Made by a program: the position numbers and the translations under genes
Origin: an uncultured Lachnospiraceae bacterium
GTDB lineage: Bacteria; Bacillota; Clostridia; Lachnospirales; Lachnospiraceae
Length of the DNA stretch: 64,000 bases
Direction of reading: 5' to 3'
Assembly (NCBI GenBank): GCA_910579505.1
Contig: CAJTTZ010000011.1
Coordinates: forward strand, 5,482-69,481
Shown: positions 1 to 64,000 of the stretch, piece by piece
How positions within the stretch are numbered: position 1 is the first letter of the stretch
Layout of the letters: each line of letters starts with the position of its first letter
Notes under the pieces: generated by a model
Database searches by the model: none
What the model was told of the DNA's origin: nothing
The model's input: only the letters and a program-made list of their open reading frames with translations

Positions 1-669
1 TCGGTCTTTCATATAGAATGTGGGCGTTGGGATTTGCTCATTTTTCAGATATACGGCGATCTGGTTTCGGTTCTTCCCGTTCAGAAACAGGCGGAAAATC
101 AAGCGGACAACTTTGGCTGCTTCTTCATCAATTATCCAAAAATCTTTGTTGTCGGGGTCTTTGACATATCCGTAGGGGGCTTCGGTTGCGATTGGCTTGC
201 CGCTCGTCCCCTTTGTGCGGATACCCGTTTTTACTTTCTTGCTGATGTCGCGGGCGTACCACTCTGACATGATATTGATAAAGGGGGCAAACTCCAACGT
301 GTCGGGCTTTTCGCTGTCTATCCCGTTGTTTACCGCGATAAAGCGCACGTTGTTTCTGCGGAAAATCTCCATAGCGTTTCCCACTTGGAGATAGTCGCGC
401 CCCCAGCGGGTCATGTCTTTCATAATGCACACGCCGATTTTGCCGTTTTCCACGTCCTCAATCATGCGGGAGTAGGCAGAACGGTCAAAAAATCTGCCGC
501 TTTCGTCATCGTCAATGTAGTGCCGGATATTGGTTAATTTTAGCTGTCTGGCATAGCTTTCCAGAAATTTCTTCTGGTTCTGTATGGAGTTGCTTTCGCC
601 GCCGTCCCTGTCCTCGTCCCCCACGGATAGGCGGGAGTAAAGGGCTGTGATTTTGCTGTAATCATTCAT
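1..669 (-). CDS. large serine recombinase, N-terminal 223 codons (gene continues beyond window start)
   Basis: Absent from the ORF track because it runs off the window. The reverse complement of 1-669 is one open frame from ATG at 669-667 with AGGAGGG 8 nt upstream. It reads MNDYSKITALYSRLSVGDEDRDGGESNSIQNQKKFLESYA...CIMKDMTRWGRDYLQVGN...FIAVNNGIDS...APYGYVKDP. The resolvase-type catalytic Ser context (YSRLS) is typical of ICE/transposon large serine recombinases. Confidence 0.85.
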   Translation of the reverse strand, partial: MNDYSKITALYSRLSVGDEDRDGGESNSIQNQKKFLESYARQLKLTNIRHYIDDDESGRFFDRSAYSRMIEDVENGKIGVCIMKDMTRWGRDYLQVGNAMEIFRRNNVRFIAVNNGIDSEKPDTLEFAPFINIMSEWYARDISKKVKTGIRTKGTSGKPIATEAPYGYVKDPDNKDFWIIDEEAAKVVRLIFRLFLNGKNRNQIAVYLKNEQIPTPTFYMKDR

Positions 670-714
670 GTGCATACCCTCCTGCGTCAATATAGGTGTT
701 GCTTACAGTTAAGA

Positions 715-1020
715 TTATGCACCCCACCTTGCAGAGCCGTACTCAACGCCCTTGCGGTACTTCTTGGCGTTCTTGCCTTTCATGTAGACGGCGATCCGCA
801 GGATAACCGCCCCGGCAACGCCTATCATAAAATCCTGTCCGTTAAGGCTTGGCAGGGGGCTTTCAAAGGCGGCGGTCACGCCCTCCATGATGTGTAAGAG
901 CTTCCCGGAGAGGTCAGCCCCCGGAGAGAGCCGGAACGCTTCGCCTGCTTTCATAAAGAGCCATACAAAGAGCAGGTACGGCGCATTGAGGATAAGCAGC
1001 TTTTTGATGTTTGGTTTCAT
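715..1020 (-). pseudogene. N-terminal 101-codon fragment of a VirD4/TraG-type conjugative coupling protein
   Basis: MKPNIKKLLILNAPYLLFVW...KNAKKYRKGVEYGSARWGA* has two N-terminal TM segments and ends right after the conserved GSARWG motif. Intact homologs run to about 600 aa. The stop lies only 46 nt from the recombinase start. Confidence 0.7.
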
Positions 1021-1493
1021 CTTTCCCGCCCCCTGTCCTTGTTTTTCTCTTTCTGCCTGCTTTGGTTCATCTGCTTTGCCTTTTCCCGGAAAGCGGCTAA
1101 CATTTTGCGTATGGACGGCTTTTTCTCTTTGCTTAACTGCTTGGCGGCAAACTCCTTAAATGCTTCCGTCATAACGTCCACGTCCCGCCCCTTGAAAAAG
1201 ACAAGATACCGGGGCGGTTCTTCGCCCTTCACTTTCTTTAGGCTGTAATCAAGCCCGTATTTCTTGGCAATGGGTTCAAATGCCTTTATGTTAGCGTCTG
1301 TAATTTCCATACTGGAAACGCCCGTGTTCTGCTTCATAAGGTGCTTTAGGGTCTGCTTGCCCTTGTATATCTTTGGTGCTTTGTTCTTCTTAGCGGATAA
1401 CATTTTTCTGATTGCCTTTTGTAAGACTTCGGCGGTCAGCTTCGCCGTCTTGATTGACAATGCAACGGTCTTTTCGTTGATCTGTTCCTGCAT
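1017..1493 (-). CDS. PcfB-like (DUF3801) conjugation-associated protein
   Basis: 158 aa. The opening MQEQINEKTVALSIKTAKLTAEVLQKA..., the basic C-terminus and the position directly upstream of the coupling protein are typical of ICEs. Confidence 0.7.
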   Translation of the reverse strand: MQEQINEKTVALSIKTAKLTAEVLQKAIRKMLSAKKNKAPKIYKGKQTLKHLMKQNTGVSSMEITDANIKAFEPIAKKYGLDYSLKKVKGEEPPRYLVFFKGRDVDVMTEAFKEFAAKQLSKEKKPSIRKMLAAFREKAKQMNQSRQKEKNKDRGRER

Positions 1494-1540
1494 GGGCTGT
1501 CATTCCTCCTTTCTTGGGGTAGTGCAGGGCAGCCGCCCGG

Positions 1541-1768
1541 TTATCTGTTATGTACCCGCACCCGCAAGCCGTCCAGTACGTCCGTCTTGATACCCACAAG
1601 ATACCATTCCTGCCCGGTACTCATTTCAATGCGTGTCGGCTTCCATTTCCCGCCTGCGAATACGTCAAAACATTCGCCGCAATGCAAGCCGCCCTTGTAG
1701 TCGTCCAGTCCAAAGCGAATGTCATAACGTCCGCTTTCTTTGTCATAAATCAAAGCTCCCTGTTTCAT
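1541..1768 (-). CDS. DUF5348-like small ICE protein
   Basis: 75 aa with GGLHCGECFDVF...WYLVG...GLRVRV. It overlaps the stop of the upstream gene by 4 nt. Confidence 0.6.
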   Translation of the reverse strand: MKQGALIYDKESGRYDIRFGLDDYKGGLHCGECFDVFAGGKWKPTRIEMSTGQEWYLVGIKTDVLDGLRVRVHNR

Positions 1769-2715
1769 AAGCTGTCGTCCTCCTGTTCCTGCGATAAAAA
1801 TACGCCCTGTGCCATATCGTGAGCGACAAGGGCGGTATAATAGCTGTCAATGGTGTTTGGTGCGTTAAAAAGAACCGCAAGCAGATACTTCTTGATGTTG
1901 CGTATCTTGGTGGTGTTTTGGTGCATACAGTCAATCACAAACTGGATATGGCTGCTGTTTATTTTCATAAACTTAGACTTCACAAGCTCTGCGGGGTAGT
2001 CGTCCCCGGCAATGCGTATCACTTTGCGGCGGGTGCAGACGGTTTCAAGCATGAGCGAAACAATCTCGTCAAGCATACCTTTGTCAATGCGGCTGTCCTG
2101 TATCAGATAGCGGTATTCGATATTGTCCTTTATGACTTCCTCATAAGCCCGTACTGCGTCCATGTTGGTCTGTCCGTTTCCTTTCCGTTCCTGCGGCGTA
2201 GCCGTTCCCTCTGTTAAGGGAGTGGAAAGGATAGGAATGGAATGGGTATTTAATAAATCCGTATTTGATAATTCTGTATTTAATAGTTCTTTATTTAATT
2301 GCGTTGGATTTTCCTGCATAGGGTTTTCCAATGTTGGATTTTCCGATATAGGCTTATCCAGTGTTGGATTTTCCAATGTAGGCTTGGGCGGCACTGGAAA
2401 TTCATGTATCACATAATCAGCCGCCCCCAACTGTCCTTTTTCGTTCCGTACCCTTGTGCGGGTCACATATCCCGCCCGTTCCAGTTCCCGTATGGCTTCC
2501 CGGATAGCGTCTATGCCCTCACGGTTGATTTGGGAAAGTCCCTTTAGGGTGTAGTCCCATTCTTCGGGCAGGGAAAGCATTTGTGAAAGCAGCCCCTTTG
2601 ATTTTAGGGATAAGTCAGTATTGCGTAGGTGGTGGTTTGACATAACGGTGTAGTCCCTGCTTTTTTCCACTCGGAATACTGCCACGTTATCAGCTCCTTT
2701 CATTTGCCCGGACAA
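1765..2715 (-). CDS. ICE replication-initiator-like winged-helix protein (RepA_N/DnaD-like N-terminus) with central peptide repeats
   Basis: 316 aa. The N-terminus reads FRVEKSRDYTVMSNHHLRNTDLSLKSKGLLSQMLSLPEEWDYTLKGLSQINREGIDAIREAIRELERAGYV. The central region carries ENPT/LLNT repeats. Confidence 0.7.
   Translation of the reverse strand: MSGQMKGADNVAVFRVEKSRDYTVMSNHHLRNTDLSLKSKGLLSQMLSLPEEWDYTLKGLSQINREGIDAIREAIRELERAGYVTRTRVRNEKGQLGAADYVIHEFPVPPKPTLENPTLDKPISENPTLENPMQENPTQLNKELLNTELSNTDLLNTHSIPILSTPLTEGTATPQERKGNGQTNMDAVRAYEEVIKDNIEYRYLIQDSRIDKGMLDEIVSLMLETVCTRRKVIRIAGDDYPAELVKSKFMKINSSHIQFVIDCMHQNTTKIRNIKKYLLAVLFNAPNTIDSYYTALVAHDMAQGVFLSQEQEDDSL
2246..2390. repeat. tandem repeats inside the initiator-like gene: 4 x 15 bp (2246-2305) then 3 x 30 bp (2301-2390)
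   Basis: The 15-bp units are gtatttaataaatcc / gtatttgataattct / gtatttaatagttct / ttatttaattgcgtt. A perfect 12-mer gttggattttcc occurs at 2303-2314, 2333-2344 and 2363-2374, an exact 30-bp period. Confidence 0.9.
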
Positions 2716-2834
2716 TGAAAAACGCCCGTTCCTGTGTGGAATGGACGTTTACCATGTGATTATAGGGCTTTAAGTTTAGTTTTCGTGTTTCAAAAAAGTC
2801 TTGATTTATGCGGTGTTGCGGTGGTTGTCTATAA

Positions 2835-3644
2835 ATACTTGCCCCGAACGGCGCGGGCAAGACGACGGTTATGAAAATGATTATGAATCTCTGGAAACCG
2901 ACCATGGGTTCCATCGAACTCTTCGGAAAGCCGCTTACGCCAAAGTCGTACGAGGTGTTGCGGCGGGTAGGCAGTATCATCGAATTTCCCACATTTTACG
3001 AGCATATGACAGGCTATGAAAATCTGCGGATACACTGTGAGTACATGGGCTTTTATCAGCACGGCAGCGTGGATAAAGCTTTGGAAATGCTTGATCTGGC
3101 GGAAGCGGCAAAGACGCCCGTCAGGAATTATTCCCTTGGTATGAAGGAGCGCCTGGGAATCGCAAGGGCAATATTATGCAAACCAGAACTGCTGATTCTC
3201 GACGAGCCGACCAACGGGCTTGACCCGGCAGGCATGAAACAGATACGCGAACTTTTGCGGATGCTCAGTGCAGAGCAGGGAACGACGATTGTGGTGTCTT
3301 CCCACATCCTCCCGGAGATCGAGAGCATTGCGGATACCATCGGTATCATTCACCGGGGCAGGGTGAAAAAGGAAATCGGCCTGAAAGAAATTGAGGAGAT
3401 GAGCCTTGCCTACATTGAACTGACGGTGGAGAACCCGGAGAGGGCGGCTTATGTGCTTGCCGATAAGCTGGGACTTGCCAATTTTAAGGTGATCGACGAC
3501 GGATTCATTCGTATTTATGACGAAGGTGTCACAACTGAGGAGATTGTGAAAGCGTTTGCCTCAAATGAGGTGGCTGTTACTTCGCTTGGGAGAAAGGCGG
3601 AGACGCTGGAAGACTATTTCCTGAAACTGACTGCAGGGCGATAG
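2835..3644 (+). pseudogene. ABC transporter ATP-binding protein (ABC-2 / bacitracin-lantibiotic-protection type), 5'-truncated
   Basis: The Walker A motif (APNGAGKTT, 2841-2867) lies upstream of the first ATG (2871) and only 2 codons after an in-frame TAA (2832-2834). The roughly 30-40 N-terminal codons expected before Walker A are missing. The rest is intact (LSGGMK-like YSLGMKERL, Walker B LLILDEPTNGLD, H-loop SSHIL). Confidence 0.75.
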
Positions 3645-3661
3645 AAAGGAAGGAGGAAACG

Positions 3662-4351
3662 ATGTTAAAACTTATCAGATTAGAGTGGAAGAAAAATAAT
3701 ATCTTAAAATATATTCGGAATGCGGCGATTACGACGGCGGTACTTCTCGCATTCCTGCTGATGGCGGCTGGGGAGCTGGAGACGGTGGAGACAGTGCAGG
3801 CATACGGGAAAAGTATGCTGGGCGCTTCCGTGGGAATGTTTGTCCATGTAGCGTACATTATTTTTACGGGGGTGATGATCGCGGCGTTTATCGTGGGCGC
3901 CTATGAGAAAAAGACGATCCACCTGATGTTTTCTTATCCGATCAAACGCAGCAAGATTATTTTTTCAAAAATCGGCGCGGTGTGGCTGTTTAACTTTGCG
4001 GCGATGGTGGTCAGCAAGGCTGTGATTTATCTTGTGCTGACTGCGGCAAAGTCCTTCGTGGGCATATCCGCCGCAGGTCTTTCGGTCGGGGAATCTTCGT
4101 TCTGGCTGGAAGCAGTTCTCTCCTCGGCGGCTATGACCAGCATCAGCTTTATTGCGCTGCCTGTAGGTCTTAAAATGAAGTCGTCCAAGGCGGCGATTGT
4201 GGCGTCAGTTGTCATCGTCTGCTTTACGCAGGGCGGGATCGGCCAGGCGACTCTGGCAAATAATATGGGGTTTTATGCGGTTTTGTGTGTGGTGGCAGTC
4301 GTGTCCGTCTGGCTGTCGGTCTGGCGGGTGGAGACGAGGGACGTGATGTGA
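3662..4351 (+). CDS. ABC-2 type transporter permease
   Basis: 229 aa with about 6 hydrophobic segments. There is a strong RBS (aaggaggaaacgATG), and the gene starts 17 nt after the ATPase stop. Confidence 0.75.
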   Translation: MLKLIRLEWKKNNILKYIRNAAITTAVLLAFLLMAAGELETVETVQAYGKSMLGASVGMFVHVAYIIFTGVMIAAFIVGAYEKKTIHLMFSYPIKRSKIIFSKIGAVWLFNFAAMVVSKAVIYLVLTAAKSFVGISAAGLSVGESSFWLEAVLSSAAMTSISFIALPVGLKMKSSKAAIVASVVIVCFTQGGIGQATLANNMGFYAVLCVVAVVSVWLSVWRVETRDVM

Positions 4352-4430
4352 GACAGGTCCTGGCGCTTCGGGACCCAAAAAGGAGGGGGCGGAGGCGGTT
4401 TCCTTTTTTTACAAAATGCGATATAATAGA

Positions 4431-4476
4431 CGCAAGCTCAGCAGCTTGCGTCGCAAGAATTACTACGTAATTCTTG
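4431..4476. repeat. two adjacent perfect hairpins (intergenic repeat family member)
   Basis: The hairpins are cgcaagct-cagc-agcttgcg (4431-4450) and caagaattac-tac-gtaattcttg (4454-4476). The ctcagcag core recurs at 19073 and 20291. Confidence 0.8.
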
Positions 4477-4487
4477 TTGTCATCGCC

Positions 4488-4729
4488 ATGGTTTACTGCT
4501 TCTGGGATTATGATATTATAGCCGCAGAGGAAAAGGAAGCGGCGTACACGAGGTTGCGGTAGAACTGACAGGAGTGTCAAAAAATAGAGACGGGAAAGTG
4601 TCCTGTCTTGCTCTCAGTGATTTCTTTGAGCAGATGGCGGATGATTATGGGATGAAATTGGATCGGGCAAGGGCAAAATACAATTATCGGGACAGGAAAG
4701 AAACCTTCCGGGTTTGCGCGGGCTTGTGA
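4488..4729 (+). pseudogene. decayed 3' fragment of a paralog of the 404-aa gene at 6533-7747
   Basis: The frame-2 segment 4535-4729 reads GSGVHEVAVELTGVSKNRDGKVSCLALSDFFEQMADDYGMKLDRARAKYNYRDRKETFRVCAGL*. It aligns colinearly with KSGVHEVEIDLPGLSKKENGKTDCADISAYFEKRADEYGMKFAQARKKYDYALTKQIYWECAGL of the downstream gene, with about 32/64 identical by hand. An in-frame stop sits at 4511, and a possible frameshifted extension (MVYCFWDYDII) reaches back to about 4488. Confidence 0.7.
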
Positions 4730-4748
4730 GGAAAGGTGTGACGTTGAA

Positions 4749-6536
4749 ATGGAAAGTTATAATTTTAAGGTGGATTTAAAGGGAATCATCAGACTTCTCA
4801 GCGACAATCTGTACTCCAGCGACCATGTGTTTCTGCGGGAGCTTCTGCAGAACGCGGTGGACGCCATCGCAGCCAGAAAAAAGTCAGATGCGGAATTTAA
4901 GGAGAGCAGGATTACGGTGACATACCGCCGGAATAAAAGCGGGGCGCAGCTTACGTTTGCGGATAACGGCATCGGGCTCAACCAGGAGGAGATTCATACG
5001 TTTCTTTCTGTGATCGGACAATCCTCAAAGCGCAGCGACACGGTGCGGAACAGCTTTATCGGACAGTTTGGAATCGGTCTGCTGTCCTGCTTTCTTGTGA
5101 CGAATGAGATTAAAGTAATCACCCGCTCCGCTGCGGAGGAGAAGGGATATCAGTGGGTTGGAAAAAGCGACGGCTCTTATGTGGTCACGGAAGTGAAAAA
5201 GAAGGTGGAAGCGGGGACGCAGATCCATATCAAACTGACGGGAAGCAAGGCGGATACTTTTTCCGAGAGGGAGATCGTCAATGATCTTTCGGAATATGGA
5301 TTTCTGATCACGACCCCGGTTTATTTTGACGGCGAAGAGCAGAAAAAGATAGTCAACAGCAATTTTATTCCATGGCGGCAGCCGTTTTCCATGGCTGACG
5401 ATATTATGAATTTCGGGGAAGAGATTTTTGGGGAAACCTTTTTTGATGTAGTGCCCCTGATCGGGGATGACATCAGGGGGTACGCCTATATTTCCACGCG
5501 GCAGACGAATGCAGGCACAACGGTCAGGCACAAGATTTTTCTGAAAAATATGTTTGTGACGGAGGACGGAAAGGATCTGATTCCAAGGTGGGCGTTTTTT
5601 ACAAAATGTATCGTCAATCTGGAGAATGTGACACCCACCGCGTCCAGAGAAGGGTTTACAAAAGACGGTAAGCTGATGAGGGCGAGAAGTCAGATCGAAA
5701 AGTGTATTTTTGATTATTTCATTTCCCTGTCCCAGGTAGACGTCAGAAAATTGAAACAGATTACCAGAATTCATAACGTGGCTATAAAATCGCTGGTAGT
5801 GGAAAACGAGCAGATTTTCAAACTCTTTTTCCCGTTTTTGACGTTTCCGACCAATCAGGGGGAGCTGACGGGCTTCCAGATCGTGGACGCATCGAAAAAG
5901 GTTCCCGTTCATTATTGCGCGGATGTGGATGATTTCAGAAGGATATGTCCGCTGTTGGAGGGGACGGGCAGTCTGCTCGTAAACGGCGGCTACATCTATG
6001 ACACCAGTATTTTACAAAAGCTTCCCCAATATTATAAAAATGTCAAAGTGGCGGCGTTTGAGGACCGTTCTTACGATAAGCTGCTGGCGGAGCCTTCCGG
6101 GGAAACCAGGAGAGAACTGGAAACTTTCCTGATTTATGCGGAAAATGCGCTGCGGCCTTATCACTGCAGTGTCTCCTTAAAAAGCTTTTCCCCCGGCGCA
6201 TTGCAGGCGCTGTATATCCCCGGGGAAGATTCCTTTTTTGCAGAGACAATGGACGAAAGCACCCTGTCAGGGTTTTTTGAAGGCTTTGATTTTGGGGAAA
6301 CGCAGGAAACAGACGGCGGCAACCGGCTTTATTTAAACGGCAATAACAGCTTCATCAGAGGCCTTGGGCGGATTCAGAATGAGGAGGCTGCCGGAACGAT
6401 TGCGCAGGTAATATACATACAGGCGCTGCTTGCCGGGCGCTATACACTGGACGCAAAGAAAATGGAGCTGATGAACAAAAGCTTACAGAAACTTATGGAA
6501 TATGCTATTATGGGCGGCAGTGATGGGGGAGAGTGA
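4749..6536 (+). CDS. HSP90-family (HtpG-paralog) GHKL ATPase
   Basis: 595 aa. The Bergerat-fold motifs appear in HSP90 order: E31-LLQN-AVDA (4839-4865), D72-NGIGL (4962-), G105-QFGIGLLS (5061-). The RBS is aggaaagg. Confidence 0.85.
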   Translation: MESYNFKVDLKGIIRLLSDNLYSSDHVFLRELLQNAVDAIAARKKSDAEFKESRITVTYRRNKSGAQLTFADNGIGLNQEEIHTFLSVIGQSSKRSDTVRNSFIGQFGIGLLSCFLVTNEIKVITRSAAEEKGYQWVGKSDGSYVVTEVKKKVEAGTQIHIKLTGSKADTFSEREIVNDLSEYGFLITTPVYFDGEEQKKIVNSNFIPWRQPFSMADDIMNFGEEIFGETFFDVVPLIGDDIRGYAYISTRQTNAGTTVRHKIFLKNMFVTEDGKDLIPRWAFFTKCIVNLENVTPTASREGFTKDGKLMRARSQIEKCIFDYFISLSQVDVRKLKQITRIHNVAIKSLVVENEQIFKLFFPFLTFPTNQGELTGFQIVDASKKVPVHYCADVDDFRRICPLLEGTGSLLVNGGYIYDTSILQKLPQYYKNVKVAAFEDRSYDKLLAEPSGETRRELETFLIYAENALRPYHCSVSLKSFSPGALQALYIPGEDSFFAETMDESTLSGFFEGFDFGETQETDGGNRLYLNGNNSFIRGLGRIQNEEAAGTIAQVIYIQALLAGRYTLDAKKMELMNKSLQKLMEYAIMGGSDGGE

Positions 6537-7747
6537 TTGCTATGATGTTTGAGCCGGGTATAGTTGACGGAACCAGAAACAGTGAGCTGGCGGACGCAGT
6601 CAGAAGTGCACAGAAACTGACGGACGGAGCGTATGAATTATATAATCGGAATGAAGAGACGCTTATGATGCTGCTTCAGAAAATTCTGCGGCTGTCCAAG
6701 GAAGAAAAGGAGTGGCACATCTATTTTTATGCTTTGTATGAACTCATGTACGAGGCCGTGCGGTGCGGAAATTATCCGGCGGTGATCAAATATGCGGAAG
6801 TGTACTACAAAGACAGCGATTTGTATATGGATAGGGAACTGCCCAATTATCCGCGGACAAACATGGCTTACATGAATACATGGACGTATGAGCAGATTTT
6901 TTCCGCCTATTATCAGTATCATCAGATCAATGACGCCAAAATGGACGTTTTTATGAAAAGGTTTGAGGAGGCCGCGCTAAAATACGGCAGGACGGCCGGC
7001 TATTATGAAAGTGAGATGGATCTTGGCATTTTATACCGGGACCCGGAGCTGTTGGAAAAGGGCAAAAAAAATTTTGAAAAGTATGAGTATGAGATAAAAG
7101 GCTGCTATGTATGTCAACACAAACCGCTTTTCGGATATTATCTGTATAACGGGCAGAGGGAGACTGCGGTAGAATTTTTTGAAACGATTGTGCAAAAGAG
7201 GATTCCGAAGCAGCATCAGTGGTGCTACCAGTATTGCGAAGCGGCGGAAGCGGATGATATGTGCGCCTTTCTGCTGCAGACAGCCCTGAGGCTTTGCAGG
7301 ACGGAAGAATTTCGATACTTTTATGAGAAATACTGGCTGAAGCTGGCGGAAAAAAAGCGGGAAGGGGAATTTAAAACAGTTTACATTTTCGCGGATGCCA
7401 TAGCGGAAAAATGGGAGCAGATGAGTGAGGATTTACATGAGGCCGAGAAGGATGTGGCGGAAAGTGTAAAAAATACGACGGTAGATAATATAGAGTTAGG
7501 CCTCATGTGGTGGTGTTATTTTGCACTCTTAGATAAGAGCGGCGTGCATGAGGTGGAGATTGATCTGCCGGGGCTTTCAAAAAAAGAAAACGGGAAAACA
7601 GACTGCGCGGATATCAGTGCGTATTTTGAAAAGAGAGCGGATGAATACGGTATGAAATTTGCGCAGGCAAGGAAAAAGTATGATTATGCGCTGACGAAAC
7701 AAATATATTGGGAATGTGCCGGATTATACGGGAAACTTGATTCATAG
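6533..7747 (+). CDS. uncharacterised 404-aa helical protein, translationally coupled to the HSP90 paralog
   Basis: The GTG at 6533 overlaps the upstream TGA (6534-6536); alternative ATGs lie at 6542 and 6545. The protein is rich in Y/W/C/E/K with helical-repeat-like composition, and I recognise no catalytic motif. Confidence 0.7.
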   Translation: MIAMMFEPGIVDGTRNSELADAVRSAQKLTDGAYELYNRNEETLMMLLQKILRLSKEEKEWHIYFYALYELMYEAVRCGNYPAVIKYAEVYYKDSDLYMDRELPNYPRTNMAYMNTWTYEQIFSAYYQYHQINDAKMDVFMKRFEEAALKYGRTAGYYESEMDLGILYRDPELLEKGKKNFEKYEYEIKGCYVCQHKPLFGYYLYNGQRETAVEFFETIVQKRIPKQHQWCYQYCEAAEADDMCAFLLQTALRLCRTEEFRYFYEKYWLKLAEKKREGEFKTVYIFADAIAEKWEQMSEDLHEAEKDVAESVKNTTVDNIELGLMWWCYFALLDKSGVHEVEIDLPGLSKKENGKTDCADISAYFEKRADEYGMKFAQARKKYDYALTKQIYWECAGLYGKLDS

Positions 7748-7768
7748 AAGGAAAAAGAGAGGTCTGAC

Positions 7769-10700
7769 ATGGCGTTTGCGCACTTGCATGTCCACACGGA
7801 GTTTAGTCTTCTGGACGGTTCCAACAAAATAAAAGAGTATGTGAGATACGTGAAAGAGCTGGGGATGGACAGTGCGGCGATCACGGACCACGGCGTCATG
7901 TACGGTGTCGTTGATTTCTATAAGGCGGCGAAGGAGGCGGGGATCAATCCCGTGATCGGCTGCGAGGTCTATGTGGCGCCCCACTCCCGTTTTGACAGGG
8001 AGCTGACCGGCGGCGAGGACCGCTATTATCATCTGGTGCTTCTGGCGGAGAACAACACGGGCTATGCGAATCTGGTGAAGATTGTAAGCCGCGGCTTTAC
8101 GGAAGGGTATTACTACAGGCCCCGTGTGGATATGGAAGTATTGGAACAGTACCACGAGGGCATTATCGCGCTTTCGGCGTGTCTGGCGGGGGAGGTGCCC
8201 CGCTATATCCAGAAGGGGCTCGTGGATGAGGCCAGGAAAGTGGCACTAAAATATCAGGATATTTTCGGGAAGGACAATTACTTTCTGGAATTGCAGGATC
8301 ACGGGATTCCGGCGCAGCAGTCGGTCAATTCCGTGCTTCTTCGCATGAGCAGGGAGCTTGACATCCCGCTTGTGGCAACCAACGACGTGCACTACACTTA
8401 CGCACAGGACGCCCAGCCCCATGACGTGCTTCTCTGCCTGCAGACGGGAAAAAAGGTGGCGGACGAGGATCGGATGCGCTATGAGGGCGGGCAGTACTAC
8501 GTAAAGAGCGAGGAGGAGATGAAGGGACTTTTCCCTTACGCGTGGGAAGCCGTGGAGAACACCCAGCGGATCGCAGACCGCTGCCATGTGGAGATTGAGT
8601 TTGGCAATTACAAGGTACCTCATTATGATGCGCCGGAGGGTTACGATTCATGGAGTTACCTGAACAAGCTCTGTCAGGACGGGATGAAGGAGAGATACCC
8701 GGAAGATGACGGTACCTTGCAGGAGCGTCTGCACTATGAGCTTGACACGATCAGGAATATGGGGTTTGTCGACTATTTCCTGATTGTGTGGGACTATATC
8801 AATTTCTGTCGGGAGAATGGGATCGCCGTAGGACCGGGCAGAGGTTCGGCGGCGGGAAGCATCGTCTCCTACTGTCTGAGGATTACCAATATTGATCCGA
8901 TCAAATACAGCCTGCTCTTCGAGCGGTTCCTAAACCCTGAGCGCGTCTCCATGCCGGATATTGATGTGGATTTCTGCTTTGAGAGAAGACAGGAAGTGAT
9001 TGACTATGTGGGTCGAAAATACGGCGGCGACAGGGTCGTGCAGATCGTCACCTTCGGTACCATGGCGGCCAAGGGCGTGATACGGGATGTGGGGAGGGTG
9101 ATGGATCTGCCTTACGCCTATGTTGACCGTTTGGCGAAGATGATTCCCCTTGAGCAGAATCAGGGCGTGTCCATAGACCGCGCCCTGGAGATGAACCCGG
9201 AGTTTAAAAGCCTCTATGAGGAGGATGAGCAGGTTCACAGTCTGATTGATATGTGCAGAAGACTGGAGGGGCTGCCGAGACATACTTCCATGCACGCGGC
9301 GGGCGTGGTGATCTGCCCGGAGGCGGCGGATGAGTTTGTGCCCCTTTCCAGAGGAGCCGACGGTTCCATCACCACGCAGTTTCCGATGACTACCATCGAG
9401 GAGCTGGGACTCCTCAAAATGGATTTTCTGGGACTTCGGACACTGACGGTGATTCAGAACGCAGTGCGGCTTGTGGAGCAGAGCAAGGGCATTGTGATAG
9501 ATATAGACAATATCGACTACGACGACAAGGCGGTGCTTGCCTCCCTCGGAACGGGGCGGACGGACGGCGTGTTCCAGTTAGAAAGCGGCGGGATGAAAAG
9601 CTTCATGAAGGAGCTAAAGCCCCAGAGCCTGGAGGATGTGATCGCGGGTATTTCGCTGTACCGTCCGGGACCGATGGACTTTATTCCCAAATACATCAAG
9701 GGAAAAAACCACCCGGAGACGGTGACTTACGACTGCCCCCAGCTTGAGCCGATCCTGGCGCCCACCTACGGCTGTATCGTGTATCAGGAGCAGGTGATGC
9801 AGATCGTGCGGGAGCTCGGCGGTTACACCATGGGCAGGAGCGACCTTGTGCGCCGGGCCATGAGCAAGAAAAAGCAAAAGGTGATGGAGCAGGAGCGGAA
9901 AAATTTCACCTACGGGAATCCCGAGGAGGGGGTGCCCGGCTGTGTGGCGAACGGCATCGACGCGAAGGTGGCGGATCACATTTACGATACCATGATGGAT
10001 TTTGCCAAGTATGCCTTCAACAAGTCCCATGCGGCCTGCTATGCGGTGGTGGCATACCAGACGGCTTATATGAAGTATTATTATCCCGTGGAGTTTATGG
10101 CGGCGCTGATGACTTCTGTGATCGACAACCCGAGCAAAGTGGCGGAGTATATTATGACAAGCAGGAGCATGGGTATACAGATCCTGCCGCCGGATATCAA
10201 CGTGGGCGAGAACGGCTTTTCGGTGTCGGGCGGACAGATCCGTTATGCGCTTTCCGCCATCAAGAGCGTAGGGCGTCCCGTGATCGACGCGGTGGTCGCG
10301 GAGCGTGAGGCGAGAGGTCCTTATCTGAATCTGGGGGATTTTGTGACGCGGGTGACAGACCGCGACATGAATAAGCGCGTCATTGAACACTTCATAAAGG
10401 CGGGCGCCATGGACAGCCTGGGCGGTACGAGAAAGCAGCTTTTAAGCGTGTATCTGCAGGTGGTTGACGGCATTCAGCAGAACCGCAAGAATAACCTGGC
10501 GGGGCAGATTTCTCTCTTTGATATTGCCGGGGAGGAGGAGAAGGTGGATTACCGCGTAAGCCTTCCCGATGTAGGGGAATACTCGAAGGAGATGAAGCTG
10601 GCCTTTGAGAAGGAAGTGCTTGGTATCTACATCAGCGGGCACCCGCTGGAGGAATACCGGGAGACGTGGAAGAAGAATATTACAAACACAACGGCGGACT

Positions 10701-11224
10701 TTATGCTGGATGAGGAAACCGGGGAGACGAGGGTCGCGGACGGGGCGAAGGTGACCATCGGCGGCATGATTACGGAGAAAAAGATCAAGTATACCAAGAA
10801 TGAGAAAGTGATGGCGTTTTTGCAGGTGGAGGATCTCGTCGGTTCCGTGGAGGTCATTGTTTTTCCGAGGGATTACGAGCGGTATGGCAGTGCGGTGATG
10901 GAGGATAGCAAGGTATTTATCAGGGGCAGGGCGTCTGTGGAGGAGGATAAGGATGCGAAGTTAGTCTGTGAACAGATTACAACCTTTGAGCAGATGCCGA
11001 AAAAGCTCTGGATTAAATTCCCCACGAAAGAGGCGTACGAGGAGCACAAGGGTGCGCTCTTTGACATTTTGCGGGAGGCGGAAGGAAAGGATCATGTGGT
11101 GATCTACGTGGAGAATCCAAAAGCCATGAATCCGCTGCCGGCCAATTGGAACGTGTCGGCGCAGGCGCCGCTGATTGAGAAACTGGAGGCGGTGTTTGGG
11201 GAGGGGAATGTAAAGGTAGTGTAA
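7769..11224 (+). CDS. dnaE: DNA polymerase III alpha subunit (DnaE type)
   Basis: 1151 aa with a PHP domain start (FAHLHVHTEFSLLDGS), the palm/fingers motif PDIDVDF, and a C-terminal OB fold. Confidence 0.95.
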   Translation: MAFAHLHVHTEFSLLDGSNKIKEYVRYVKELGMDSAAITDHGVMYGVVDFYKAAKEAGINPVIGCEVYVAPHSRFDRELTGGEDRYYHLVLLAENNTGYANLVKIVSRGFTEGYYYRPRVDMEVLEQYHEGIIALSACLAGEVPRYIQKGLVDEARKVALKYQDIFGKDNYFLELQDHGIPAQQSVNSVLLRMSRELDIPLVATNDVHYTYAQDAQPHDVLLCLQTGKKVADEDRMRYEGGQYYVKSEEEMKGLFPYAWEAVENTQRIADRCHVEIEFGNYKVPHYDAPEGYDSWSYLNKLCQDGMKERYPEDDGTLQERLHYELDTIRNMGFVDYFLIVWDYINFCRENGIAVGPGRGSAAGSIVSYCLRITNIDPIKYSLLFERFLNPERVSMPDIDVDFCFERRQEVIDYVGRKYGGDRVVQIVTFGTMAAKGVIRDVGRVMDLPYAYVDRLAKMIPLEQNQGVSIDRALEMNPEFKSLYEEDEQVHSLIDMCRRLEGLPRHTSMHAAGVVICPEAADEFVPLSRGADGSITTQFPMTTIEELGLLKMDFLGLRTLTVIQNAVRLVEQSKGIVIDIDNIDYDDKAVLASLGTGRTDGVFQLESGGMKSFMKELKPQSLEDVIAGISLYRPGPMDFIPKYIKGKNHPETVTYDCPQLEPILAPTYGCIVYQEQVMQIVRELGGYTMGRSDLVRRAMSKKKQKVMEQERKNFTYGNPEEGVPGCVANGIDAKVADHIYDTMMDFAKYAFNKSHAACYAVVAYQTAYMKYYYPVEFMAALMTSVIDNPSKVAEYIMTSRSMGIQILPPDINVGENGFSVSGGQIRYALSAIKSVGRPVIDAVVAEREARGPYLNLGDFVTRVTDRDMNKRVIEHFIKAGAMDSLGGTRKQLLSVYLQVVDGIQQNRKNNLAGQISLFDIAGEEEKVDYRVSLPDVGEYSKEMKLAFEKEVLGIYISGHPLEEYRETWKKNITNTTADFMLDEETGETRVADGAKVTIGGMITEKKIKYTKNEKVMAFLQVEDLVGSVEVIVFPRDYERYGSAVMEDSKVFIRGRASVEEDKDAKLVCEQITTFEQMPKKLWIKFPTKEAYEEHKGALFDILREAEGKDHVVIYVENPKAMNPLPANWNVSAQAPLIEKLEAVFGEGNVKVV

Positions 11225-11269
11225 ATTGTAAAAACAATTTCGGGGAAATGCATCTTTTTTCATATTACT

Positions 11270-11298
11270 TTGATTTTCGACGGGAATAGGCGTATAAT
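11270..11298 (+). promoter_or_regulatory. sigma-70 type promoter for the MCP gene
   Basis: TTGATT (11270-11275), a 17-nt spacer, then TATAAT (11293-11298). Confidence 0.55.
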
Positions 11299-11344
11299 TT
11301 AAACTAATAACTGATGAAAGCAAGGGTGTGAAAGGAGAGGCTTT

Positions 11345-13165
11345 ATGGAAGAGAAGGGAACAAAAAAGGATTACGGACGGAAAGGGTTTCGAAGCCTGAC
11401 GTTGATGCTGGTTTTAACCATCTGCTTCATGGTTTTTGTCCCGGTTGTTGCGCTGGTCTGTCTGGGAATGTATCAGATCAGCCAGTCATCGGAGGAATCG
11501 GTAGGGCTGTATGAAACTTCTATGACGGAAGGTTATCAGACGGAGATTAAATCCCAGGTACAGGGGGCGATTGCGGTCATCCAGAACTATTACGACCTGA
11601 GCCAGAGCGGGGAGCTTTCGGAGGAGGAGGCGCAGACGCGGGCGAGAGATGCAGTCCGTGCCATGCGCTACCGGGATGATTCTTCCGGCTATTTATGGAT
11701 AGACGGCGTGGATTACACGCTGGTTGTACATCCGATCCTGACAGAGCAGGAAGGAAATAACAGGTACGACATGACAGACCAGAACGGTGTTAAGGTGACG
11801 CAGAATATCGTGTCAACCGCGCAGGCGGGCGGCGGTTACAACGAATTTTACTTCACGAAGGCGGACGGCGTCACGGTAGCGCCGAAGCTTGCGTACTCCC
11901 AGCTGTTTAAGCCCTGGGGCTGGGCGGTGGCCACCGGAAATTATGTGGATGATATGAATGCGCAGATTGACAGTGTGAAAGTGGGCATTAACAGTAAATT
12001 TTCAAGTATGCTGACGATGTACGCTGTTACGGCGGTCATTATGCTGATTGTGGCACTGGTCATTTCCGCCCTGACCGGGGTGCGTATTACCAAAGACATT
12101 AAAGTGCTGAACGCCAATTTAAGCCAGATTGCGGAGGGCGATCTGAGGCTGAGCATCAGTGACAGGCTGCTGCAGCGGGCGGACGAGATCGGCGCGATGG
12201 CGCGGTCGCTTGAAAATGTCCACAGGGCGCTTGCGGATATGCTGGGAAATGTGATTCACACCGGCCAAAGCCTGAATGAGAGCAGCGAAAAATTCAATGA
12301 AAAGTTTGAAAATATTTCAGACAGCATCCGGGATACCAATCAGGCTATTGACGACCTGGCACAGGGGGCAACCAACCAGGCGAACGACACGGAGACGGTA
12401 AACGGAAAGATTGTGGAGCTTGACAGAGTTATAGAAACGGAGAAAAACGATATTTATAAACTGGAAGAGACGGTTTCTTCCATGACCAGACATTCAAAGG
12501 GCGCGTCAGAGAGTATCATCGAACTGGAACAGATCACAAGGACGACCATTGACACAATCAACATCGTATCTGAACAGACTAATCGAAATAACGACTCCGC
12601 GGTACATATCAACAAAGCGATAGAAATTATCAAGGGACTTGCAAATCAGACGAATCTGCTTTCCCTCAATGCCAGCATAGAGGCTGCCAGGGCCGGAGAG
12701 TCCGGGAGGGGATTTGCCGTGGTGGCAGAAGAGATCAGAAACCTTTCCGAGGAGTCCTCCAACAATGCGCTGGAGATTGAACGGATTGTAAAAGACCTGG
12801 TTGGCAACATTGTCAGCTCGGTCAGCAAGATGGATGAAGTGATGAACAATGTGCAGAAGCAGCAGGTATGTCTGCAGGATACAAGGGAGGCGTTCGGCCG
12901 TCTGACGGAAGAAGTTTCCCTCGTGGGGGATGTCAGCAGTGAGATCAATGAGCAGACGCAGATTTTGGATAAGCTGAAAGAGATCGTGACTGATTCGGTC
13001 AACAGTCTTGCGAGCGTGGTGGAGGAAAATGCGGCATCCACCGAGGAGACAAGCGCGGGTATGACGCTTTTGTCCGATACGATTGCGGAATGCACGGAGG
13101 ATACGTTCCATCTGGTTGAACTGAGCCGTCTGCTGAATGAGCAGGCAAGCAAATTCCAACTGTAA
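11345..13165 (+). CDS. methyl-accepting chemotaxis protein with extracellular Cache-like sensor
   Basis: 606 aa with 2 TM segments, a Cache-like region (GYLWIDGVDYTLVVHP), HAMP, and the MCP signalling core ([31 protein letters not shown]). Confidence 0.9.
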   Translation: MEEKGTKKDYGRKGFRSLTLMLVLTICFMVFVPVVALVCLGMYQISQSSEESVGLYETSMTEGYQTEIKSQVQGAIAVIQNYYDLSQSGELSEEEAQTRARDAVRAMRYRDDSSGYLWIDGVDYTLVVHPILTEQEGNNRYDMTDQNGVKVTQNIVSTAQAGGGYNEFYFTKADGVTVAPKLAYSQLFKPWGWAVATGNYVDDMNAQIDSVKVGINSKFSSMLTMYAVTAVIMLIVALVISALTGVRITKDIKVLNANLSQIAEGDLRLSISDRLLQRADEIGAMARSLENVHRALADMLGNVIHTGQSLNESSEKFNEKFENISDSIRDTNQAIDDLAQGATNQANDTETVNGKIVELDRVIETEKNDIYKLEETVSSMTRHSKGASESIIELEQITRTTIDTINIVSEQTNRNNDSAVHINKAIEIIKGLANQTNLLSLNASIEAARAGESGRGFAVVAEEIRNLSEESSNNALEIERIVKDLVGNIVSSVSKMDEVMNNVQKQQVCLQDTREAFGRLTEEVSLVGDVSSEINEQTQILDKLKEIVTDSVNSLASVVEENAASTEETSAGMTLLSDTIAECTEDTFHLVELSRLLNEQASKFQL

Positions 13166-13256
13166 GGCGGATAAAAAACGTTGAAAATCCTTTGCTGATA
13201 ATGTAAAATACTATTAGTATTTTTTTCATAAAAACAGGAAAGGCATGGGTATCGGT

Positions 13257-14225
13257 ATGGCGAAGCAGATTAAGACGATCGGCGTGCTGACCAGCGGGGG
13301 AGACGCGCCGGGTATGAATGCGGCGATCCGCGCGGTGGTCAGAAAGGGAATCGCTAACGGGGTCAAAGTGAAGGGGATTAAGAAGGGATATCAGGGCCTC
13401 CTGAACGAAGAGATTATTGATATGGAGAAGTGGACGGTTTCCGACACGATCCAGCGCGGAGGTACGATTCTTGGTACGGCGCGCTGCCATGAGTTCCGCA
13501 CGGAAGAGGGGCAGCAGAAAGGCGCGGAGATATGTCATAAGCACGGAATCGACGGCTTGGTGGTGATTGGCGGGGACGGTTCCTACCGCGGCGCGCAGGC
13601 GCTTTCAAGACACGGCATAAACACCATCGGCCTTCCGGGAACGATTGATCTGGATATTGCCTGTACGGAGTATACCATCGGATTCGATACGGCGATCAAT
13701 ACGGCGATGCAGGCCATTGATAAGGTGAGGGACACTTCCTCTTCCCATGAACGCTGCAGCATTATAGAGGTTATGGGCAGGAACGCGGGTTATATCGCTC
13801 TTTGGTGCGGCATCTCCAACGGTGCGGAGGACATTCTCCTTCCGGAGAAATATGATTATAACGAGCAGCAGATCATAAACAATATCATTGCAAACAGGAA
13901 AAAGGGAAAGACCCATCATCTGATTATCAATGCGGAGGGCATCGGGCACTCCACTTCCATGGCGAGACGTATCGAAGCGGCTACAGGCATTGAGACGAGG
14001 GCAACGATTCTGGGTTACATGCAGCGGGGCGGATCGCCTACCTGTAAGGACCGCTATTATGCCTCCATCATGGGCTGTTATGCGGCGGATATTCTCTGCG
14101 AGGGCAAGACAAACCGGGTAGTCGGTTACCAGCACGGTGAGTTTTTGGACTTCGATATTGAGGCGGCGCTGAGCATGGAGAAGGGGATCCCGGACTATCC
14201 CTACGAGATGTCAAAAATTTTATAA
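13257..14225 (+). CDS. pfkA: ATP-dependent 6-phosphofructokinase
   Basis: It carries IGVLTSGGDAPGMNAAIRAVV and GGDGSYRGA. The ORF track starts at 13245; I prefer ATG 13257 (MAKQIKTIGVL) by analogy with PfkA N-termini, but the start is uncertain. Confidence 0.9.
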   Translation: MAKQIKTIGVLTSGGDAPGMNAAIRAVVRKGIANGVKVKGIKKGYQGLLNEEIIDMEKWTVSDTIQRGGTILGTARCHEFRTEEGQQKGAEICHKHGIDGLVVIGGDGSYRGAQALSRHGINTIGLPGTIDLDIACTEYTIGFDTAINTAMQAIDKVRDTSSSHERCSIIEVMGRNAGYIALWCGISNGAEDILLPEKYDYNEQQIINNIIANRKKGKTHHLIINAEGIGHSTSMARRIEAATGIETRATILGYMQRGGSPTCKDRYYASIMGCYAADILCEGKTNRVVGYQHGEFLDFDIEAALSMEKGIPDYPYEMSKIL

Positions 14226-14266
14226 TAGCAGAGGCGCCGGTTGGCGGCGCGGAAGCGCAGGAATTG

Positions 14267-14307
14267 ATAAGCAGATTTGAGATATGCCATATCTCGGATC
14301 TGCTTAT
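14267..14307. repeat. nested hairpin downstream of pfkA
   Basis: The outer stem ataagcagat (14267-14276) pairs with atctgcttat (14298-14307), and the inner stem is gagatatg/atatctc. It shares the ataagcaga motif with 19127-19139. Confidence 0.7.
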
Positions 14308-14353
14308 ATTAGAGTGAAAAAAGAGACGTGGAGGTTGGTGAGGAACGCGGCAT

Positions 14354-15145
14354 ATGATAACAAGTTTACATAACAAATCCATCAAAGAAGTCACAGCACT
14401 GCTTGGAAAGAAAAAGGAACGGGACAAACGGTCGCTCTTTGTGGCGGAGGGCGGGAAAATGTTCTGCGAGGCGCCGGCGGAACAGATCAGCCGGGTGTAT
14501 ATCGCGCAGGGCGCCGAGAAGGAAATGTATGCGCGTTACGGGGACAAATTAGCTGCGCTTTCCTGCGAGATTGTGGCGGACGATGTGTTTGCCAAAATGT
14601 CGGATACGGTGACGCCGCAGGGCATTCTCTGCCTTGTGCGGCAGCAGCGCTATAATATAGAAGAAATCCTCCGGGGCTGCAGTAAAGAACGTGCGTTATT
14701 TATATTGCTGGAAGATATACAGGACCCGGGAAATCTGGGAACTATCTTTCGGACGGCGGAGGCGGCAGGTGCAAACGGGGTGATTATGAGCAGCCGGACG
14801 GCGGACGTCTACAATCCGAAGACCATCCGTTCCACAATGGGAGCGGTCTACCGGGTGCCTTTTCTCTATACTGAGGATCTTTCTTCTGCAATAAGGATGC
14901 TGCAGGAAAATGGGACGTTCGTTTACGCGGCGCATCTTGGCGCGAAGGACTTTTATGACGCATATGACTACCAAAAGTGCACGGCGTTTCTGGTTGGGAA
15001 CGAGGCGAACGGCCTGCGGGACGAAACGGCGGGTTGTGCGGATGCGCTCATCGGGATTCCCATGGAGGGAAAGGTGGAGTCCCTGAACGCCGCTGTGGCT
15101 TCATCCATTCTGCTCTACGAAGCATATCGGCAGAGAAGATGTTAA
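14354..15145 (+). CDS. TrmH/SpoU-family RNA 2'-O-methyltransferase
   Basis: 263 aa with the SpoU motifs LEDIQDPGNLGTIFRTAEA, LVGNEANGL and IPMEGKVESLNAAVA. Confidence 0.85.
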   Translation: MITSLHNKSIKEVTALLGKKKERDKRSLFVAEGGKMFCEAPAEQISRVYIAQGAEKEMYARYGDKLAALSCEIVADDVFAKMSDTVTPQGILCLVRQQRYNIEEILRGCSKERALFILLEDIQDPGNLGTIFRTAEAAGANGVIMSSRTADVYNPKTIRSTMGAVYRVPFLYTEDLSSAIRMLQENGTFVYAAHLGAKDFYDAYDYQKCTAFLVGNEANGLRDETAGCADALIGIPMEGKVESLNAAVASSILLYEAYRQRRC

Positions 15146-15333
15146 AACAGGATTTAATGTACGTATAACGACTGTTTTTTTGAATGCGGGAATAAAAAGG
15201 AAAAAACATGGAAAACGTCGGAAAACAAAGGAAAGTATCACGCGTTATCTTATGGATGCACATGAATTGGGAGCGAAAGAGGCTGGAAATATACGGATAA
15301 GTAAACGGAACGATCCAAGAGGGAGGGGAAAAG

Positions 15334-16128
15334 ATGAAAATAGGATTTATCGGGCTTGGCAATATGGCGTGCGCCATGATCGGCGGTATGCTGGAACAGG
15401 GCATTGTACCCGCCGGGGAGATCTGCGGCAGCGCAAAGACGCAGAAGACACGCGACGCGGTGCGGGAGCGGTTTGGCATCGACGTGAAGGCGTCTAACGC
15501 GGCGGTGGCGGAGGAGGCGCAGACATTGATTCTGGCGGTAAAGCCGCAGTTTCTGGCCGGCGTGATTTCTGAGATCAGGGATGCCCTGCAGCCGGACACA
15601 CTGGTTATCAGCATTGCGGCAGGCAAGACGCTTGCGTGGCTGGAACAGGCTTTTGGAAGGCGGACGAAGACGGTGCGCTGTATGCCGAATACTCCCGCGC
15701 TTGTGGGGGAAGGATGTACAGGGGTCTGTGTGAACGGCGCAGTGTCGGAGGAGGAGGTGCAGTACAGCCTCCGACTGATGGAGAGTTTCGGGAAGGCAAG
15801 TCTGGTGGAGGAGCGTCTGATGGACGCCGTTGGGGCAGTGAGCGGTTCCTCCCCGGCCTATGTGTTCCTCTTCATAGAAGCGATGGCTGACGCGGGTGTG
15901 GCGGCAGGGATGCCCCGGGCGCAGGCCTATGAGTTTGCCGCCCAGGCGGTATATGGCAGCGCGAAGCTTATGCTGGAGACGGGGAAGCATCCCGGTGAAT
16001 TAAAGGATATGGTGTGTTCCCCGGGAGGCACCACGATAGAGGGCGTGCGGGTACTGGAGGAGGCAGGACTGCGCGGGGCAGTGATGGACGCGCTGCTTGC
16101 GACGGTGGAAAAATCCCAAAAATTGTGA
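15334..16128 (+). CDS. proC: pyrroline-5-carboxylate reductase
   Basis: 264 aa with the Rossmann start MKIGFIGLGNMACAMI and the PNTPALVGEG motif. Confidence 0.9.
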   Translation: MKIGFIGLGNMACAMIGGMLEQGIVPAGEICGSAKTQKTRDAVRERFGIDVKASNAAVAEEAQTLILAVKPQFLAGVISEIRDALQPDTLVISIAAGKTLAWLEQAFGRRTKTVRCMPNTPALVGEGCTGVCVNGAVSEEEVQYSLRLMESFGKASLVEERLMDAVGAVSGSSPAYVFLFIEAMADAGVAAGMPRAQAYEFAAQAVYGSAKLMLETGKHPGELKDMVCSPGGTTIEGVRVLEEAGLRGAVMDALLATVEKSQKL

Positions 16129-16295
16129 TCCCGGCTTGCACTGAACTGTATCTGCATGGCAAATCATGCCTGCAGGAATTTGACGCGAGGTAGAAGCGCA
16201 GGCTGAGCCCGGCCGGAATTTCGTCGGAACATCTTGTGTTTTGTAAAAAAATAGTAACAAAATATAGAGATAAAACAGGGCCAAATTGTATAAAC

Positions 16296-16324
16296 TTGAC
16301 AAAGAATAGGTGTTTTGCTAAAAT
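16296..16324 (+). promoter_or_regulatory. sigma-70 type promoter
   Basis: TTGACA (16296-16301), a 17-nt spacer, then TAAAAT (16319-16324). Confidence 0.5.
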
Positions 16325-16425
16325 TATCCATACTTAACCAAACTGTAACAATTTTGTAACAATCTTTATCTTTTGGTTTATGGGAAATGGGGATTTCTTG
16401 TATGGATGAAGATGGAGGGATGTTT

Positions 16426-17487
16426 ATGCGGAAAAAGTATAGACTTCTGCTCGTCAGTTTGATTCTTGGTATAAGTTTATGCTGTCTGCCGCTGGATGTA
16501 CAGGCTACCAACAGGAACGACTGTCTGGATTCGATGAATGTAGGCGTATCCCAGATCGTGGATCCTACCGGGAGGGCGGCAAATGAGGAAGCGGTTCGAG
16601 AACTGACGGAGGTATCGGAAGCAAACGGCGCGGAGAGGGAAACAGATCTGGTTATGGCTAACGTGCAGGTGGCTATGAATGTGCGTGCAGAGGCTGACGG
16701 GGAGTCTGAAAAGGTAGGATTGCTTTATAAGGACTGCGGCGGAAGGATACTGGAGAGAAAAGACGGTTGGACAAGACTGCGCAGCGGGGACCTTGTCGGC
16801 TGGGCAAGCGACGACTATCTGCTTTTTGGCGACGACGCAGAGCTGCTGGCAAATGAGGTGGGGAATCTCATTGTACAGATCGAGACGGATACGCTCTGTG
16901 TGAGGAAAGACCCCGAGGCGGAAGCGGAGGCGGTAGGATTTATCCCCAGGGACGAAGAACTGGAAATCATTGAGGTGCTCGATGACGACTGGATCAGCGT
17001 GGACTATGAGGGAGAAACCGGCTTTGTCTCGGCGGAGTACGTGGATATTGATTTCCATATCGACGAGGGAGAGACGCTGGTAGCCATCCAGAAGAGGGAA
17101 GAGGAAGAGCGGAAAGCGAAACTCACGGCAAACAGAGGCGCTGTGGTGGTTGGCGGAGACGATACCAGACTTTTGGCGGCGCTGATTTACTGCGAGGCCG
17201 GTATCGAGACTTACAATGGGAAGCTGGCGGTAGGCGCAGTGGTTATGAACCGTGTCAGGAGCGCAGCTTATCCCAATACGATTTCGGGTGTTATTTTTGC
17301 GTCGGGACAGTTTACGCCCGCGCTCAACGGCAAGGTGGCAAGAGTGTACGGCGGCGATATTCCGGAAAGCTGCTGGGAGGCGGCAAGGGCCGCAATCAAC
17401 GGAGAGACGAACGTAGGCGACGCGACTCATTTCCGGCGTGCCGGCAATCACGAAGGCCTGCAGATCGACAGACAGGTGTTCTGGTGA
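16426..17487 (+). CDS. secreted cell-wall hydrolase (SleB/CwlJ-type Hydrolase_2 domain) with SH3-like repeats
   Basis: The signal peptide is MRKKYRLLLVSLILGISLCC. The C-terminal domain reads LLAALIYCEAG...AVGAVVMNRV...GVIFASGQFTP. The start is moved to ATG 16426, 7 nt after GGAGGG. Confidence 0.8.
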   Translation: MRKKYRLLLVSLILGISLCCLPLDVQATNRNDCLDSMNVGVSQIVDPTGRAANEEAVRELTEVSEANGAERETDLVMANVQVAMNVRAEADGESEKVGLLYKDCGGRILERKDGWTRLRSGDLVGWASDDYLLFGDDAELLANEVGNLIVQIETDTLCVRKDPEAEAEAVGFIPRDEELEIIEVLDDDWISVDYEGETGFVSAEYVDIDFHIDEGETLVAIQKREEEERKAKLTANRGAVVVGGDDTRLLAALIYCEAGIETYNGKLAVGAVVMNRVRSAAYPNTISGVIFASGQFTPALNGKVARVYGGDIPESCWEAARAAINGETNVGDATHFRRAGNHEGLQIDRQVFW

Positions 17488-17612
17488 TAACCCTTGTCAC
17501 ATTGGGAATAATATGAGATAATATAACGAGCAGACGTCCGATGAAATTCGACACGGAGCGCGTAAGCGCGGGTCTGCGAGTTACAATATTACACTGGCAT
17601 CTGGGAGGGAAC

Positions 17613-18074
17613 ATGATGGAGATACAGGCGTTAAACATGACGGTGGTCTGGCTGGTCATCCTTGTGGCGCTGGTTGTGATAGAACTTCTGACGATGGGAC
17701 TTACCACCGTCTGGTTTGCGGGCGGCGCGCTTGTGGCCACTCTGGCTTCTTTGCTGCATCTGCCGGTGATTATACAGATCATACTGTTTCTTGTGGTATC
17801 GGCGCTGCTTTTGTATTTTACAAGACCAATTGCGGTAAAATACTTTAACAAAGACCGGGTGCGCACGAACGCCGAAAGTCTTGTCGGGCGGCAGGCGATT
17901 GTCATCAGTGAAATTGATAATCTGCAGGGCATCGGTCAGGTGAATGTGGGCGGTATGGAATGGTCCGCGCGGACAAAGACGGACGAGGAAAAGCTGCCTG
18001 TGGGAGCCGTGGTGGTCGTGCTGGCCATAAACGGCGTGAAACTAATTGTAGAGGAAAAGAAAGAACTGCAGTAA
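17613..18074 (+). CDS. NfeD-family membrane protein
   Basis: It has hydrophobic N-terminal segments and a C-terminal OB-like domain (GRQAIVISEI...GQVNVGGMEWSAR). It sits upstream of an SPFH gene, the classic pairing. The start is chosen at the MMEIQ ATG after GGGAGGG. Confidence 0.75.
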   Translation: MMEIQALNMTVVWLVILVALVVIELLTMGLTTVWFAGGALVATLASLLHLPVIIQIILFLVVSALLLYFTRPIAVKYFNKDRVRTNAESLVGRQAIVISEIDNLQGIGQVNVGGMEWSARTKTDEEKLPVGAVVVVLAINGVKLIVEEKKELQ

Positions 18075-18129
18075 CTGTGGGGAATGAAACAGCTGCGAAC
18101 TGTGATGCTTTCGGAAACGGAGAAGAAAA

Positions 18130-19050
18130 ATGGGTGGACTTGTAGCGTTACTTGTTGTATTGGTACTGATTGTGCTGATTCTTGCGTCCTGTATCAAGAT
18201 TGTACCGCAGGCGCAGGCTTATGTGGTGGAGCGTCTGGGCGCGTACCAGCAGACGTGGTCTGTGGGCCTGCATATCAAGGTTCCTTTTCTTGATAAGGTG
18301 GCGAAAAGAGTGGTATTGAAGGAGCAGGTGGTAGATTTTGCACCCCAGCCTGTGATTACGAAAGATAACGTTACCATGCGGATTGACACGGTAGTCTTCT
18401 TCCAGATTACGGACCCGAAGCTTTTTGCTTACGGCGTGGAAAACCCGATTATGGCTATTGAGAACCTGACGGCGACAACCCTCCGTAATATTATCGGCGA
18501 GATGGAGCTCGACCAGACGCTCACCTCAAGAGAGGTGATTAACACGAAGATGCGCGCTTCCCTCGACATCGCGACAGACCCCTGGGGTATCAAGGTGAAC
18601 CGGGTGGAGCTTAAGAATATTATCCCGCCTGCGGCGATTCAGGACGCCATGGAGAAGCAGATGAAGGCGGAGCGTGAACGGCGTGAAGCGATCCTGCGTG
18701 CGGAAGGTGAGAAGAAATCCACCATTCTTGTGGCAGAGGGACAGAAGGAGTCGGCGATTCTGGAGGCGGAGGCGGAGAAGCAGTCCGCGATCCTGCGTGC
18801 GGAGGCACAGAAAGAGAAGATGATCCGTGAGGCGGAAGGTGAAGCGGAGGCGATTCTTAAAGTGCAAAAGGCGACGGCGGACGGTATCCGCATGATCCGT
18901 GAAGCCGGCGCGGACGAGGCTGTCTTAAAGATCAAGAGTTTAGAGGCCTTTGAGAAAGCGGCGGACGGTCAGGCGACGAAGATCATCATACCTTCGGAAA
19001 TTCAGGGACTGGCAGGACTTGCGGCCTCTGCAAAGGAAGTGTTCAAATAA
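18130..19050 (+). CDS. SPFH/band-7 (stomatin-like) protein
   Basis: 306 aa with an N-terminal TM segment, the SPFH core (IVPQAQAYVVERLG...TKDNVTMRIDTVVFFQI) and a coiled-coil A/E/K-rich tail. Confidence 0.9.
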   Translation: MGGLVALLVVLVLIVLILASCIKIVPQAQAYVVERLGAYQQTWSVGLHIKVPFLDKVAKRVVLKEQVVDFAPQPVITKDNVTMRIDTVVFFQITDPKLFAYGVENPIMAIENLTATTLRNIIGEMELDQTLTSREVINTKMRASLDIATDPWGIKVNRVELKNIIPPAAIQDAMEKQMKAERERREAILRAEGEKKSTILVAEGQKESAILEAEAEKQSAILRAEAQKEKMIREAEGEAEAILKVQKATADGIRMIREAGADEAVLKIKSLEAFEKAADGQATKIIIPSEIQGLAGLAASAKEVFK

Positions 19051-19054
19051 CAGC

Positions 19055-19262
19055 GAGAGAAGTACTTCTAAAACTCAGCAGTATAAAGCGACAGGACGGT
19101 TCTACGGATCCGTCCTATTTGCGCGAATAAGCAGAGTCAGAAAGCGGCAGAGACAGGATGCGTGCCTGCACGCAAGACTGTCTAGGTCGATTTATGACGA
19201 GCAACGCGAACGAGAAATGCGAAGCATTTCGAGTCTGCTTATACGGCAGAGTCAGAAGGCAG
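19055..19262. repeat. array of intergenic hairpins (repeat family)
   Basis: It contains gaagtacttctaaaactcagcag, the stems aggacgg/ccgtcct (19093-19116), tgcgtgc/gcacgca (19158-19173) and gaaatgc-gaa-gcatttc (19214-19230), and gcagagtcagaa twice (19131- and 19246-). Confidence 0.75.
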
Positions 19263-19283
19263 ACTACATAAGGAGGCGGTATC

Positions 19284-20288
19284 ATGGACTTGAAGGGACG
19301 CAGTTTTTTAAAACTTCTGGATTTTACGCCGGAAGAAATATCATACATGCTGGACGTGGCGGCGGATTTGAAGGATAAGAAAAAGAAGGGAATCCCCGTG
19401 GACACGCTGCGGGGGAAAAATGTGGCGCTGATTTTTGAGAAGACAAGCACCAGGACAAGATGTTCCTTTGAGGTGGCGGCCCATGACCTTGGTCTGGGAA
19501 CCACTTATCTGGACCCGTCGGGCTCCCAGATCGGCAAGAAAGAGAGTATTGCGGACACGGCGCGTGTTCTGGGGCGCATGTATGAGGGAATCGAGTACCG
19601 CGGATACGGGCAGGATATTGTGGAGGAACTGGCGAAACATGCGGGCGTGCCGGTCTGGAACGGCCTGACCAATGAGTTCCACCCGACCCAGATGCTGGCG
19701 GACCTTTTGACGATACGGGAGCATTTCGGCCGCGTAAAGGGCATTAAGCTGACTTACATGGGAGACGCCCGTTACAACATGGGAAATTCACTGATGGTGG
19801 CATGCGCTAAGATGGGAATGCATTTCACGGCATGTACAAGCAAAAAATACTTCCCGGAGGAGGAACTGGTGAAGACATGCCGGGAGATTGCGGAGGAAAA
19901 CGGCGGTTCCATCCGGCTGACGGAAGATGTGCCGGAGGGCGTGACGGGAGCGGATGTGGTATATACGGATGTATGGGTGTCCATGGGCGAGCCGGAGCAG
20001 ATCTGGGAGGAGAGACTGCATGATCTTGCGCCTTATCAGGTCAATGCGAAAGCGATGGCCCTCGCCGGAAAAGATGCGGTGTTTATGCACTGCCTGCCTG
20101 CGTTTCACGACCACCTGACCGATATCGGGAAGGAGATCGGTGAGAAGTACGGCATGGCGGAACTGGAAGTGACAAACGAGGTGTTTGAGTCGCCGCAGTC
20201 CATTGTGTTTGACGAGGCGGAGAACCGCATGCACACCATCAAAGCGGTTATGGCTGTGACACTTGGCGGGAGTGAAAAGAACTTCTAA
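19284..20288 (+). CDS. argF: ornithine carbamoyltransferase
   Basis: 334 aa with [13 protein letters not shown] and HCLPA motifs. I cannot decide between an anabolic and a catabolic role from the sequence. Confidence 0.9.
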
Positions 20289-20413
20289 AGCTCAGCAGCA
20301 ATGGCTGCTTCGTGGAGAAGTTCGAGATTTGCTTTGCAAATCACTTTCACGCGGGAGAATGCCAAAATACGGGCATTCTCCGTATAGATTTTGCGATTCC
20401 GCAGAGCGGAATC
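20279..20413. repeat. array of four to five consecutive hairpins (repeat family)
   Basis: The stems are gaacttct...agaagttc (20279-20323) enclosing agcagc/gctgct, then gatttgc-ttt-gcaaatc (20325-20341), ggagaatgcc-aaaatacg-ggcattctcc (20354-20381) and gattccgc-aga-gcggaatc (20395-20413). Confidence 0.85.
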
Positions 20414-20436
20414 ATGGGGGTGCAATAGTTAAATTC

Positions 20437-21444
20437 ATGAAAACAGACAAATCGGATATTTTGACATGTCTGCGGAACAGCGGGGATTACGTGTCGGGGC
20501 AGCAGCTCTGCGACCGCCTCGGTGTCTCCCGCACGGCGGTCTGGAAGGTGATTAACCAGCTGAAGGAGGAGGGCTACCGAATCGAGTCGGTGCCAAGCCG
20601 GGGGTATCGTCTGGTGGAGAGCCCGGCGGATGTGTATTCGGAGAGTGAGATCGCCAGCAGAGTTCACACGAAGTGGGCGGGGAAACGGCTTGTCTTTTTT
20701 GAGTCCACGGGTTCCACGAATCCTGACGCCAAACACTATGCGGAGGAGGGAGCGCCGCACGGAACGACGGTGGTTGCCGACAGGCAGACGGCGGGCAGGG
20801 GCCGCAGGGGCAGGTCGTGGGAGTCGCCGGCGGGCCGATCCATTTATTTTACGATTGTCATCCGTCCGGCGTTCGCCCCGGATAAAGCGTCCATGGTCAC
20901 ATTGGTGATGGCGCTTTCCGTGGCGGAGGCGATTCATGAAGTGACAGGGCTTGATACAGGCATTAAATGGCCGAATGACATTGTGGTGAACGGAAAAAAG
21001 GTAGTCGGGATTCTCACGGAGATGAGTATGACGCCGGAGATGAATGAGATCCAGTTTCTGGTGGCGGGAGTAGGCGTCAATGTGAATCAGGAGAGCGGGG
21101 AGGAATTCCCGGAGGGGCTCCGGGGGACGGCGACTTCCCTGAAAATGGAGTCCGGGCAGCAGTTTGACCGGGCGGGGCTGCTTGCAAGGATTCTGGAGCA
21201 GTTTGAGCAGGATTATGAAACCTTTGAGCGGACGGTTAACCTTTCCGGGCTTCGGGCGCGTTATGAGTCCCGTCTGGTTGGGAGGAACGCTGCGGTGCGG
21301 GTGCTCGATCCGGCGGGAGAGTACACCGGGATTTCGAGGGGCATCACGGAGACGGGAGAACTGGTTGTGGAAAGGGAGACGGGAGAAACGGTCCTTGTCT
21401 ATGCAGGGGAAGTGTCGGTCCGCGGGCTGTACGGATATGTCTAA
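20437..21444 (+). CDS. birA: bifunctional biotin-[acetyl-CoA-carboxylase] ligase / biotin operon repressor
   Basis: It has an N-terminal wHTH (VSGQQLCDRLGVSRTAVWKVINQLKEEGY) and the ligase motif GRGRRGRSW. The start is moved to ATG 20437 because the ORF-track extension is made of the hairpin repeats. Confidence 0.9.
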   Translation: MKTDKSDILTCLRNSGDYVSGQQLCDRLGVSRTAVWKVINQLKEEGYRIESVPSRGYRLVESPADVYSESEIASRVHTKWAGKRLVFFESTGSTNPDAKHYAEEGAPHGTTVVADRQTAGRGRRGRSWESPAGRSIYFTIVIRPAFAPDKASMVTLVMALSVAEAIHEVTGLDTGIKWPNDIVVNGKKVVGILTEMSMTPEMNEIQFLVAGVGVNVNQESGEEFPEGLRGTATSLKMESGQQFDRAGLLARILEQFEQDYETFERTVNLSGLRARYESRLVGRNAAVRVLDPAGEYTGISRGITETGELVVERETGETVLVYAGEVSVRGLYGYV

Positions 21445-21527
21445 GACAAGGCGGCAGTAAAATGACATACATGTCGGATTCCACGGGCGAGGGATGGCCT
21501 GCGGCAGGACAGTGACAGCGGAAGGGA

Positions 21528-21869
21528 ATGTCAATGGAAGAAGATAAGAGAATTGTGCTCTGCGGCGCGAATGCATATGAGCAGAAATATTATTTTAACG
21601 AAAAGTTTGATAAGATTCCGCAGTCGATCAAGGATGAACTGCATATCATCTGTGTGCTCTTCACGGAGGAAGTGGGCGGCATTTTTACCATCGTCTTTGA
21701 GGAGGACGGCAGTATTTCCTTAGAGACGGATGCCGAGGAGGATGATCTGCTCTATGACGAGATCAGCAGCGGACTTCTGGTGGGAGAAATCCGCAGGAAC
21801 AGGCAGGAGATGTTAGAGTCACTGCAGCTGTATTACCGGGTGTTTATCCTGCACGAAAGCTTGGTGTAA
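21528..21869 (+). CDS. conserved hypothetical acidic protein
   Basis: 113 aa with coding-like composition and no motif recognised. Confidence 0.5.
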   Translation: MSMEEDKRIVLCGANAYEQKYYFNEKFDKIPQSIKDELHIICVLFTEEVGGIFTIVFEEDGSISLETDAEEDDLLYDEISSGLLVGEIRRNRQEMLESLQLYYRVFILHESLV

Positions 21870-21873
21870 ACGA

Positions 21874-22845
21874 ATGGATCATTTATTGAAACCGCTGACG
21901 GTCGGCGGCGTTACTTTGAAGAACAATCTCATACTGGCTCCCATGGCAGGCGTGACGGACCTGCCTTTTCGTTTGCTGTGCAGCGAACAGGGAGCGGCGC
22001 TTGCCGGAATGGAGATGGTGAGTGCAAAGGCCATCATGTACGGCAATAAAAATACGGAAGGGCTGCTGCAGATCCATCCGCAGGAAGGCCCCGTTTCCCT
22101 GCAGCTTTTCGGTTCGGATCCGAAGATCGTCAGCGAGATGGCGAAGCGGATTGAGGAGCGGCCTTTTGCCATACTGGATATCAACATGGGCTGTCCTGTG
22201 CCGAAAATTGTGAACAACGGGGAGGGCTCGGCGCTGATGCGGGAGCCGAAACTGGCGGGGGAGATCATAGCCGCCACGGTAAAGGCCATAGAGAAACCCG
22301 TCACGGTGAAAATCCGCAAGGGATTTGACGCCGCCCATGTCAACGCGGTGGAGCTGGCGAAGATTGCGGAGGATGCCGGCGCCGCCGCAGTGGCTGTGCA
22401 CGGCAGGACGCGAGAGCAGTTTTACAGCGGGGAGGCGGATTGGGAGATCATAGCGAAGGTGAAGGAGGCGGTCTCCATTCCCGTGATTGGAAACGGGGAT
22501 GTGACGGACGAAAAGAGCGCGGAAAAACTGCTTAGGCAGACGGGATGCGACGGCGTGATGATCGGCCGTGCCGCCAGGGGAAACCCGTGGCTGTTTAGGC
22601 AGATTGCCGCCTACCTGGAAGACGGGCAAAGGCCGCCCGCGCCGTCCATGGAAGAGAAGAAAGAAATGATTCTGCGCCACGCCGCGCTGCAGTTAAAAAT
22701 AAAGGGAGAGTATACCGGCGTTCGGGAAATGAGAAAGCACCTGTCATGGTATACGGCAGGGCTTCCGGGTTCCGCCAGACTCAGGGGCAGCGTGAACCAG
22801 GCGGAAAGCTTTGAGGAGATCAGGCGGCTGGTGGAATCTATGTGA
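21874..22845 (+). CDS. dusB: tRNA-dihydrouridine synthase
   Basis: 323 aa with LAPMAGVTDLPFR, DINMGCP and HGRTREQ motifs. Confidence 0.9.
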   Translation: MDHLLKPLTVGGVTLKNNLILAPMAGVTDLPFRLLCSEQGAALAGMEMVSAKAIMYGNKNTEGLLQIHPQEGPVSLQLFGSDPKIVSEMAKRIEERPFAILDINMGCPVPKIVNNGEGSALMREPKLAGEIIAATVKAIEKPVTVKIRKGFDAAHVNAVELAKIAEDAGAAAVAVHGRTREQFYSGEADWEIIAKVKEAVSIPVIGNGDVTDEKSAEKLLRQTGCDGVMIGRAARGNPWLFRQIAAYLEDGQRPPAPSMEEKKEMILRHAALQLKIKGEYTGVREMRKHLSWYTAGLPGSARLRGSVNQAESFEEIRRLVESM

Positions 22846-22947
22846 TCTCAAAAACGGCGGGCCGGTTTTTGGAAATCTTTCTGCATGTCAGAAAGTCTAA
22901 AGTCATATACTGTGTCAGAACGGGAGACAGGCACAGGGGAAAACACG

Positions 22948-23781
22948 ATGGAAACGGAGAGTATTGTCTACTTTCATCCCACGCAGGATATGTATAAAAT
23001 GGCAGCCGCCAAGAGACACTGGTGGGAGGGCACAGTCCTGCCGGAAAACATTTTGCGGGCGGAGGATGCCGGCGGTTTTTTTGTGCCCGTGGACTGCACG
23101 GTGCCGCATTTCTACTATAAAAAGAAACCGTGGCCCGAGGAGGTTTTGTCGCAGGCCATGGAGACTGTGCTTCACGGCGCGCCGGGACTGGCGGACGCAT
23201 TTCTGCATCCACAAGTAATGACACTTATGTCAGAAAGGCAGAGGGAACGCTGGGAGCCGCGCCGGGAGACCATGGAAAAGCTGGCCGCAAGTCTGCTTGC
23301 AGCCTCTGCCGCCGACAGCCTGTTTCAAAAAGGCAGGGTGAATGTACTGCTGGGCAGGCCCGGGGATACGGATTGGCAGATGGAGATGACGAGAAGGCTT
23401 CTGGACCCTTATCTGCCGAGGATCAACAGCCTGATCTTCCATTTTGAGGAGGTGGATGGAACGGATATCTGGGAGGAGACGGCGGATCAGCTGGAAGAGT
23501 ACGGGTACGAATATGGGCTTGTGCCCGGTATGCGGCCTTATCTTAAGACACAGAAGGGGCTTTGCTGCAGCAGGGAAAGGTGCGGCGGGGTGATTCTGGA
23601 TTACGCGGACACGCCAAGATATCCCAGAGTGGAGCGGGAGGGACGGACGGTCTATGCGGATTTGACCTCCAATCAGGAAAAGGAGCAGGTCTGCATCGGG
23701 AAAAACGGCTGTATTCTCTATATATCGCCCCTCAAATATCTTGACACTATAGTGAAAACTGGTTATGATAGAAAAACGTGA
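22948..23781 (+). CDS. hypothetical protein
   Basis: An open frame with host-like composition and no recognised motif. The start is uncertain (22885 in the ORF track, 22948 possible). Confidence 0.45.
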   Translation: METESIVYFHPTQDMYKMAAAKRHWWEGTVLPENILRAEDAGGFFVPVDCTVPHFYYKKKPWPEEVLSQAMETVLHGAPGLADAFLHPQVMTLMSERQRERWEPRRETMEKLAASLLAASAADSLFQKGRVNVLLGRPGDTDWQMEMTRRLLDPYLPRINSLIFHFEEVDGTDIWEETADQLEEYGYEYGLVPGMRPYLKTQKGLCCSRERCGGVILDYADTPRYPRVEREGRTVYADLTSNQEKEQVCIGKNGCILYISPLKYLDTIVKTGYDRKT

Positions 23782-23862
23782 GGAATGCTGAAACGTGCAT
23801 TTTTTGCCATGGGAAAATTTACATTGAAAAATGTATAACTGGGGAAAGGAAGATTTTTTACC

Positions 23863-24345
23863 ATGCAGGAGAAAAAGAATATTTTAACTTATGAAGGCTT
23901 ACGCAAATACGAGGATGAGCTACATGAACTGAAGGTGGTAAAGCGTAAGGAAGTGGCCCAGAAGATCAAGGAGGCCAGAGAGCAGGGCGATCTCTCCGAG
24001 AACGCCGAGTACGATGCGGCTAAGGACGAGCAGCGTGACATCGAGGCGAGGATTGAGGAACTGGAGAAAATCCTTAAAAATGCCGAGGTTGTGGTGGAGG
24101 ATGAGGTAGATCTCGACAAGATCAACATCGGCTGCCAGGTAAAGATACTGGACGTGGAGTTTAATGAAGAGTTAGAATATAAAATCGTAGGTTCTACAGA
24201 GGCGAACAGTTTAAAGGGAAAGATTTCCAACGAGTCTCCCGTGGGCAAGGCGCTGATCGGCAGCAAGGTCGGTGATACGGTAGAGGTGGAGACACAGGCG
24301 GGCGCCATTCAGTATAAGGTATTGGAGATCCAGAGGTCCAACTGA
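23863..24345 (+). CDS. greA: transcription elongation factor GreA
   Basis: 160 aa with the coiled-coil motif [13 protein letters not shown] and the C-terminal motif [13 protein letters not shown]. Confidence 0.95.
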
Positions 24346-24407
24346 GCGCAAAGGGCGGCTGCAGGGAATAGCACACATAGGAATCGTATTGGAGAAAGGA
24401 CAGCAGT

Positions 24408-26516
24408 ATGGCAGAGACACAGCAGGATATCAATCAGCTTTTGAAGGTGAGAAGAGAGAAGCTTGCAGCCTTGCAGGAGGCGGGCAGAGACCCTTTTCGG
24501 ATTACAAAGTACGACGTAACCCATCACAGTCTGGAAATACGGGACAATTTTGACGCGCTGGAGGGGAAAACCGTCTCCGTCGCGGGCCGTGTGATGAGCA
24601 AACGCGTTATGGGTAAGGCATCCTTCTGTAATGTGCAGGATCTGGAGGGAGATATTCAGGTCTATGTTGCGAGAGACAGCGTGGGTGAGGAACCTTACGC
24701 CGATTTCAAGAAATATGACGTGGGTGATATAGTCGGCATCGAGGGCGAGGTTTTTAGGACCAAAACAGGCGAGATATCCGTCCACGCTTCAAATGTGACA
24801 TTGCTGTCAAAAAGTCTGCAGATCCTGCCGGAAAAGTATCATGGGCTGGTAAATACGGATATCCGTTACCGGCAGAGATATACGGACCTGATCATGAACG
24901 GGGATGTGAAAAAGACTTTTGTCATGCGCTCCAAAATCATCAGTTCCATCAGACGTTATCTGGACGGACAGGGATTCCTGGAAGTGGAGACGCCCATGCT
25001 CGTGTCCAATGCGGGCGGAGCGGCGGCAAGACCATTCGAGACGCATTACAATGCGCTTGACGAGGATGTGAAGCTCCGCATCTCCCTGGAATTATATCTG
25101 AAGAGGCTGATCGTGGGCGGCATGGAGAGAGTCTATGAGATCGGGCGGGTATTTCGAAATGAAGGGCTCGACGCAAGGCATAACCCGGAGTTTACGCTTA
25201 TGGAACTGTATCAGGCCTACACCGATTACAACGGGATGATGGACCTGACAGAGAACATGTTCCGCCATGTGGCGAAGGAAGTATGCGGCACAACTACCGT
25301 GCCCTACGGGGATGTGGAGATTGATCTGGGCAGGCCTTTTGAGCGGATCACCATGGTGGAGGCGGTGAAGAAATATACAGGCGTCGATTTTGACGAAGTG
25401 CAGGACACGGCGGCCGCCAAAAAGATTGCGGATGAGAAGGGCGTACACTACGAGGAGCGTCATACTAAGGGGGATATCATCAATCTCTTCTTTGAGGAGT
25501 TTGTGGAGGAACATCTGGTTCAGCCCACTTTTGTCATGGACCATCCCGTGGAGATATCGCCGCTCACCAAGAGAAAGCCGGACAAGCCGGATTATGTGGA
25601 GCGCTTTGAGCTGTTTATCACGGCGAGGGAAATGTGCAACGCCTATTCCGAGCTAAACGACCCCATCGACCAGAGAGAGCGGTTTAAGGCGCAGGAAGCT
25701 GCGCTTGCGGCTGGCGACGAGGAAGCGAACACGACGGACGAAGATTTCATGAACGCGCTGGAGATCGGCATGCCTCCTACGGGCGGCATCGGGTACGGCA
25801 TTGACAGGCTGGTGATGCTGCTCACCAATTCCCCTGCGATTCGTGACGTCCTGCTCTTCCCCACAATGAAAAGTCTGGACAAAAAGCCTTCCGATGGGGC
25901 GAAGGCCGCGAAGAAGCCGGCTGGCGGCGAGGCAAAAAAGAGCAGTGTGACCCGCGAACAGGCGCTGGAACTTTTGAAAAAATATAACAAGGAGCCGTTT
26001 CATATCCAGCACGCGCTGACTGTGGAAGGCGTGATGCGCTGGTACGCGAAAGAGCTTGGCTATGCCGAGGAAGAAGAGTTCTGGGGCATTACCGGGCTCC
26101 TGCATGACATAGATTTTGAGCTTTATCCCGACGAGCACTGCAAGAAAGCGCCGGAGCTTCTGCGGGAGGGCGGCGTGAGCGAGGATATGATCTACGCGGT
26201 CTGCTCCCACGGATTCGGGCTGTGCAGTGAGGAGGAGCCGAAGCTTGAGATGGAGAAAGTGCTTTTTGCGGCTGACGAGCTGACAGGGCTGATCTGGTCC
26301 TGTGCGCTGATGCGTCCCTCCAGGAGCACGATGGACATGGAGGTCAAGAGCCTGAAAAAGAAGTTTAAGGACAAGAAGTTTGCGGCGGGCTGTTCCAGGG
26401 AGGTTATTGCGCAGGGAGCCCAGATGCTTGGCTGGGAGCTGGACGATTTGTTTGATAAGACGATTCAGGCGATGAGAAGCTGCGAGGCAAAGGTCGCTGC
26501 GGCGATGGAGGAATAG
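24408..26516 (+). CDS. lysS: lysine--tRNA ligase (class II) fused to a C-terminal HD-domain module
   Basis: The LysRS core runs to LLFPTMK (about 25871). A K/A/G-rich linker follows (25872-25940). The final ~192 aa (25941-26516) carry the ordered residues H...HD...H...D (HIQHAL, LLHDIDFE, CSHGFG, AADEL). Confidence 0.85.
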   Translation: MAETQQDINQLLKVRREKLAALQEAGRDPFRITKYDVTHHSLEIRDNFDALEGKTVSVAGRVMSKRVMGKASFCNVQDLEGDIQVYVARDSVGEEPYADFKKYDVGDIVGIEGEVFRTKTGEISVHASNVTLLSKSLQILPEKYHGLVNTDIRYRQRYTDLIMNGDVKKTFVMRSKIISSIRRYLDGQGFLEVETPMLVSNAGGAAARPFETHYNALDEDVKLRISLELYLKRLIVGGMERVYEIGRVFRNEGLDARHNPEFTLMELYQAYTDYNGMMDLTENMFRHVAKEVCGTTTVPYGDVEIDLGRPFERITMVEAVKKYTGVDFDEVQDTAAAKKIADEKGVHYEERHTKGDIINLFFEEFVEEHLVQPTFVMDHPVEISPLTKRKPDKPDYVERFELFITAREMCNAYSELNDPIDQRERFKAQEAALAAGDEEANTTDEDFMNALEIGMPPTGGIGYGIDRLVMLLTNSPAIRDVLLFPTMKSLDKKPSDGAKAAKKPAGGEAKKSSVTREQALELLKKYNKEPFHIQHALTVEGVMRWYAKELGYAEEEEFWGITGLLHDIDFELYPDEHCKKAPELLREGGVSEDMIYAVCSHGFGLCSEEEPKLEMEKVLFAADELTGLIWSCALMRPSRSTMDMEVKSLKKKFKDKKFAAGCSREVIAQGAQMLGWELDDLFDKTIQAMRSCEAKVAAAMEE

Positions 26517-26528
26517 GATGATGAAGAA

Positions 26529-26565
26529 GGCGGTGAATCCACGAAAACGGATCCACCGCCGTTTT
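26529..26565. terminator. bidirectional terminator between convergent lysS and GGDEF genes
   Basis: ggcggtgaatcc (26529-26540) pairs with ggatccaccgcc (26549-26560) with 1 mismatch, followed by gtttt. Confidence 0.65.
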
Positions 26566-26576
26566 GCTGCCAGCCT

Positions 26577-28481
26577 TTACAGAAAGGACTCCTTCCGCTC
26601 CCTCTTATTTTTATACATCTTTTCATCCGCTTCCTTCATCAGCTTTTCGTAGTCCGCAGACTGCCCGGTCAGGCTGCAGCCGAAGGAAAAACGGAGAGGA
26701 ACCTGCACCTGGTCATTCAGATTTGCGAAACTCTGGTTCTGCAGGTCTGCCAGAAGGGAGATGGCGTCAGTCAATTCCTGGCCGCTGTCATAGCCGTATA
26801 TGAAGAGGACGAACTCGTCGCCGCCGAGTCTTGCGGACACAGAGCTTTTGGAACCGAAGTCCCGGAACAGGCCGGCGATTTCCTTCAAATAGACGTCGCC
26901 CGCATCGTGGCCGTAGGTATCGTTAATTGTTTTCAGGTTATCCGCATCAATCATGACAATCGCGCCATGGCCGAGCGTTTCCGGCTCGGCGAACAGGGCG
27001 GAAAGCCGATTCTCCAAGCCGCGGCGGTTATAAAGCCCGGTCAGCGGATCGTAATCCCGCTCGGCTTCTATCTTCCGGCGCTTTCTGATTTCATCTGTCA
27101 CATCAATGACAACGCCGAAAATCTCGTCGTCCTTGCTCAGCTCTTCCAGTTTGACATAGTGCTCTTTCAGCGGGTATATATTGGTCTCGCCTTCGACGGG
27201 ATCTTGGCACAGCCCGCTGATAAAAGAACGGAACTGCCTGTGGTCTGAGGACAGCTTCTCGGTTTCGGCCTGATCCAGACAAAGGATGTGCGGCACATGC
27301 TGGGTAAAACGCACTCTCTTCATGTGACGGTTGTATTCATATACGCCGATATACATATTTGTTTTGCTTAAAACATAAGACATCTTTTGGCTGTTGTCCA
27401 AAAGGCTCTGCTTCATTCTGTTGATATAACCGCTCAATTCTGAAAATTCCACGCTTGTCTGAATGTTGATCATTTCATCCAGATTGCCCTGGGCGATGCT
27501 GTGCAGCTTTTTGTTGACGCTGTGGATGCCGTCAACCACATATTGATTCATATAGGTGGTAACCACCCGGAAGAGAATGATTGCAATGGTAATCAGGCAG
27601 AATGCAAGTCCGACCGTTATGGGCGGGATACGCTGGTACAGCACCCGCCTTGAAAGAACACGGCCGATGTAGTTTTCGTTATATTTCGCAAACACGCAGT
27701 AGGATTCTTCGCCGTTTACATTGGCATGGAAACCTTCTCTGCCGGCTGTCACTGTGTTGAGGCTGAGTCCGATCTCCGAAAGGTTTTTGCCGACGCATGA
27801 AAGGTCGGTGGAGCCGACAATCTCGCCGGTTTTGGCGTTCACAGCGTAATAGTTGGCGTCAGGATTGACCCGGAACAGGGAAAAAAGATAGGAAAGCTCA
27901 TTTTTTTCGGTCGCTTTCATCACATTGACGGGCTCCATGCCTATCTGAACGATAAACGCGCCGTTTTTGCTCCAGAGCGCGGAGTACTGCATCAGCTTTG
28001 CCTCTGCCGTGTTGGGCGTGATATCCTGAACGAGACGCAGTGATTTGTCAGTGAGCATGGGTTTAAAAAACTGCATCTGCTCCCCGGAATCAAAAGTAAA
28101 GTCGTAATATTCCGGGTGGGTTCCCGCGTAGATACGGCCGGTGGTATCAAAGATATGGATTTCGTCCACTTCCATCATCTCGGCAATTTTTTTCAGCTCC
28201 TCCACACTGTTTAGGACGGAAGGGTTACCTTCTATAATATAGGCGATTGCCTCCGCATTGTGCAGACATGTCTGCCGGTAGGCTTCTTTGGTTTCGGCAA
28301 GCTCCGCCGTATTCTTTTCCAGAAGCTGTTCAATCTGGTAAAAAGTTTCCGTGGCGGTCTGATATGCCTGCTTGTGCTCGCGCATAATCTGAATGCACAG
28401 GATCAATGCCAAAAGAACGACGACGAGAACAAAAGTGACGGAGCGCATATAGCGGCTGATTATATTTCTAAGAGTCTGCAT
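26577..28481 (-). CDS. diguanylate cyclase with periplasmic Cache-like sensor
   Basis: 634 aa with 2 TM segments flanking a ~260-aa extracytoplasmic domain. The C-terminal GGDEF domain has an intact RLGGDEFVL motif. Confidence 0.85.
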   Translation of the reverse strand: MQTLRNIISRYMRSVTFVLVVVLLALILCIQIMREHKQAYQTATETFYQIEQLLEKNTAELAETKEAYRQTCLHNAEAIAYIIEGNPSVLNSVEELKKIAEMMEVDEIHIFDTTGRIYAGTHPEYYDFTFDSGEQMQFFKPMLTDKSLRLVQDITPNTAEAKLMQYSALWSKNGAFIVQIGMEPVNVMKATEKNELSYLFSLFRVNPDANYYAVNAKTGEIVGSTDLSCVGKNLSEIGLSLNTVTAGREGFHANVNGEESYCVFAKYNENYIGRVLSRRVLYQRIPPITVGLAFCLITIAIILFRVVTTYMNQYVVDGIHSVNKKLHSIAQGNLDEMINIQTSVEFSELSGYINRMKQSLLDNSQKMSYVLSKTNMYIGVYEYNRHMKRVRFTQHVPHILCLDQAETEKLSSDHRQFRSFISGLCQDPVEGETNIYPLKEHYVKLEELSKDDEIFGVVIDVTDEIRKRRKIEAERDYDPLTGLYNRRGLENRLSALFAEPETLGHGAIVMIDADNLKTINDTYGHDAGDVYLKEIAGLFRDFGSKSSVSARLGGDEFVLFIYGYDSGQELTDAISLLADLQNQSFANLNDQVQVPLRFSFGCSLTGQSADYEKLMKEADEKMYKNKRERKESFL

Positions 28482-28708
28482 GGACTTCTCCTTTGCTGTA
28501 CAGCATAATGGTTTACATAACTATGACCTGCACATAGTTAAATCTTACATAAGATACTATATATAGCAGGAGAGTGTCAAGGCAAAAGGATAGATTGCAG
28601 AAAATACGGTATAAATTGCGTAAAAAAGGAAAGAGAGGCTTGTCATTTTAAGAGAGTCGGTGATAGACTGATAAAAAGAGTCAGGAAAATACGGCAGGAG
28701 TAAGAGCA

Positions 28709-29695
28709 ATGGCAAGCATCAGGGATGTGGCGAAAGAAGCGGGGGTCGGAGTCGGGACGGTGTCCCGGGCGATCAACAATACCGGCTATGTTTCGCCTGA
28801 AACAAAAAAGAAAATAGACAAGGCTGTACAGAGGCTGAATTATACGCCGAATGAACTGGCGCGGAATCTTTTTCGAAATAGAAGCGGAATTGTGGGGGTG
28901 ATCGTGCCGGATCTGGATCATCCATTTTTTTCCTGCCTGGTCAAAAATATAGAGATGGAGCTGTACAGACAGGGCTATAAGACGATGGTCTGTAACGCGG
29001 TGGGCGTCAGTGACAGGGAGCGGGAATATCTGGACATGCTGGAACGAAATATTGTGGACGGGATTATTACAGGCTCGCACTGTCTTGACGGCGAAGAATA
29101 TCTGCGCCATGAGAAGCCTATCGTTTCCATCGACCGTGATTTTGGCCCGAAGATACCAATTGTGGGGAGCGATCATGCCATGGGGGGAAAAATGGCGGCG
29201 GAACTGATGATCCGTGACGGACGCGGCGACGTGATACAGATTGCCGGTGTGTCTCCGCATATTCTGGCAAACGAGAGGCATACGGCATTTCAGAGGACGC
29301 TGGAAGAACATGGGGTGAAAGTAAGGACGGTGTCTATGGACTGGAATGTCTTTGGCTGGGAGGCTTTTTGCGAAGCGGCCGACAGACTGATGGAGGAACA
29401 CCCGGATGTCGACGGAATATTTTCAGGGGATTTGGGCGTTGTAGCCTGTATGAACATAGCCAGAAAAAGGGGAATGCGTATTCCGGAAGATATCAGTCTG
29501 ATCGGGTTCGACGCTACAAGTGTGACCCAGATGGTATATCCGCAGATCACCGCGGTACGGCAGAATACGCCGCTGCTGGCGGAAGTGTCAGTGAATACGC
29601 TTCTTGACCAGATTGAACAGAGGAGGGACATTCTTCACAGGCAGATTCTGAATGTGGAGATCTGCCGCGGGGGTACGATAAAGTGTGTTGACTGA
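28709..29695 (+). CDS. LacI-family transcriptional regulator
   Basis: It has an N-terminal HTH (ASIRDVAKEAGVGVGTVSRAINN) and a periplasmic-binding-protein-like core. Confidence 0.9.
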   Translation: MASIRDVAKEAGVGVGTVSRAINNTGYVSPETKKKIDKAVQRLNYTPNELARNLFRNRSGIVGVIVPDLDHPFFSCLVKNIEMELYRQGYKTMVCNAVGVSDREREYLDMLERNIVDGIITGSHCLDGEEYLRHEKPIVSIDRDFGPKIPIVGSDHAMGGKMAAELMIRDGRGDVIQIAGVSPHILANERHTAFQRTLEEHGVKVRTVSMDWNVFGWEAFCEAADRLMEEHPDVDGIFSGDLGVVACMNIARKRGMRIPEDISLIGFDATSVTQMVYPQITAVRQNTPLLAEVSVNTLLDQIEQRRDILHRQILNVEICRGGTIKCVD

Positions 29696-29758
29696 CAGCT
29701 GTGCCCGGATGTAAAATGCGGCAGAAATGGTTGGATTCGTGCATAAATGGATAGAAAA

Positions 29759-29801
29759 GCAGGGATTGTGCAATGTGTACAAAAACATCCCCTGCTTTTT
29801 T
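29759..29801 (+). terminator. rho-independent terminator after the LacI gene
   Basis: gcagggat...atcccctgc forms a stem with one bulge, followed by a T6 run (29796-29801). Confidence 0.6.
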
Positions 29802-29831
29802 GTGTATAGGGTAAAAAATAAGGTATAGTAA

Positions 29832-29860
29832 TTGACAAACAGACACGGAGGAAATATAAT
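29832..29860 (+). promoter_or_regulatory. consensus sigma-70 promoter of the GH32/ABC operon
   Basis: TTGACA (29832-29837), a 17-nt spacer, then TATAAT (29855-29860). Confidence 0.65.
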
Positions 29861-29867
29861 CATGAAT

Positions 29868-29883
29868 ATGGAACGGGTTCCAT
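29868..29883. promoter_or_regulatory. palindromic LacI-type operator candidate
   Basis: ATGGAAC-GG-GTTCCAT has perfect 7-bp arms and starts 8 nt after the -10 box. A related half-palindrome tggaaacggttc lies near 29945. Confidence 0.5.
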
Positions 29884-30015
29884 TAAAAAGAGGAAAAATA
29901 GAAGAAAGAAGGAATAAAATACATATAGAAATAGGGAATAATGTATGTGGAAACGGTTCTATAAAGGGGAGGGGGCGCGGTACGAACCTCAAGGAACAAA
30001 TCGGAAGGAGGAGAA

Positions 30016-31695
30016 ATGAAAAAAGTAAATTCTAAGAAATATACCTGTCTGGAGATTTTTGCGAGGCAGACGGGTGACGGGGGCAGAGTCCGTGTCACGT
30101 CCGGGAACGCTGACGGCTCCCGGACAACTGCGGAAAAACCGGCGGGCAGAAACTACTTTGCATGGCTGAAAATTCCATTAAAAGAAAATACGGATTATGA
30201 GATCTGCAGCGCGGACTGCGAGGTGTCGCTCAGTTACCTGAGCGGCAGTGAGGATCTGCTGGAGACAGGGGTGTGCTATCTGGAGAAGGACCAGGCGGAT
30301 GGCAGCTTTTACATAGCCGATCAGGCGGCGTGGTATGACGGACCTACCCGTGAAACCTATCACTTTTCACCGTGGAAAAATTGGATCAACGACCCTAATG
30401 GTCTCTGCTGGTTTCAGGGATATTACCATATGTTTTACCAGTTTAATCCGCATGGACAGCGGTGGTCAAACATGTACTGGGGTCATGCGGCCAGCCGCGA
30501 TCTGGTGCACTGGGTTCATCTCCCTGTCGTGCTTGCCCCGCAGGAAGAAATTCTGGAAAATCAGGAGAAAGTGAAGGGCGGGGCCTTTTCCGGCTGCGCG
30601 GTGGCATCCGATGAGGAGGTTGTCTTTTATCTGACCAGACACAAAGGTCCCCTGCAGGATGGTGAGGACACTGTGGAACAGCAATGGATGATGAGGAGCC
30701 GCGACATGATCCACTTTTCGGAGGAAACGTGCGTGATCGGTCAGCCGCCGGAAGGGGCGTCCTTCGACTTCCGGGATCCCAAAGTGCTGTGGGCCGGGGA
30801 CCGCTGGTACATGGTGCTTGGAAGCGCCATAGCGGGAAAGGGCGCAATCCTTTTATATGAGTCCGCGGATGGAGCAAAGTGGGAGTATGCGCATCCGCTG
30901 CTTGTGGAGGAGAGGGTGAAGCGCTGCTTTGAGTGCCCTGATTTTATGGAGCTGGACGGCCAATATGTGGCAACGGGCGCATGGATGGAGCATTACGATG
31001 CGTGCGGCAGATACCAGATGTGCAGATATTACACGGGAACCTTCAGGGAGGGTGAATTTGCGGTGGAAAACGACGGCTGGTTTGACTTTGGAAGCAACTG
31101 CTATGCGATGCAGAGTTTTGCCCATCAGGGCAGGCGGATCAGCATCGGCTGGATTTCCGATTTTTATGAGGAGCATGTGCCGTGTGAAAACGGCGCATAC
31201 GGCAGTATGACGATTCCGAGGGAGCTTCATGTCAGGGACGGAAAGCTGTACATGATGCCGGTGCAGGAAATCCGGGCGCTTAAGGGGAAAACGCTCTACG
31301 AGGGAAGTGGGGAGAATATCAGCCTTTCCGGGATAGAGGGCAATGCGTACCGGGTCAGAATCGGTTTTTCGGGGAACACGTTCTTCACCATTCTGCTCGG
31401 AAAGGATGGGGAAAGGTCGATTTCCCTCGTAAATGATGAAGGCGGTCTGCGGATTGTGACCAAAAGAGTCAAAAGCGAGGGCATCTGTTTCAAGGCGGAT
31501 GTGGACGAAGTCAGGGAGCTGGAGATCTATATGGACAGACGGGTGGCGGAAGTCTATGTCAACGGGGGAGAGGCGGCAGGAACAAAAGTGTTTTACAACG
31601 GTTCTACAGCCGGGTGCTTTGCGCTTAACGCCGAAACGCCGGAAAACGTTGTGTGGGCGGAGGCAGTCTGCATGAATTCCATATGGCAAATGTGA
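30016..31695 (+). CDS. GH32 beta-fructofuranosidase / sucrose-6-phosphate hydrolase-like enzyme with ~100-aa N-terminal extension
   Basis: It carries the WINDPNGL (WMNDPNG-type nucleophile), FRDPKV and ECPDF motifs, and has a strong RBS (ggaaggaggagaaATG). Confidence 0.9.
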   Translation: MKKVNSKKYTCLEIFARQTGDGGRVRVTSGNADGSRTTAEKPAGRNYFAWLKIPLKENTDYEICSADCEVSLSYLSGSEDLLETGVCYLEKDQADGSFYIADQAAWYDGPTRETYHFSPWKNWINDPNGLCWFQGYYHMFYQFNPHGQRWSNMYWGHAASRDLVHWVHLPVVLAPQEEILENQEKVKGGAFSGCAVASDEEVVFYLTRHKGPLQDGEDTVEQQWMMRSRDMIHFSEETCVIGQPPEGASFDFRDPKVLWAGDRWYMVLGSAIAGKGAILLYESADGAKWEYAHPLLVEERVKRCFECPDFMELDGQYVATGAWMEHYDACGRYQMCRYYTGTFREGEFAVENDGWFDFGSNCYAMQSFAHQGRRISIGWISDFYEEHVPCENGAYGSMTIPRELHVRDGKLYMMPVQEIRALKGKTLYEGSGENISLSGIEGNAYRVRIGFSGNTFFTILLGKDGERSISLVNDEGGLRIVTKRVKSEGICFKADVDEVRELEIYMDRRVAEVYVNGGEAAGTKVFYNGSTAGCFALNAETPENVVWAEAVCMNSIWQM

Positions 31696-31720
31696 GAAAT
31701 GCGAAAATACGGGCATTCCC
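31693..31720. repeat. degenerate copy of the GGAGAATGCC...GGCATTCTCC hairpin
   Basis: gagaaatgcgaaaatacgggcattcccc can be compared with 20354-20381. It overlaps the GH32 stop codon. Confidence 0.6.
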
Positions 31721-31764
31721 CACATGAAGTGTGAGGTTGTATCAAGAGGAAAGGAGCGGTCAAA

Positions 31765-33054
31765 ATGAGGAAGAGAGTGATTGGGGCTGTGTTTGCGGTT
31801 ATGACAGCCGCCGGTCTGTGCGTGGGATGCGGGCAGGCGAAGGAACGGGTTAACGAGGCGGGGGAGTCGGTTATCACGGTATGGAGCCCCACGGATGAGC
31901 CCGCCATCGAAGAGTGGTGGGTGGAAAAAATAGAAGCGTTCAATCAGACGCATAAAGGGAAGATCCATCTGCAGAGGGAGGCAATCGTGCGGGCGGACTC
32001 CTATGCCTATGAAGATAAGATCAATGCGGCGATCACCTCAAACGACCTGCCGGATATTCTTTTCGTGGACGGTCCGACGGTATCTGTCTATGCGGCGAAC
32101 GAAATCACGCTTCCGCTGGACGATCTGTTTACGGAGGCGGAATGGAATGATTTTCTGGATTCGTCCAGACAGCAGAATACCTATGACGGCAAAATCTATG
32201 CCGTGAGCGCGACGGAGAGTTCGGTGGCACTGTACTACAATGCGGATATGCTTGCGGAGGCGGGTATCCGTGTGCCGGAGTCGAAGGAGGAGGCGTGGAC
32301 ATGGCAGGAATTTTATGACGCGGCGAAAAAACTGACGAAGGACGGCGTGGTCGGCACGAACATCATCATGGATAAGGGGGAAGGCCTTCCCTACGTCCTG
32401 GAACAGTTCTGGATTTCAAACGGCACCGATCTGGTGAGCGCGGACGGCAGCCAGGCGGACGGCTATATCAACAGCCCGGAGGGGGTAGAGGCGGCGGAGT
32501 TTTTAAACAGCCTGATTCAGGGCGGCTACGCCAACATCGACCCGATCCAGAAGGAGTTTCACAACGAGAGGGCGGCAACAATGTTAGGCGGTTCGTGGGA
32601 AGTGGCGACACTGGAGAACGACTACCCGGACTTAAACTGGGGTGTGACGTATTTCCCGGTAGCCGAGAACGGTATCCTGACATCCCCCACAGGAGACTGG
32701 GCGGCTTCCGTGACGAAAAACACACAGGACATGGACGCGGTCAAAGAGGTGATGCGTTTCCTGTTTTCCGAGGAAAATGTGGCGACTTACGCGCAGGCGA
32801 TCTCCAAGCCGCCCACGAGAAAGTCGAGCTATGACGTGCTGACGGAGTACAACGAGTACCCCCGCTCCCTCTTTAAGGAACAGCTCATGGAGACGGGGCA
32901 TCCCCGCCCGAGAACACCCTCCTACAGCGTGCTGTCGGCGGAGTTTTCGGAGGCCATGCTGAATATCTTTACGGGCGTTGACGCAAAGGAGGCGCTGGAT
33001 GCCGCGGCGGCAGCCACGGATAAGGATTACAACAAATATTATGCGCAGGAGTAA
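31765..33054 (+). CDS. ABC sugar transporter substrate-binding lipoprotein
   Basis: 429 aa with a signal peptide, a lipobox-like segment LCVGCG, and family-1 solute-binding-protein composition. Confidence 0.85.
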   Translation: MRKRVIGAVFAVMTAAGLCVGCGQAKERVNEAGESVITVWSPTDEPAIEEWWVEKIEAFNQTHKGKIHLQREAIVRADSYAYEDKINAAITSNDLPDILFVDGPTVSVYAANEITLPLDDLFTEAEWNDFLDSSRQQNTYDGKIYAVSATESSVALYYNADMLAEAGIRVPESKEEAWTWQEFYDAAKKLTKDGVVGTNIIMDKGEGLPYVLEQFWISNGTDLVSADGSQADGYINSPEGVEAAEFLNSLIQGGYANIDPIQKEFHNERAATMLGGSWEVATLENDYPDLNWGVTYFPVAENGILTSPTGDWAASVTKNTQDMDAVKEVMRFLFSEENVATYAQAISKPPTRKSSYDVLTEYNEYPRSLFKEQLMETGHPRPRTPSYSVLSAEFSEAMLNIFTGVDAKEALDAAAAATDKDYNKYYAQE

Positions 33055-33086
33055 AGCGCGCGGAAGGAAAACAAGGAGGGATTATT

Positions 33087-33971
33087 ATGCAAGTATCGGT
33101 TAATAAAAAAAGTGAGAGAAAAGCGGCATATCTCTTTATCATTCCTGCAGTTGTCCTGCTGGCGGCATTCCTGCTCTATCCGGCGCTGCAGACTGTCAGA
33201 TATGCCTTTACGGACTATAACATTATGCGTCCCGACAGGATTAAGTTCTGCGGGCTGAACAATTTCATTGAGCTTTTCCAGGATAAGGATTTCTGGATCG
33301 CTGTGAAGAATACGCTGCATTTCACGGTTCTGGTCGTGCCTTTTCAGACGGCGCTGGCACTGGCGCTTGCGCTTCTGATCTCGTCGAGGAGGAAGGGCGT
33401 CTCCATCTTCCGCGCCGCTTACTTCAGCCCGCAGGTCACCTCCATGGTTGTGGTGGCGATCCTCTGGACGGTTCTGTACAACTCCAATCCGAGCAGCGGT
33501 CTTTTAAACGCGCTGCTGGTCAATCTGGGAATGGAGCCATGCGGCTTCTTAAACGACCCGAAGACGGCGATGAACTCCATTATTTTCATGTCGGCGTGGC
33601 AGGGCGCGGGCTATCAGATGATGATATTCCTCGCGGGTCTGCAGGGGATTCCGAAGGACCAGTATGAGGCGGCTTCCATCGACGGCGCAGGAAAACTCAA
33701 GAGTTTTCTCTATGTGACGCTGCCGGGGCTTAAGAACGTGATCTCCTATGTCATTATGATTACGGTCATTCAGGCGATGAAGCTTTTCACGCAGCCCTAT
33801 GTCATGACCAAGGGCGGTCCCCAGAATGCGACAAGAACGCTCGTGTACTACGTGTATGAGCAGGGTTTCCAGAAGCGGAACTTCGGTTATGCCTGCGCGG
33901 TGGCAGCGGTGTTCTTTGTTATCGTGATTTCCCTGTCAATCGGGATGAAGAAGATTATTAAAGCTGATTAG
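33087..33971 (+). CDS. carbohydrate ABC transporter permease (MalF-like)
   Basis: 294 aa, 6 TM segments, with the EAA loop (EAASIDGAGKLKSFLYVTLPGL). Confidence 0.9.
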   Translation: MQVSVNKKSERKAAYLFIIPAVVLLAAFLLYPALQTVRYAFTDYNIMRPDRIKFCGLNNFIELFQDKDFWIAVKNTLHFTVLVVPFQTALALALALLISSRRKGVSIFRAAYFSPQVTSMVVVAILWTVLYNSNPSSGLLNALLVNLGMEPCGFLNDPKTAMNSIIFMSAWQGAGYQMMIFLAGLQGIPKDQYEAASIDGAGKLKSFLYVTLPGLKNVISYVIMITVIQAMKLFTQPYVMTKGGPQNATRTLVYYVYEQGFQKRNFGYACAVAAVFFVIVISLSIGMKKIIKAD

Positions 33972-33994
33972 CGTGAGAAGAAAGGAGCGTCATT

Positions 33995-34837
33995 ATGACA
34001 CAGAAACAGAGAAAGCAGATAGGCAGTCTTGCCTTTTATATCGGAAATACCATTATTGCGCTGATATTTGTCTCGCCGTTAATATGGATGATCTCGGCAT
34101 CGCTGAAGCCGGAGGCGGAAATTTTTAAAGGTCTGAATTCCATTTCGACTTTTATCCCGAGAGCTGCTTCACTGGCAAATTATCAGGAAGTGTTCAGCCG
34201 GATCAATATGTGGAAATTTATCTTCAACAGCCTGTTTTATGTGATGGTTATCATTGTTCTGGACCTGTTTGTCAATTCCCTGTGCGGCTATGCGCTGGCA
34301 AAATTTGAATTTAAGGGGAAAAATGCGCTGCTCACGCTGGTAATCAGCCTGATGGTATTTCCGGCGGAAGCGATTATGCTGCCCATGTACAGGGAGATGG
34401 CGGATCTGGGGTGGATCAATACATGGGCGTCCCTGATCGTCCCCTTCGTGGCAAAGTGCTTCAGCATTTACATGTTCAGGCAGTTTTTCCTTGATATTCC
34501 AAATGACCTGCTGGAGGCGGCAAAGATCGACGGGTGCGGACCGATCAAAACCTTTTTCCGGGTTGTCGTGCCGATCTCGGGAACTGTGTATGCGACCATT
34601 CTGATTCTGGATTTTGTAGCGCACTGGAATGATTTCATGTGGCCGCTGCTTGTTGTGACAGGGGAGGAGAAGAGAACGGTACAGCTTGCGATCCAGACAT
34701 TTTTTGGCTCCAAACCGATTAATTATGGACCGATTATGGCTTCGCTGACCATTTCAGCGATACCCATGCTCCTCATGTTTGTGTTCCTGCAGAAATACTA
34801 TGTGGAAGGGATTGCATCCACCGGCATCAAAGGATAA
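33995..34837 (+). CDS. carbohydrate ABC transporter permease (MalG-like)
   Basis: 280 aa with the EAA loop (EAAKIDGCGPIKTFFRVVVP). Confidence 0.9.
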   Translation: MTQKQRKQIGSLAFYIGNTIIALIFVSPLIWMISASLKPEAEIFKGLNSISTFIPRAASLANYQEVFSRINMWKFIFNSLFYVMVIIVLDLFVNSLCGYALAKFEFKGKNALLTLVISLMVFPAEAIMLPMYREMADLGWINTWASLIVPFVAKCFSIYMFRQFFLDIPNDLLEAAKIDGCGPIKTFFRVVVPISGTVYATILILDFVAHWNDFMWPLLVVTGEEKRTVQLAIQTFFGSKPINYGPIMASLTISAIPMLLMFVFLQKYYVEGIASTGIKG

Positions 34838-34879
34838 GGAAAAACGGCTGGCAAAGGGCCTGCCGGAGTGAAACTCCCG

Positions 34880-34908
34880 TTGACATTCCCCGCAAAAATA
34901 TGTATAAT
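34880..34908 (+). promoter_or_regulatory. consensus sigma-70 promoter upstream of the signalling cluster
   Basis: TTGACA (34880-34885), a 17-nt spacer, then TATAAT (34903-34908). Confidence 0.6.
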
Positions 34909-35002
34909 TTGTGTATTGTATGTTGATGACAGTTATTACATAGAAAATCAGGGAAAAAGGAGGGCGAAGATCCGTCTCCAACAGGCGGATTGATCGGAGA
35001 AT

Positions 35003-36097
35003 ATGAGCGAAAACGCAACCAGGGAACAAATACTGATCGTGGACGACGAAGAAGTAAACAGGACGATACTCAGTCTGATGTTCGATGCGGATTACGATAT
35101 TGTGGAGGCACCTAATGGGATGGAAGCGATTGAGGCCATCGAGAAAAATAATGATATCGCTTTGATCCTGCTTGACGTTATCATGCCGGTCATGGACGGT
35201 TTTGGTGTGCTCGACTACATGAAAGAAAAAGACCTTCTGGAGAAGATCCCGGTTATCCTGATTACCAGCATGACGCCTCAGGAGAGCGAGGAGAAGGCAT
35301 ACGAGTACGGTATAGCCGATGTGATGCACAAGCCCTTTGAGTCGGCGATCATTAAAAGGCGTGCGAACAACATTATTGAGCTCTACCAGAGCAAGAAAAA
35401 TCTGGAAATCAAGCTGAAAGAGCAGGAAGTGACGATCCGCGAGCAGGAGAAGGCGATCCGCGAGAACAACGAGTTCATGATTGACGCGCTCGGCTCCGTG
35501 GTCGAGTTCAGGAGCATTGAGACGGGGGATCACGTCAAGCGGATTAAATATCTGACGAGAATCCTTCTCAAATACATGGCGAAATATTTCCCGAAGTACG
35601 GGCTTACGCCGCTGCAGATCGACCAGATCGCGAGAGCTTCCGCGCTGCATGACGTGGGTAAGATCGGCATACCGGATTCCATCCTGTTAAAGCCGGGCAG
35701 GCTGACGCCGGAAGAGTTTGAGGTGATGAAGACCCACACCACCATCGGCTGTGAGATTCTGGAGTCCTTCAAGCCCCAGTATCCGGATGAATTTTACCAG
35801 TACTGTTACGAGATCTGCCGGCATCACCATGAGAGAGCCGACGGCAAAGGATATCCGGACCATCTGGCGGGAGACGAAATCCCGATCAGCGCACAGATCG
35901 TATCCATTGCCGACGTATATGAGGCGCTCGTAAGCGAGAGGGTATATAAAAGTGCATACAGCAATGACGAGGCATATCAGATGATCTTAAATGGGGAATG
36001 CGGACAGTTTTCGGAAGATGTGATAGAGTGCTTTAAGCTTGCTAAGGAAGATTTCTTCAACCTTGTTGAAGTGATCAATATGTTTAATTTTACGTAA
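35003..36097 (+). CDS. response regulator with HD-GYP output domain (c-di-GMP phosphodiesterase type)
   Basis: The REC domain has ILIVDDEE and the acceptor context LLDVIMP. The HD-GYP domain has LHDVGK and a canonical HHERADGKGYP. Confidence 0.9.
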   Translation: MSENATREQILIVDDEEVNRTILSLMFDADYDIVEAPNGMEAIEAIEKNNDIALILLDVIMPVMDGFGVLDYMKEKDLLEKIPVILITSMTPQESEEKAYEYGIADVMHKPFESAIIKRRANNIIELYQSKKNLEIKLKEQEVTIREQEKAIRENNEFMIDALGSVVEFRSIETGDHVKRIKYLTRILLKYMAKYFPKYGLTPLQIDQIARASALHDVGKIGIPDSILLKPGRLTPEEFEVMKTHTTIGCEILESFKPQYPDEFYQYCYEICRHHHERADGKGYPDHLAGDEIPISAQIVSIADVYEALVSERVYKSAYSNDEAYQMILNGECGQFSEDVIECFKLAKEDFFNLVEVINMFNFT

Positions 36098-36188
36098 GAC
36101 AGATTAGGCGGCGAAGACTGTAAAACAATAAGAGTATGTTTTGCAGTCTTCTTACTTTATCCCAAAATGACAGAAAGGAAAGAGTGCT

Positions 36189-36566
36189 ATGGACGACAAA
36201 TTCAGAAAACAGTTGGAGGAATGCGGTGCGGATGTGGAGACTACCCTGAAGCGTTTTATGAATAACGATGCGATTTACCAGAAATTCCTTGGGAAATTTC
36301 CCAATGACCCGAATTATGCGAACCTTGGGACGAATCTGGAAGCCGGCGCTTACGAGGAGGCGTACAAGTGCGCCCACGCATTGAAGGGTGTAGTGGGAAA
36401 CCTGGGCCTTACCCCGATTTTTGAGAAAGTTTCCACGCTGGTAGAAGAGCTGAGAAACAAGGCGGCCGAGGAAGTGGATACCGCGCGTGCGAACGAGCTG
36501 TGGCAGGAGATCAAAACGGTCTACGAGCAGTTTATCAGCGTGATCAACGAAAATATCCCAGGGTGA
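36189..36566 (+). CDS. stand-alone Hpt (histidine phosphotransfer) protein
   Basis: 125 aa with the HxxKG motif (CAHALKGVVGNLG). Confidence 0.8.
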   Translation: MDDKFRKQLEECGADVETTLKRFMNNDAIYQKFLGKFPNDPNYANLGTNLEAGAYEEAYKCAHALKGVVGNLGLTPIFEKVSTLVEELRNKAAEEVDTARANELWQEIKTVYEQFISVINENIPG

Positions 36567-36569
36567 AAG

Positions 36570-36665
36570 ATGCGAAAAGTGCTTCTAAAGACGTTCCATC
36601 ATAGGATGGAACATCAAGAAGCATTAAGTTTCGCATAGGAGAATGCCAGAATGCGGCATTCTCCG
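36570..36665. repeat. composite nested-hairpin intergenic repeat
   Basis: The outer stem is atgcgaaa (36570-36577) / tttcgcat (36629-36636). Inside are gtgcttct/agaagcat, then gttccatc-atag-gatggaac (36593-36612). Next comes ggagaatgcc-agaatgc-ggcattctcc (36638-36665). Confidence 0.85.
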
Positions 36666-36678
36666 CAAGGAGGCTTGC

Positions 36679-38130
36679 ATGGAATTTGAGTGGTTAAATT
36701 CCCGGATTGCGGATCAGACGGTGGAACTTGTCCTGCTCTTCAACGAGGAGGGCAGCATACTTTACGGAAACCAGACGGCGGCGGCGAGGCTGGAATACGA
36801 CAGGGATAAACTGACAAGATGCACGATGTCACAAATATTCAGACAGGATTTTCCCAATTCGCCGGATGGGTTCATCACCTTTGTAAAAAAGAGCATGAAG
36901 GGTGTCAAGGAGATGACGATGTACAGGAGTAATAACTCCTGTTTCTCTGTTAATGTACGTATTTTCCCGGAAGACGGGATGGACGCCTATCTGCTTCTTG
37001 CGGAAGATATTTCTGCGCAGAAAAATATGAATATGCGTATCCGCGAGCTGAAGGAGAAGGAGAGCGAGAACAACCGGGCGAGAAATGAGTTTACGGCGAA
37101 CGTTACCCATGAGCTGCGTACCCCTGTCAATGGGATTAAGGGACATGTGATGGAACTCGTGGAGGAAGTGACCGACCCGGGCCAGAAAAAGACGCTCGAT
37201 ATCGTCCTTAGCTGCTGCGACAATATGCTGACGATTATCAATGATATCCTTGACTTTGCGAAGCTGGAATCCGGCAAATTCGTGATAGACGAAAAGCCCT
37301 TTGACTTTCAGGAGATGATGGATAAGGTCGTCGCAACCCACAGCGCGGTGGTAAACAAAAAGGAACTGCACATGAGCGTGGACATTGACGATAAGATTCC
37401 AAGGAAGCTGATCGGCGACGAACTCCGTCTCGTTCAGATTCTGAATAACCTTTTGTCCAACGCCATCAAGTTTACCATGGTAGGCTATGTCAACCTGGTT
37501 GTCGGCATGACCAGACGGGTCAATGACGAGGTTGAGCTGTTCTTCATGGTGAGGGACAGCGGTATTGGTATTTCCCAGAAGGAGCAGGACCGCCTGTTCC
37601 AGAGTTTCAGCCAGGTGGACGCTTCGATCACGAGACGTTTCGGCGGGACGGGACTGGGGCTTGCCATCACGAAACAGCTTGTGGAGCTGATGCACGGCGA
37701 TATCCATGTGGAGAGTGAAAAGGGAAAAGGGAGCACATTTTCGTTTTCCGTGAAGCTTAAGAGCGAACAGTCGCTCGACGACAAGCAGAGTCAGGTCTAT
37801 GTGAACTGGTCCGAGTACATGAAGGAAGGCGAGGGGCAGAACGTAGACAGTCTCATGCAGTTTGGCGAGGAGGAAAACAGGGAAGAGTTAAAGAAGCGCA
37901 TGGATAAACTGGTGCTTTCCATTGAGATGGGTGCGTGGGATAAGGCGGAACTTCTTGCCTCTACGCTTAAGGCGCTGATCGAGTCATCGGGAGACGAGGA
38001 CCTGAAGCGGCAGGAGCTGCGGATGGAGATGGCGATCAGAAAAGCCAATTATGACAAGAGCATGGATATGTACGGCAGACTGAAGGACGCGATCACGGAG
38101 CGGATCGGAGATTTGTGGAACGCAGAATAG
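36679..38130 (+). CDS. cytoplasmic PAS sensor histidine kinase with degenerate Hpt-like C-terminal tail
   Basis: It has no TM segment, an H-box (THELRTPVNGIKGH), an N-box (LNNLLSNAIKF), a G-box (DSGIGI...GGTGLGLAI), and a ~110-aa helical tail. The start is moved to ATG 36679 (aaggaggcttgcATG) because the ORF-track start lies inside the hairpin repeat. Confidence 0.85.
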   Translation: MEFEWLNSRIADQTVELVLLFNEEGSILYGNQTAAARLEYDRDKLTRCTMSQIFRQDFPNSPDGFITFVKKSMKGVKEMTMYRSNNSCFSVNVRIFPEDGMDAYLLLAEDISAQKNMNMRIRELKEKESENNRARNEFTANVTHELRTPVNGIKGHVMELVEEVTDPGQKKTLDIVLSCCDNMLTIINDILDFAKLESGKFVIDEKPFDFQEMMDKVVATHSAVVNKKELHMSVDIDDKIPRKLIGDELRLVQILNNLLSNAIKFTMVGYVNLVVGMTRRVNDEVELFFMVRDSGIGISQKEQDRLFQSFSQVDASITRRFGGTGLGLAITKQLVELMHGDIHVESEKGKGSTFSFSVKLKSEQSLDDKQSQVYVNWSEYMKEGEGQNVDSLMQFGEEENREELKKRMDKLVLSIEMGAWDKAELLASTLKALIESSGDEDLKRQELRMEMAIRKANYDKSMDMYGRLKDAITERIGDLWNAE

Positions 38131-38144
38131 CAGGAGGATAGCTT

Positions 38145-39221
38145 ATGGAAAATGAAAATGTAAAGAAAAACGCGCCTGCCATTCTGATTGTGGATGATAT
38201 CAGTGTGAATGTGACCATTCTGGAAAATATTCTCACACATGAAGGGTATGAGGCACTGACGGCTTTAAGCGTGCAGGAGGCGCTGGAGCTGATGAAGCAG
38301 ACCAGGCCGGATCTTATACTTTCGGATTTGTCCATGCCGGAGATAGACGGACTGGAGTTCTGCAGAATGTTAAAGAGCGACCAGGCGACGAGGGATATCC
38401 CCTTTATTTTTATCACGGTGCTAAACACCAGCAAGGAGAAGGAGGAGGCCTTTCTGGCGGGAGCCGTGGATTTTATACCGAAGCCTTTCGATAATATAGA
38501 GGTCCTGATGCGGGTGAACAACCATTTAAGCAGCTACCGCATGCAGCAGGAAATGGCGGATTACAACCGTATGATGCACCGGCTGGTGGAAGACCAGAAG
38601 AACCAGATTGAGAGAGAACATGCCAATGTGCTGCGGGCGCTGTCGCGGATTATGAAAAAGAAGGACGACGATAAGGGGACACACCGGAGCAACGTTGCCT
38701 ACAACTGTAAGCTTCTCGCGCAGGGGATGCAGTTTTCCCCGGCATTTGAAGATGATGTGACAGACGAGTTTGTGGAAAACATCGGCATTGCGGCAAGACT
38801 TCACGATGTGGGAAGGTTCCTTATGTCGGAGGAGGAAATTGCGGATGATGGTGGGCCGGACAGGCAAAATTTGGAATACATTAAAAAATGTGCGGAATTT
38901 GGAGAAGAAGTGATCGGCGAATTTGGCGCGGACCAGGAGAGCAGCGACGCAATGGAGATGACGCGGCAGATTGCAAAATACCATCACGCGCACTGGGACG
39001 GCTCCGGCTACCCGGCCCTGTCAGGCGGCGAGATTCCGTTGGAAGCGCGCATTGTGGCTGTGGCGAACGACTTTGACGAGATAACTGCACCGGGGCACGG
39101 AGAGGCCTCCTGTTCCTCGGAGGAGGGACAGAAGAGGATCAGCGAAAGGAGCGGCTCCTACTACGATCCGGATGTGGTCCGGGTATTTATGAAGCTTTGG
39201 AGCAGAATGAGAACAAATTGA
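38145..39221 (+). CDS. response regulator with divergent HD-GYP domain
   Basis: The REC domain has ILIVDDIS and the acceptor context ILSDLSMP. The output domain has LHDVGR and YHHAHWDGSGYP, so HHE is replaced by HHA. Confidence 0.85.
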   Translation: MENENVKKNAPAILIVDDISVNVTILENILTHEGYEALTALSVQEALELMKQTRPDLILSDLSMPEIDGLEFCRMLKSDQATRDIPFIFITVLNTSKEKEEAFLAGAVDFIPKPFDNIEVLMRVNNHLSSYRMQQEMADYNRMMHRLVEDQKNQIEREHANVLRALSRIMKKKDDDKGTHRSNVAYNCKLLAQGMQFSPAFEDDVTDEFVENIGIAARLHDVGRFLMSEEEIADDGGPDRQNLEYIKKCAEFGEEVIGEFGADQESSDAMEMTRQIAKYHHAHWDGSGYPALSGGEIPLEARIVAVANDFDEITAPGHGEASCSSEEGQKRISERSGSYYDPDVVRVFMKLWSRMRTN

Positions 39222-39276
39222 CTTTTGCTGAATTGTATGCTTTAATTAAAGATGGTAATTTGGGGAGGCAAAAGAA

Positions 39277-40080
39277 GTGATTACCGACAGCGAATTTCAC
39301 CGAATAGTTACTTATGTGAAGCAGCACTATGGCATTGACCTGAGTCAGAAGAGGGTGCTGGTTGGCGGACGCTTAGAGAATTATCTTGTCCGCAATGGCT
39401 ACGCGAATTATAATGAACTTATGGCGAAGGTGGAGCACAATCCGAAAGGCAGCGAAGCGACGGATCTGGTGAATATCCTGACCACGAACCATACATATTT
39501 TATGCGGGAAAGCGAACATTTTGATTTTATGAAGAATGTCGCGCTGCCATGGGCGAAAAACAGGACGATGGGAACTAAGGACCTGAGAGTCTGGTGCGGC
39601 GCCTCCTCCACAGGGGAAGAACCGTATACGCTCGCCATGATAATCAACGATTTCTTTGGCATTAACCATTCGGGATGGGACACCAGGCTTCTTGCGACAG
39701 ATATTTCCATGAAGGTTTTATCGCATGCATCCAAAGGCGTCTATCTCAAGGAGGAAATTGATCCCCTGCCCGTAAACTGGAAGAGGCATTATTTTAAGCA
39801 GATCAGCCAGGAAGAGTTTAAAGTGAAGGATGAACTGAAGAGAGAAGTGATTTTCAAGCAGTTTAATTTGATGGACCCCATTACCTTTAAAAAGAAATTC
39901 CACATTGTATTTTTGCGGAACGTGATGATCTATTTTCAGGATGATATTAAATATCCGCTCATCAATCGGATTTACGATCACATGGAGCCGGGCGGTTATC
40001 TTTTTATCGGCTTGACGGAGAGGCTGGATCGTCAAATGGTTAAATTTAATTATGTTCAACCGTCAATTTACAGAAAATAG
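39277..40080 (+). CDS. cheR: chemotaxis protein methyltransferase
   Basis: 267 aa from a GTG start after ggggagg, with the SAM-binding motif VWCGASSTGEEPYTLAM. Confidence 0.9.
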   Translation: MITDSEFHRIVTYVKQHYGIDLSQKRVLVGGRLENYLVRNGYANYNELMAKVEHNPKGSEATDLVNILTTNHTYFMRESEHFDFMKNVALPWAKNRTMGTKDLRVWCGASSTGEEPYTLAMIINDFFGINHSGWDTRLLATDISMKVLSHASKGVYLKEEIDPLPVNWKRHYFKQISQEEFKVKDELKREVIFKQFNLMDPITFKKKFHIVFLRNVMIYFQDDIKYPLINRIYDHMEPGGYLFIGLTERLDRQMVKFNYVQPSIYRK

Positions 40081-40091
40081 GAGTGCAGAAC

Positions 40092-41117
40092 ATGAGACCG
40101 ATTAGAGTGTTGGTTGTAGATGATTCGCTGATGTTCCGCAAGCTGCTTGCGCAAGGGCTGGATTCGGATCCGAACATTGAAGTGGTGGCGGATGTTGGGG
40201 ATGTCTACGAGGCGCGGGACGCGATACTCAAGTTTAAGCCCGATGTCATGACATTGGATGTAGAGATGCCGCGCATGAACGGCATAGAGTTTTTGAAGAG
40301 GCTGATGCCCCAGTATCCGCTGCCCGTGGTGATGATAAGCGCTTTGAACAATAAGGTTTTTGACGCGCTTGAGGCGGGGGCGGTAGATTTTGTAAATAAA
40401 CCGTCTAATCTGACCAAGGAACAGTTAAATAACTTCCTGACGCAGGAGCTGGCGGCAAAGGTAAAGATTGCCTCCACGGCAAAGGTAGGCAAGTTAAAAA
40501 GAGTGGACAACACAACGATCGCGAGCCACATTACCGCGGCGGGCGGCAAGGACCGCATTGTTGCAATCGGCGCCTCCACGGGAGGAACGGAAGCGATCTT
40601 TGAGGTTGTGAAAAGATTTAAGAGAGATATTCCGGGCGTTGTCATTGTACAGCACATGCCGCCCGGATTTACGCAGATGTATGCGGACCGTCTGAACAAC
40701 CAGTGCGAAGTGGCGGTGAAGGAAGCGCAGACGGGCGACCGCGTGATGCAGGGACAGGTGCTGATTGCACCGGGCGACAGGCAGATGCGGCTTGTCAAAG
40801 TAAACGGCGTCTATCAGGTTGAATGCCGGGGCACGGAGAAAGTGAGCGGGCATTGCCCCTCCGTGGACGTTCTGTTCAGCTCTGTGGCGAAGGCTGCTGG
40901 AAACAAGGCGGTAGGCGCGATTCTGACAGGAATGGGAGCTGACGGCGCGAAGGGACTTCTGGAGATGCGAAACGCCGGCGCTTTAACTGTTGGGCAGGAC
41001 GAAGCGACATGCGTCGTCTACGGTATGCCGAAGGTTGCTTTTGACATCGGCGCGGTGCAGCAGCAGGCACCGATTACGGCAATTGCAGGGAAGATTTACA
41101 GCCTGTTGAGCAAATAG
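40092..41117 (+). CDS. cheB: protein-glutamate methylesterase (REC + CheB catalytic domain)
   Basis: It carries MRPIRVLVVDDS, the acceptor context MTLDVEMP, and GASTGGTEA / HMPPGFT. The start is at ATG 40092, 8 nt after AGGAG. Confidence 0.9.
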   Translation: MRPIRVLVVDDSLMFRKLLAQGLDSDPNIEVVADVGDVYEARDAILKFKPDVMTLDVEMPRMNGIEFLKRLMPQYPLPVVMISALNNKVFDALEAGAVDFVNKPSNLTKEQLNNFLTQELAAKVKIASTAKVGKLKRVDNTTIASHITAAGGKDRIVAIGASTGGTEAIFEVVKRFKRDIPGVVIVQHMPPGFTQMYADRLNNQCEVAVKEAQTGDRVMQGQVLIAPGDRQMRLVKVNGVYQVECRGTEKVSGHCPSVDVLFSSVAKAAGNKAVGAILTGMGADGAKGLLEMRNAGALTVGQDEATCVVYGMPKVAFDIGAVQQQAPITAIAGKIYSLLSK

Positions 41118-41148
41118 ATACTACTTTGAAGAAAGGAGCTGAGCGCAT

Positions 41149-41541
41149 ATGAAGATTTTGTTGGCAGAGGACGATTTCGCCAGCCGTAAGTTTATGGATA
41201 AGCAGCTCTCACGCTACGGGGAATGTGACGTGATGGTGGATGGCGAAGAGGCTGTGGATGCATTTATGATGGCGCTGGAGGATGGAGAGCCCTACGATCT
41301 GGCATGTCTTGATGTGATGATGCCGGTTATGGACGGATATCAGGTGCTTAAGGCAATCCGCGATATCGAGGCACAGAAGGGCATTCCCAAGAGTAAGAGG
41401 GTTAAAGTCATTATGACGACGGCGCTGAATGACGAACGCAATGTAAAGATGGCGTTTGAGCTTGGATGCGAAGCCTATGCCGGGAAACCGATAGATGTAG
41501 AGAAGTTTGAAAAGGTATTAACAAAGCTTGGGCTGATTTAG
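41149..41541 (+). CDS. cheY: single-domain CheY-like response regulator
   Basis: 130 aa with LLAEDD, the acceptor context CLDVMMP, and the conserved K in AYAGKP. Confidence 0.85.
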   Translation: MKILLAEDDFASRKFMDKQLSRYGECDVMVDGEEAVDAFMMALEDGEPYDLACLDVMMPVMDGYQVLKAIRDIEAQKGIPKSKRVKVIMTTALNDERNVKMAFELGCEAYAGKPIDVEKFEKVLTKLGLI

Positions 41542-41575
41542 AAAATCTGGGAAATCCTTAAGATGAGGAGGAAAT

Positions 41576-43711
41576 ATGGCAGAAGAATTCAACACAGAAA
41601 GTATGCTTGACATGTTCTTGTACGAGAGCGGACAGCTCTTGGAGAAACTGGAAGGCATAATATTGGAAAAACAGGATGCTGATTGCTTCGATGATGCCGA
41701 TATCAATGAGATTTTCCGCGTCATGCACACCATTAAAGGTTCCTCAGGCGTTTTGATGTATGAGAACATTACGAAAGTGACCCATAAGCTTGAGGATGTG
41801 TTCTATTACCTGAGAGAATCCCATCCGGATGATGTGCCGCATATGGAACTGGTTGAGAAGGTGCTTGCGGTTTCGGACTTTGTGACGGGTGAGCTTGATA
41901 AGCTGAAAAACGGCGATACGCCTGACGGTGATGAGAAACAGCTTGTGGAGGATCTGGATGAATTTCTTGGCCGCTTAAAGGGCGAGATCAAGAAACAGGG
42001 TATTCAGATGCCGCAGGCTAATAAGCATGTTGAGCCGACGCAGTTTTACATTACGCCGGTGGCAGGCGACGACAGTCATTTTTATCGGATTTCTATCCAT
42101 TACCGAAGTGATACGCAGATGAGCAATCTGCGTGCCTATTCGGCGACTTATGCCTTAAAAGAGGTTGCGGAAGATCTGCTCTACACACCGGACGACATTC
42201 TCTCCAATGAGGCAAGCGCCGATGTGATCGTGGCAGAGGGCTTTCATATGCTGCTGCAGACGAAGAGCACCAAGGAGGAAGTGATCGCGTTAATTGACAG
42301 CTCCGAGGCGGAGGAAATCAATTTCGACGAGCTCTCCAAGGAAGAGTACGGCAGGGCACTCGGCGAGTTTGGCAGAGAGGAAGCCGAGCCGGTTGCCGCA
42401 GCGCCTGCGTCCGCAAAGGGCGATGAGAATAAAGAGGCCAAGAAGGAAGGACCTAAGCCGGGCGATTACGTGGTCAAGACCAAGGAGGCCGGCAAGGGCA
42501 AGACGCTTGCGAAGAACCAGCCCAAGCAGCAGAGCATCATCAGCGTGAACGTGGAGAAGATGGATGCGCTGATGGATCTGATCGGTGAGCTGGTTATCGC
42601 GGAGGCGGTGGTACTGCAGAACCCGGACCTGAAGGTGCCGGGACTGGAGCTTTCCAACTTCCAGAAGGCGTCCGGGCAGCTCTCCAAGATTACGACGGAG
42701 CTGCAGGAAGTCATCATGTCGATGCGTATGATGCCCCTTACCAACACGTTCCAGAAGATGCGCAGAATTGTATTCGACGTATCCAGAAAGCTTGGCAAGG
42801 ACATTGAGCTTGAAGTGGTCGGTGAGAACACGGAAGTGGATAAGAATATCATCGAGCACATTACCGACCCGCTGATGCACCTTGTGAGAAATTCCGTAGA
42901 TCACGGTATCGAGGAAGATCCCGCGGACAGAACCGCAGTAGGCAAGCCTTCGAAGGGCAAGATTACATTGGAGGCAAAGAACGAGGGCGGTAAGGTTTAT
43001 ATCAGCGTTAAGGATGACGGCAAAGGCCTGAATAAGGAAAAGCTGTATCAGAAAGCTCTGGATAAGGGCCTGATTGAGAACAAGCCGATCAATGAGTTTA
43101 CAGATAAAGAAATCTTCCGGTTCATTACGCTGCCGGGCTTCTCCACCAAGGAGGAGGTTACCGAGTATTCCGGCAGAGGCGTGGGTATGGACGTGGTGGT
43201 GAAGAACATCCAGTCCATCAGCGGAAGGCTTGATATTTCCAGCGTGGAGTTTGAGGGGTCGGAGATGACCCTGGTGATTCCGCTCACGCTTGCGATTATC
43301 AACGGTATTGTGGTACAGGTAGGTAATTCCCCGTTTGTGATTGAGACGGCGTCGATCAAGGAATTTGTGAGAGTTGGGGAAGACTCTCTCATCAGCGAGC
43401 CGAGCGGCGAGGAATACATTGTGCTGAGAGGGGAGTGTTATCCCTTTATCCGCCTGAATGAAAGATATGATCTACCCGATTCAAACGACAAGATTGAAGA
43501 GGGAATCATCGTTGTGTTAGAACATGAGGGCAGTCAGGTATGCGTACTGATTGACAAACTGCTGCAGGAGCAGGAAATTGTGGTTAAACCGATTCCTCCC
43601 TATGTCAGGAAAGTCAAAGGGCTTTCGGGCTGTACGCAGCTTGGCGACGGAAGCATTGCACTGATCCTGGATATTGCCGGATTGCTGTTGCATGACGGAG
43701 AAAGGAGATAG
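41576..43711 (+). CDS. cheA: chemotaxis histidine kinase CheA
   Basis: 711 aa with P1 Hpt (MHTIKGSSG), the kinase core (HLVRNSVDHGIE, DDGKGL, GRGVGMDVV) and a C-terminal CheW-like domain. Confidence 0.95.
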   Translation: MAEEFNTESMLDMFLYESGQLLEKLEGIILEKQDADCFDDADINEIFRVMHTIKGSSGVLMYENITKVTHKLEDVFYYLRESHPDDVPHMELVEKVLAVSDFVTGELDKLKNGDTPDGDEKQLVEDLDEFLGRLKGEIKKQGIQMPQANKHVEPTQFYITPVAGDDSHFYRISIHYRSDTQMSNLRAYSATYALKEVAEDLLYTPDDILSNEASADVIVAEGFHMLLQTKSTKEEVIALIDSSEAEEINFDELSKEEYGRALGEFGREEAEPVAAAPASAKGDENKEAKKEGPKPGDYVVKTKEAGKGKTLAKNQPKQQSIISVNVEKMDALMDLIGELVIAEAVVLQNPDLKVPGLELSNFQKASGQLSKITTELQEVIMSMRMMPLTNTFQKMRRIVFDVSRKLGKDIELEVVGENTEVDKNIIEHITDPLMHLVRNSVDHGIEEDPADRTAVGKPSKGKITLEAKNEGGKVYISVKDDGKGLNKEKLYQKALDKGLIENKPINEFTDKEIFRFITLPGFSTKEEVTEYSGRGVGMDVVVKNIQSISGRLDISSVEFEGSEMTLVIPLTLAIINGIVVQVGNSPFVIETASIKEFVRVGEDSLISEPSGEEYIVLRGECYPFIRLNERYDLPDSNDKIEEGIIVVLEHEGSQVCVLIDKLLQEQEIVVKPIPPYVRKVKGLSGCTQLGDGSIALILDIAGLLLHDGERR

Positions 43712-43714
43712 TAC

Positions 43715-44254
43715 ATGGCGGAAGATTTTATGAAAAAAGAAGAAACGGATGAGATGGAAGAGCTGCTGGAAGATGATTCCCAGAAAGGGATGTTTATGAC
43801 GTTCCAGATCGGCAAAGAGCTATTTGGTATCAGCATCAGCTATGTGAATGAGATTATTGCGATGCAGTCGATTGCGGCAATCCCTGAAGTGGACGATTAC
43901 ATTAAGGGGTTGATCAATCTCCGGGGCAAGATTATTCCTGTGATAGACGTCCGCGTCAGATTTAAAATGGAACCGTGTGAATATACAGATAGGACGTGTA
44001 TTATCGTCATTGATGTGAAGTCAACCATGATCGGTCTGATTGTGGAAAGACTGGCGGATGTAGATACCATTGCGGAGGACAGTATTGCACCGCCGCCATC
44101 CTTGGGAAGGAAAGAACATGAGCATAACAAGTATGTTTACGGGCTGGCCAGAACGGGAGATACGGTGACGCTCCTTCTTGATCCTGAAAAACTGATTAAG
44201 CAGGACGATATCGTGACAGCGATGGAAGAAGTGCGCAAGGAAGAACAATCATAA
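43715..44254 (+). CDS. cheW: chemotaxis coupling protein CheW
   Basis: 179 aa with a CheW fold signature (FGISISYVNEII...INLRGKIIPVIDVR). It starts 3 nt after the cheA stop. Confidence 0.9.
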   Translation: MAEDFMKKEETDEMEELLEDDSQKGMFMTFQIGKELFGISISYVNEIIAMQSIAAIPEVDDYIKGLINLRGKIIPVIDVRVRFKMEPCEYTDRTCIIVIDVKSTMIGLIVERLADVDTIAEDSIAPPPSLGRKEHEHNKYVYGLARTGDTVTLLLDPEKLIKQDDIVTAMEEVRKEEQS

Positions 44255-44269
44255 AAAGGAGAATTCACC

Positions 44270-46051
44270 ATGAAGAAGAGATTTTCAATTGTTGACATGA
44301 CAGTCAAGAAAAAAATTACTTTATTCAGTGCTTTGATGCTGATTATGCTGATTCTTGTTTCGGCCGTAGGTCTGTGGTCCTCAAACATGGTAAACACAGC
44401 GCGGCAGAGCCAGCATGACAACTATGCGATGAGTCAGTATTATGTGACACAGGGATTTGCGAATTTCTGTAACATTAAAGTGCGTGTGCGTAATATCCTG
44501 TTCTATTACTATGATGATCTGGATGTTGTGAAGAGCCAGGAAGAAATGATCGAAAAGTATAAGTCCGACGCGGCAGGCTATTTTGCCCTCTTTGAGGAAA
44601 GAAAAGATAAGCTGCCAAAGGAGATTCAGGATCAGTACGATCTGGTGCAGGAAAAGATTGCAGAGTGGTATGTATGCGAGCAGAATGATATTGATCTGGT
44701 TAAAGCAGGCAAGGTAGAAGAAGCTGTAAACGAGCTGGTAACGAACAGTAAGTTTATCGCGGACGAAGTGGAAGATAATCTGCGTACCCTGATGGATATG
44801 ATGGAAGCCTCTTCCCATGAGAAGGATGTAGAACTGACCAGACAGTTAACGTGGTTGTCGATTCTGCAGGTGGGAGTAATGGCAATCGCAATTCTCATTA
44901 CCATTATGTACTGCGCGCTTCTGATCAAGGCGATCACAGTTCCTATGGCGAAGCTGTCCGAGGCTGCTAAGAAGATGACCATGGGCGACATTGATGTGGA
45001 CTGTGAGAAAGTTTACAATGACGATCTTGGCGCACTGCTCGATGAGTTTGCACAGATGGCGGAAGCGATCAGGGAGCAGACAAAGATCACCGAGGCTATT
45101 TCCAAGGGTGATCTGACGATGGAAGCGAATCCCAGAAGCGACAGGGATGTACTTGGCAAGGCGATTGTCAGACTGCTTTCCGAGAACAACATGACGCTGA
45201 GCAATGTGAAAGAGGCGAGCGCGCAGATTACCGTCGGTTCCGAGCAGGTGGCGAATGCCAGCCAGGCTCTGGCACAGGGTTCCACCGAGCAGGCAAGTGC
45301 AATCCAGCAGGTAACGGCTTCCATGGATGAGGTGACGCAGCGTACCAAGGCGAATGCGACGCAGGCAGGTGAAGCTAACGTCCTGGTACATAATATCAAG
45401 GATATGGCTACATCCGGCAATGACCAGATGAAGTCTATGATTCAGGCGATGGATGATATCAATGCATCTTCTGAGACGATTTCCAAGATCATTAAGACCA
45501 TTGACGATATCGCATTCCAGACCAACATCCTCGCGCTGAACGCGGCGGTTGAGGCAGCGAGAGCGGGCGTACACGGTAAGGGATTTGCAGTGGTGGCTGA
45601 GGAAGTAAGAAATCTGGCGGCGAAGAGTGCGGCGGCAGCAAGCGAGACGGCGGAGATGATCGACGATACCATCCACAAGGTTGGCAATGGCGCGAAGATC
45701 GCGCAGGATACCGCGAAGTCTCTCGACGAGATTGTGGGCTCCATCGACGAGATCGTTGGTCTGATCGGAAATATTACGGCTTCTTCCAACGATCAGGCGA
45801 CGGCGATTTCCCAGATCGACCAGGCAATCTCTCAGGTATCTACCGTGGTACAGACCAATGCAGCTACCAGCGAGCAGTGTGCGGCGGCCAGCGAGGAGCT
45901 TTCCAACCAGGCGGTTACGCTCAGAAACCTTATGTCGAGATATCAGCTGATATCCGGCAATATGGGCGGCAGCAGCTATGTAGACAATACGCCTACATAC
46001 AGCAGCGAGCCGACGATCTCTCTGGACGGAGATTACGACGACAAATATTAA
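44270..46051 (+). CDS. methyl-accepting chemotaxis protein (four-helix-bundle type sensor, HAMP, MCP core)
   Basis: 593 aa with 2 TM segments and the core [32 protein letters not shown]. Confidence 0.9.
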
Positions 46052-46092
46052 GAAGAGGACAGACCGAAGCGAGTCTGTACAGAATAGAGGAA

Positions 46093-46125
46093 AGAGTCAC
46101 TGCCTTAGGGCGGTGGCTCTTTTTT
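46093..46125 (+). terminator. rho-independent terminator ending the che cluster
   Basis: agagtcactgcc (46093-46104), loop ttag, ggcggtggctct (46109-46120), then a T5 run. Confidence 0.8.
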
Positions 46126-46153
46126 AAGTCTGCTTATCAGTTTCTTATCTATT

Positions 46154-46173
46154 TATGTCACATCTATGTCACA
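46154..46173 (+). promoter_or_regulatory. direct repeat TATGTCACA x2 with 11-bp period (candidate response-regulator box)
   Basis: Perfect 9-mers lie at 46154-46162 and 46165-46173, about 55 nt upstream of the permease start. A weak -10 (tattac) sits at 46192-46197. Confidence 0.45.
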
Positions 46174-46228
46174 AATAAGGGACGCCGGGTGTATTACTGG
46201 TAAAAAGGAACCGGAAGGAGGCGATTCG

Positions 46229-47452
46229 GTGAAGCTGGCATATCGAAATCTGGTCAGACATTATAAAAAAAGTATACTCTCCGCCGCCATCGGCATTGTG
46301 ACAATCACGCTTTTACTGCTCTACGCAGTCAATCTGGACAGTACGGAAAGACAGCTTGTCACGCTCCCGGAGGCGATGGAAGTGAGCGGCAGGGTCAGCA
46401 ATCTGAATGGCTCACGGGAGGAAGGAATCAGCATTTCCGAGGAGCGCGTGGATGGAATCGCCGCCTGCCCATATGTGGAGAAAGTGGTTTTCTCCGCGCA
46501 GTTTATGACAGGATTCGGTGCGTTCACGCTGGAGGAATATAAGGGAAACTTAAATTATTTTGCGGCGGCGGTCAACGATATTGCGGGCGTACCCGGCTTA
46601 AAGAGCGAGGAAATTTCCTATGGGGAAGCGTGGGACGAGAGCCTTTTCGCGGGCGGGGAGCCGCTTTGCATTCTGGATGCCCGGATCATGGAACAGCAGG
46701 GCCTGTCGCTCGGGGATGAGGTGACGATTACGCTCTATTACTATCAGTATGGGCAGGGAGGTATCGGGATCGGAAAGGTTACTCCCCTTGTGGAGGGGAG
46801 ACCGTTCACTGTTGCGGGCGTGATGGACTATAAAGACTTTACCGGCAGCGTGACGCCGCCCCAGATGCTTTTTCCGCTGGAGAGCGTGCGGCAGGTCTTT
46901 CGGGAGGAAGGGGTTGCGTTTACGGCGGATTCGGCGTCCTTTCTGGTGAAAGATCCGTTCCGGCTGAATGCGTGCAAAAGTTATATGCATGAACTCGGCT
47001 TTTTGCCCGTGGCCAGGGATGCTGATTTTTCCTATGCAGGAAACGCCCTCAGCATGAAGGACGAGGCGTTTATCAACGCGGCGGAAAATCTGCGTGAGAC
47101 TCTGACTTTCCTTGCGGGGATGCTGCCCTTTGTGGCGGTGATTCTCCTGTTTGTGGGCTATCTGTGCAGCTATCTGCTGATTCAGGACAGAAAGGCGGAG
47201 TATGCCACCATGCGCTCGATAGGCATGGGATGGAGACGCTGCTTTTTTGTGATGCTTTTAGAAAATCTGATGATTGAGGCGGCTGTCTGTGTGGTGGTCA
47301 GCCTGCCTGCGCTTCTGACAGGTACGGTGGGCGGCAGGGCGCTTCTGCTCTCGGATGCCGTATTTCTCTTGGCGTTTCTTTTGGGAAGCGCGGCGGCGCT
47401 CTGGTCTTTCCACGGGCTGAGCGTGATCGAGACGCTGCGTGCGGGCGAATAA
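46229..47452 (+). CDS. FtsX/MacB-type ABC transporter permease
   Basis: The GTG start follows ggaaggagg by 7 nt. The protein has an N-terminal TM segment, a large extracytoplasmic domain and a C-terminal FtsX 3-TM module. Confidence 0.8.
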   Translation: MKLAYRNLVRHYKKSILSAAIGIVTITLLLLYAVNLDSTERQLVTLPEAMEVSGRVSNLNGSREEGISISEERVDGIAACPYVEKVVFSAQFMTGFGAFTLEEYKGNLNYFAAAVNDIAGVPGLKSEEISYGEAWDESLFAGGEPLCILDARIMEQQGLSLGDEVTITLYYYQYGQGGIGIGKVTPLVEGRPFTVAGVMDYKDFTGSVTPPQMLFPLESVRQVFREEGVAFTADSASFLVKDPFRLNACKSYMHELGFLPVARDADFSYAGNALSMKDEAFINAAENLRETLTFLAGMLPFVAVILLFVGYLCSYLLIQDRKAEYATMRSIGMGWRRCFFVMLLENLMIEAAVCVVVSLPALLTGTVGGRALLLSDAVFLLAFLLGSAAALWSFHGLSVIETLRAGE

Positions 47453-47460
47453 AGTGAAAA

Positions 47461-47574
47461 ATACGAAAAGTACTTCTGGAGACGTCTCGCCATAGGACGG
47501 AGACGTAAAGTCAGCAAGCTGACTTGGAAGTACTAAGTTTCGCATAAGAGAATGCCTGAAAAGCGTCATTTTCC
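47461..47574. repeat. composite nested-hairpin intergenic repeat (same architecture as 36570-36665)
   Basis: The stems are cgaaa/tttcg and agtacttc (47469-47476) / gaagtact (47527-47534). Inside are an inner ...atag... hairpin and agtcag-caag-ctgact (47509-47524). A degenerate agagaatgcc...gtcattttcc follows (47548-47574). The segment aagtttcgcata[a/g]gagaatgcc is shared with 36627-36647. Confidence 0.8.
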
Positions 47575-47610
47575 GCGCGAATTTGAGGACAAGGTAAGGG
47601 GGACAGTATT

Positions 47611-49431
47611 ATGGTCATACAAAAGAGTCTGCTGAAACTGCGGCGTACGCCGGTCAGGACCATATTGTTTTTTCTCCTGGTGGGGTTTGCGACGGCGCTG
47701 CTTTCCACGGGCGGCGGGCTGTGGCGGATGTGCCGGGAGAATATGGCGCGATTCGAGGATATTTTCCAGACCATCGCCACGGTGGAACAGAAGCCGCAGC
47801 GGTATGTCAGGGAAGAAGTATGGCTGGCGGATCCGGGAGAGTATAAGACCGTAAATCGGGCGGAGTACGGGGATACGATTCCCCTGTCTGTCCTTTCCTT
47901 TGAGGGGGCGGACTATATCAGCGGGCCGGAGCGGAGGGGCTGGTATGCCGCCTATCTGCCGGATTACGAGATGATGGACGTAGGTATGGGAATCACAAGC
48001 CATATGGTTGTGGAGGCTTCCCCCGTGGAGGATGCGGTTCCCGCGGGTCCCATCAAGATGGAACTCAAAAATATACTGTACAGTTATTATCCCTATAATG
48101 CACCGATGTTTTATTACTGCGACCATTTCAATCCATCGCCAAAGATGCTGTATGCCGATAAGACTTATCTTATGTGTGTATATGACGGTCTTCCCCATGG
48201 CTGGCCGGAGGCAACGGGACCGCAGGAATACCTTCCCAGAGAGGCGATTGTGAGTACCCAGACCGGGCCGGAGGGGGCTGTTCTTCCCAATAATCTTTCC
48301 GGCAGCTCCATCGCGGAGGTGACGCCCGGTTTCTATGAGACGGAGGAGGGACAGCGGTGGCTGGCGCTGGCGCGGGAAATGGAGATGGGGATCTGGCGTT
48401 CTTCCCCTGTCACTGTCACGGATAACCTTGACCTGATTCCCATATTTTATGACGGATCTGTCAGTATCGTGGAGGGAAGGGAATTTACGAAAGAGGATTA
48501 CAGCGAGGGCAGAAGGGTCTGTCTGATTTCCCGCAAGTTTGCCAAACGAAACGACCTGAAAACGGGGGACGTCATGCATCTGCCGCTTCGCTATGGGGAT
48601 TACCGGGAGCCGAGTTCGGAGGCGTGCTGGAACGTCAAGTTGACGGCGGAGGGAATGAACTTCCCGGTCTTTGAGGAGGGTGACTGGGAAATATGCGGCA
48701 TTTACGATATGCTGCCCGGAGGCTTTGCAAAGAGCTCGTCCTACCGGCTGGATGACAATGAAATCATCATACCGAGGGCGTCCATCAAAAACAGCGACAG
48801 CGAGAATATTGCCGACTGGGGACCGATGAAGGGCTGGAATACCTCTTTTGAGATTCCAAACGGCACGATCTCCCACTGGAAGGAACTGTGGGAAAAACAG
48901 GGAATCGAGGGGCTGGAGATTACCTTTTATGACAAGGGCTACAGCGTTTTGGAGGACGGGATCAAGCGGATGAAGAAGATGGCGCTCATCCTGCTCGTGG
49001 CAGGAGCGGTCAGCGTTATTTGCGTCCTGCTTTTCTTCTGCCACATGTTTATCACGAAGCAGAGCGTGGTGACGGCCGTGGAACGGTCGCTTGGCATGAC
49101 AAAGAGACAGTGCGCGGGATCGCTTTTGACGGGAATTGCGCTGTTAGCCCTGTGCGGCGGTATTCTCGGCGGCATTGGCGGCTATTACTGCGCGGGGAAG
49201 GCGGCCGGACAGCTTACGCAGGTGGAACGCTTTGACCGAAATTTCAGCACAGGTATGACACAGGGGCAGGATGAGGAGGAGAAAACAGACTATATTCTGG
49301 AAGGGAACTGGCGTGTGGGCGCGGCAGCGGGTACGGCGGTTGTGGTACTGGCGGTGGGAATCGCTTCCGCTATGATCTGTGCCAGCCTGCGGCGGGAACC
49401 TCTGGCGCTGCTTAGCGGCAGGGAAGAATGA
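47611..49431 (+). CDS. FtsX/MacB-type ABC transporter permease (large extracytoplasmic domain)
   Basis: 606 aa with an N-terminal TM segment, a ~430-aa external domain and a C-terminal FtsX module. Confidence 0.8.
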   Translation: MVIQKSLLKLRRTPVRTILFFLLVGFATALLSTGGGLWRMCRENMARFEDIFQTIATVEQKPQRYVREEVWLADPGEYKTVNRAEYGDTIPLSVLSFEGADYISGPERRGWYAAYLPDYEMMDVGMGITSHMVVEASPVEDAVPAGPIKMELKNILYSYYPYNAPMFYYCDHFNPSPKMLYADKTYLMCVYDGLPHGWPEATGPQEYLPREAIVSTQTGPEGAVLPNNLSGSSIAEVTPGFYETEEGQRWLALAREMEMGIWRSSPVTVTDNLDLIPIFYDGSVSIVEGREFTKEDYSEGRRVCLISRKFAKRNDLKTGDVMHLPLRYGDYREPSSEACWNVKLTAEGMNFPVFEEGDWEICGIYDMLPGGFAKSSSYRLDDNEIIIPRASIKNSDSENIADWGPMKGWNTSFEIPNGTISHWKELWEKQGIEGLEITFYDKGYSVLEDGIKRMKKMALILLVAGAVSVICVLLFFCHMFITKQSVVTAVERSLGMTKRQCAGSLLTGIALLALCGGILGGIGGYYCAGKAAGQLTQVERFDRNFSTGMTQGQDEEEKTDYILEGNWRVGAAAGTAVVVLAVGIASAMICASLRREPLALLSGREE

Positions 49432-49499
49432 AAAAGGCTTTCATGCGGCAGGAGGGGATTGCAATTATGGTGGAAAACGCGAAAAATTCCGCAAGCCTC

Positions 49500-49528
49500 T
49501 TGACATTTATCCCAAAACTATATATAAT
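49500..49528 (+). promoter_or_regulatory. consensus sigma-70 promoter of the tRNA gene
   Basis: TTGACA (49500-49505), a 17-nt spacer, then TATAAT (49523-49528). Confidence 0.65.
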
Positions 49529-49581
49529 TTCCTATGTTGTCGAAGTAATAAGCCATATGGCATGCTACAACGGCAATGTAT

Positions 49582-49655
49582 GTGCGCTTAGCTCAGCTGG
49601 ATAGAGCGTTTGGCTACGGACCAAAAGGTCGGGGGTTCGAATCCTCTAGCGCACG
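49582..49655 (+). tRNA. tRNA-Arg (anticodon ACG)
   Basis: It folds by hand as a cloverleaf: acceptor GTGCGCT/AGCGCAC, D arm GCTC-AGCTGGATA-GAGC, anticodon arm TTTGG-CTACGGA-CCAAA, variable loop AGGTC, T arm GGGGG-TTCGAAT-CCTCT. No CCA is encoded. Confidence 0.9.
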
Positions 49656-49657
49656 GT
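49639..49657 (+). repeat. 19-bp direct repeat, copy 1 (tRNA 3' end; attL-like)
   Basis: gaatcctctagcgcacggt is identical to 50399-50417. Confidence 0.95.
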
Positions 49658-49665
49658 GGTTAGAA

Positions 49666-49707
49666 AAAGCGGAAATGCCGATAGATGCGGCGTTTCCGCT
49701 CTTTTTG
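49666..49707 (+). terminator. hairpin terminator after the tRNA
   Basis: agcggaaa (49668-49675) pairs with tttccgct (49693-49700), followed by cttttt. Confidence 0.65.
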
Positions 49708-49803
49708 TTCAAAGTATCGTATTTTGGTGTATGATGTAGCTGCGATTTGTGTTAGAATAAAAAAACAGGGATAAGGGGATATAAGGGAGGGCAGAATACA
49801 GAC

Positions 49804-50175
49804 GTGAGAGTGTACTTAGATAATTGCAGCTATAATCGTCCTTATGACGATCAGTCTCAAATGCGTATTCATCTGGAAACACAGGCTAAGCTTCATATAC
49901 AGGATATGGTAAGGGCGGGAAGGGTAGAGCTTGTGACGTCATATGTTCTTGATTTTGAGAATAGCAATAACCGTTCCATGCAAAAGAAGATGACGATTGA
50001 AAAGTTTATGAAAGATTATGCTGCACTATATGTCAGTAACAGAAATGAGGAAGAAATTGCAGCAAATTGTAATTATTTTATTACGACGGATGATCGGCTT
50101 TTAAAATATCAGTCTGAAAAAGTGGATTTGGTAACGCCGGAGGAATTTATCAGAAGAATGGAGGCGGATGATTGA
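49804..50175 (+). CDS. PIN-like (VapC-like) putative toxin
   Basis: 123 aa. The N-terminal VYLDNCSYNRPYDDQ and C-terminal FITTDDRLL acidic clusters are arranged as in PIN-fold nucleases. It uses a GTG start. The family assignment is from memory and has not been searched. Confidence 0.45.
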   Translation: MRVYLDNCSYNRPYDDQSQMRIHLETQAKLHIQDMVRAGRVELVTSYVLDFENSNNRSMQKKMTIEKFMKDYAALYVSNRNEEEIAANCNYFITTDDRLLKYQSEKVDLVTPEEFIRRMEADD

Positions 50176-50399
50176 TGGCTAATGCAGTAAAGATTTTAGA
50201 TCAGGGCTTTGCCTGTCTTGTAGATCACTTGGGCGTGATTGATGCGGAGTATTTTATCTCCCTAATCAAAAGAGACGATTTTGATTATACCGTATGGCAA
50301 CGCGAATATTTTGACAAAATGGAGGCAGGGGAGTTTGCGAAAAAGGCATCGGCCTATGCCGACGCACATCCCTACGATGGGAAGGCACAGGTGTTATAG
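50175..50399 (+). CDS. small partner protein (putative antitoxin)
   Basis: 74 aa. Its ATG overlaps the upstream TGA (TGATG). Its stop, TAG at 50397-50399, abuts the attR-like repeat. Confidence 0.45.
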   Translation: MANAVKILDQGFACLVDHLGVIDAEYFISLIKRDDFDYTVWQREYFDKMEAGEFAKKASAYADAHPYDGKAQVL

Positions 50400-50417
50400 A
50401 ATCCTCTAGCGCACGGT
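50399..50417 (+). repeat. 19-bp direct repeat, copy 2 (attR-like)
   Basis: gaatcctctagcgcacggt. The flanking bases differ from copy 1 on both sides, so the repeat is exactly 19 bp. Confidence 0.95.
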
Positions 50418-50421
50418 ATGC

Positions 50422-50457
50422 CGCCACAGCCGAATCAATCGGTTGTGGCGCTTTTTA
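50422..50457 (+). terminator. hairpin terminator after the second repeat copy
   Basis: cgccacagccga (50422-50433) pairs with tcggttgtggcg (50439-50450), followed by cttttta. Confidence 0.7.
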
Positions 50458-50467
50458 TGCCCTGATC

Positions 50468-50689
50468 CTATAAGGTATCTAAAAATTCTAAAAGCATTTG
50501 GGCTTCTTCCTCAGTAATACCTTCCCCATAGCGGAAACAGTGGCTTCGATATTTACATTTTTTGTTTTTGCAGGATATCATGCCCCGGCATTTGAAAAGA
50601 TGCCATAACCAGGCAATGTTTTCAATAAGAAAAATTACAAAAGAAATAGTCAGCCAAACATATTCGAACAACCGAATGAATATAATCAT
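50468..50689 (-). CDS. small membrane protein with C-terminal four-Cys cluster
   Basis: I prefer ATG 50689 (RBS gaggt about 9 nt upstream), giving 73 aa: MIIFIRLFEYVWLTISFVIFLIENIAWLWHLF, then CRGMISCKNKKCKYRSHC. It lies in a very AT-rich segment. Confidence 0.4.
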   Translation of the reverse strand: MIIFIRLFEYVWLTISFVIFLIENIAWLWHLFKCRGMISCKNKKCKYRSHCFRYGEGITEEEAQMLLEFLDTL

Positions 50690-50903
50690 ATATAGTAACC
50701 TCGTTTTGTAGTATGTGATATAATTATACACTATACATACAATGTGTATAGTGAAAGTGTTAAAATAAACCTTCTCTAAATATAATGTACATAAGTAAAC
50801 ACAAATTGACATTATTTCATTTTTATTGCAATTCTATTGGCAATAAATTATAATACTTATAGTGTTTCAGACAAAAAGATAAATTATGAGGGAGAGAAGA
50901 AAA

Positions 50904-51218
50904 ATGGACGGAAACAATTTTGTAACCAATACTTCAAATGGCAATGAGCCCGGGAAGGGCGCTGCAATAGCAAGTCTGGTGTTGGGCATTGTCTCTATCG
51001 TCAGCTGGTTTTTTGGAATGGGTGCGCTGATTGGCCTGATTACGGGTATTGTCGGGCTGGTGTGTGCGTCCAATGCGAAAAAGGCAGGCTTTGTCGGCGG
51101 AATGAGGACGGCGGGCTTTGTGTGTTCCCTGATTGGTGTGATCGGGAGTACGCTCGTCTTCGTGGCATGTGTGGCATGCGTTGGCGTTCTGGGAACCGCA
51201 GGCGCTTTGATGAATTAG
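50904..51218 (+). CDS. DUF4190-like small membrane protein
   Basis: MDGNNFVTNTSNGNEPGKGAAIASLVLGIVSIVSWFF... has two or three TM segments. The start is at ATG 50904 after gagggagagaag. Confidence 0.6.
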   Translation: MDGNNFVTNTSNGNEPGKGAAIASLVLGIVSIVSWFFGMGALIGLITGIVGLVCASNAKKAGFVGGMRTAGFVCSLIGVIGSTLVFVACVACVGVLGTAGALMN

Positions 51219-51236
51219 TTTTTTGGTTTTTGGAAA

Positions 51237-52016
51237 ATGAGTACGGTATTGAACAGTATAAATGCTTATGGCTTGTGCGGAGCGGCCGGTTTCCTTATGG
51301 GAATCGGCTACTTGTTCTTTATTACAAGGATAAAATCCGAGGATTTTAGTGATTTCGTTTATGTCTATGTCTGGGCGGCGATAGGTGCGGTTATTGGCGC
51401 GAAGATTCTCTATATTTTACTTGAGGTCCCATGGATCTTGCGAAATGCAGGAAGCGGAGGCGCGAATCTGCGGCAATATCTCAGAATCATGATAAGCAGC
51501 GGATTTGTGTTTTACGGCGGGCTGTTTGGCGCGGTATTTGCCGTAAAGACTGCATCCCGGTACTTTTCGCTTGATTTTGTCAAAACGCTTTCCCTTCTGA
51601 CCCCGGCTATGCCGTTGGCACATGCGTTTGGGAGAGTGGGGTGTGCGGTCGTCGGGTGCTGCTATGGCAGGCAGACGCGGATGTGTATAGGGATAAGCTA
51701 TGCGGATTCCGTGTACGCCCCGAACGGTGTTCGGCTGGTTCCTGTCCAGGCGATGGAGGCTTTTGCCGATCTGGTGATTTTTGGCGTACTTGTATGGGTT
51801 CTCCTGAAAAAGGCGGACGCACATAAGTCTCCCGGGATTTTTGAGAGGTATCTCGTGATGTATGCCTGTGTCAGGTTTTTGTTGGAATTTCTGAGGGGAG
51901 ATTCTGTCAGAGGTCATTTATGGCTGTTTTCGACATCACAGTGGATCAGCATGGCCATTCTTTTTCTGTTAGGGATTCATAAAGTTTTTATAAGGAGACA
52001 ACTTGGGCGGGAATGA
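51237..52016 (+). CDS. lgt: prolipoprotein diacylglyceryl transferase
   Basis: 259 aa, a polytopic membrane protein with the HAFGRVGCAVVGCCYGR signature. Confidence 0.85.
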   Translation: MSTVLNSINAYGLCGAAGFLMGIGYLFFITRIKSEDFSDFVYVYVWAAIGAVIGAKILYILLEVPWILRNAGSGGANLRQYLRIMISSGFVFYGGLFGAVFAVKTASRYFSLDFVKTLSLLTPAMPLAHAFGRVGCAVVGCCYGRQTRMCIGISYADSVYAPNGVRLVPVQAMEAFADLVIFGVLVWVLLKKADAHKSPGIFERYLVMYACVRFLLEFLRGDSVRGHLWLFSTSQWISMAILFLLGIHKVFIRRQLGRE

Positions 52017-52033
52017 CATCCCGCCCTTTTTTT
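52005..52033 (+). terminator. rho-independent terminator overlapping the lgt stop
   Basis: gggcggga (52005-52012) pairs with tcccgccc (52019-52026), followed by a T7 run. Confidence 0.8.
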
Positions 52034-52044
52034 CTAAACAGGTA

Positions 52045-52094
52045 TTGACAAATTGTTCATACTGTATATAATGATATATATACAGTATATACTG
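52045..52094 (+). promoter_or_regulatory. promoter with overlapping palindromic operator (GntR/YtrA-type)
   Basis: TTGACA is at 52045-52050 and TATAAT at 52067-52072 (16-nt spacer). An 11-bp inverted repeat pairs tactgtatata (52060-52070) with tatatacagta (52077-52087). There is also a perfect 12-bp palindrome cagtatatactg (52083-52094). Confidence 0.6.
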
Positions 52095-52145
52095 ATGGCG
52101 TAACCTGTGACGACAGGAAGCGCAGAGGAGTAAGGGAGGTATACA

Positions 52146-52517
52146 TTGAAGATTATCATATCGAACCAGTCGGAGCTGCCGATTTATGCGCAGATCAGGG
52201 AGCAGCTCAAGGAACAGATTTTAAACGGACAGATCCCGGAGGGAGAAACCCTTCCCTCTATACGCCAGCTGGCAAAGGAGGTGGGGGTCAGTGTGATTAC
52301 AACGACCCGTGCCTACAGCGAGCTGGAAGCGGAGGGTTTTATCGCTACCATGCAGGGCAAGGGCAGTGTAGTGCTTCCTACGGATAACAATCTGCTGCGG
52401 GAGCAGTACCTTCTGCGGATCGAGGAAGGGCTGTCCACGGCGATAGAGACGGCGAAAACGATGGGGATGTCCAAAGACGAACTGACGGATATTTTTCATA
52501 ACTTATTGGAAACATAG
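52146..52517 (+). CDS. GntR-family (YtrA-subfamily, short) transcriptional regulator
   Basis: 123 aa from a TTG start after aagggagg, with the wHTH LPSIRQLAKEVGVSVITTTRAYSELEAEGFI. Confidence 0.85.
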   Translation: MKIIISNQSELPIYAQIREQLKEQILNGQIPEGETLPSIRQLAKEVGVSVITTTRAYSELEAEGFIATMQGKGSVVLPTDNNLLREQYLLRIEEGLSTAIETAKTMGMSKDELTDIFHNLLET

Positions 52518-52593
52518 AGTCTCAAAAAGGAAACTTGTCACAAACTTGGTTAATGCGCCGGTTCAACATAGTTGAGATAAAAGCAGCGCAGAA

Positions 52594-53460
52594 ATGGAGA
52601 AAACGATGGAACTGCTGGAAGTAAAAAACTTGTCGAAGCACTATAAAAACTTTGACTTAAAGAATATCAGCTTTACCCTGCCAAAAGGCTATATCATGGG
52701 GTATGTGGGGGCGAACGGCTCCGGGAAAACGACTACCTTGAATCTGATCACGGGCATCCTCAAAGGTACGGACGGCAAGGTGCATATCGACGGGCTGTCC
52801 CGCGAGGAAAACGAGCAGGCTTACAAGGATAAAATCGGTTATGTGGGGGATGAGTCCTATTTCCCCGACCACTTTAAAATCAAACATATCCGCGTCATAT
52901 TGAAGGACTTTTATCCGACGTTTTCCGCGGATAAGTTCAACGGCTTTATCCGGGACTGGAACCTGCCGGAAAATAAGCTGATTAAGGATTTTTCCAGAGG
53001 CATGAAAGTGATGCTCATGTTTGCGTCGGTGCTTGCCAGAGACACGAAGCTGCTTGTGCTGGACGAAGCCACCAACGGGCTTGACCCGGTGATGCGGACC
53101 CAGATCCTGAAGCTTTTGCAGGAGTATGTGATGGACGGGGAGCGGAGCGTTATTTTTTCCACCCACATCTTAAGCGACCTGGAACAGATTGCGGATTATA
53201 TTTACTTTATTCACAAGGGCAGGACGGTCCTCTACGACGCGAAGGATGAACTGATAGAAAATTTCCTTCTGGTAAAAGGCGAGAGCGCAAAGATTCCGCC
53301 GGCGCTTAAGAAGGAACTGATCGGGCTGGAGGAGAACGCTTACGGATTTGAGGCGATCCTGCCAAGCGATAAGGCGGAGCTTCTGGGGAGCGCGTTTCTC
53401 TTTGAGAAGCCGACGATAGACCAGATTGTCATCCACTATATCATGTCAGCAGGAAAGTAA
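52594..53460 (+). CDS. ABC transporter ATP-binding protein
   Basis: It has Walker A (GANGSGKTT), a degenerate signature FSRGMK, and Walker B (LLVLDEATNGLD). An alternative start at 52606 is possible. Confidence 0.9.
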   Translation: MEKTMELLEVKNLSKHYKNFDLKNISFTLPKGYIMGYVGANGSGKTTTLNLITGILKGTDGKVHIDGLSREENEQAYKDKIGYVGDESYFPDHFKIKHIRVILKDFYPTFSADKFNGFIRDWNLPENKLIKDFSRGMKVMLMFASVLARDTKLLVLDEATNGLDPVMRTQILKLLQEYVMDGERSVIFSTHILSDLEQIADYIYFIHKGRTVLYDAKDELIENFLLVKGESAKIPPALKKELIGLEENAYGFEAILPSDKAELLGSAFLFEKPTIDQIVIHYIMSAGK

Positions 53461-53495
53461 ATGCGGCCGGCATAACCAGGAGAGGAGAGTTTGAA

Positions 53496-54191
53496 ATGAG
53501 AGCATTACACTTTATGAAAATAGATTATATGTTGACAAGGAAACAGATGTATTTCATGCCGTTGATCTTTGTTATGGCATGGGTTGTGGGCATGGGCGCA
53601 GCCGAAGGCGCAATGTCCCTGCTGGTGACATGTTCTTATACGTTTTTTGTGGCTTCCATATTTTCTACGGCGCCTTTTGGATATTGCGTCGGGAAGAACA
53701 GGGGATTTTTACTGCTGCTTCCCGCGACGGTAAAAGAGAGGGTGGCGGGGCGGTTTCTGTACGGGCTGTCCTTCGTGGCATTGCTGGGGATTCTCTGCGC
53801 TGCCCTGTGGGGCGTGTATGCGCTGATGGGCTGTGAACTCCCGCTCTGGACAGTGGCAATTGGGCTTTGCGAGCTGGCAGTCGGGATTCTGATTATGGCG
53901 TTAGAGTTTCTTTTCTTCTATCTCTTCGGGGAGGGAAAAGAAAACTGGCAGTACCTGAGCAATATTGTGAGAATTGCGCCGGGGATGGCGATGTTTTTCG
54001 GCATGAGCTATTTTGTAGGCGAGATTGATGAAATACAGAGCACAACGGATGCCGGGACAGGGATTGACCTGGAGGCAATGGCGGGAAAATTTATGCAGGC
54101 GGGCGTGGCGGCAATCGTGGCGTCCCTGCTCCTGACGGCGGTGGCGGCTGCTGTCTGCGTGAAGGCAATCGGGAGACGGGACTATGCGTAA
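53496..54191 (+). CDS. ABC-2-like integral membrane protein
   Basis: 231 aa with about 6 hydrophobic segments, directly following the ATPase. Confidence 0.6.
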   Translation: MRALHFMKIDYMLTRKQMYFMPLIFVMAWVVGMGAAEGAMSLLVTCSYTFFVASIFSTAPFGYCVGKNRGFLLLLPATVKERVAGRFLYGLSFVALLGILCAALWGVYALMGCELPLWTVAIGLCELAVGILIMALEFLFFYLFGEGKENWQYLSNIVRIAPGMAMFFGMSYFVGEIDEIQSTTDAGTGIDLEAMAGKFMQAGVAAIVASLLLTAVAAAVCVKAIGRRDYA

Positions 54192-54350
54192 AGCGAAGCA
54201 GAGTGGGCACAAAATGGGAAAATACGGAAAAGAGTAAAAATATTTCTTCATATGCTTGCAAAACACTGTAGAATACTGTAAAATAGTGACGTTATAGACT
54301 GGCAGTTATATAGCCGGAGGCAAAGTTTTCAAGTGTGAAGGAGAGAAATC

Positions 54351-54824
54351 ATGGAAAGAGTTTGGACTGTAACCGACAGCATGGGCAATCTGCACCAGAT
54401 TATGTTCAAGAGGGGCGCGTTTGGCGGCGCGAAGTGTATCGTAGACGGAGATACATACAAGATGAAATCTAAAAACTGGGTCATCTGGATGGCGGATCAT
54501 CAGATCAGCATTCCCGGAGCAGAGTGTAATCTTGTAGTGATTGGAAACAAGATACGTCTGGCGGTGAATGGCACTTACTTAGAGGACGGCACGCCTTATG
54601 AGCCGATCAGGAATATTCCGGTATGGCTGAATGTGTTAGTAGGTATCAACGCAGTTTTCGCGGTGTTTATGTATGGTATGATCGGTCTTGCCATCGCTGT
54701 GCTGCTGGATCTTCTGACTTATAAAATGGCGCTGAGCAAGAAAGTTAATGTGGCTATGATTATTCAGATCGTGTTATTGGTAGTTTTGGTGTTAATCACG
54801 GTTGGTGTTTTTATGATAGCGTAG
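54351..54824 (+). CDS. hypothetical membrane-anchored protein
   Basis: 157 aa with a soluble N-terminal ~95 aa followed by two TM segments. The RBS is gaaggagag. Confidence 0.5.
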   Translation: MERVWTVTDSMGNLHQIMFKRGAFGGAKCIVDGDTYKMKSKNWVIWMADHQISIPGAECNLVVIGNKIRLAVNGTYLEDGTPYEPIRNIPVWLNVLVGINAVFAVFMYGMIGLAIAVLLDLLTYKMALSKKVNVAMIIQIVLLVVLVLITVGVFMIA

Positions 54825-54849
54825 GGATAGAAAGAGGAGAGGCGTAACG

Positions 54850-55365
54850 ATGGACGAGAATACGAACTACGGATATAACGACGGAAATTATAATAATCAG
54901 GGAGCGGACGGCGGACAGCAGTACGGACAGAACGATCAGCCCTATGCGAACGGACAGCAGTACGGACAGAATAACCAGCCTTACGGGAACGGGCAGCAGT
55001 ATAGTCAGGGTGCGTATGGCCAGGCGCCTCAGTTTACACAGGTGCCTTATGGCGCGCAGCAGCAGTACAATCAGCAGAGCTTCGGACAGCCGGTGAAGGC
55101 GGTCGTATATGACGCTGTGCCGGACAAAATGCATGGGGCGTCTGTGGCGTCGCTTGTTTGCGGTATTCTCGGACTGGTATTTTTCTGGATTCCCATTGTG
55201 GACATTGGCTTATGTCTGGCGGGTCTGATCTGCGGTATTGTTTCCCTTGTCAAGGGGTTCGGCGGCAAGGGCCTTGCGATTACGGGCCTGATCCTTTCTG
55301 TACTTGCAAGTATTTTGACGTTGATCTTTTTCTATTTCTTTGCGTTGGGCATGATGTTGATGTAA
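54850..55365 (+). CDS. DUF4190-like membrane protein with Q/G/Y/N-rich low-complexity N-terminus
   Basis: GQQYGQNDQPYANGQQYGQNNQPYGNGQQYSQGAYGQ repeats are followed by TM segments resembling those of 50904-51218. Confidence 0.6.
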   Translation: MDENTNYGYNDGNYNNQGADGGQQYGQNDQPYANGQQYGQNNQPYGNGQQYSQGAYGQAPQFTQVPYGAQQQYNQQSFGQPVKAVVYDAVPDKMHGASVASLVCGILGLVFFWIPIVDIGLCLAGLICGIVSLVKGFGGKGLAITGLILSVLASILTLIFFYFFALGMMLM

Positions 55366-55584
55366 GTATGCGAAGCGCTATGGAACAGGAAAAGTGGAAA
55401 TCCAAAAGAACTGGGCGGTAATATATATGTCATCAAAGACTCTCTGTGAAATACAGGGGGTCTTTTTTTCGTGGTTGAAACTTTTGGGCCGTCTGAATCG
55501 TATTGTATATAGGACGGCAAAAAGAAGTATGTTAAGATATAGATATCTATAGACGACAGACTGACAAGAAGGACGCATGAGGGG

Positions 55585-56073
55585 ATGGAGCAGAAGTGGA
55601 GCTATCTGGTGGAAGAGTACCGTGCCATGCTGTATAGGATTGCCTTCTCTAACATGAAGAACCGGGCGGACGCCGAGGATGCGGTGCAGGAGGCATTTCT
55701 GCGTTACATGAAGGATGAAAAGCCTATTCAGAACAAGGAACATGAGAAGGCCTGGCTGATACGAACCACCATTCATATTTGCCTGGATATTTTAAAAAGC
55801 GGCTGGTATCAAAGGACAGTTCCCTGGAACGAGTCCTCCGCGATTGCGGAAAAAAATATTTATCTGCCTTATCAGGTCAGGGATGACGAAACGCTTGAGG
55901 CGGTGCTGCAGCTGCCTGTACATTACAGGAATCCGATTTATCTTTTTTACTACGAGGATTATTCGATCCATGAAATCGCGGTGATTCTCAATGAAAAAGA
56001 GGGGACGATTAAGACAAGGCTGCGCAGGGGCAGGGAGGAAGTAAAGAAAATTCTGACGGAAGGGAGGCCGTAG
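55585..56073 (+). CDS. ECF-type RNA polymerase sigma factor
   Basis: 162 aa with region 2 (DAEDAVQEAFLRY) and region 4 (YEDYSIHEIAVILNEKEGTIKTRLRRGR). Confidence 0.85.
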   Translation: MEQKWSYLVEEYRAMLYRIAFSNMKNRADAEDAVQEAFLRYMKDEKPIQNKEHEKAWLIRTTIHICLDILKSGWYQRTVPWNESSAIAEKNIYLPYQVRDDETLEAVLQLPVHYRNPIYLFYYEDYSIHEIAVILNEKEGTIKTRLRRGREEVKKILTEGRP

Positions 56074-56076
56074 AAC

Positions 56077-56589
56077 ATGGGTATACAGGAGGTGCAAGGT
56101 CAGGGCAAGACGCCGGCTTATCAGAAAAAGAAGAGGACCGGCCATGGGGAGGGCTTTCAGGAGAGCCTTTTACAGAACCTGAAAAACAGAGATCAGAAAA
56201 AGCAGTCCAACACAGCTTCAGAGACGGAGGCAAAACAGAGCGTTGCTGATGCGCAGATGGGTGCAAAGGAAAACGCGGAAAAAGTGGGCATGGGAAGGAT
56301 CGGCGCAGTGCCGGGCATTCGCGTGAGCGCTGCGGCAATGCAGGAAACCTTACAGGCTGTGGAGGTGAGACATATGAGCTACGAGGAGAGCGATCACGTG
56401 AGAATTGCCGTTACGGAAGGCTATACGCTGAAAGGAAAGCGTGAGGAGGGTGAGGACGCCCGGGTCTATGTGGAAGCGAAGTATGAGGACGGCAGGGTGG
56501 AGGCTTATCAGGTAGATATGGCGAAAGTGCCGGAACAGACGACGCATGTGATCGAACAGTTTGCGCTTGAGACGATGGAAGAGGCATAA
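56077..56589 (+). CDS. hypothetical soluble protein co-transcribed with the ECF sigma
   Basis: 170 aa, starting 3 nt after the sigma stop with a gggagg RBS. It has no hydrophobic segment. Confidence 0.5.
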   Translation: MGIQEVQGQGKTPAYQKKKRTGHGEGFQESLLQNLKNRDQKKQSNTASETEAKQSVADAQMGAKENAEKVGMGRIGAVPGIRVSAAAMQETLQAVEVRHMSYEESDHVRIAVTEGYTLKGKREEGEDARVYVEAKYEDGRVEAYQVDMAKVPEQTTHVIEQFALETMEEA

Positions 56590-56613
56590 TATTTCGAAAG
56601 GAGAAAACGCGTT

Positions 56614-57303
56614 ATGATATATAATAATGCCTATATGGGAAACGGAGGACTTACAGGGTATAAAACAAAAAACACGTCGTTCAATCCGGCGGAAGTTTTG
56701 GAGAAACAGAGAAGGTCGGCGAATAAGTGGAAGATGGAGGAAATGCAGGGGGACGGCGAGCCGGAAAGTTTTGCAGCGAAGTTAAAGCGCGCCGGCGATA
56801 ATGCTGCGTCACAAAAACATCTCACAGCGGACGATTCGATTGCCATTGTGCTGAGACAGATGGATGAACCGACGCCGGGCAATCCGGTGACAGTGGATTT
56901 CATCCATAACGGCGCGCACGTTTCCGTCTGCAAGGACACTTTGTATGGAAATACCATCACCATTGGCGGCAGCTTAAACCCGGAATGGATTTATGTGGAC
57001 ACATCCGTGGGGGCGGTTAAAATAGATCTCAACGATATGACCAGCCTGATGAAGTGTCTGGATCTGTTTTCACCGGAAGACATCAATGCCATTCTCCGAA
57101 AGATTCAGGAAGTAAAGCAGACGAAAGAAGCGCTGAACCAGATTGACAGGATGCAGGACCAGCTGGTGAAAAACGGCGGGGATAAGAAGACTGGCGGCGG
57201 CGCAGACGACGACAGTCAGTCTGTGGGCGAAGCGGTAGGCGTGGTCAGCGCGGAGGAAATGCGCGGCATGGAGGAAAAACAGGAGAAGAAGTTTATCGGT
57301 TGA
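56614..57303 (+). CDS. hypothetical protein
   Basis: 229 aa with a gaaaggag RBS and no recognised motif. Confidence 0.5.
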   Translation: MIYNNAYMGNGGLTGYKTKNTSFNPAEVLEKQRRSANKWKMEEMQGDGEPESFAAKLKRAGDNAASQKHLTADDSIAIVLRQMDEPTPGNPVTVDFIHNGAHVSVCKDTLYGNTITIGGSLNPEWIYVDTSVGAVKIDLNDMTSLMKCLDLFSPEDINAILRKIQEVKQTKEALNQIDRMQDQLVKNGGDKKTGGGADDDSQSVGEAVGVVSAEEMRGMEEKQEKKFIG

Positions 57304-57431
57304 TCTGTCAGCCTCTGTAAGCGAAATAGTGACAGTGTGGCGTATCGGAACCATTTGACGAAACGGGGACGATGCAGTACACTGAAACAGGGAAATATAG
57401 AGCTTATGGTTAAGGAGCGGCAAAGAGACCA

Positions 57432-58274
57432 ATGCAGAAAAAAATAGCGGTAATCAATGATATTGCGGGATACGGAAGATGCGCCATGACGGTGCTTCTT
57501 CCGATTATTTCTTATATGGGCGTGCAGGCATGTCCCCTGCTTACTTCCGTGTTTTCAAGTAACACGGCCTTCCCTGATTTTTATATGGATGACTATACGG
57601 ACCGAATGGAGGCGTATATCGAAAGCTGGACGAAGATCGGGCTGCAGAACAAGTTTGATGGCATTGCCACAGGGTATCTTAGCTCTGTCAGGCAGATTGA
57701 AATAGTGAGACGGTTTGTCAGGGAGTTCTCGAGGGATGACACGCTTGTGATTGTGGACCCGGTGATGGGGGATCACGGCAGATTGTACTCTGCCTATACG
57801 GTAGAGTTGTGTACGGAACTGAGGAAGCTTGTGGCACTGGCGGACATTATCACGCCGAATCTGACGGAAAGCTGCCATCTTGCGGATATTCCCTATAAGG
57901 AGAAAGGGTGGAAGAGAAAGGAGCTTTTCACCATGGCGGAGCGTCTTTCAGAAATGGGACCGTCCCATGTTGTCATTACGGGTATTTTGCAGGGAGAATA
58001 CATCGCGAACTATGTTTATGTGAAAACGGGGTCGGGGAACCCGTCGGCACGGCTGATCCGTGTCCACAGGGCGGGAGAGGAACGGTGCAGTACGGGGGAT
58101 GTGTTTTCCGCGGTTGTCGCGGCAGATGCGGTAAACGGCGTGCCCTTTGACAAGTCTGTCAGGAAGGCGTCCGGCTTTGTGAAGCAGTGCATTGAGAAAG
58201 CGCTGGAACTCGGGACGCCGCCCGCGGAAGGTGTGCCATATGAGGCGGTGCTGTACCGGCTGAAAAGGGGGTAG
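57432..58274 (+). CDS. pdxK: pyridoxal/pyridoxamine kinase (ribokinase superfamily)
   Basis: 280 aa. It carries IAVINDIAGYGRCAMTVLLPIISYMG, FDGIATGYL and DPVMGDHG, with GD near the C-terminus. Confidence 0.75.
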   Translation: MQKKIAVINDIAGYGRCAMTVLLPIISYMGVQACPLLTSVFSSNTAFPDFYMDDYTDRMEAYIESWTKIGLQNKFDGIATGYLSSVRQIEIVRRFVREFSRDDTLVIVDPVMGDHGRLYSAYTVELCTELRKLVALADIITPNLTESCHLADIPYKEKGWKRKELFTMAERLSEMGPSHVVITGILQGEYIANYVYVKTGSGNPSARLIRVHRAGEERCSTGDVFSAVVAADAVNGVPFDKSVRKASGFVKQCIEKALELGTPPAEGVPYEAVLYRLKRG

Positions 58275-58304
58275 GATATTTCACCCTATCAGCCCGTATT
58301 CTGT

Positions 58305-58331
58305 CAAAATTGACTGCAAGCAGTCATTTTG
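58305..58331. terminator. bidirectional hairpin between convergent pdxK-like and MerR genes
   Basis: caaaattgactgc (58305-58317) pairs with gcagtcattttg (58320-58331) with 1 mismatch. Confidence 0.55.
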
Positions 58332-58353
58332 CCATCTTACGTCTGTGCACTGC

Positions 58354-59184
58354 TCAACTGGATAACGGATATTCCAACTCAAACGGGTATCCGTCTTTTT
58401 TGTTTTCTTCGGAGAGTGTGTCTGTCTCGATGACGCAGAAGTCGTCGCTCTTGATTACTTCTTTCATCTCTTCCCTGATGGTCTCAAAGTCTGTCACATG
58501 GGTAGAGATTCTGCGGCAGGCAAAGTTGCCTTCGCTGATGGTGCGGACGTTTTGCCCGGACGATGCTGCAGACGGCGCGTCCCCGGTAATCGTGAGGAAC
58601 ATATGCCGCTGGTATTTGCCGTTTTGGTATTCATGCAGTACGCCGGAGGGATAGGCTACCACTGTGCCAAGCTGCTGGGCGGTGACAAAAAGTTTCAGGA
58701 TATGCTGTCCGTAATATTTGGGGACATCCATTTCATCCAAAGGCACCGTGAGCATTTTCCGGGTCACAATCTCATTGTGGTAGAAGCCGTCAGGCAGCAG
58801 GATACCGCTCTTGCTCTCCGGGATTTTGGCAAGACCTGTCACGGGGCTTGCCATGTTCTGCAGCGTCTCCTGCAGGGTGGCAAGGCAGTTGTGGATATCC
58901 AGAATCTTCTGTTCCGCCAGAATCTTACCGTCATAGAGAAGCTTCTGCAGATTGATGGAGGAATTTTCCACATAGTTGTTTAAGTCCTTTAACGGGATGC
59001 CCAGTTTGATGCAGACGGTGATCGCATCGAGGAGATAGAGCTGGTCCTTTGTATAGTAACGGTAGTTTGTCTCTGTGTTCACGAAAGCCGGTTTGAGAAT
59101 GCCGATCTGGTCGTAGTAACGCAGGGATTTGATGCTCACATTCTTTAATTTAGATACTTTTCCGATAGACATGTACTGACTCAT
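58354..59184 (-). CDS. MerR-family transcriptional regulator with C-terminal effector-binding domain
   Basis: The N-terminal HTH is MSIGKVSKLKNVSIKSLRYYDQIGILKP. The start is placed at ATG 59184 (aggaaa RBS), though 59172 is also possible. Confidence 0.85.
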   Translation of the reverse strand: MSQYMSIGKVSKLKNVSIKSLRYYDQIGILKPAFVNTETNYRYYTKDQLYLLDAITVCIKLGIPLKDLNNYVENSSINLQKLLYDGKILAEQKILDIHNCLATLQETLQNMASPVTGLAKIPESKSGILLPDGFYHNEIVTRKMLTVPLDEMDVPKYYGQHILKLFVTAQQLGTVVAYPSGVLHEYQNGKYQRHMFLTITGDAPSAASSGQNVRTISEGNFACRRISTHVTDFETIREEMKEVIKSDDFCVIETDTLSEENKKDGYPFELEYPLSS

Positions 59185-59364
59185 AGCTTGTTTCCTAAAA
59201 TCCTTTTTCCTATTGTCTTTATTTATTTTAAACTGATTTCTCACCAAACTATACCCGGGGGTAAGAGTTGGTAAGACTTATTTTGTCACAAAAATTTATG
59301 TAAGACAAGCCCTTTTGGGAAACTAGTGGTCGGGAAAATTTGAGGTACAAGATGATGTGTATCA

Positions 59365-59407
59365 TAAAAGGGGAATCAGTTCCGGCGTCGCCGGTAACTG
59401 ATTCCCC
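59365..59407 (-). terminator. strong terminator downstream of the GH94 gene
   Basis: A perfect 12-bp stem, ggggaatcagtt (59370-59381) / aactgattcccc (59396-59407), encloses ccggcg-t-cgccgg. A U-run follows on the minus strand (taaaa at 59365-59369). Confidence 0.8.
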
Positions 59408-59426
59408 CTCATATTTACATTTATGG

Positions 59427-61862
59427 CTAACCCATGGTAACGACTACGTCATACTCGGTTTTTCCCTCCACATACGGAACGATACATCCTTCTACGGATT
59501 TCCCGTCCACGGTGAGAGACTTTACGCCCTTTTCCACGTTATTGGGGTTCACAACTTTGATGTTGTAGGTGCCCTCGCGGAACTTACGGGTTAAGGTAAA
59601 GTCGCCGAAACCTTTGGGTACGCAGGGATCAATGCTGAGTCCCCGGTGGGTGGGATACACGCCGAGAATGTGCTGGGACACGTTCACGAAAGTCCATGCC
59701 GCCGTGCCGGTCAGCCAGCTGTTCTTGGCCTCGCCGGGCGTGCACGCGTCGGCGCCGGCCACCATCTGGGAGTACACATAAGGCTCTGTGCGGTGAATCT
59801 CGCTGATCTCTTCCACATAGGCCGGGCAGGTCTTTTTGTAGATTTCAAAAGCCCGGTCGCCGCGTCCGATCACGGTTTCCGCGATGGAAACCCACGGATT
59901 GTTGTGGCAGAAGATACCGGCGTTTTCCTTATATCCGGGCGGATAGGAGGAGATTTCACCGAGTTCTAAATGATATCTGGTGTAAGCGGGCTGCAGGATC
60001 ATCACGCCGTACTGGGTGTCCAGCTTTTCCTTTACGGAGTCGAGCGCTTTCCTGGCAAGTCCCTCTTTCACGCCGATGCCGGCAAGCGGGCAGAAGCCGT
60101 TGGATTCGATAAAAATCTGTCCCTCGTCGCATTCGCTCGAACCGATTTTTTTGCCGTAGGCGTCGTAGGCGCGGACAAACCAGTCGCCGTCCCAGCCGTC
60201 CTTCAACACGGCGTCATACATCTTCTGGACTTCCGTGCGGGCGCTGTCGGCCTCCGCCTGATTTCCCATAAGCTCACATAACTGTGCGTATTCTTCCCCG
60301 TACTTGACGAACATGCCCGCGATAAACACGGATTCTGCTACAGGTCCTTCGGAGGGCCCAAATGTCTGGAAGGACTCTCCCGGGTGTTCGGAGAAGCAGT
60401 TTAAGTTCAGGCAGTCGTTCCAGTCGGCGCGTCCGATCAGCGGCAGTCCGTGGGGACCTTTGTGGGTCACGATATAGTCAAAGGACCGTTTCAGGTGCTC
60501 CAACAGAGGTTTTGCGAGAGATTCGTCGTTGTCGAAAGGAACCTGTTCTGTTAAAATGGAGGTGTCCCCGGTTTCGCGCACGTAAGCGGAGGTGCCGGCG
60601 ATCAGCCAGAGCGGGTCGTCGTTAAAGCCGCTGCCGATATCGGAGTTGCCCTTCTTTGTGAGGGGCTGATACTGGTGGTAAGCGCTGCCGTCCTCGAACT
60701 GGGTGGAGGCGATGTCGATGATACGCTGCCTTGCGCGGTCCGGGATCAGGTGCACGAAGCCGAGCAGATCCTGACAGGAATCGCGGAAGCCCATGCCGCG
60801 TCCGATACCTGATTCGTAGTAGGAGGCGGAGCGGGACATGTTAAAGGTCACCATGCACTGATACTGGTTCCAGATGTTGACCATGCGGTCTACCTTGTCG
60901 TTGGAGGATTTCACGCTGTACTTGGATAACAGTTCGTTCCAGTACGCGTTAAGGGCGGCAAACGCTTTTTCCACATCCGCGTCGGTGCGGTATTTGGCGA
61001 GCATTGCCTCGGCGGGCTTTTTGTTGATGACGTCCTGCGCTTCCCACTTCTGGTCTTCAGGATTTTCTATGTAGCCCAGAACGAACACAAAGGTTTTGCT
61101 CTCACCGGGTTTTAAGGTAATGTTGATCTGGTGGGACGCGATAGGGGACCAGCCGTGCGCTACGGAGTTTGTGGCCTGTCCCTTTTCCACGGCCTCGGGA
61201 TTTGCAGCGCCGCGGTATGCGCCCAGGAATGCGTCGCGGCTCGTGTCGAAGCCGTCAACGGGAGCATTTACGGAATACACCGCATAGTGGTTTCTTCTCT
61301 CGCGGTACTCTGTTTTGTGATAAATGGACGAACCGACTACCTCCACCTCGCCGGTGCTTAAGTTGCGCTGGAAGTTGCGGGAATCGTCGTCCGCGTTCCA
61401 GAGACACCATTCCACATAGGAGAAGAGTGAAACGGTCTTTTCGCTGTCGCTTTGGTTGGTCAGCTTTATCTGGCTGATCTCGCAGTTGTCATCCATGGGG
61501 ATGAAAGTGAGGACGGAAGCCTCCAGTTTGTTTTTCATGCCCGTGAAACGGCTGTAGCCGATGCCGTGGCGGCACTCGTAGCTGTCGAGCTCCGTCTGGG
61601 TCGGTTTCCAGCCGGGATTCCAGATGCAGCTGCCCTCTCGGATATAGAAGTATTTGCCGTTGATGTCGTTTGGTACGTCATTGTAGCGGTAACGCGTCAT
61701 GCGAAGGAGCTTCGCGTCCTTATAGAAGGTGTAACCGCCGCAGGTGTTGGAGATCAGCGTAAAAAATTCCTTACAGCCCAAGTAGTTGATCCAGGGCAGA
61801 GGCGTCCTGGGTGTGGTGATGACGTACTCGCGGTTTTCGTCATCAAAATAACCAAATTTCAT
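59427..61862 (-). CDS. cellobiose phosphorylase (GH94)
   Basis: 811 aa from ATG 61862: [29 protein letters not shown]...TRYRYNDVP...ECRHGIGYS. This closely matches the N-terminus of characterised clostridial cellobiose phosphorylases as I remember them. Confidence 0.9.
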
Positions 61863-62133
61863 AATCCATTCTCCTTTTCGTTTGATAAGTGTTCGGTTCC
61901 ATGTAGATTGCCTTGAAATGGAGAAGGGTAAACGATTAAGTAGACCCGTCCCCGGTCGGTTAAACAAATTATACAGAAGAAATGAAAAAAAAGCAATAAT
62001 TATATATTTCTCATGAAAAATCAATAAAATCCGAAAGACATTGCATTAGTTGGCAATGTATTGTAAAATGAAGGTACGAAAACGATTAAGCGGCATGCGG
62101 TATATGCCGGTGTGGATGGCAGAGGGCTAGAAT

Positions 62134-63144
62134 ATGGTATCTATGAAGGATATTTCGGCGGTCTGCGGCGTCTCCGTGGCTACGGTCAGCAAGGCGCTTA
62201 ACGACCAGAGCGATATTGGGCAGGAGACGAAGAAACGGATTCGCAAGGTAGCGGAGGAGATGGGTTACTTTCCCAATACGGCGGCAAAGATGCTGAAAAC
62301 GAACCGCAGTTATAATATAGGGGTTCTGTTTAATCATGAGGATTACAGCGGACTGACTCACGACTACTATGCCTTTGTGCTGGACAGCCTCAAGCGCACG
62401 GTGGAGGAGAAAGGCTATGACATTACTTTTGTCAATACGAGCATACGCCGCGCGGGCGCGACAAGCTATCTGGAGCACTGCAGATCCCGGGGCTTTGACG
62501 GCGTTGCGATTGTCTGTACGGATTTCTATTCGCCGGAAATTTTACAGCTTGTGAGGGGCGGTATTCCCATTGTTACGCTTGACCATCTTTTTAACAATGT
62601 CTGCGCGGTTATGTCCAACAACGTGAAGGGGATGCAGGATTTGCTTACTTACATTTATAATAAGGGACATCGCAGGGTAGCCTATATTCATGGGGCGGAT
62701 TCCGCCGTTACCCAAAGCAGGCTTTCCTCTTTCTATCGGACTGCGGCGCAGCTGGGACTGACGATACCGGATGAGTATATCCGCATGTCTCCCTATCGCG
62801 ATACCAAGGGCACCTATGCGGAGACGTTGAAACTGCTCGAATTAAGGGAGCCGCCTACCTGTATACTATACCCGGATGACTTTTCCGCCTTTGGCGGCTT
62901 TAATGCGATTCAGGAACGGGGACTTCGGATTCCTGGCGATATTTCGATTGCGGGCTATGACGGCATTCGGATTGCAAGGCACATCGAGCCGACGCTGACC
63001 ACGCTGCGGCAGGACACCGAGGAGCTGGGGCGGCTGGTGGGAGAAAAGCTGTTAAGCCTGATCGAGCATCCCAAAACCACGCTGGTGGAGACGATTGTGG
63101 TGGAGGGACATGTATTTGAAGGAAATTCTGTCGGACAAATTTGA
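62134..63144 (+). CDS. LacI-family transcriptional regulator
   Basis: It has the HTH VSMKDISAVCGVSVATVSKALN and a sugar-binding core. It is divergent from the GH94 gene. Confidence 0.9.
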   Translation: MVSMKDISAVCGVSVATVSKALNDQSDIGQETKKRIRKVAEEMGYFPNTAAKMLKTNRSYNIGVLFNHEDYSGLTHDYYAFVLDSLKRTVEEKGYDITFVNTSIRRAGATSYLEHCRSRGFDGVAIVCTDFYSPEILQLVRGGIPIVTLDHLFNNVCAVMSNNVKGMQDLLTYIYNKGHRRVAYIHGADSAVTQSRLSSFYRTAAQLGLTIPDEYIRMSPYRDTKGTYAETLKLLELREPPTCILYPDDFSAFGGFNAIQERGLRIPGDISIAGYDGIRIARHIEPTLTTLRQDTEELGRLVGEKLLSLIEHPKTTLVETIVVEGHVFEGNSVGQI

Positions 63145-63155
63145 GGGAGGGAGCT

Positions 63156-63548
63156 ATGTCGGCGCCGATTTTATTTGACCAGAGCAGGTTAAAGGCATAT
63201 GATGGTCTTATGAGGCTGTGCGAGTTTGCGGGGAAGACCGGGGAGTGGCAGCAGATGCTGTGGGGCGAACTGCTGGTGAATCAGAAGCTTTATGACGCGT
63301 TTGTCTATTATCTGGAGAACCACGGACTGCCGGACGAGCCGAAGTGCGGGGCGTATTCCCTGACAGACTGCTATGTGTGGCAGATCGAGCAGGATAATCT
63401 GCGCATGGACACGGGGAAGAATACCGCAAGCTGCAATAAGGAGGACATGGTGCTCAGATCCTTTATGATGATGGCGGATATGCAGAGGAACCCGGAAGAT
63501 TATGTGAAAAAGCTGGGCGACTGGAAGGGCATGGACCAGACTATGTGA
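63156..63548 (+). CDS. hypothetical protein
   Basis: 130 aa from ATG 63156 after gggaggg (the ORF track starts at TTG 63141). No motif recognised. Confidence 0.45.
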   Translation: MSAPILFDQSRLKAYDGLMRLCEFAGKTGEWQQMLWGELLVNQKLYDAFVYYLENHGLPDEPKCGAYSLTDCYVWQIEQDNLRMDTGKNTASCNKEDMVLRSFMMMADMQRNPEDYVKKLGDWKGMDQTM

Positions 63549-63586
63549 AGGGCGCCGGGACGAAACAGAGGAAAAAGGAAGGAAGT

Positions 63587-64000
63587 ATGGATCGGACGGA
63601 ATTTATCGACAGGCTGCAGAGAGCGCTGGCAGGCGGCGTGAACAGTTCCCGGGTGGCGGAGAATGTGCAGTATTACCGGGACTATATTGATGTGGAGATC
63701 AGAAAGGGAAGAAGCGAGAAAGAAGTGCTTGACAGTCTCGGCGATCCGAGGCTTCTGGCGAAGAGCATTATTGAGGCGAACAAGCGCGCCGGTATCAGCG
63801 AGGGAACGAATCGGACATACGATGAAGAAGCCGGGGACGAACGGGGCCAAGAATGGGGAAAGACGGTGAAGCAAAATGTCATGCGTGCGCCCGGCTGGCT
63901 TATTGCGCTGATTGCGGTGGTGATTTTCCTTTTGATTATAGGAGTGGTTTTTTCCATGATTTCATTTCTGGCGCCGATTATCATCCCGGTGCTGATTGTG
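63587..64000 (+). CDS. DUF1700-like membrane protein (3' end outside window)
   Basis: Not in the ORF track because it is open at the window end. It reads MDRTEFIDRLQRALAGGVNSSRVAENVQYYRDYIDVEIRKGRSEKEVLDSLGDPRLLAKSIIEA, followed by TM segments. Confidence 0.6.
   Translation, partial: MDRTEFIDRLQRALAGGVNSSRVAENVQYYRDYIDVEIRKGRSEKEVLDSLGDPRLLAKSIIEANKRAGISEGTNRTYDEEAGDERGQEWGKTVKQNVMRAPGWLIALIAVVIFLLIIGVVFSMISFLAPIIIPVLIV

Follow-up and report, generated by a model that had tools for sequence, protein, structure and literature searches.

A locus within a 64,000-nt stretch of DNA from an uncultured Lachnospiraceae bacterium (the whole stretch is referred to here as the window) carries, in order, the relic of one partner gene (partner A), a gene for a noncanonical Hsp90 ATPase (HSP90), and an intact second partner gene (partner B). 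Its anatomy and its gene linkage across lineages show that this locus is a single operon of an ancient, widespread two-component module, consisting of the Hsp90 ATPase and its cognate partner, the latter in one to three copies. The function of the module is inferred, there being no binding data; the best reading is that of a dedicated Hsp90 with an adaptor or co-chaperone, which in our judgment is as likely to be wrong as right. Under this inferred function, the helical-repeat partner is a candidate for the first dedicated partner of a bacterial Hsp90. A bolder version, toward which we are slightly more skeptical than favorable, holds that the TPR-like Cys-motif protein is an obligate co-chaperone or client adaptor, that this is the first such bacterial Hsp90 system and an ancient one (Bacillota, Actinomycetota, and Spirochaetota), and that interchangeable, fast-diversifying paralogs set client specificity. 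The pairing was not described in the literature searched, which covered bacterial Hsp90 co-chaperones, GHKL/Hsp90-like defense systems, and the lmo094x genes. An initial annotation, made from the sequence alone, left the function open between a chaperone pair and a conflict module, with neither established; that assessment held, and function has still not been established.

The HSP90 gene (4749–6536; all features described here lie on the forward strand) encodes a 595-aa protein that was assigned by profile scores to NCBIfam NF010683, “HSP90 family protein” (PRK14083). Its score of 537.8 bits passes the curated cut-off of 455, and the match extends from end to end, with residues 3–587 corresponding to profile positions 5–596 of 604. 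The protein fails the HtpG equivalog model NF003555 (174.9 bits vs. a cut-off of 371), which excludes the possibility, named in advance as a refutation, that it is simply an ordinary htpG product. The Bergerat residues E31, N35, D72-x-G-x-G (D72/G74/G76), and G105-Q-F-G-x-G (G105–G110) are invariant among 62 homologs. In the middle domain, the catalytic-loop arginine lies in a TASRE sequence (R300) that aligns with LSRE of TRAP1, and R300 and E301 are both invariant among homologs. The AF2 model (mean pLDDT of 81.7) predicts a complete N-M-C three-domain Hsp90 fold, and Foldseek matched it to full-length Hsp90, HtpG, and TRAP1 chains over ~650 columns (E ~1e-33, TM 0.65), although sequence identity to solved Hsp90 structures is only ~18%. 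The protein thus shares its three-domain fold and ATPase motifs with canonical HtpG (NF003555), and the two are colinear between residue 2 and the C-terminal domain. These observations uphold the original recognition of GHKL/Bergerat motifs in HSP90 order in this 595-aa product and support in part the claim that its N-terminus differs from that of canonical HtpG: the sequence has diverged but the architecture has not, being colinear with both HtpG and TRAP1 from residue 2.

A helix at residues 451–471 in the C-terminal domain of HSP90 is variable. The C-terminal tails are unconserved and none is EEVD (...MGGSDGGE in the window, ...LRILEML in Listeria, ...LVLEGK in Clostridium), so that the TPR-clamp mode of eukaryotes is inapplicable. 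A scan for CIRCE and CtsR heat-shock operators upstream of 95 operons found none, so that a classical stress-chaperone role is not indicated. NF010683 is a named but functionally uncharacterized family, for which no description of a partner was found in the literature searched. It probably corresponds to HtpG “Group C” (hsp90C) as delineated by Chen et al. (2006) and Press et al. (2013), copies of which were reported in Firmicutes, Actinobacteria, and Spirochaetes (PMC1525184); this correspondence rests on the reported taxon distribution and not on a tree. The divergent Hsp90 paralogs of bacteria were already recognized in 2004–2006 but were set aside in functional work, including their explicit exclusion from a co-evolution study (PMC3708813).

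The open reading frame that follows HSP90 (6533–7747) encodes 404 residues when counted from a GTG at 6533, which the initial annotation gave as the first possible start, overlapping the HSP90 stop codon. This start is not supported. The gene most likely begins at ATG 6542, giving a 401-aa B-type partner (6542–7747): this codon sits 5 nt past the HSP90 stop and ~10 nt past a Shine-Dalgarno-like GGGGGAGAG (6524–6532), and gene callers choose it on near-identical contigs. The Shine-Dalgarno-like element, which lies within the last HSP90 codons, was read from the sequence and its function is inferred. The two genes are tightly coupled, probably without overlapping in the window; a 4-nt overlap is found in ~23 relatives and in Leptospira.

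Partner B is predicted to be a compact, all-alpha, TPR-like solenoid lacking any catalytic-looking domain (AF2, mean pLDDT of 95.3), which supports the earlier description of the protein as all-helical. It contains a Cys motif that was not recognized then, C191-x2-C194-x-H196 ... C231-x3-C235 (404-aa numbering), in which the Cys residues are invariant. The inference that this motif binds a metal, most likely zinc, in a structural or regulatory capacity is based solely on these conserved residues. The protein still matches no family: searches of Pfam, NCBIfam, and PADLOC returned nothing usable and a sequence-profile search of the PDB gave no match, and it was accordingly not found to belong to a known housekeeping family, an outcome that would have counted against the original proposal. 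Foldseek searches of the model against the PDB and BFVD returned generic TPR/PPR/SNAP-like matches, none with E <= 0.001; the best of these were TPR/PPR proteins, and they were weak (E >= 2e-3, TM <= 0.47). No Pfam TPR model matches the partner of the window, and Listeria lmo0941 barely passes TPR_8 (26.1 vs. 25.7 bits). Homologs of the partner form 85 clusters. It defines a new protein family, its function unknown, with members in a genetically tractable pathogen.

The linkage of the two genes is conserved far beyond the window. The partner adjoins HSP90, in the same orientation, at 60 of the 64 loci from Lachnospiraceae genomes, the four exceptions being three cut contigs and one deletion, and in all 14 of the distant Clostridia loci, including Clostridium and Ruminococcaceae. 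Adjacency was also observed at all loci examined in Listeria (lmo0942–0940), Paenibacillus, Streptomyces, Leptospira, and one further genome. Reverse look-ups starting from the partner always found an HSP90 gene next to it, and the number of partner copies per locus varied from one to three. The Listeria, Clostridium, and Streptomyces HSP90 proteins with this neighbor also pass the NF010683 cut-off. The neighborhood survey therefore bears out the expectation that the 404-aa family is syntenic with the HSP90 paralog wherever the contig permits the test. Partners are ~320–420 aa in size with a conserved CxxC...C motif, and they constitute one family across phyla (hhalign probability of 80.5%, E 1.3e-5, 316 colinear columns, CxxC motifs aligned). 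Profile-profile comparison was required to link the Lachnospiraceae form to that of Listeria, Clostridium, and Streptomyces; the former is a narrow, divergent branch, for which a partner-profile search of 1.84 billion representatives yielded only 77 matches. No credible mobile copies of the module were found in phage and plasmid collections, where the “plasmid” matches were megabase replicons or canonical htpG and the “phage” matches were fragments that are unverified, with the gene pair also present on one of them. The presence of the partner beside the Hsp90 paralog in all three sampled phyla provides a concrete, testable hypothesis for that lineage.

The fragment immediately upstream of HSP90 (4535–4729) does derive from a second partner gene, of which it is the relic: it consists of the last 63 codons and stop of an A-type partner and was recognized by its colinear homology to intact partners. 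Its alignment with residues 336–398 of the window partner is gapless (32/63 identical, E 2e-20), confirming the earlier hand alignment in which about half of the positions were identical. The fragment is more similar to the C-terminus of intact partner A at the same site in the sister lineage L094 (54/63 = 86% identical, E 1e-37) and to the upstream partner of L104 (78% identical), and it matches the partner HMM at positions 334–395 with 75 bits. Part of the lost gene's 5' leader survives at 4521–4546, as seen in a four-way alignment in which the window was compared with L088 and with both the leader and the partner A coding region of L094. This remnant terminates in a 9-nt repeat, GAAGCGGCG, joining the leader to codon 331, and homology to intact partner A begins at ~4536–4538, the deletion junction. 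In the window lineage, partner A was thus lost when ~1 kb between two GAAGCGGCG copies was deleted, sparing the promoter (the function of which is inferred), some of the leader, and the final 63 codons. A possible extension of the relic back to ~4488 in another frame had also been suggested, which failed because the DNA at 4434–4535 does not align with the intact gene. The relic is further eroded in L088 and L092, which carry a different, larger deletion despite having 98% identical HSP90 genes. Partner A was therefore deleted twice, by different and non-nested events, in strains that keep B.

Comparison of relatives established the order partner A–HSP90–partner B as the ancestral layout in the Lachnospiraceae clade of the window. 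L104, a third lineage, keeps both partners (A-HSP90-B), the sister lineage lost B (A-HSP90 in L094 and L105), and the window has a relic of A followed by HSP90 and B. The intact arrangement in L104 supports the earlier suggestion that the locus formerly had a partner-HSP90-partner layout and was later remodeled. At least one partner is kept at every fully readable locus except the deletion allele L069, and this turnover constitutes a natural experiment in which either partner has been lost in some lineages with at least one retained. Divergence of the partner is also far quicker than that of the ATPase: relative to the window, partners average 43% identity and HSP90 proteins 67%, and in one relative HSP90 is 91% identical while the partner is only 41% identical. 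The identities of the two proteins to those of the window are correlated across 72 loci (r = 0.86). Rapid divergence of the partner raises the question of which variable target it tracks.

In a published description (PMC4428384), E. coli HtpG operates as a stand-alone machine for which no co-chaperone has been identified, in contrast to the window paralog with its coupled partner gene. Eukaryotic Hsp90 proteins work with TPR co-chaperones that include Hop/Sti1, PP5, FKBP51/52, and Sgt1. By analogy, the module would likewise combine an Hsp90 with a helical-repeat, protein-binding partner, several alternatives of which can be present per ATPase, although binding is inferred here. The partner has no detectable sequence relationship to the eukaryotic proteins, and it is a continuous ~400-aa solenoid with a Cys motif, as opposed to a 3-TPR clamp domain. 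Rap/RRNPP and MalT-type TPR sensors are also all-helical, TPR-like solenoids of similar size, and Rap phi105 (TM 0.47) and MalT domain III were among the Foldseek matches of the partner, with E values of 0.04 to 0.1. Assignment to either group was rejected, as the matches are generic and none reaches E <= 0.001; designed PPR/TPR proteins score better than Rap or MalT, indicating generic fold similarity only. In addition, the locus showed neither a Phr-like small gene nor a response-regulator context, and the partner differs from these sensors in having the Cys motif.

In the favored reading, the partner would be a dedicated co-chaperone or client adaptor that binds the Hsp90 dimer, and the Hsp90 ATPase cycle, the catalytic residues of which are all intact, would remodel proteins held in the partner solenoid. 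The Cys motif of the partner may hold a metal, zinc being the likeliest, with a structural or regulatory role, and the paralogous, fast-diverging partners may confer differing client specificities. If true, this co-chaperone reading is directly testable in Listeria monocytogenes (lmo0942/lmo0941/lmo0940).

Fast divergence of the partner, changes in its copy number, and the swapping of its paralogs could also fit a dedicated client or a conflict system. In the first of these alternatives, which is less likely but remains possible, the partner is a metal-binding, helical-repeat protein that needs its own Hsp90 for folding, metal loading, or assembly, and the mature partner performs the cellular function. 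Strict linkage, tight gene coupling, and the invariant CxxC...C motif are consistent with this idea, as are the large extra domains of some partners that could hold the real activity, e.g., a 1033-aa form in Streptomyces with additional TPRs and 700-aa forms in Ruminococcaceae. On the other hand, the partner model is a compact and very confident solenoid without a catalytic-looking domain, the protein matched no enzyme family, and several divergent paralogs beside one ATPase are better suited to interchangeable adaptors. A third explanation, that the genes are chance neighbors comprising a general HtpG-type chaperone and an unrelated 404-aa gene, is all but excluded. In its favor, the Listeria NF010683 gene was the sole Hsp90 homolog found in a 2.9-Mb replicon (one place, E <= 1e-10), and this protein may therefore also do general chaperone work. 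It is contradicted by the synteny survey, in which adjacency is conserved over three phyla while the remaining neighbors change, by the stop/start overlap in many loci, and by the loss of one partner always being accompanied by retention of the other.

A role in biological conflict appears unlikely. In such a module, which could for example be anti-phage, the rapidly evolving TPR-like protein would act as the sensor of an invader protein, with the GHKL ATPase relaying the signal or carrying out the response. The partner does diverge much faster than the ATPase, its copy number ranges from 1 to 3 with paralogs swapped between close relatives, two selection tests in Listeria flagged lmo0941 (PMC6901971), and Listeria and two Lachnospiraceae loci have a SUKH/SMI1-KNR4 gene immediately downstream. 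The N-terminal GHKL domain also weakly resembles defense GHKL ATPases: PADLOC matched HSP90 residues 9–141 to TmtA/REase_II, and similarity to TmtA, BbrUII/HgiDII restriction enzymes, and MORC-like proteins (E 1e-9 to 1e-13) is confined to the ATP-binding domain, spanning ~120 residues of proteins that are 660–1780 residues in length. Unlike the MORC- and TmtA-type proteins, however, the window ATPase has the middle and C-terminal domains of a complete Hsp90. Moreover, effector domains (nuclease, protease, TIR, pore, or any other) are absent, the partner gave a single PADLOC match (E 0.036), PADLOC-DB 2.0 yielded no system-level match and no defense signature was found, credible phage or mobile-plasmid copies are lacking, and the module has housekeeping flanks that are stable among relatives.

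The genes on either side of the module are conserved in position. As originally noted, an ABC transporter disrupted by an integrated element lies upstream and dnaE lies downstream. The 5'-truncated gene for the transporter ATPase (2871–3644) matches Pfam ABC_tran from profile position 28, its Walker A part having been lost to insertion of a conjugative element that occupies window positions 1–2843; the region homologous to the intact locus L088 starts at 2844, and the left flank encodes DUF6017, DUF5348, and DUF3801. An ABC-2 permease (3662–4351) occupies the same upstream position in L088–L094 and L105, and dnaE (7769–11224) is 96% identical to the gene directly after HSP90 in L094, with the same order in L088. 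The description of this site as a variable spot was therefore overstated: the ABC transporter, permease, dnaE, MCP, and pfk flanks are conserved in relatives, and only the partner content and the window-specific conjugative-element insertion, 1.9 kb upstream, vary. The operon is headed by a conserved, putatively promoter-like block (4398–4433; ...TTTTTTTACAAAATGCGATATAATAG) that is 92% identical to L094 6712–6747, where it precedes the intact upstream partner gene within intergenic DNA that is otherwise unalignable, and that is also present in L088 and L092. A 92-nt insert specific to the window (4430–4520), absent from L088, L092, and L094 and present only once within the window, terminates in a near-copy of its insertion site and contains two perfect 10-bp hairpins at 4429–4452 and 4454–4476, which corrects the placement of hairpin repeats from ~4488 onward.

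The HSP90 gene (4749-6536, + strand) encodes a 595-aa ATPase, and the reading frame of its partner (6533-7747, + strand) amounts to 404 aa from the first possible start. Upstream of both lies a stop-bounded fragment (4535-4729, + strand). The initial annotation had placed the two reading frames and a partner-like fragment at these positions, and had judged the fragment to be about half identical to, and colinear with, the C-terminal ~64 residues of the partner. Both claims held: the fragment matches the 404-aa protein over residues 336-398 with no gap (32/63 identical, 51%; E 2e-20), and this gapless, significant alignment shows the resemblance to be real. The partner start, for which a GTG at 6533 overlapping the HSP90 stop codon had been given as the first possibility, ahead of ATGs at 6542 and 6545, required correction. 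The likely start is ATG 6542, giving a protein of 401 aa; it is situated 5 nt past the HSP90 stop codon and ~10 nt past GGGGGAGAG at 6524-6532, and is the start picked by gene callers on near-identical contigs. A proposed extension of the fragment back to 4488 failed, with homology beginning at ~4536.

HSP90 is a complete yet non-canonical Hsp90. Its completeness follows from the AF2 model (mean pLDDT 81.7), which matches full-length chains of Hsp90, HtpG, and TRAP1 (E ~1e-33, TM ~0.65, ~650 columns). In profile searches, the protein gave an end-to-end match of 537.8 bits to the NCBIfam equivalog NF010683 (PRK14083, "HSP90 family protein"), above its cut-off of 455, and failed the HtpG equivalog NF003555, with 174.9 bits against 371, so that the gene is not an ordinary htpG, a case that would have refuted the earlier reading. 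The GHKL/Bergerat motifs recognized in that reading were confirmed and are invariant across 62 homologues, as is the SRE motif of the middle domain (R300), which aligns with LSRE of TRAP1. The N-terminus, previously thought to be unlike that of canonical HtpG, aligns colinearly with both HtpG and TRAP1, starting at residue 2. No canonical htpG is present within the 64-kb window, no structure has been solved for this HSP90 family, and in a 2.9-Mb Listeria replicon, which matched at a single place, the NF010683 gene was the sole Hsp90 homologue found. Divergent lineages of bacterial Hsp90 have been described as HtpG Groups B and C (hsp90B/C), with Firmicutes reported to hold a Group C copy (Chen et al., 2006; PMC1525184); a later analysis ignored these lineages throughout (Press et al., 2013; PMC3708813). 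The window HSP90 probably belongs to Group C, a placement that rests on taxon distribution alone.

The ATPase family is named in NCBIfam, with its function uncharacterised, and the partner family is unnamed. Pfam and NCBIfam returned nothing for the partner, PADLOC gave no meaningful match, and a sequence-profile search of the PDB found no relative. Partner homologues form 85 clusters of 40-100% identity, the named ones all from Lachnospiraceae-type MAGs and annotated as "hypothetical," and a profile search run exhaustively over 1.84 billion representatives returned only 77 hits. The AF2 model, of very high confidence (pLDDT 95.3), shows a solenoid that is all-alpha apart from a small beta-hairpin around residues 340-358. 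Foldseek matches to this model were exclusively generic TPR/PPR-type folds (among them designed PPRs, LGN, APC6, MalT domain III, and Rap), with nothing at E <= 0.001 and TM never above 0.47; the partner is predicted by the model to be a TPR-like scaffold of a new family. Residues C191, C194, and C235 are invariant in the alignment, and H196 and C231 are nearly so. From these conserved cysteines a metal site, most likely for Zn, is inferred in the absence of metal-binding data.

The association of the two genes was surveyed using one genome per species, in which an HSP90 profile scan yielded 80 loci that were then searched with a partner HMM. A full-length partner lies directly beside HSP90 on the same strand in 60 of 64 Lachnospiraceae-type loci, and a lack of synteny elsewhere, which would have undermined the proposed pairing, was therefore not observed. 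In three of the four exceptions the contig ends <=0.5 kb from the HSP90 gene; the fourth, locus L069, carries an HSP90-partner deletion fusion. Searches starting from partner proteins found an adjoining HSP90 gene every time. Most loci have one partner, located downstream; two copies occur in eight genome loci and three on one metagenomic contig, and the partner is upstream of HSP90 in three loci. In ~23 loci, the partner starts at the HSP90 stop.

Several minor features accompany these loci. The L069 fusion (6965-8584) joins HSP90 residues 1-394 directly to partner residues ~265-395 in a single reading frame and is likely a dead allele resulting from deletion. A DUF4015 gene directly follows the partner in 11 Lachnospiraceae loci, and in L004 and L016 the next gene is SUKH_6. 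An AAA_14/DUF4143 ATPase gene precedes the module in two neighborhoods that differ in other respects (L001 4343-5554 and L005 1427-2722), and the two proteins showed no mutual phmmer match at E 1e-4.

The pairing extends beyond Lachnospiraceae. In 14 of 14 loci from Ruminococcaceae, Clostridium tetanomorphum, C. lundense, and C. mobile, whose HSP90s show 33-37% identity, a reading frame of 365-385 aa lies immediately 3' of HSP90, and some of these loci have a 700-aa partner form or two copies. Five further cases were found: Listeria monocytogenes, where the HSP90 family protein lmo0942 is followed by tandem hypothetical proteins (324 and 320 aa) and the SMI1/KNR4 (SUKH) protein lmo0939 (numbers derived from an annotated "lmo0937 family" gene); Streptomyces globosus, with a 1033-aa partner containing extra TPRs; Paenibacillus, in which the HSP90 stop and partner start overlap; Leptospira kirschneri, with a 4-nt overlap; and a 1.4-Mb contig. 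These HSP90s all pass NF010683 (617-825 bits). Partners outside Lachnospiraceae, named in databases as "hypothetical" or "tetratricopeptide repeat protein," have four motifs in common (W-x-[YF]-K-[WY], D-C-x-A-C, C-x-E-x-P, and F-D-x-R-N-G-N). Profile-profile comparison relates them to the Lachnospiraceae family with a probability of 80.5% (E 1.3e-5); the match is colinear over 316 columns and brings the CxxC motifs into register. SUKH proteins occur near the module in two distant lineages, Lachnospiraceae and Listeria (lmo0939); the loci behind this observation are L004 (10467-12953), L016, and L098 (8870-9616). In Streptomyces radiopugnans (L103, 3065-6683), a frameshift divides the HSP90 coding region between two frames and no gene was called, reflecting either a pseudogene or a sequencing error; the partner is intact (560 aa). 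An unverified "Bacteriophage sp." entry (L106, MT837560.1), which is a virome contig of 6.6 kb and high GC, has an HSP90 paralog and then a partner-type reading frame; it most likely represents bacterial DNA caught in a virome and not a copy carried by phage.

Comparison of close relatives, which share the neighborhood ABC ATPase, permease, module, dnaE, MCP, and pfk, revealed turnover of two partner paralogs, A upstream and B downstream of HSP90, that are ~41-47% identical. Between permease and dnaE, the window has a relic of A, HSP90, and B. Two relatives with HSP90s 98% identical to it (L088 and L092) have a smaller relic of A, HSP90, and B. Two others (L094 and L105; HSP90 91% and DnaE 96% identical) have an intact 395-aa A between permease and HSP90 and no B, with dnaE directly 3' of HSP90. 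The window fragment is 86% identical (54/63) to the C-terminus of their A and only 51% identical to the window's own B. The earlier suggestion of a former partner-HSP90-partner arrangement is supported by L104, a 6.8-kb contig not including the flanking genes (HSP90 88% identical), where A, inserted reading frames, HSP90, and B occur together; its A is 66% identical to that of L094 and 78% to the window relic, and its B shares 71.5% identity with that of the window and has a 4-nt overlap. From these layouts, an ancestral A-HSP90-B order followed by reciprocal loss is inferred. In the window, the deletion fused the 5' leader with codon 331 across a 9-nt sequence that both have in common, GAAGCGGCG, and left a promoter-like conserved block (4398-4433). 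L088 and L092 carry another, non-nested deletion, which retains more leader and only ~14 codons, and A therefore decayed independently in strains keeping B.

Inserted in L104 between A and HSP90 (1509-3650) are a 517-aa reading frame for a multi-pass membrane protein and a 122-aa one, then a 66-aa frame whose middle resembles the N-terminus of A and which would be a second, small relic. In the window, a 92-nt insert (4430-4520), unique there and missing in all close relatives, separates the promoter-like block from the leader. It contains two perfect 10-bp hairpins at 4429-4452 and 4454-4476, previously placed from ~4488, and ends in GATATTATAG, a near-duplicate of the insertion site GATATAATAG. 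Positions 1-2843 are occupied by genes of a conjugative element (DUF6017 with HTH_36, DUF5348, and DUF3801), which take the place of the 5' part of the gene for the ABC-transporter ATPase (2871-3644). The ATPase lacks the Walker A region; homology to the uninterrupted L088 begins at 2844.

An intact Hsp90 ATPase is obligatorily linked and tightly coupled to a TPR-like Cys-motif protein, of which at least one copy is retained. The module can be likened to known systems in which an Hsp90 works with a partner built of helical repeats. E. coli HtpG is stated in one paper to have no identified co-chaperone (PMC4428384). No description of the pairing was found in the literature searched, which leaves out most subscription-journal papers, so an earlier description is not excluded. 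The partner would be a dedicated co-chaperone or client adaptor that binds the Hsp90 paralog, with partner paralogs providing specificity, an inference without interaction data that is as apt to fail as to hold. A mechanism of the eukaryotic kind or a classical heat-shock function is disfavored by the lack of such data, of an EEVD tail on HSP90, and of CIRCE or CtsR operators upstream of the 95 operons scanned.

Alternatively, the partner may be a dedicated client that Hsp90 folds or loads with metal, which is possible but less likely. A conflict module could account for the quick turnover of the partner and the nearby SUKH genes, but is improbable: an effector domain is absent, PADLOC gives no system hit, the flanks are stable housekeeping genes, and there are no credible copies in phage or mobile plasmids. 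That the genes are merely coincidental neighbors is contradicted by the synteny survey and can be all but dismissed.

Under the co-chaperone or adaptor reading, a variable stretch in the C-terminal domain of HSP90 might conceivably be the partner-binding site, for which the following is a hint and not evidence. Variability peaks at residues 426-475 (39-53% identity to the window across 62 homologues), a region that includes helix 451-471 and a cluster of substitutions separating the B-only from the A-only lineage; 10 of 52 substitutions between the window and L094 fall in residues 451-500. Across 72 loci, mean identity to the window is 67% for HSP90 and 43% for the best partner, and the two are correlated (r = 0.86). 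In Listeria, lmo0941 was flagged by Tajima's D and omega, its function being stated as unknown (PMC6901971). A neighbor-joining tree of partners revealed many lineage-specific duplications and indicated that the upstream position arose at least two times.
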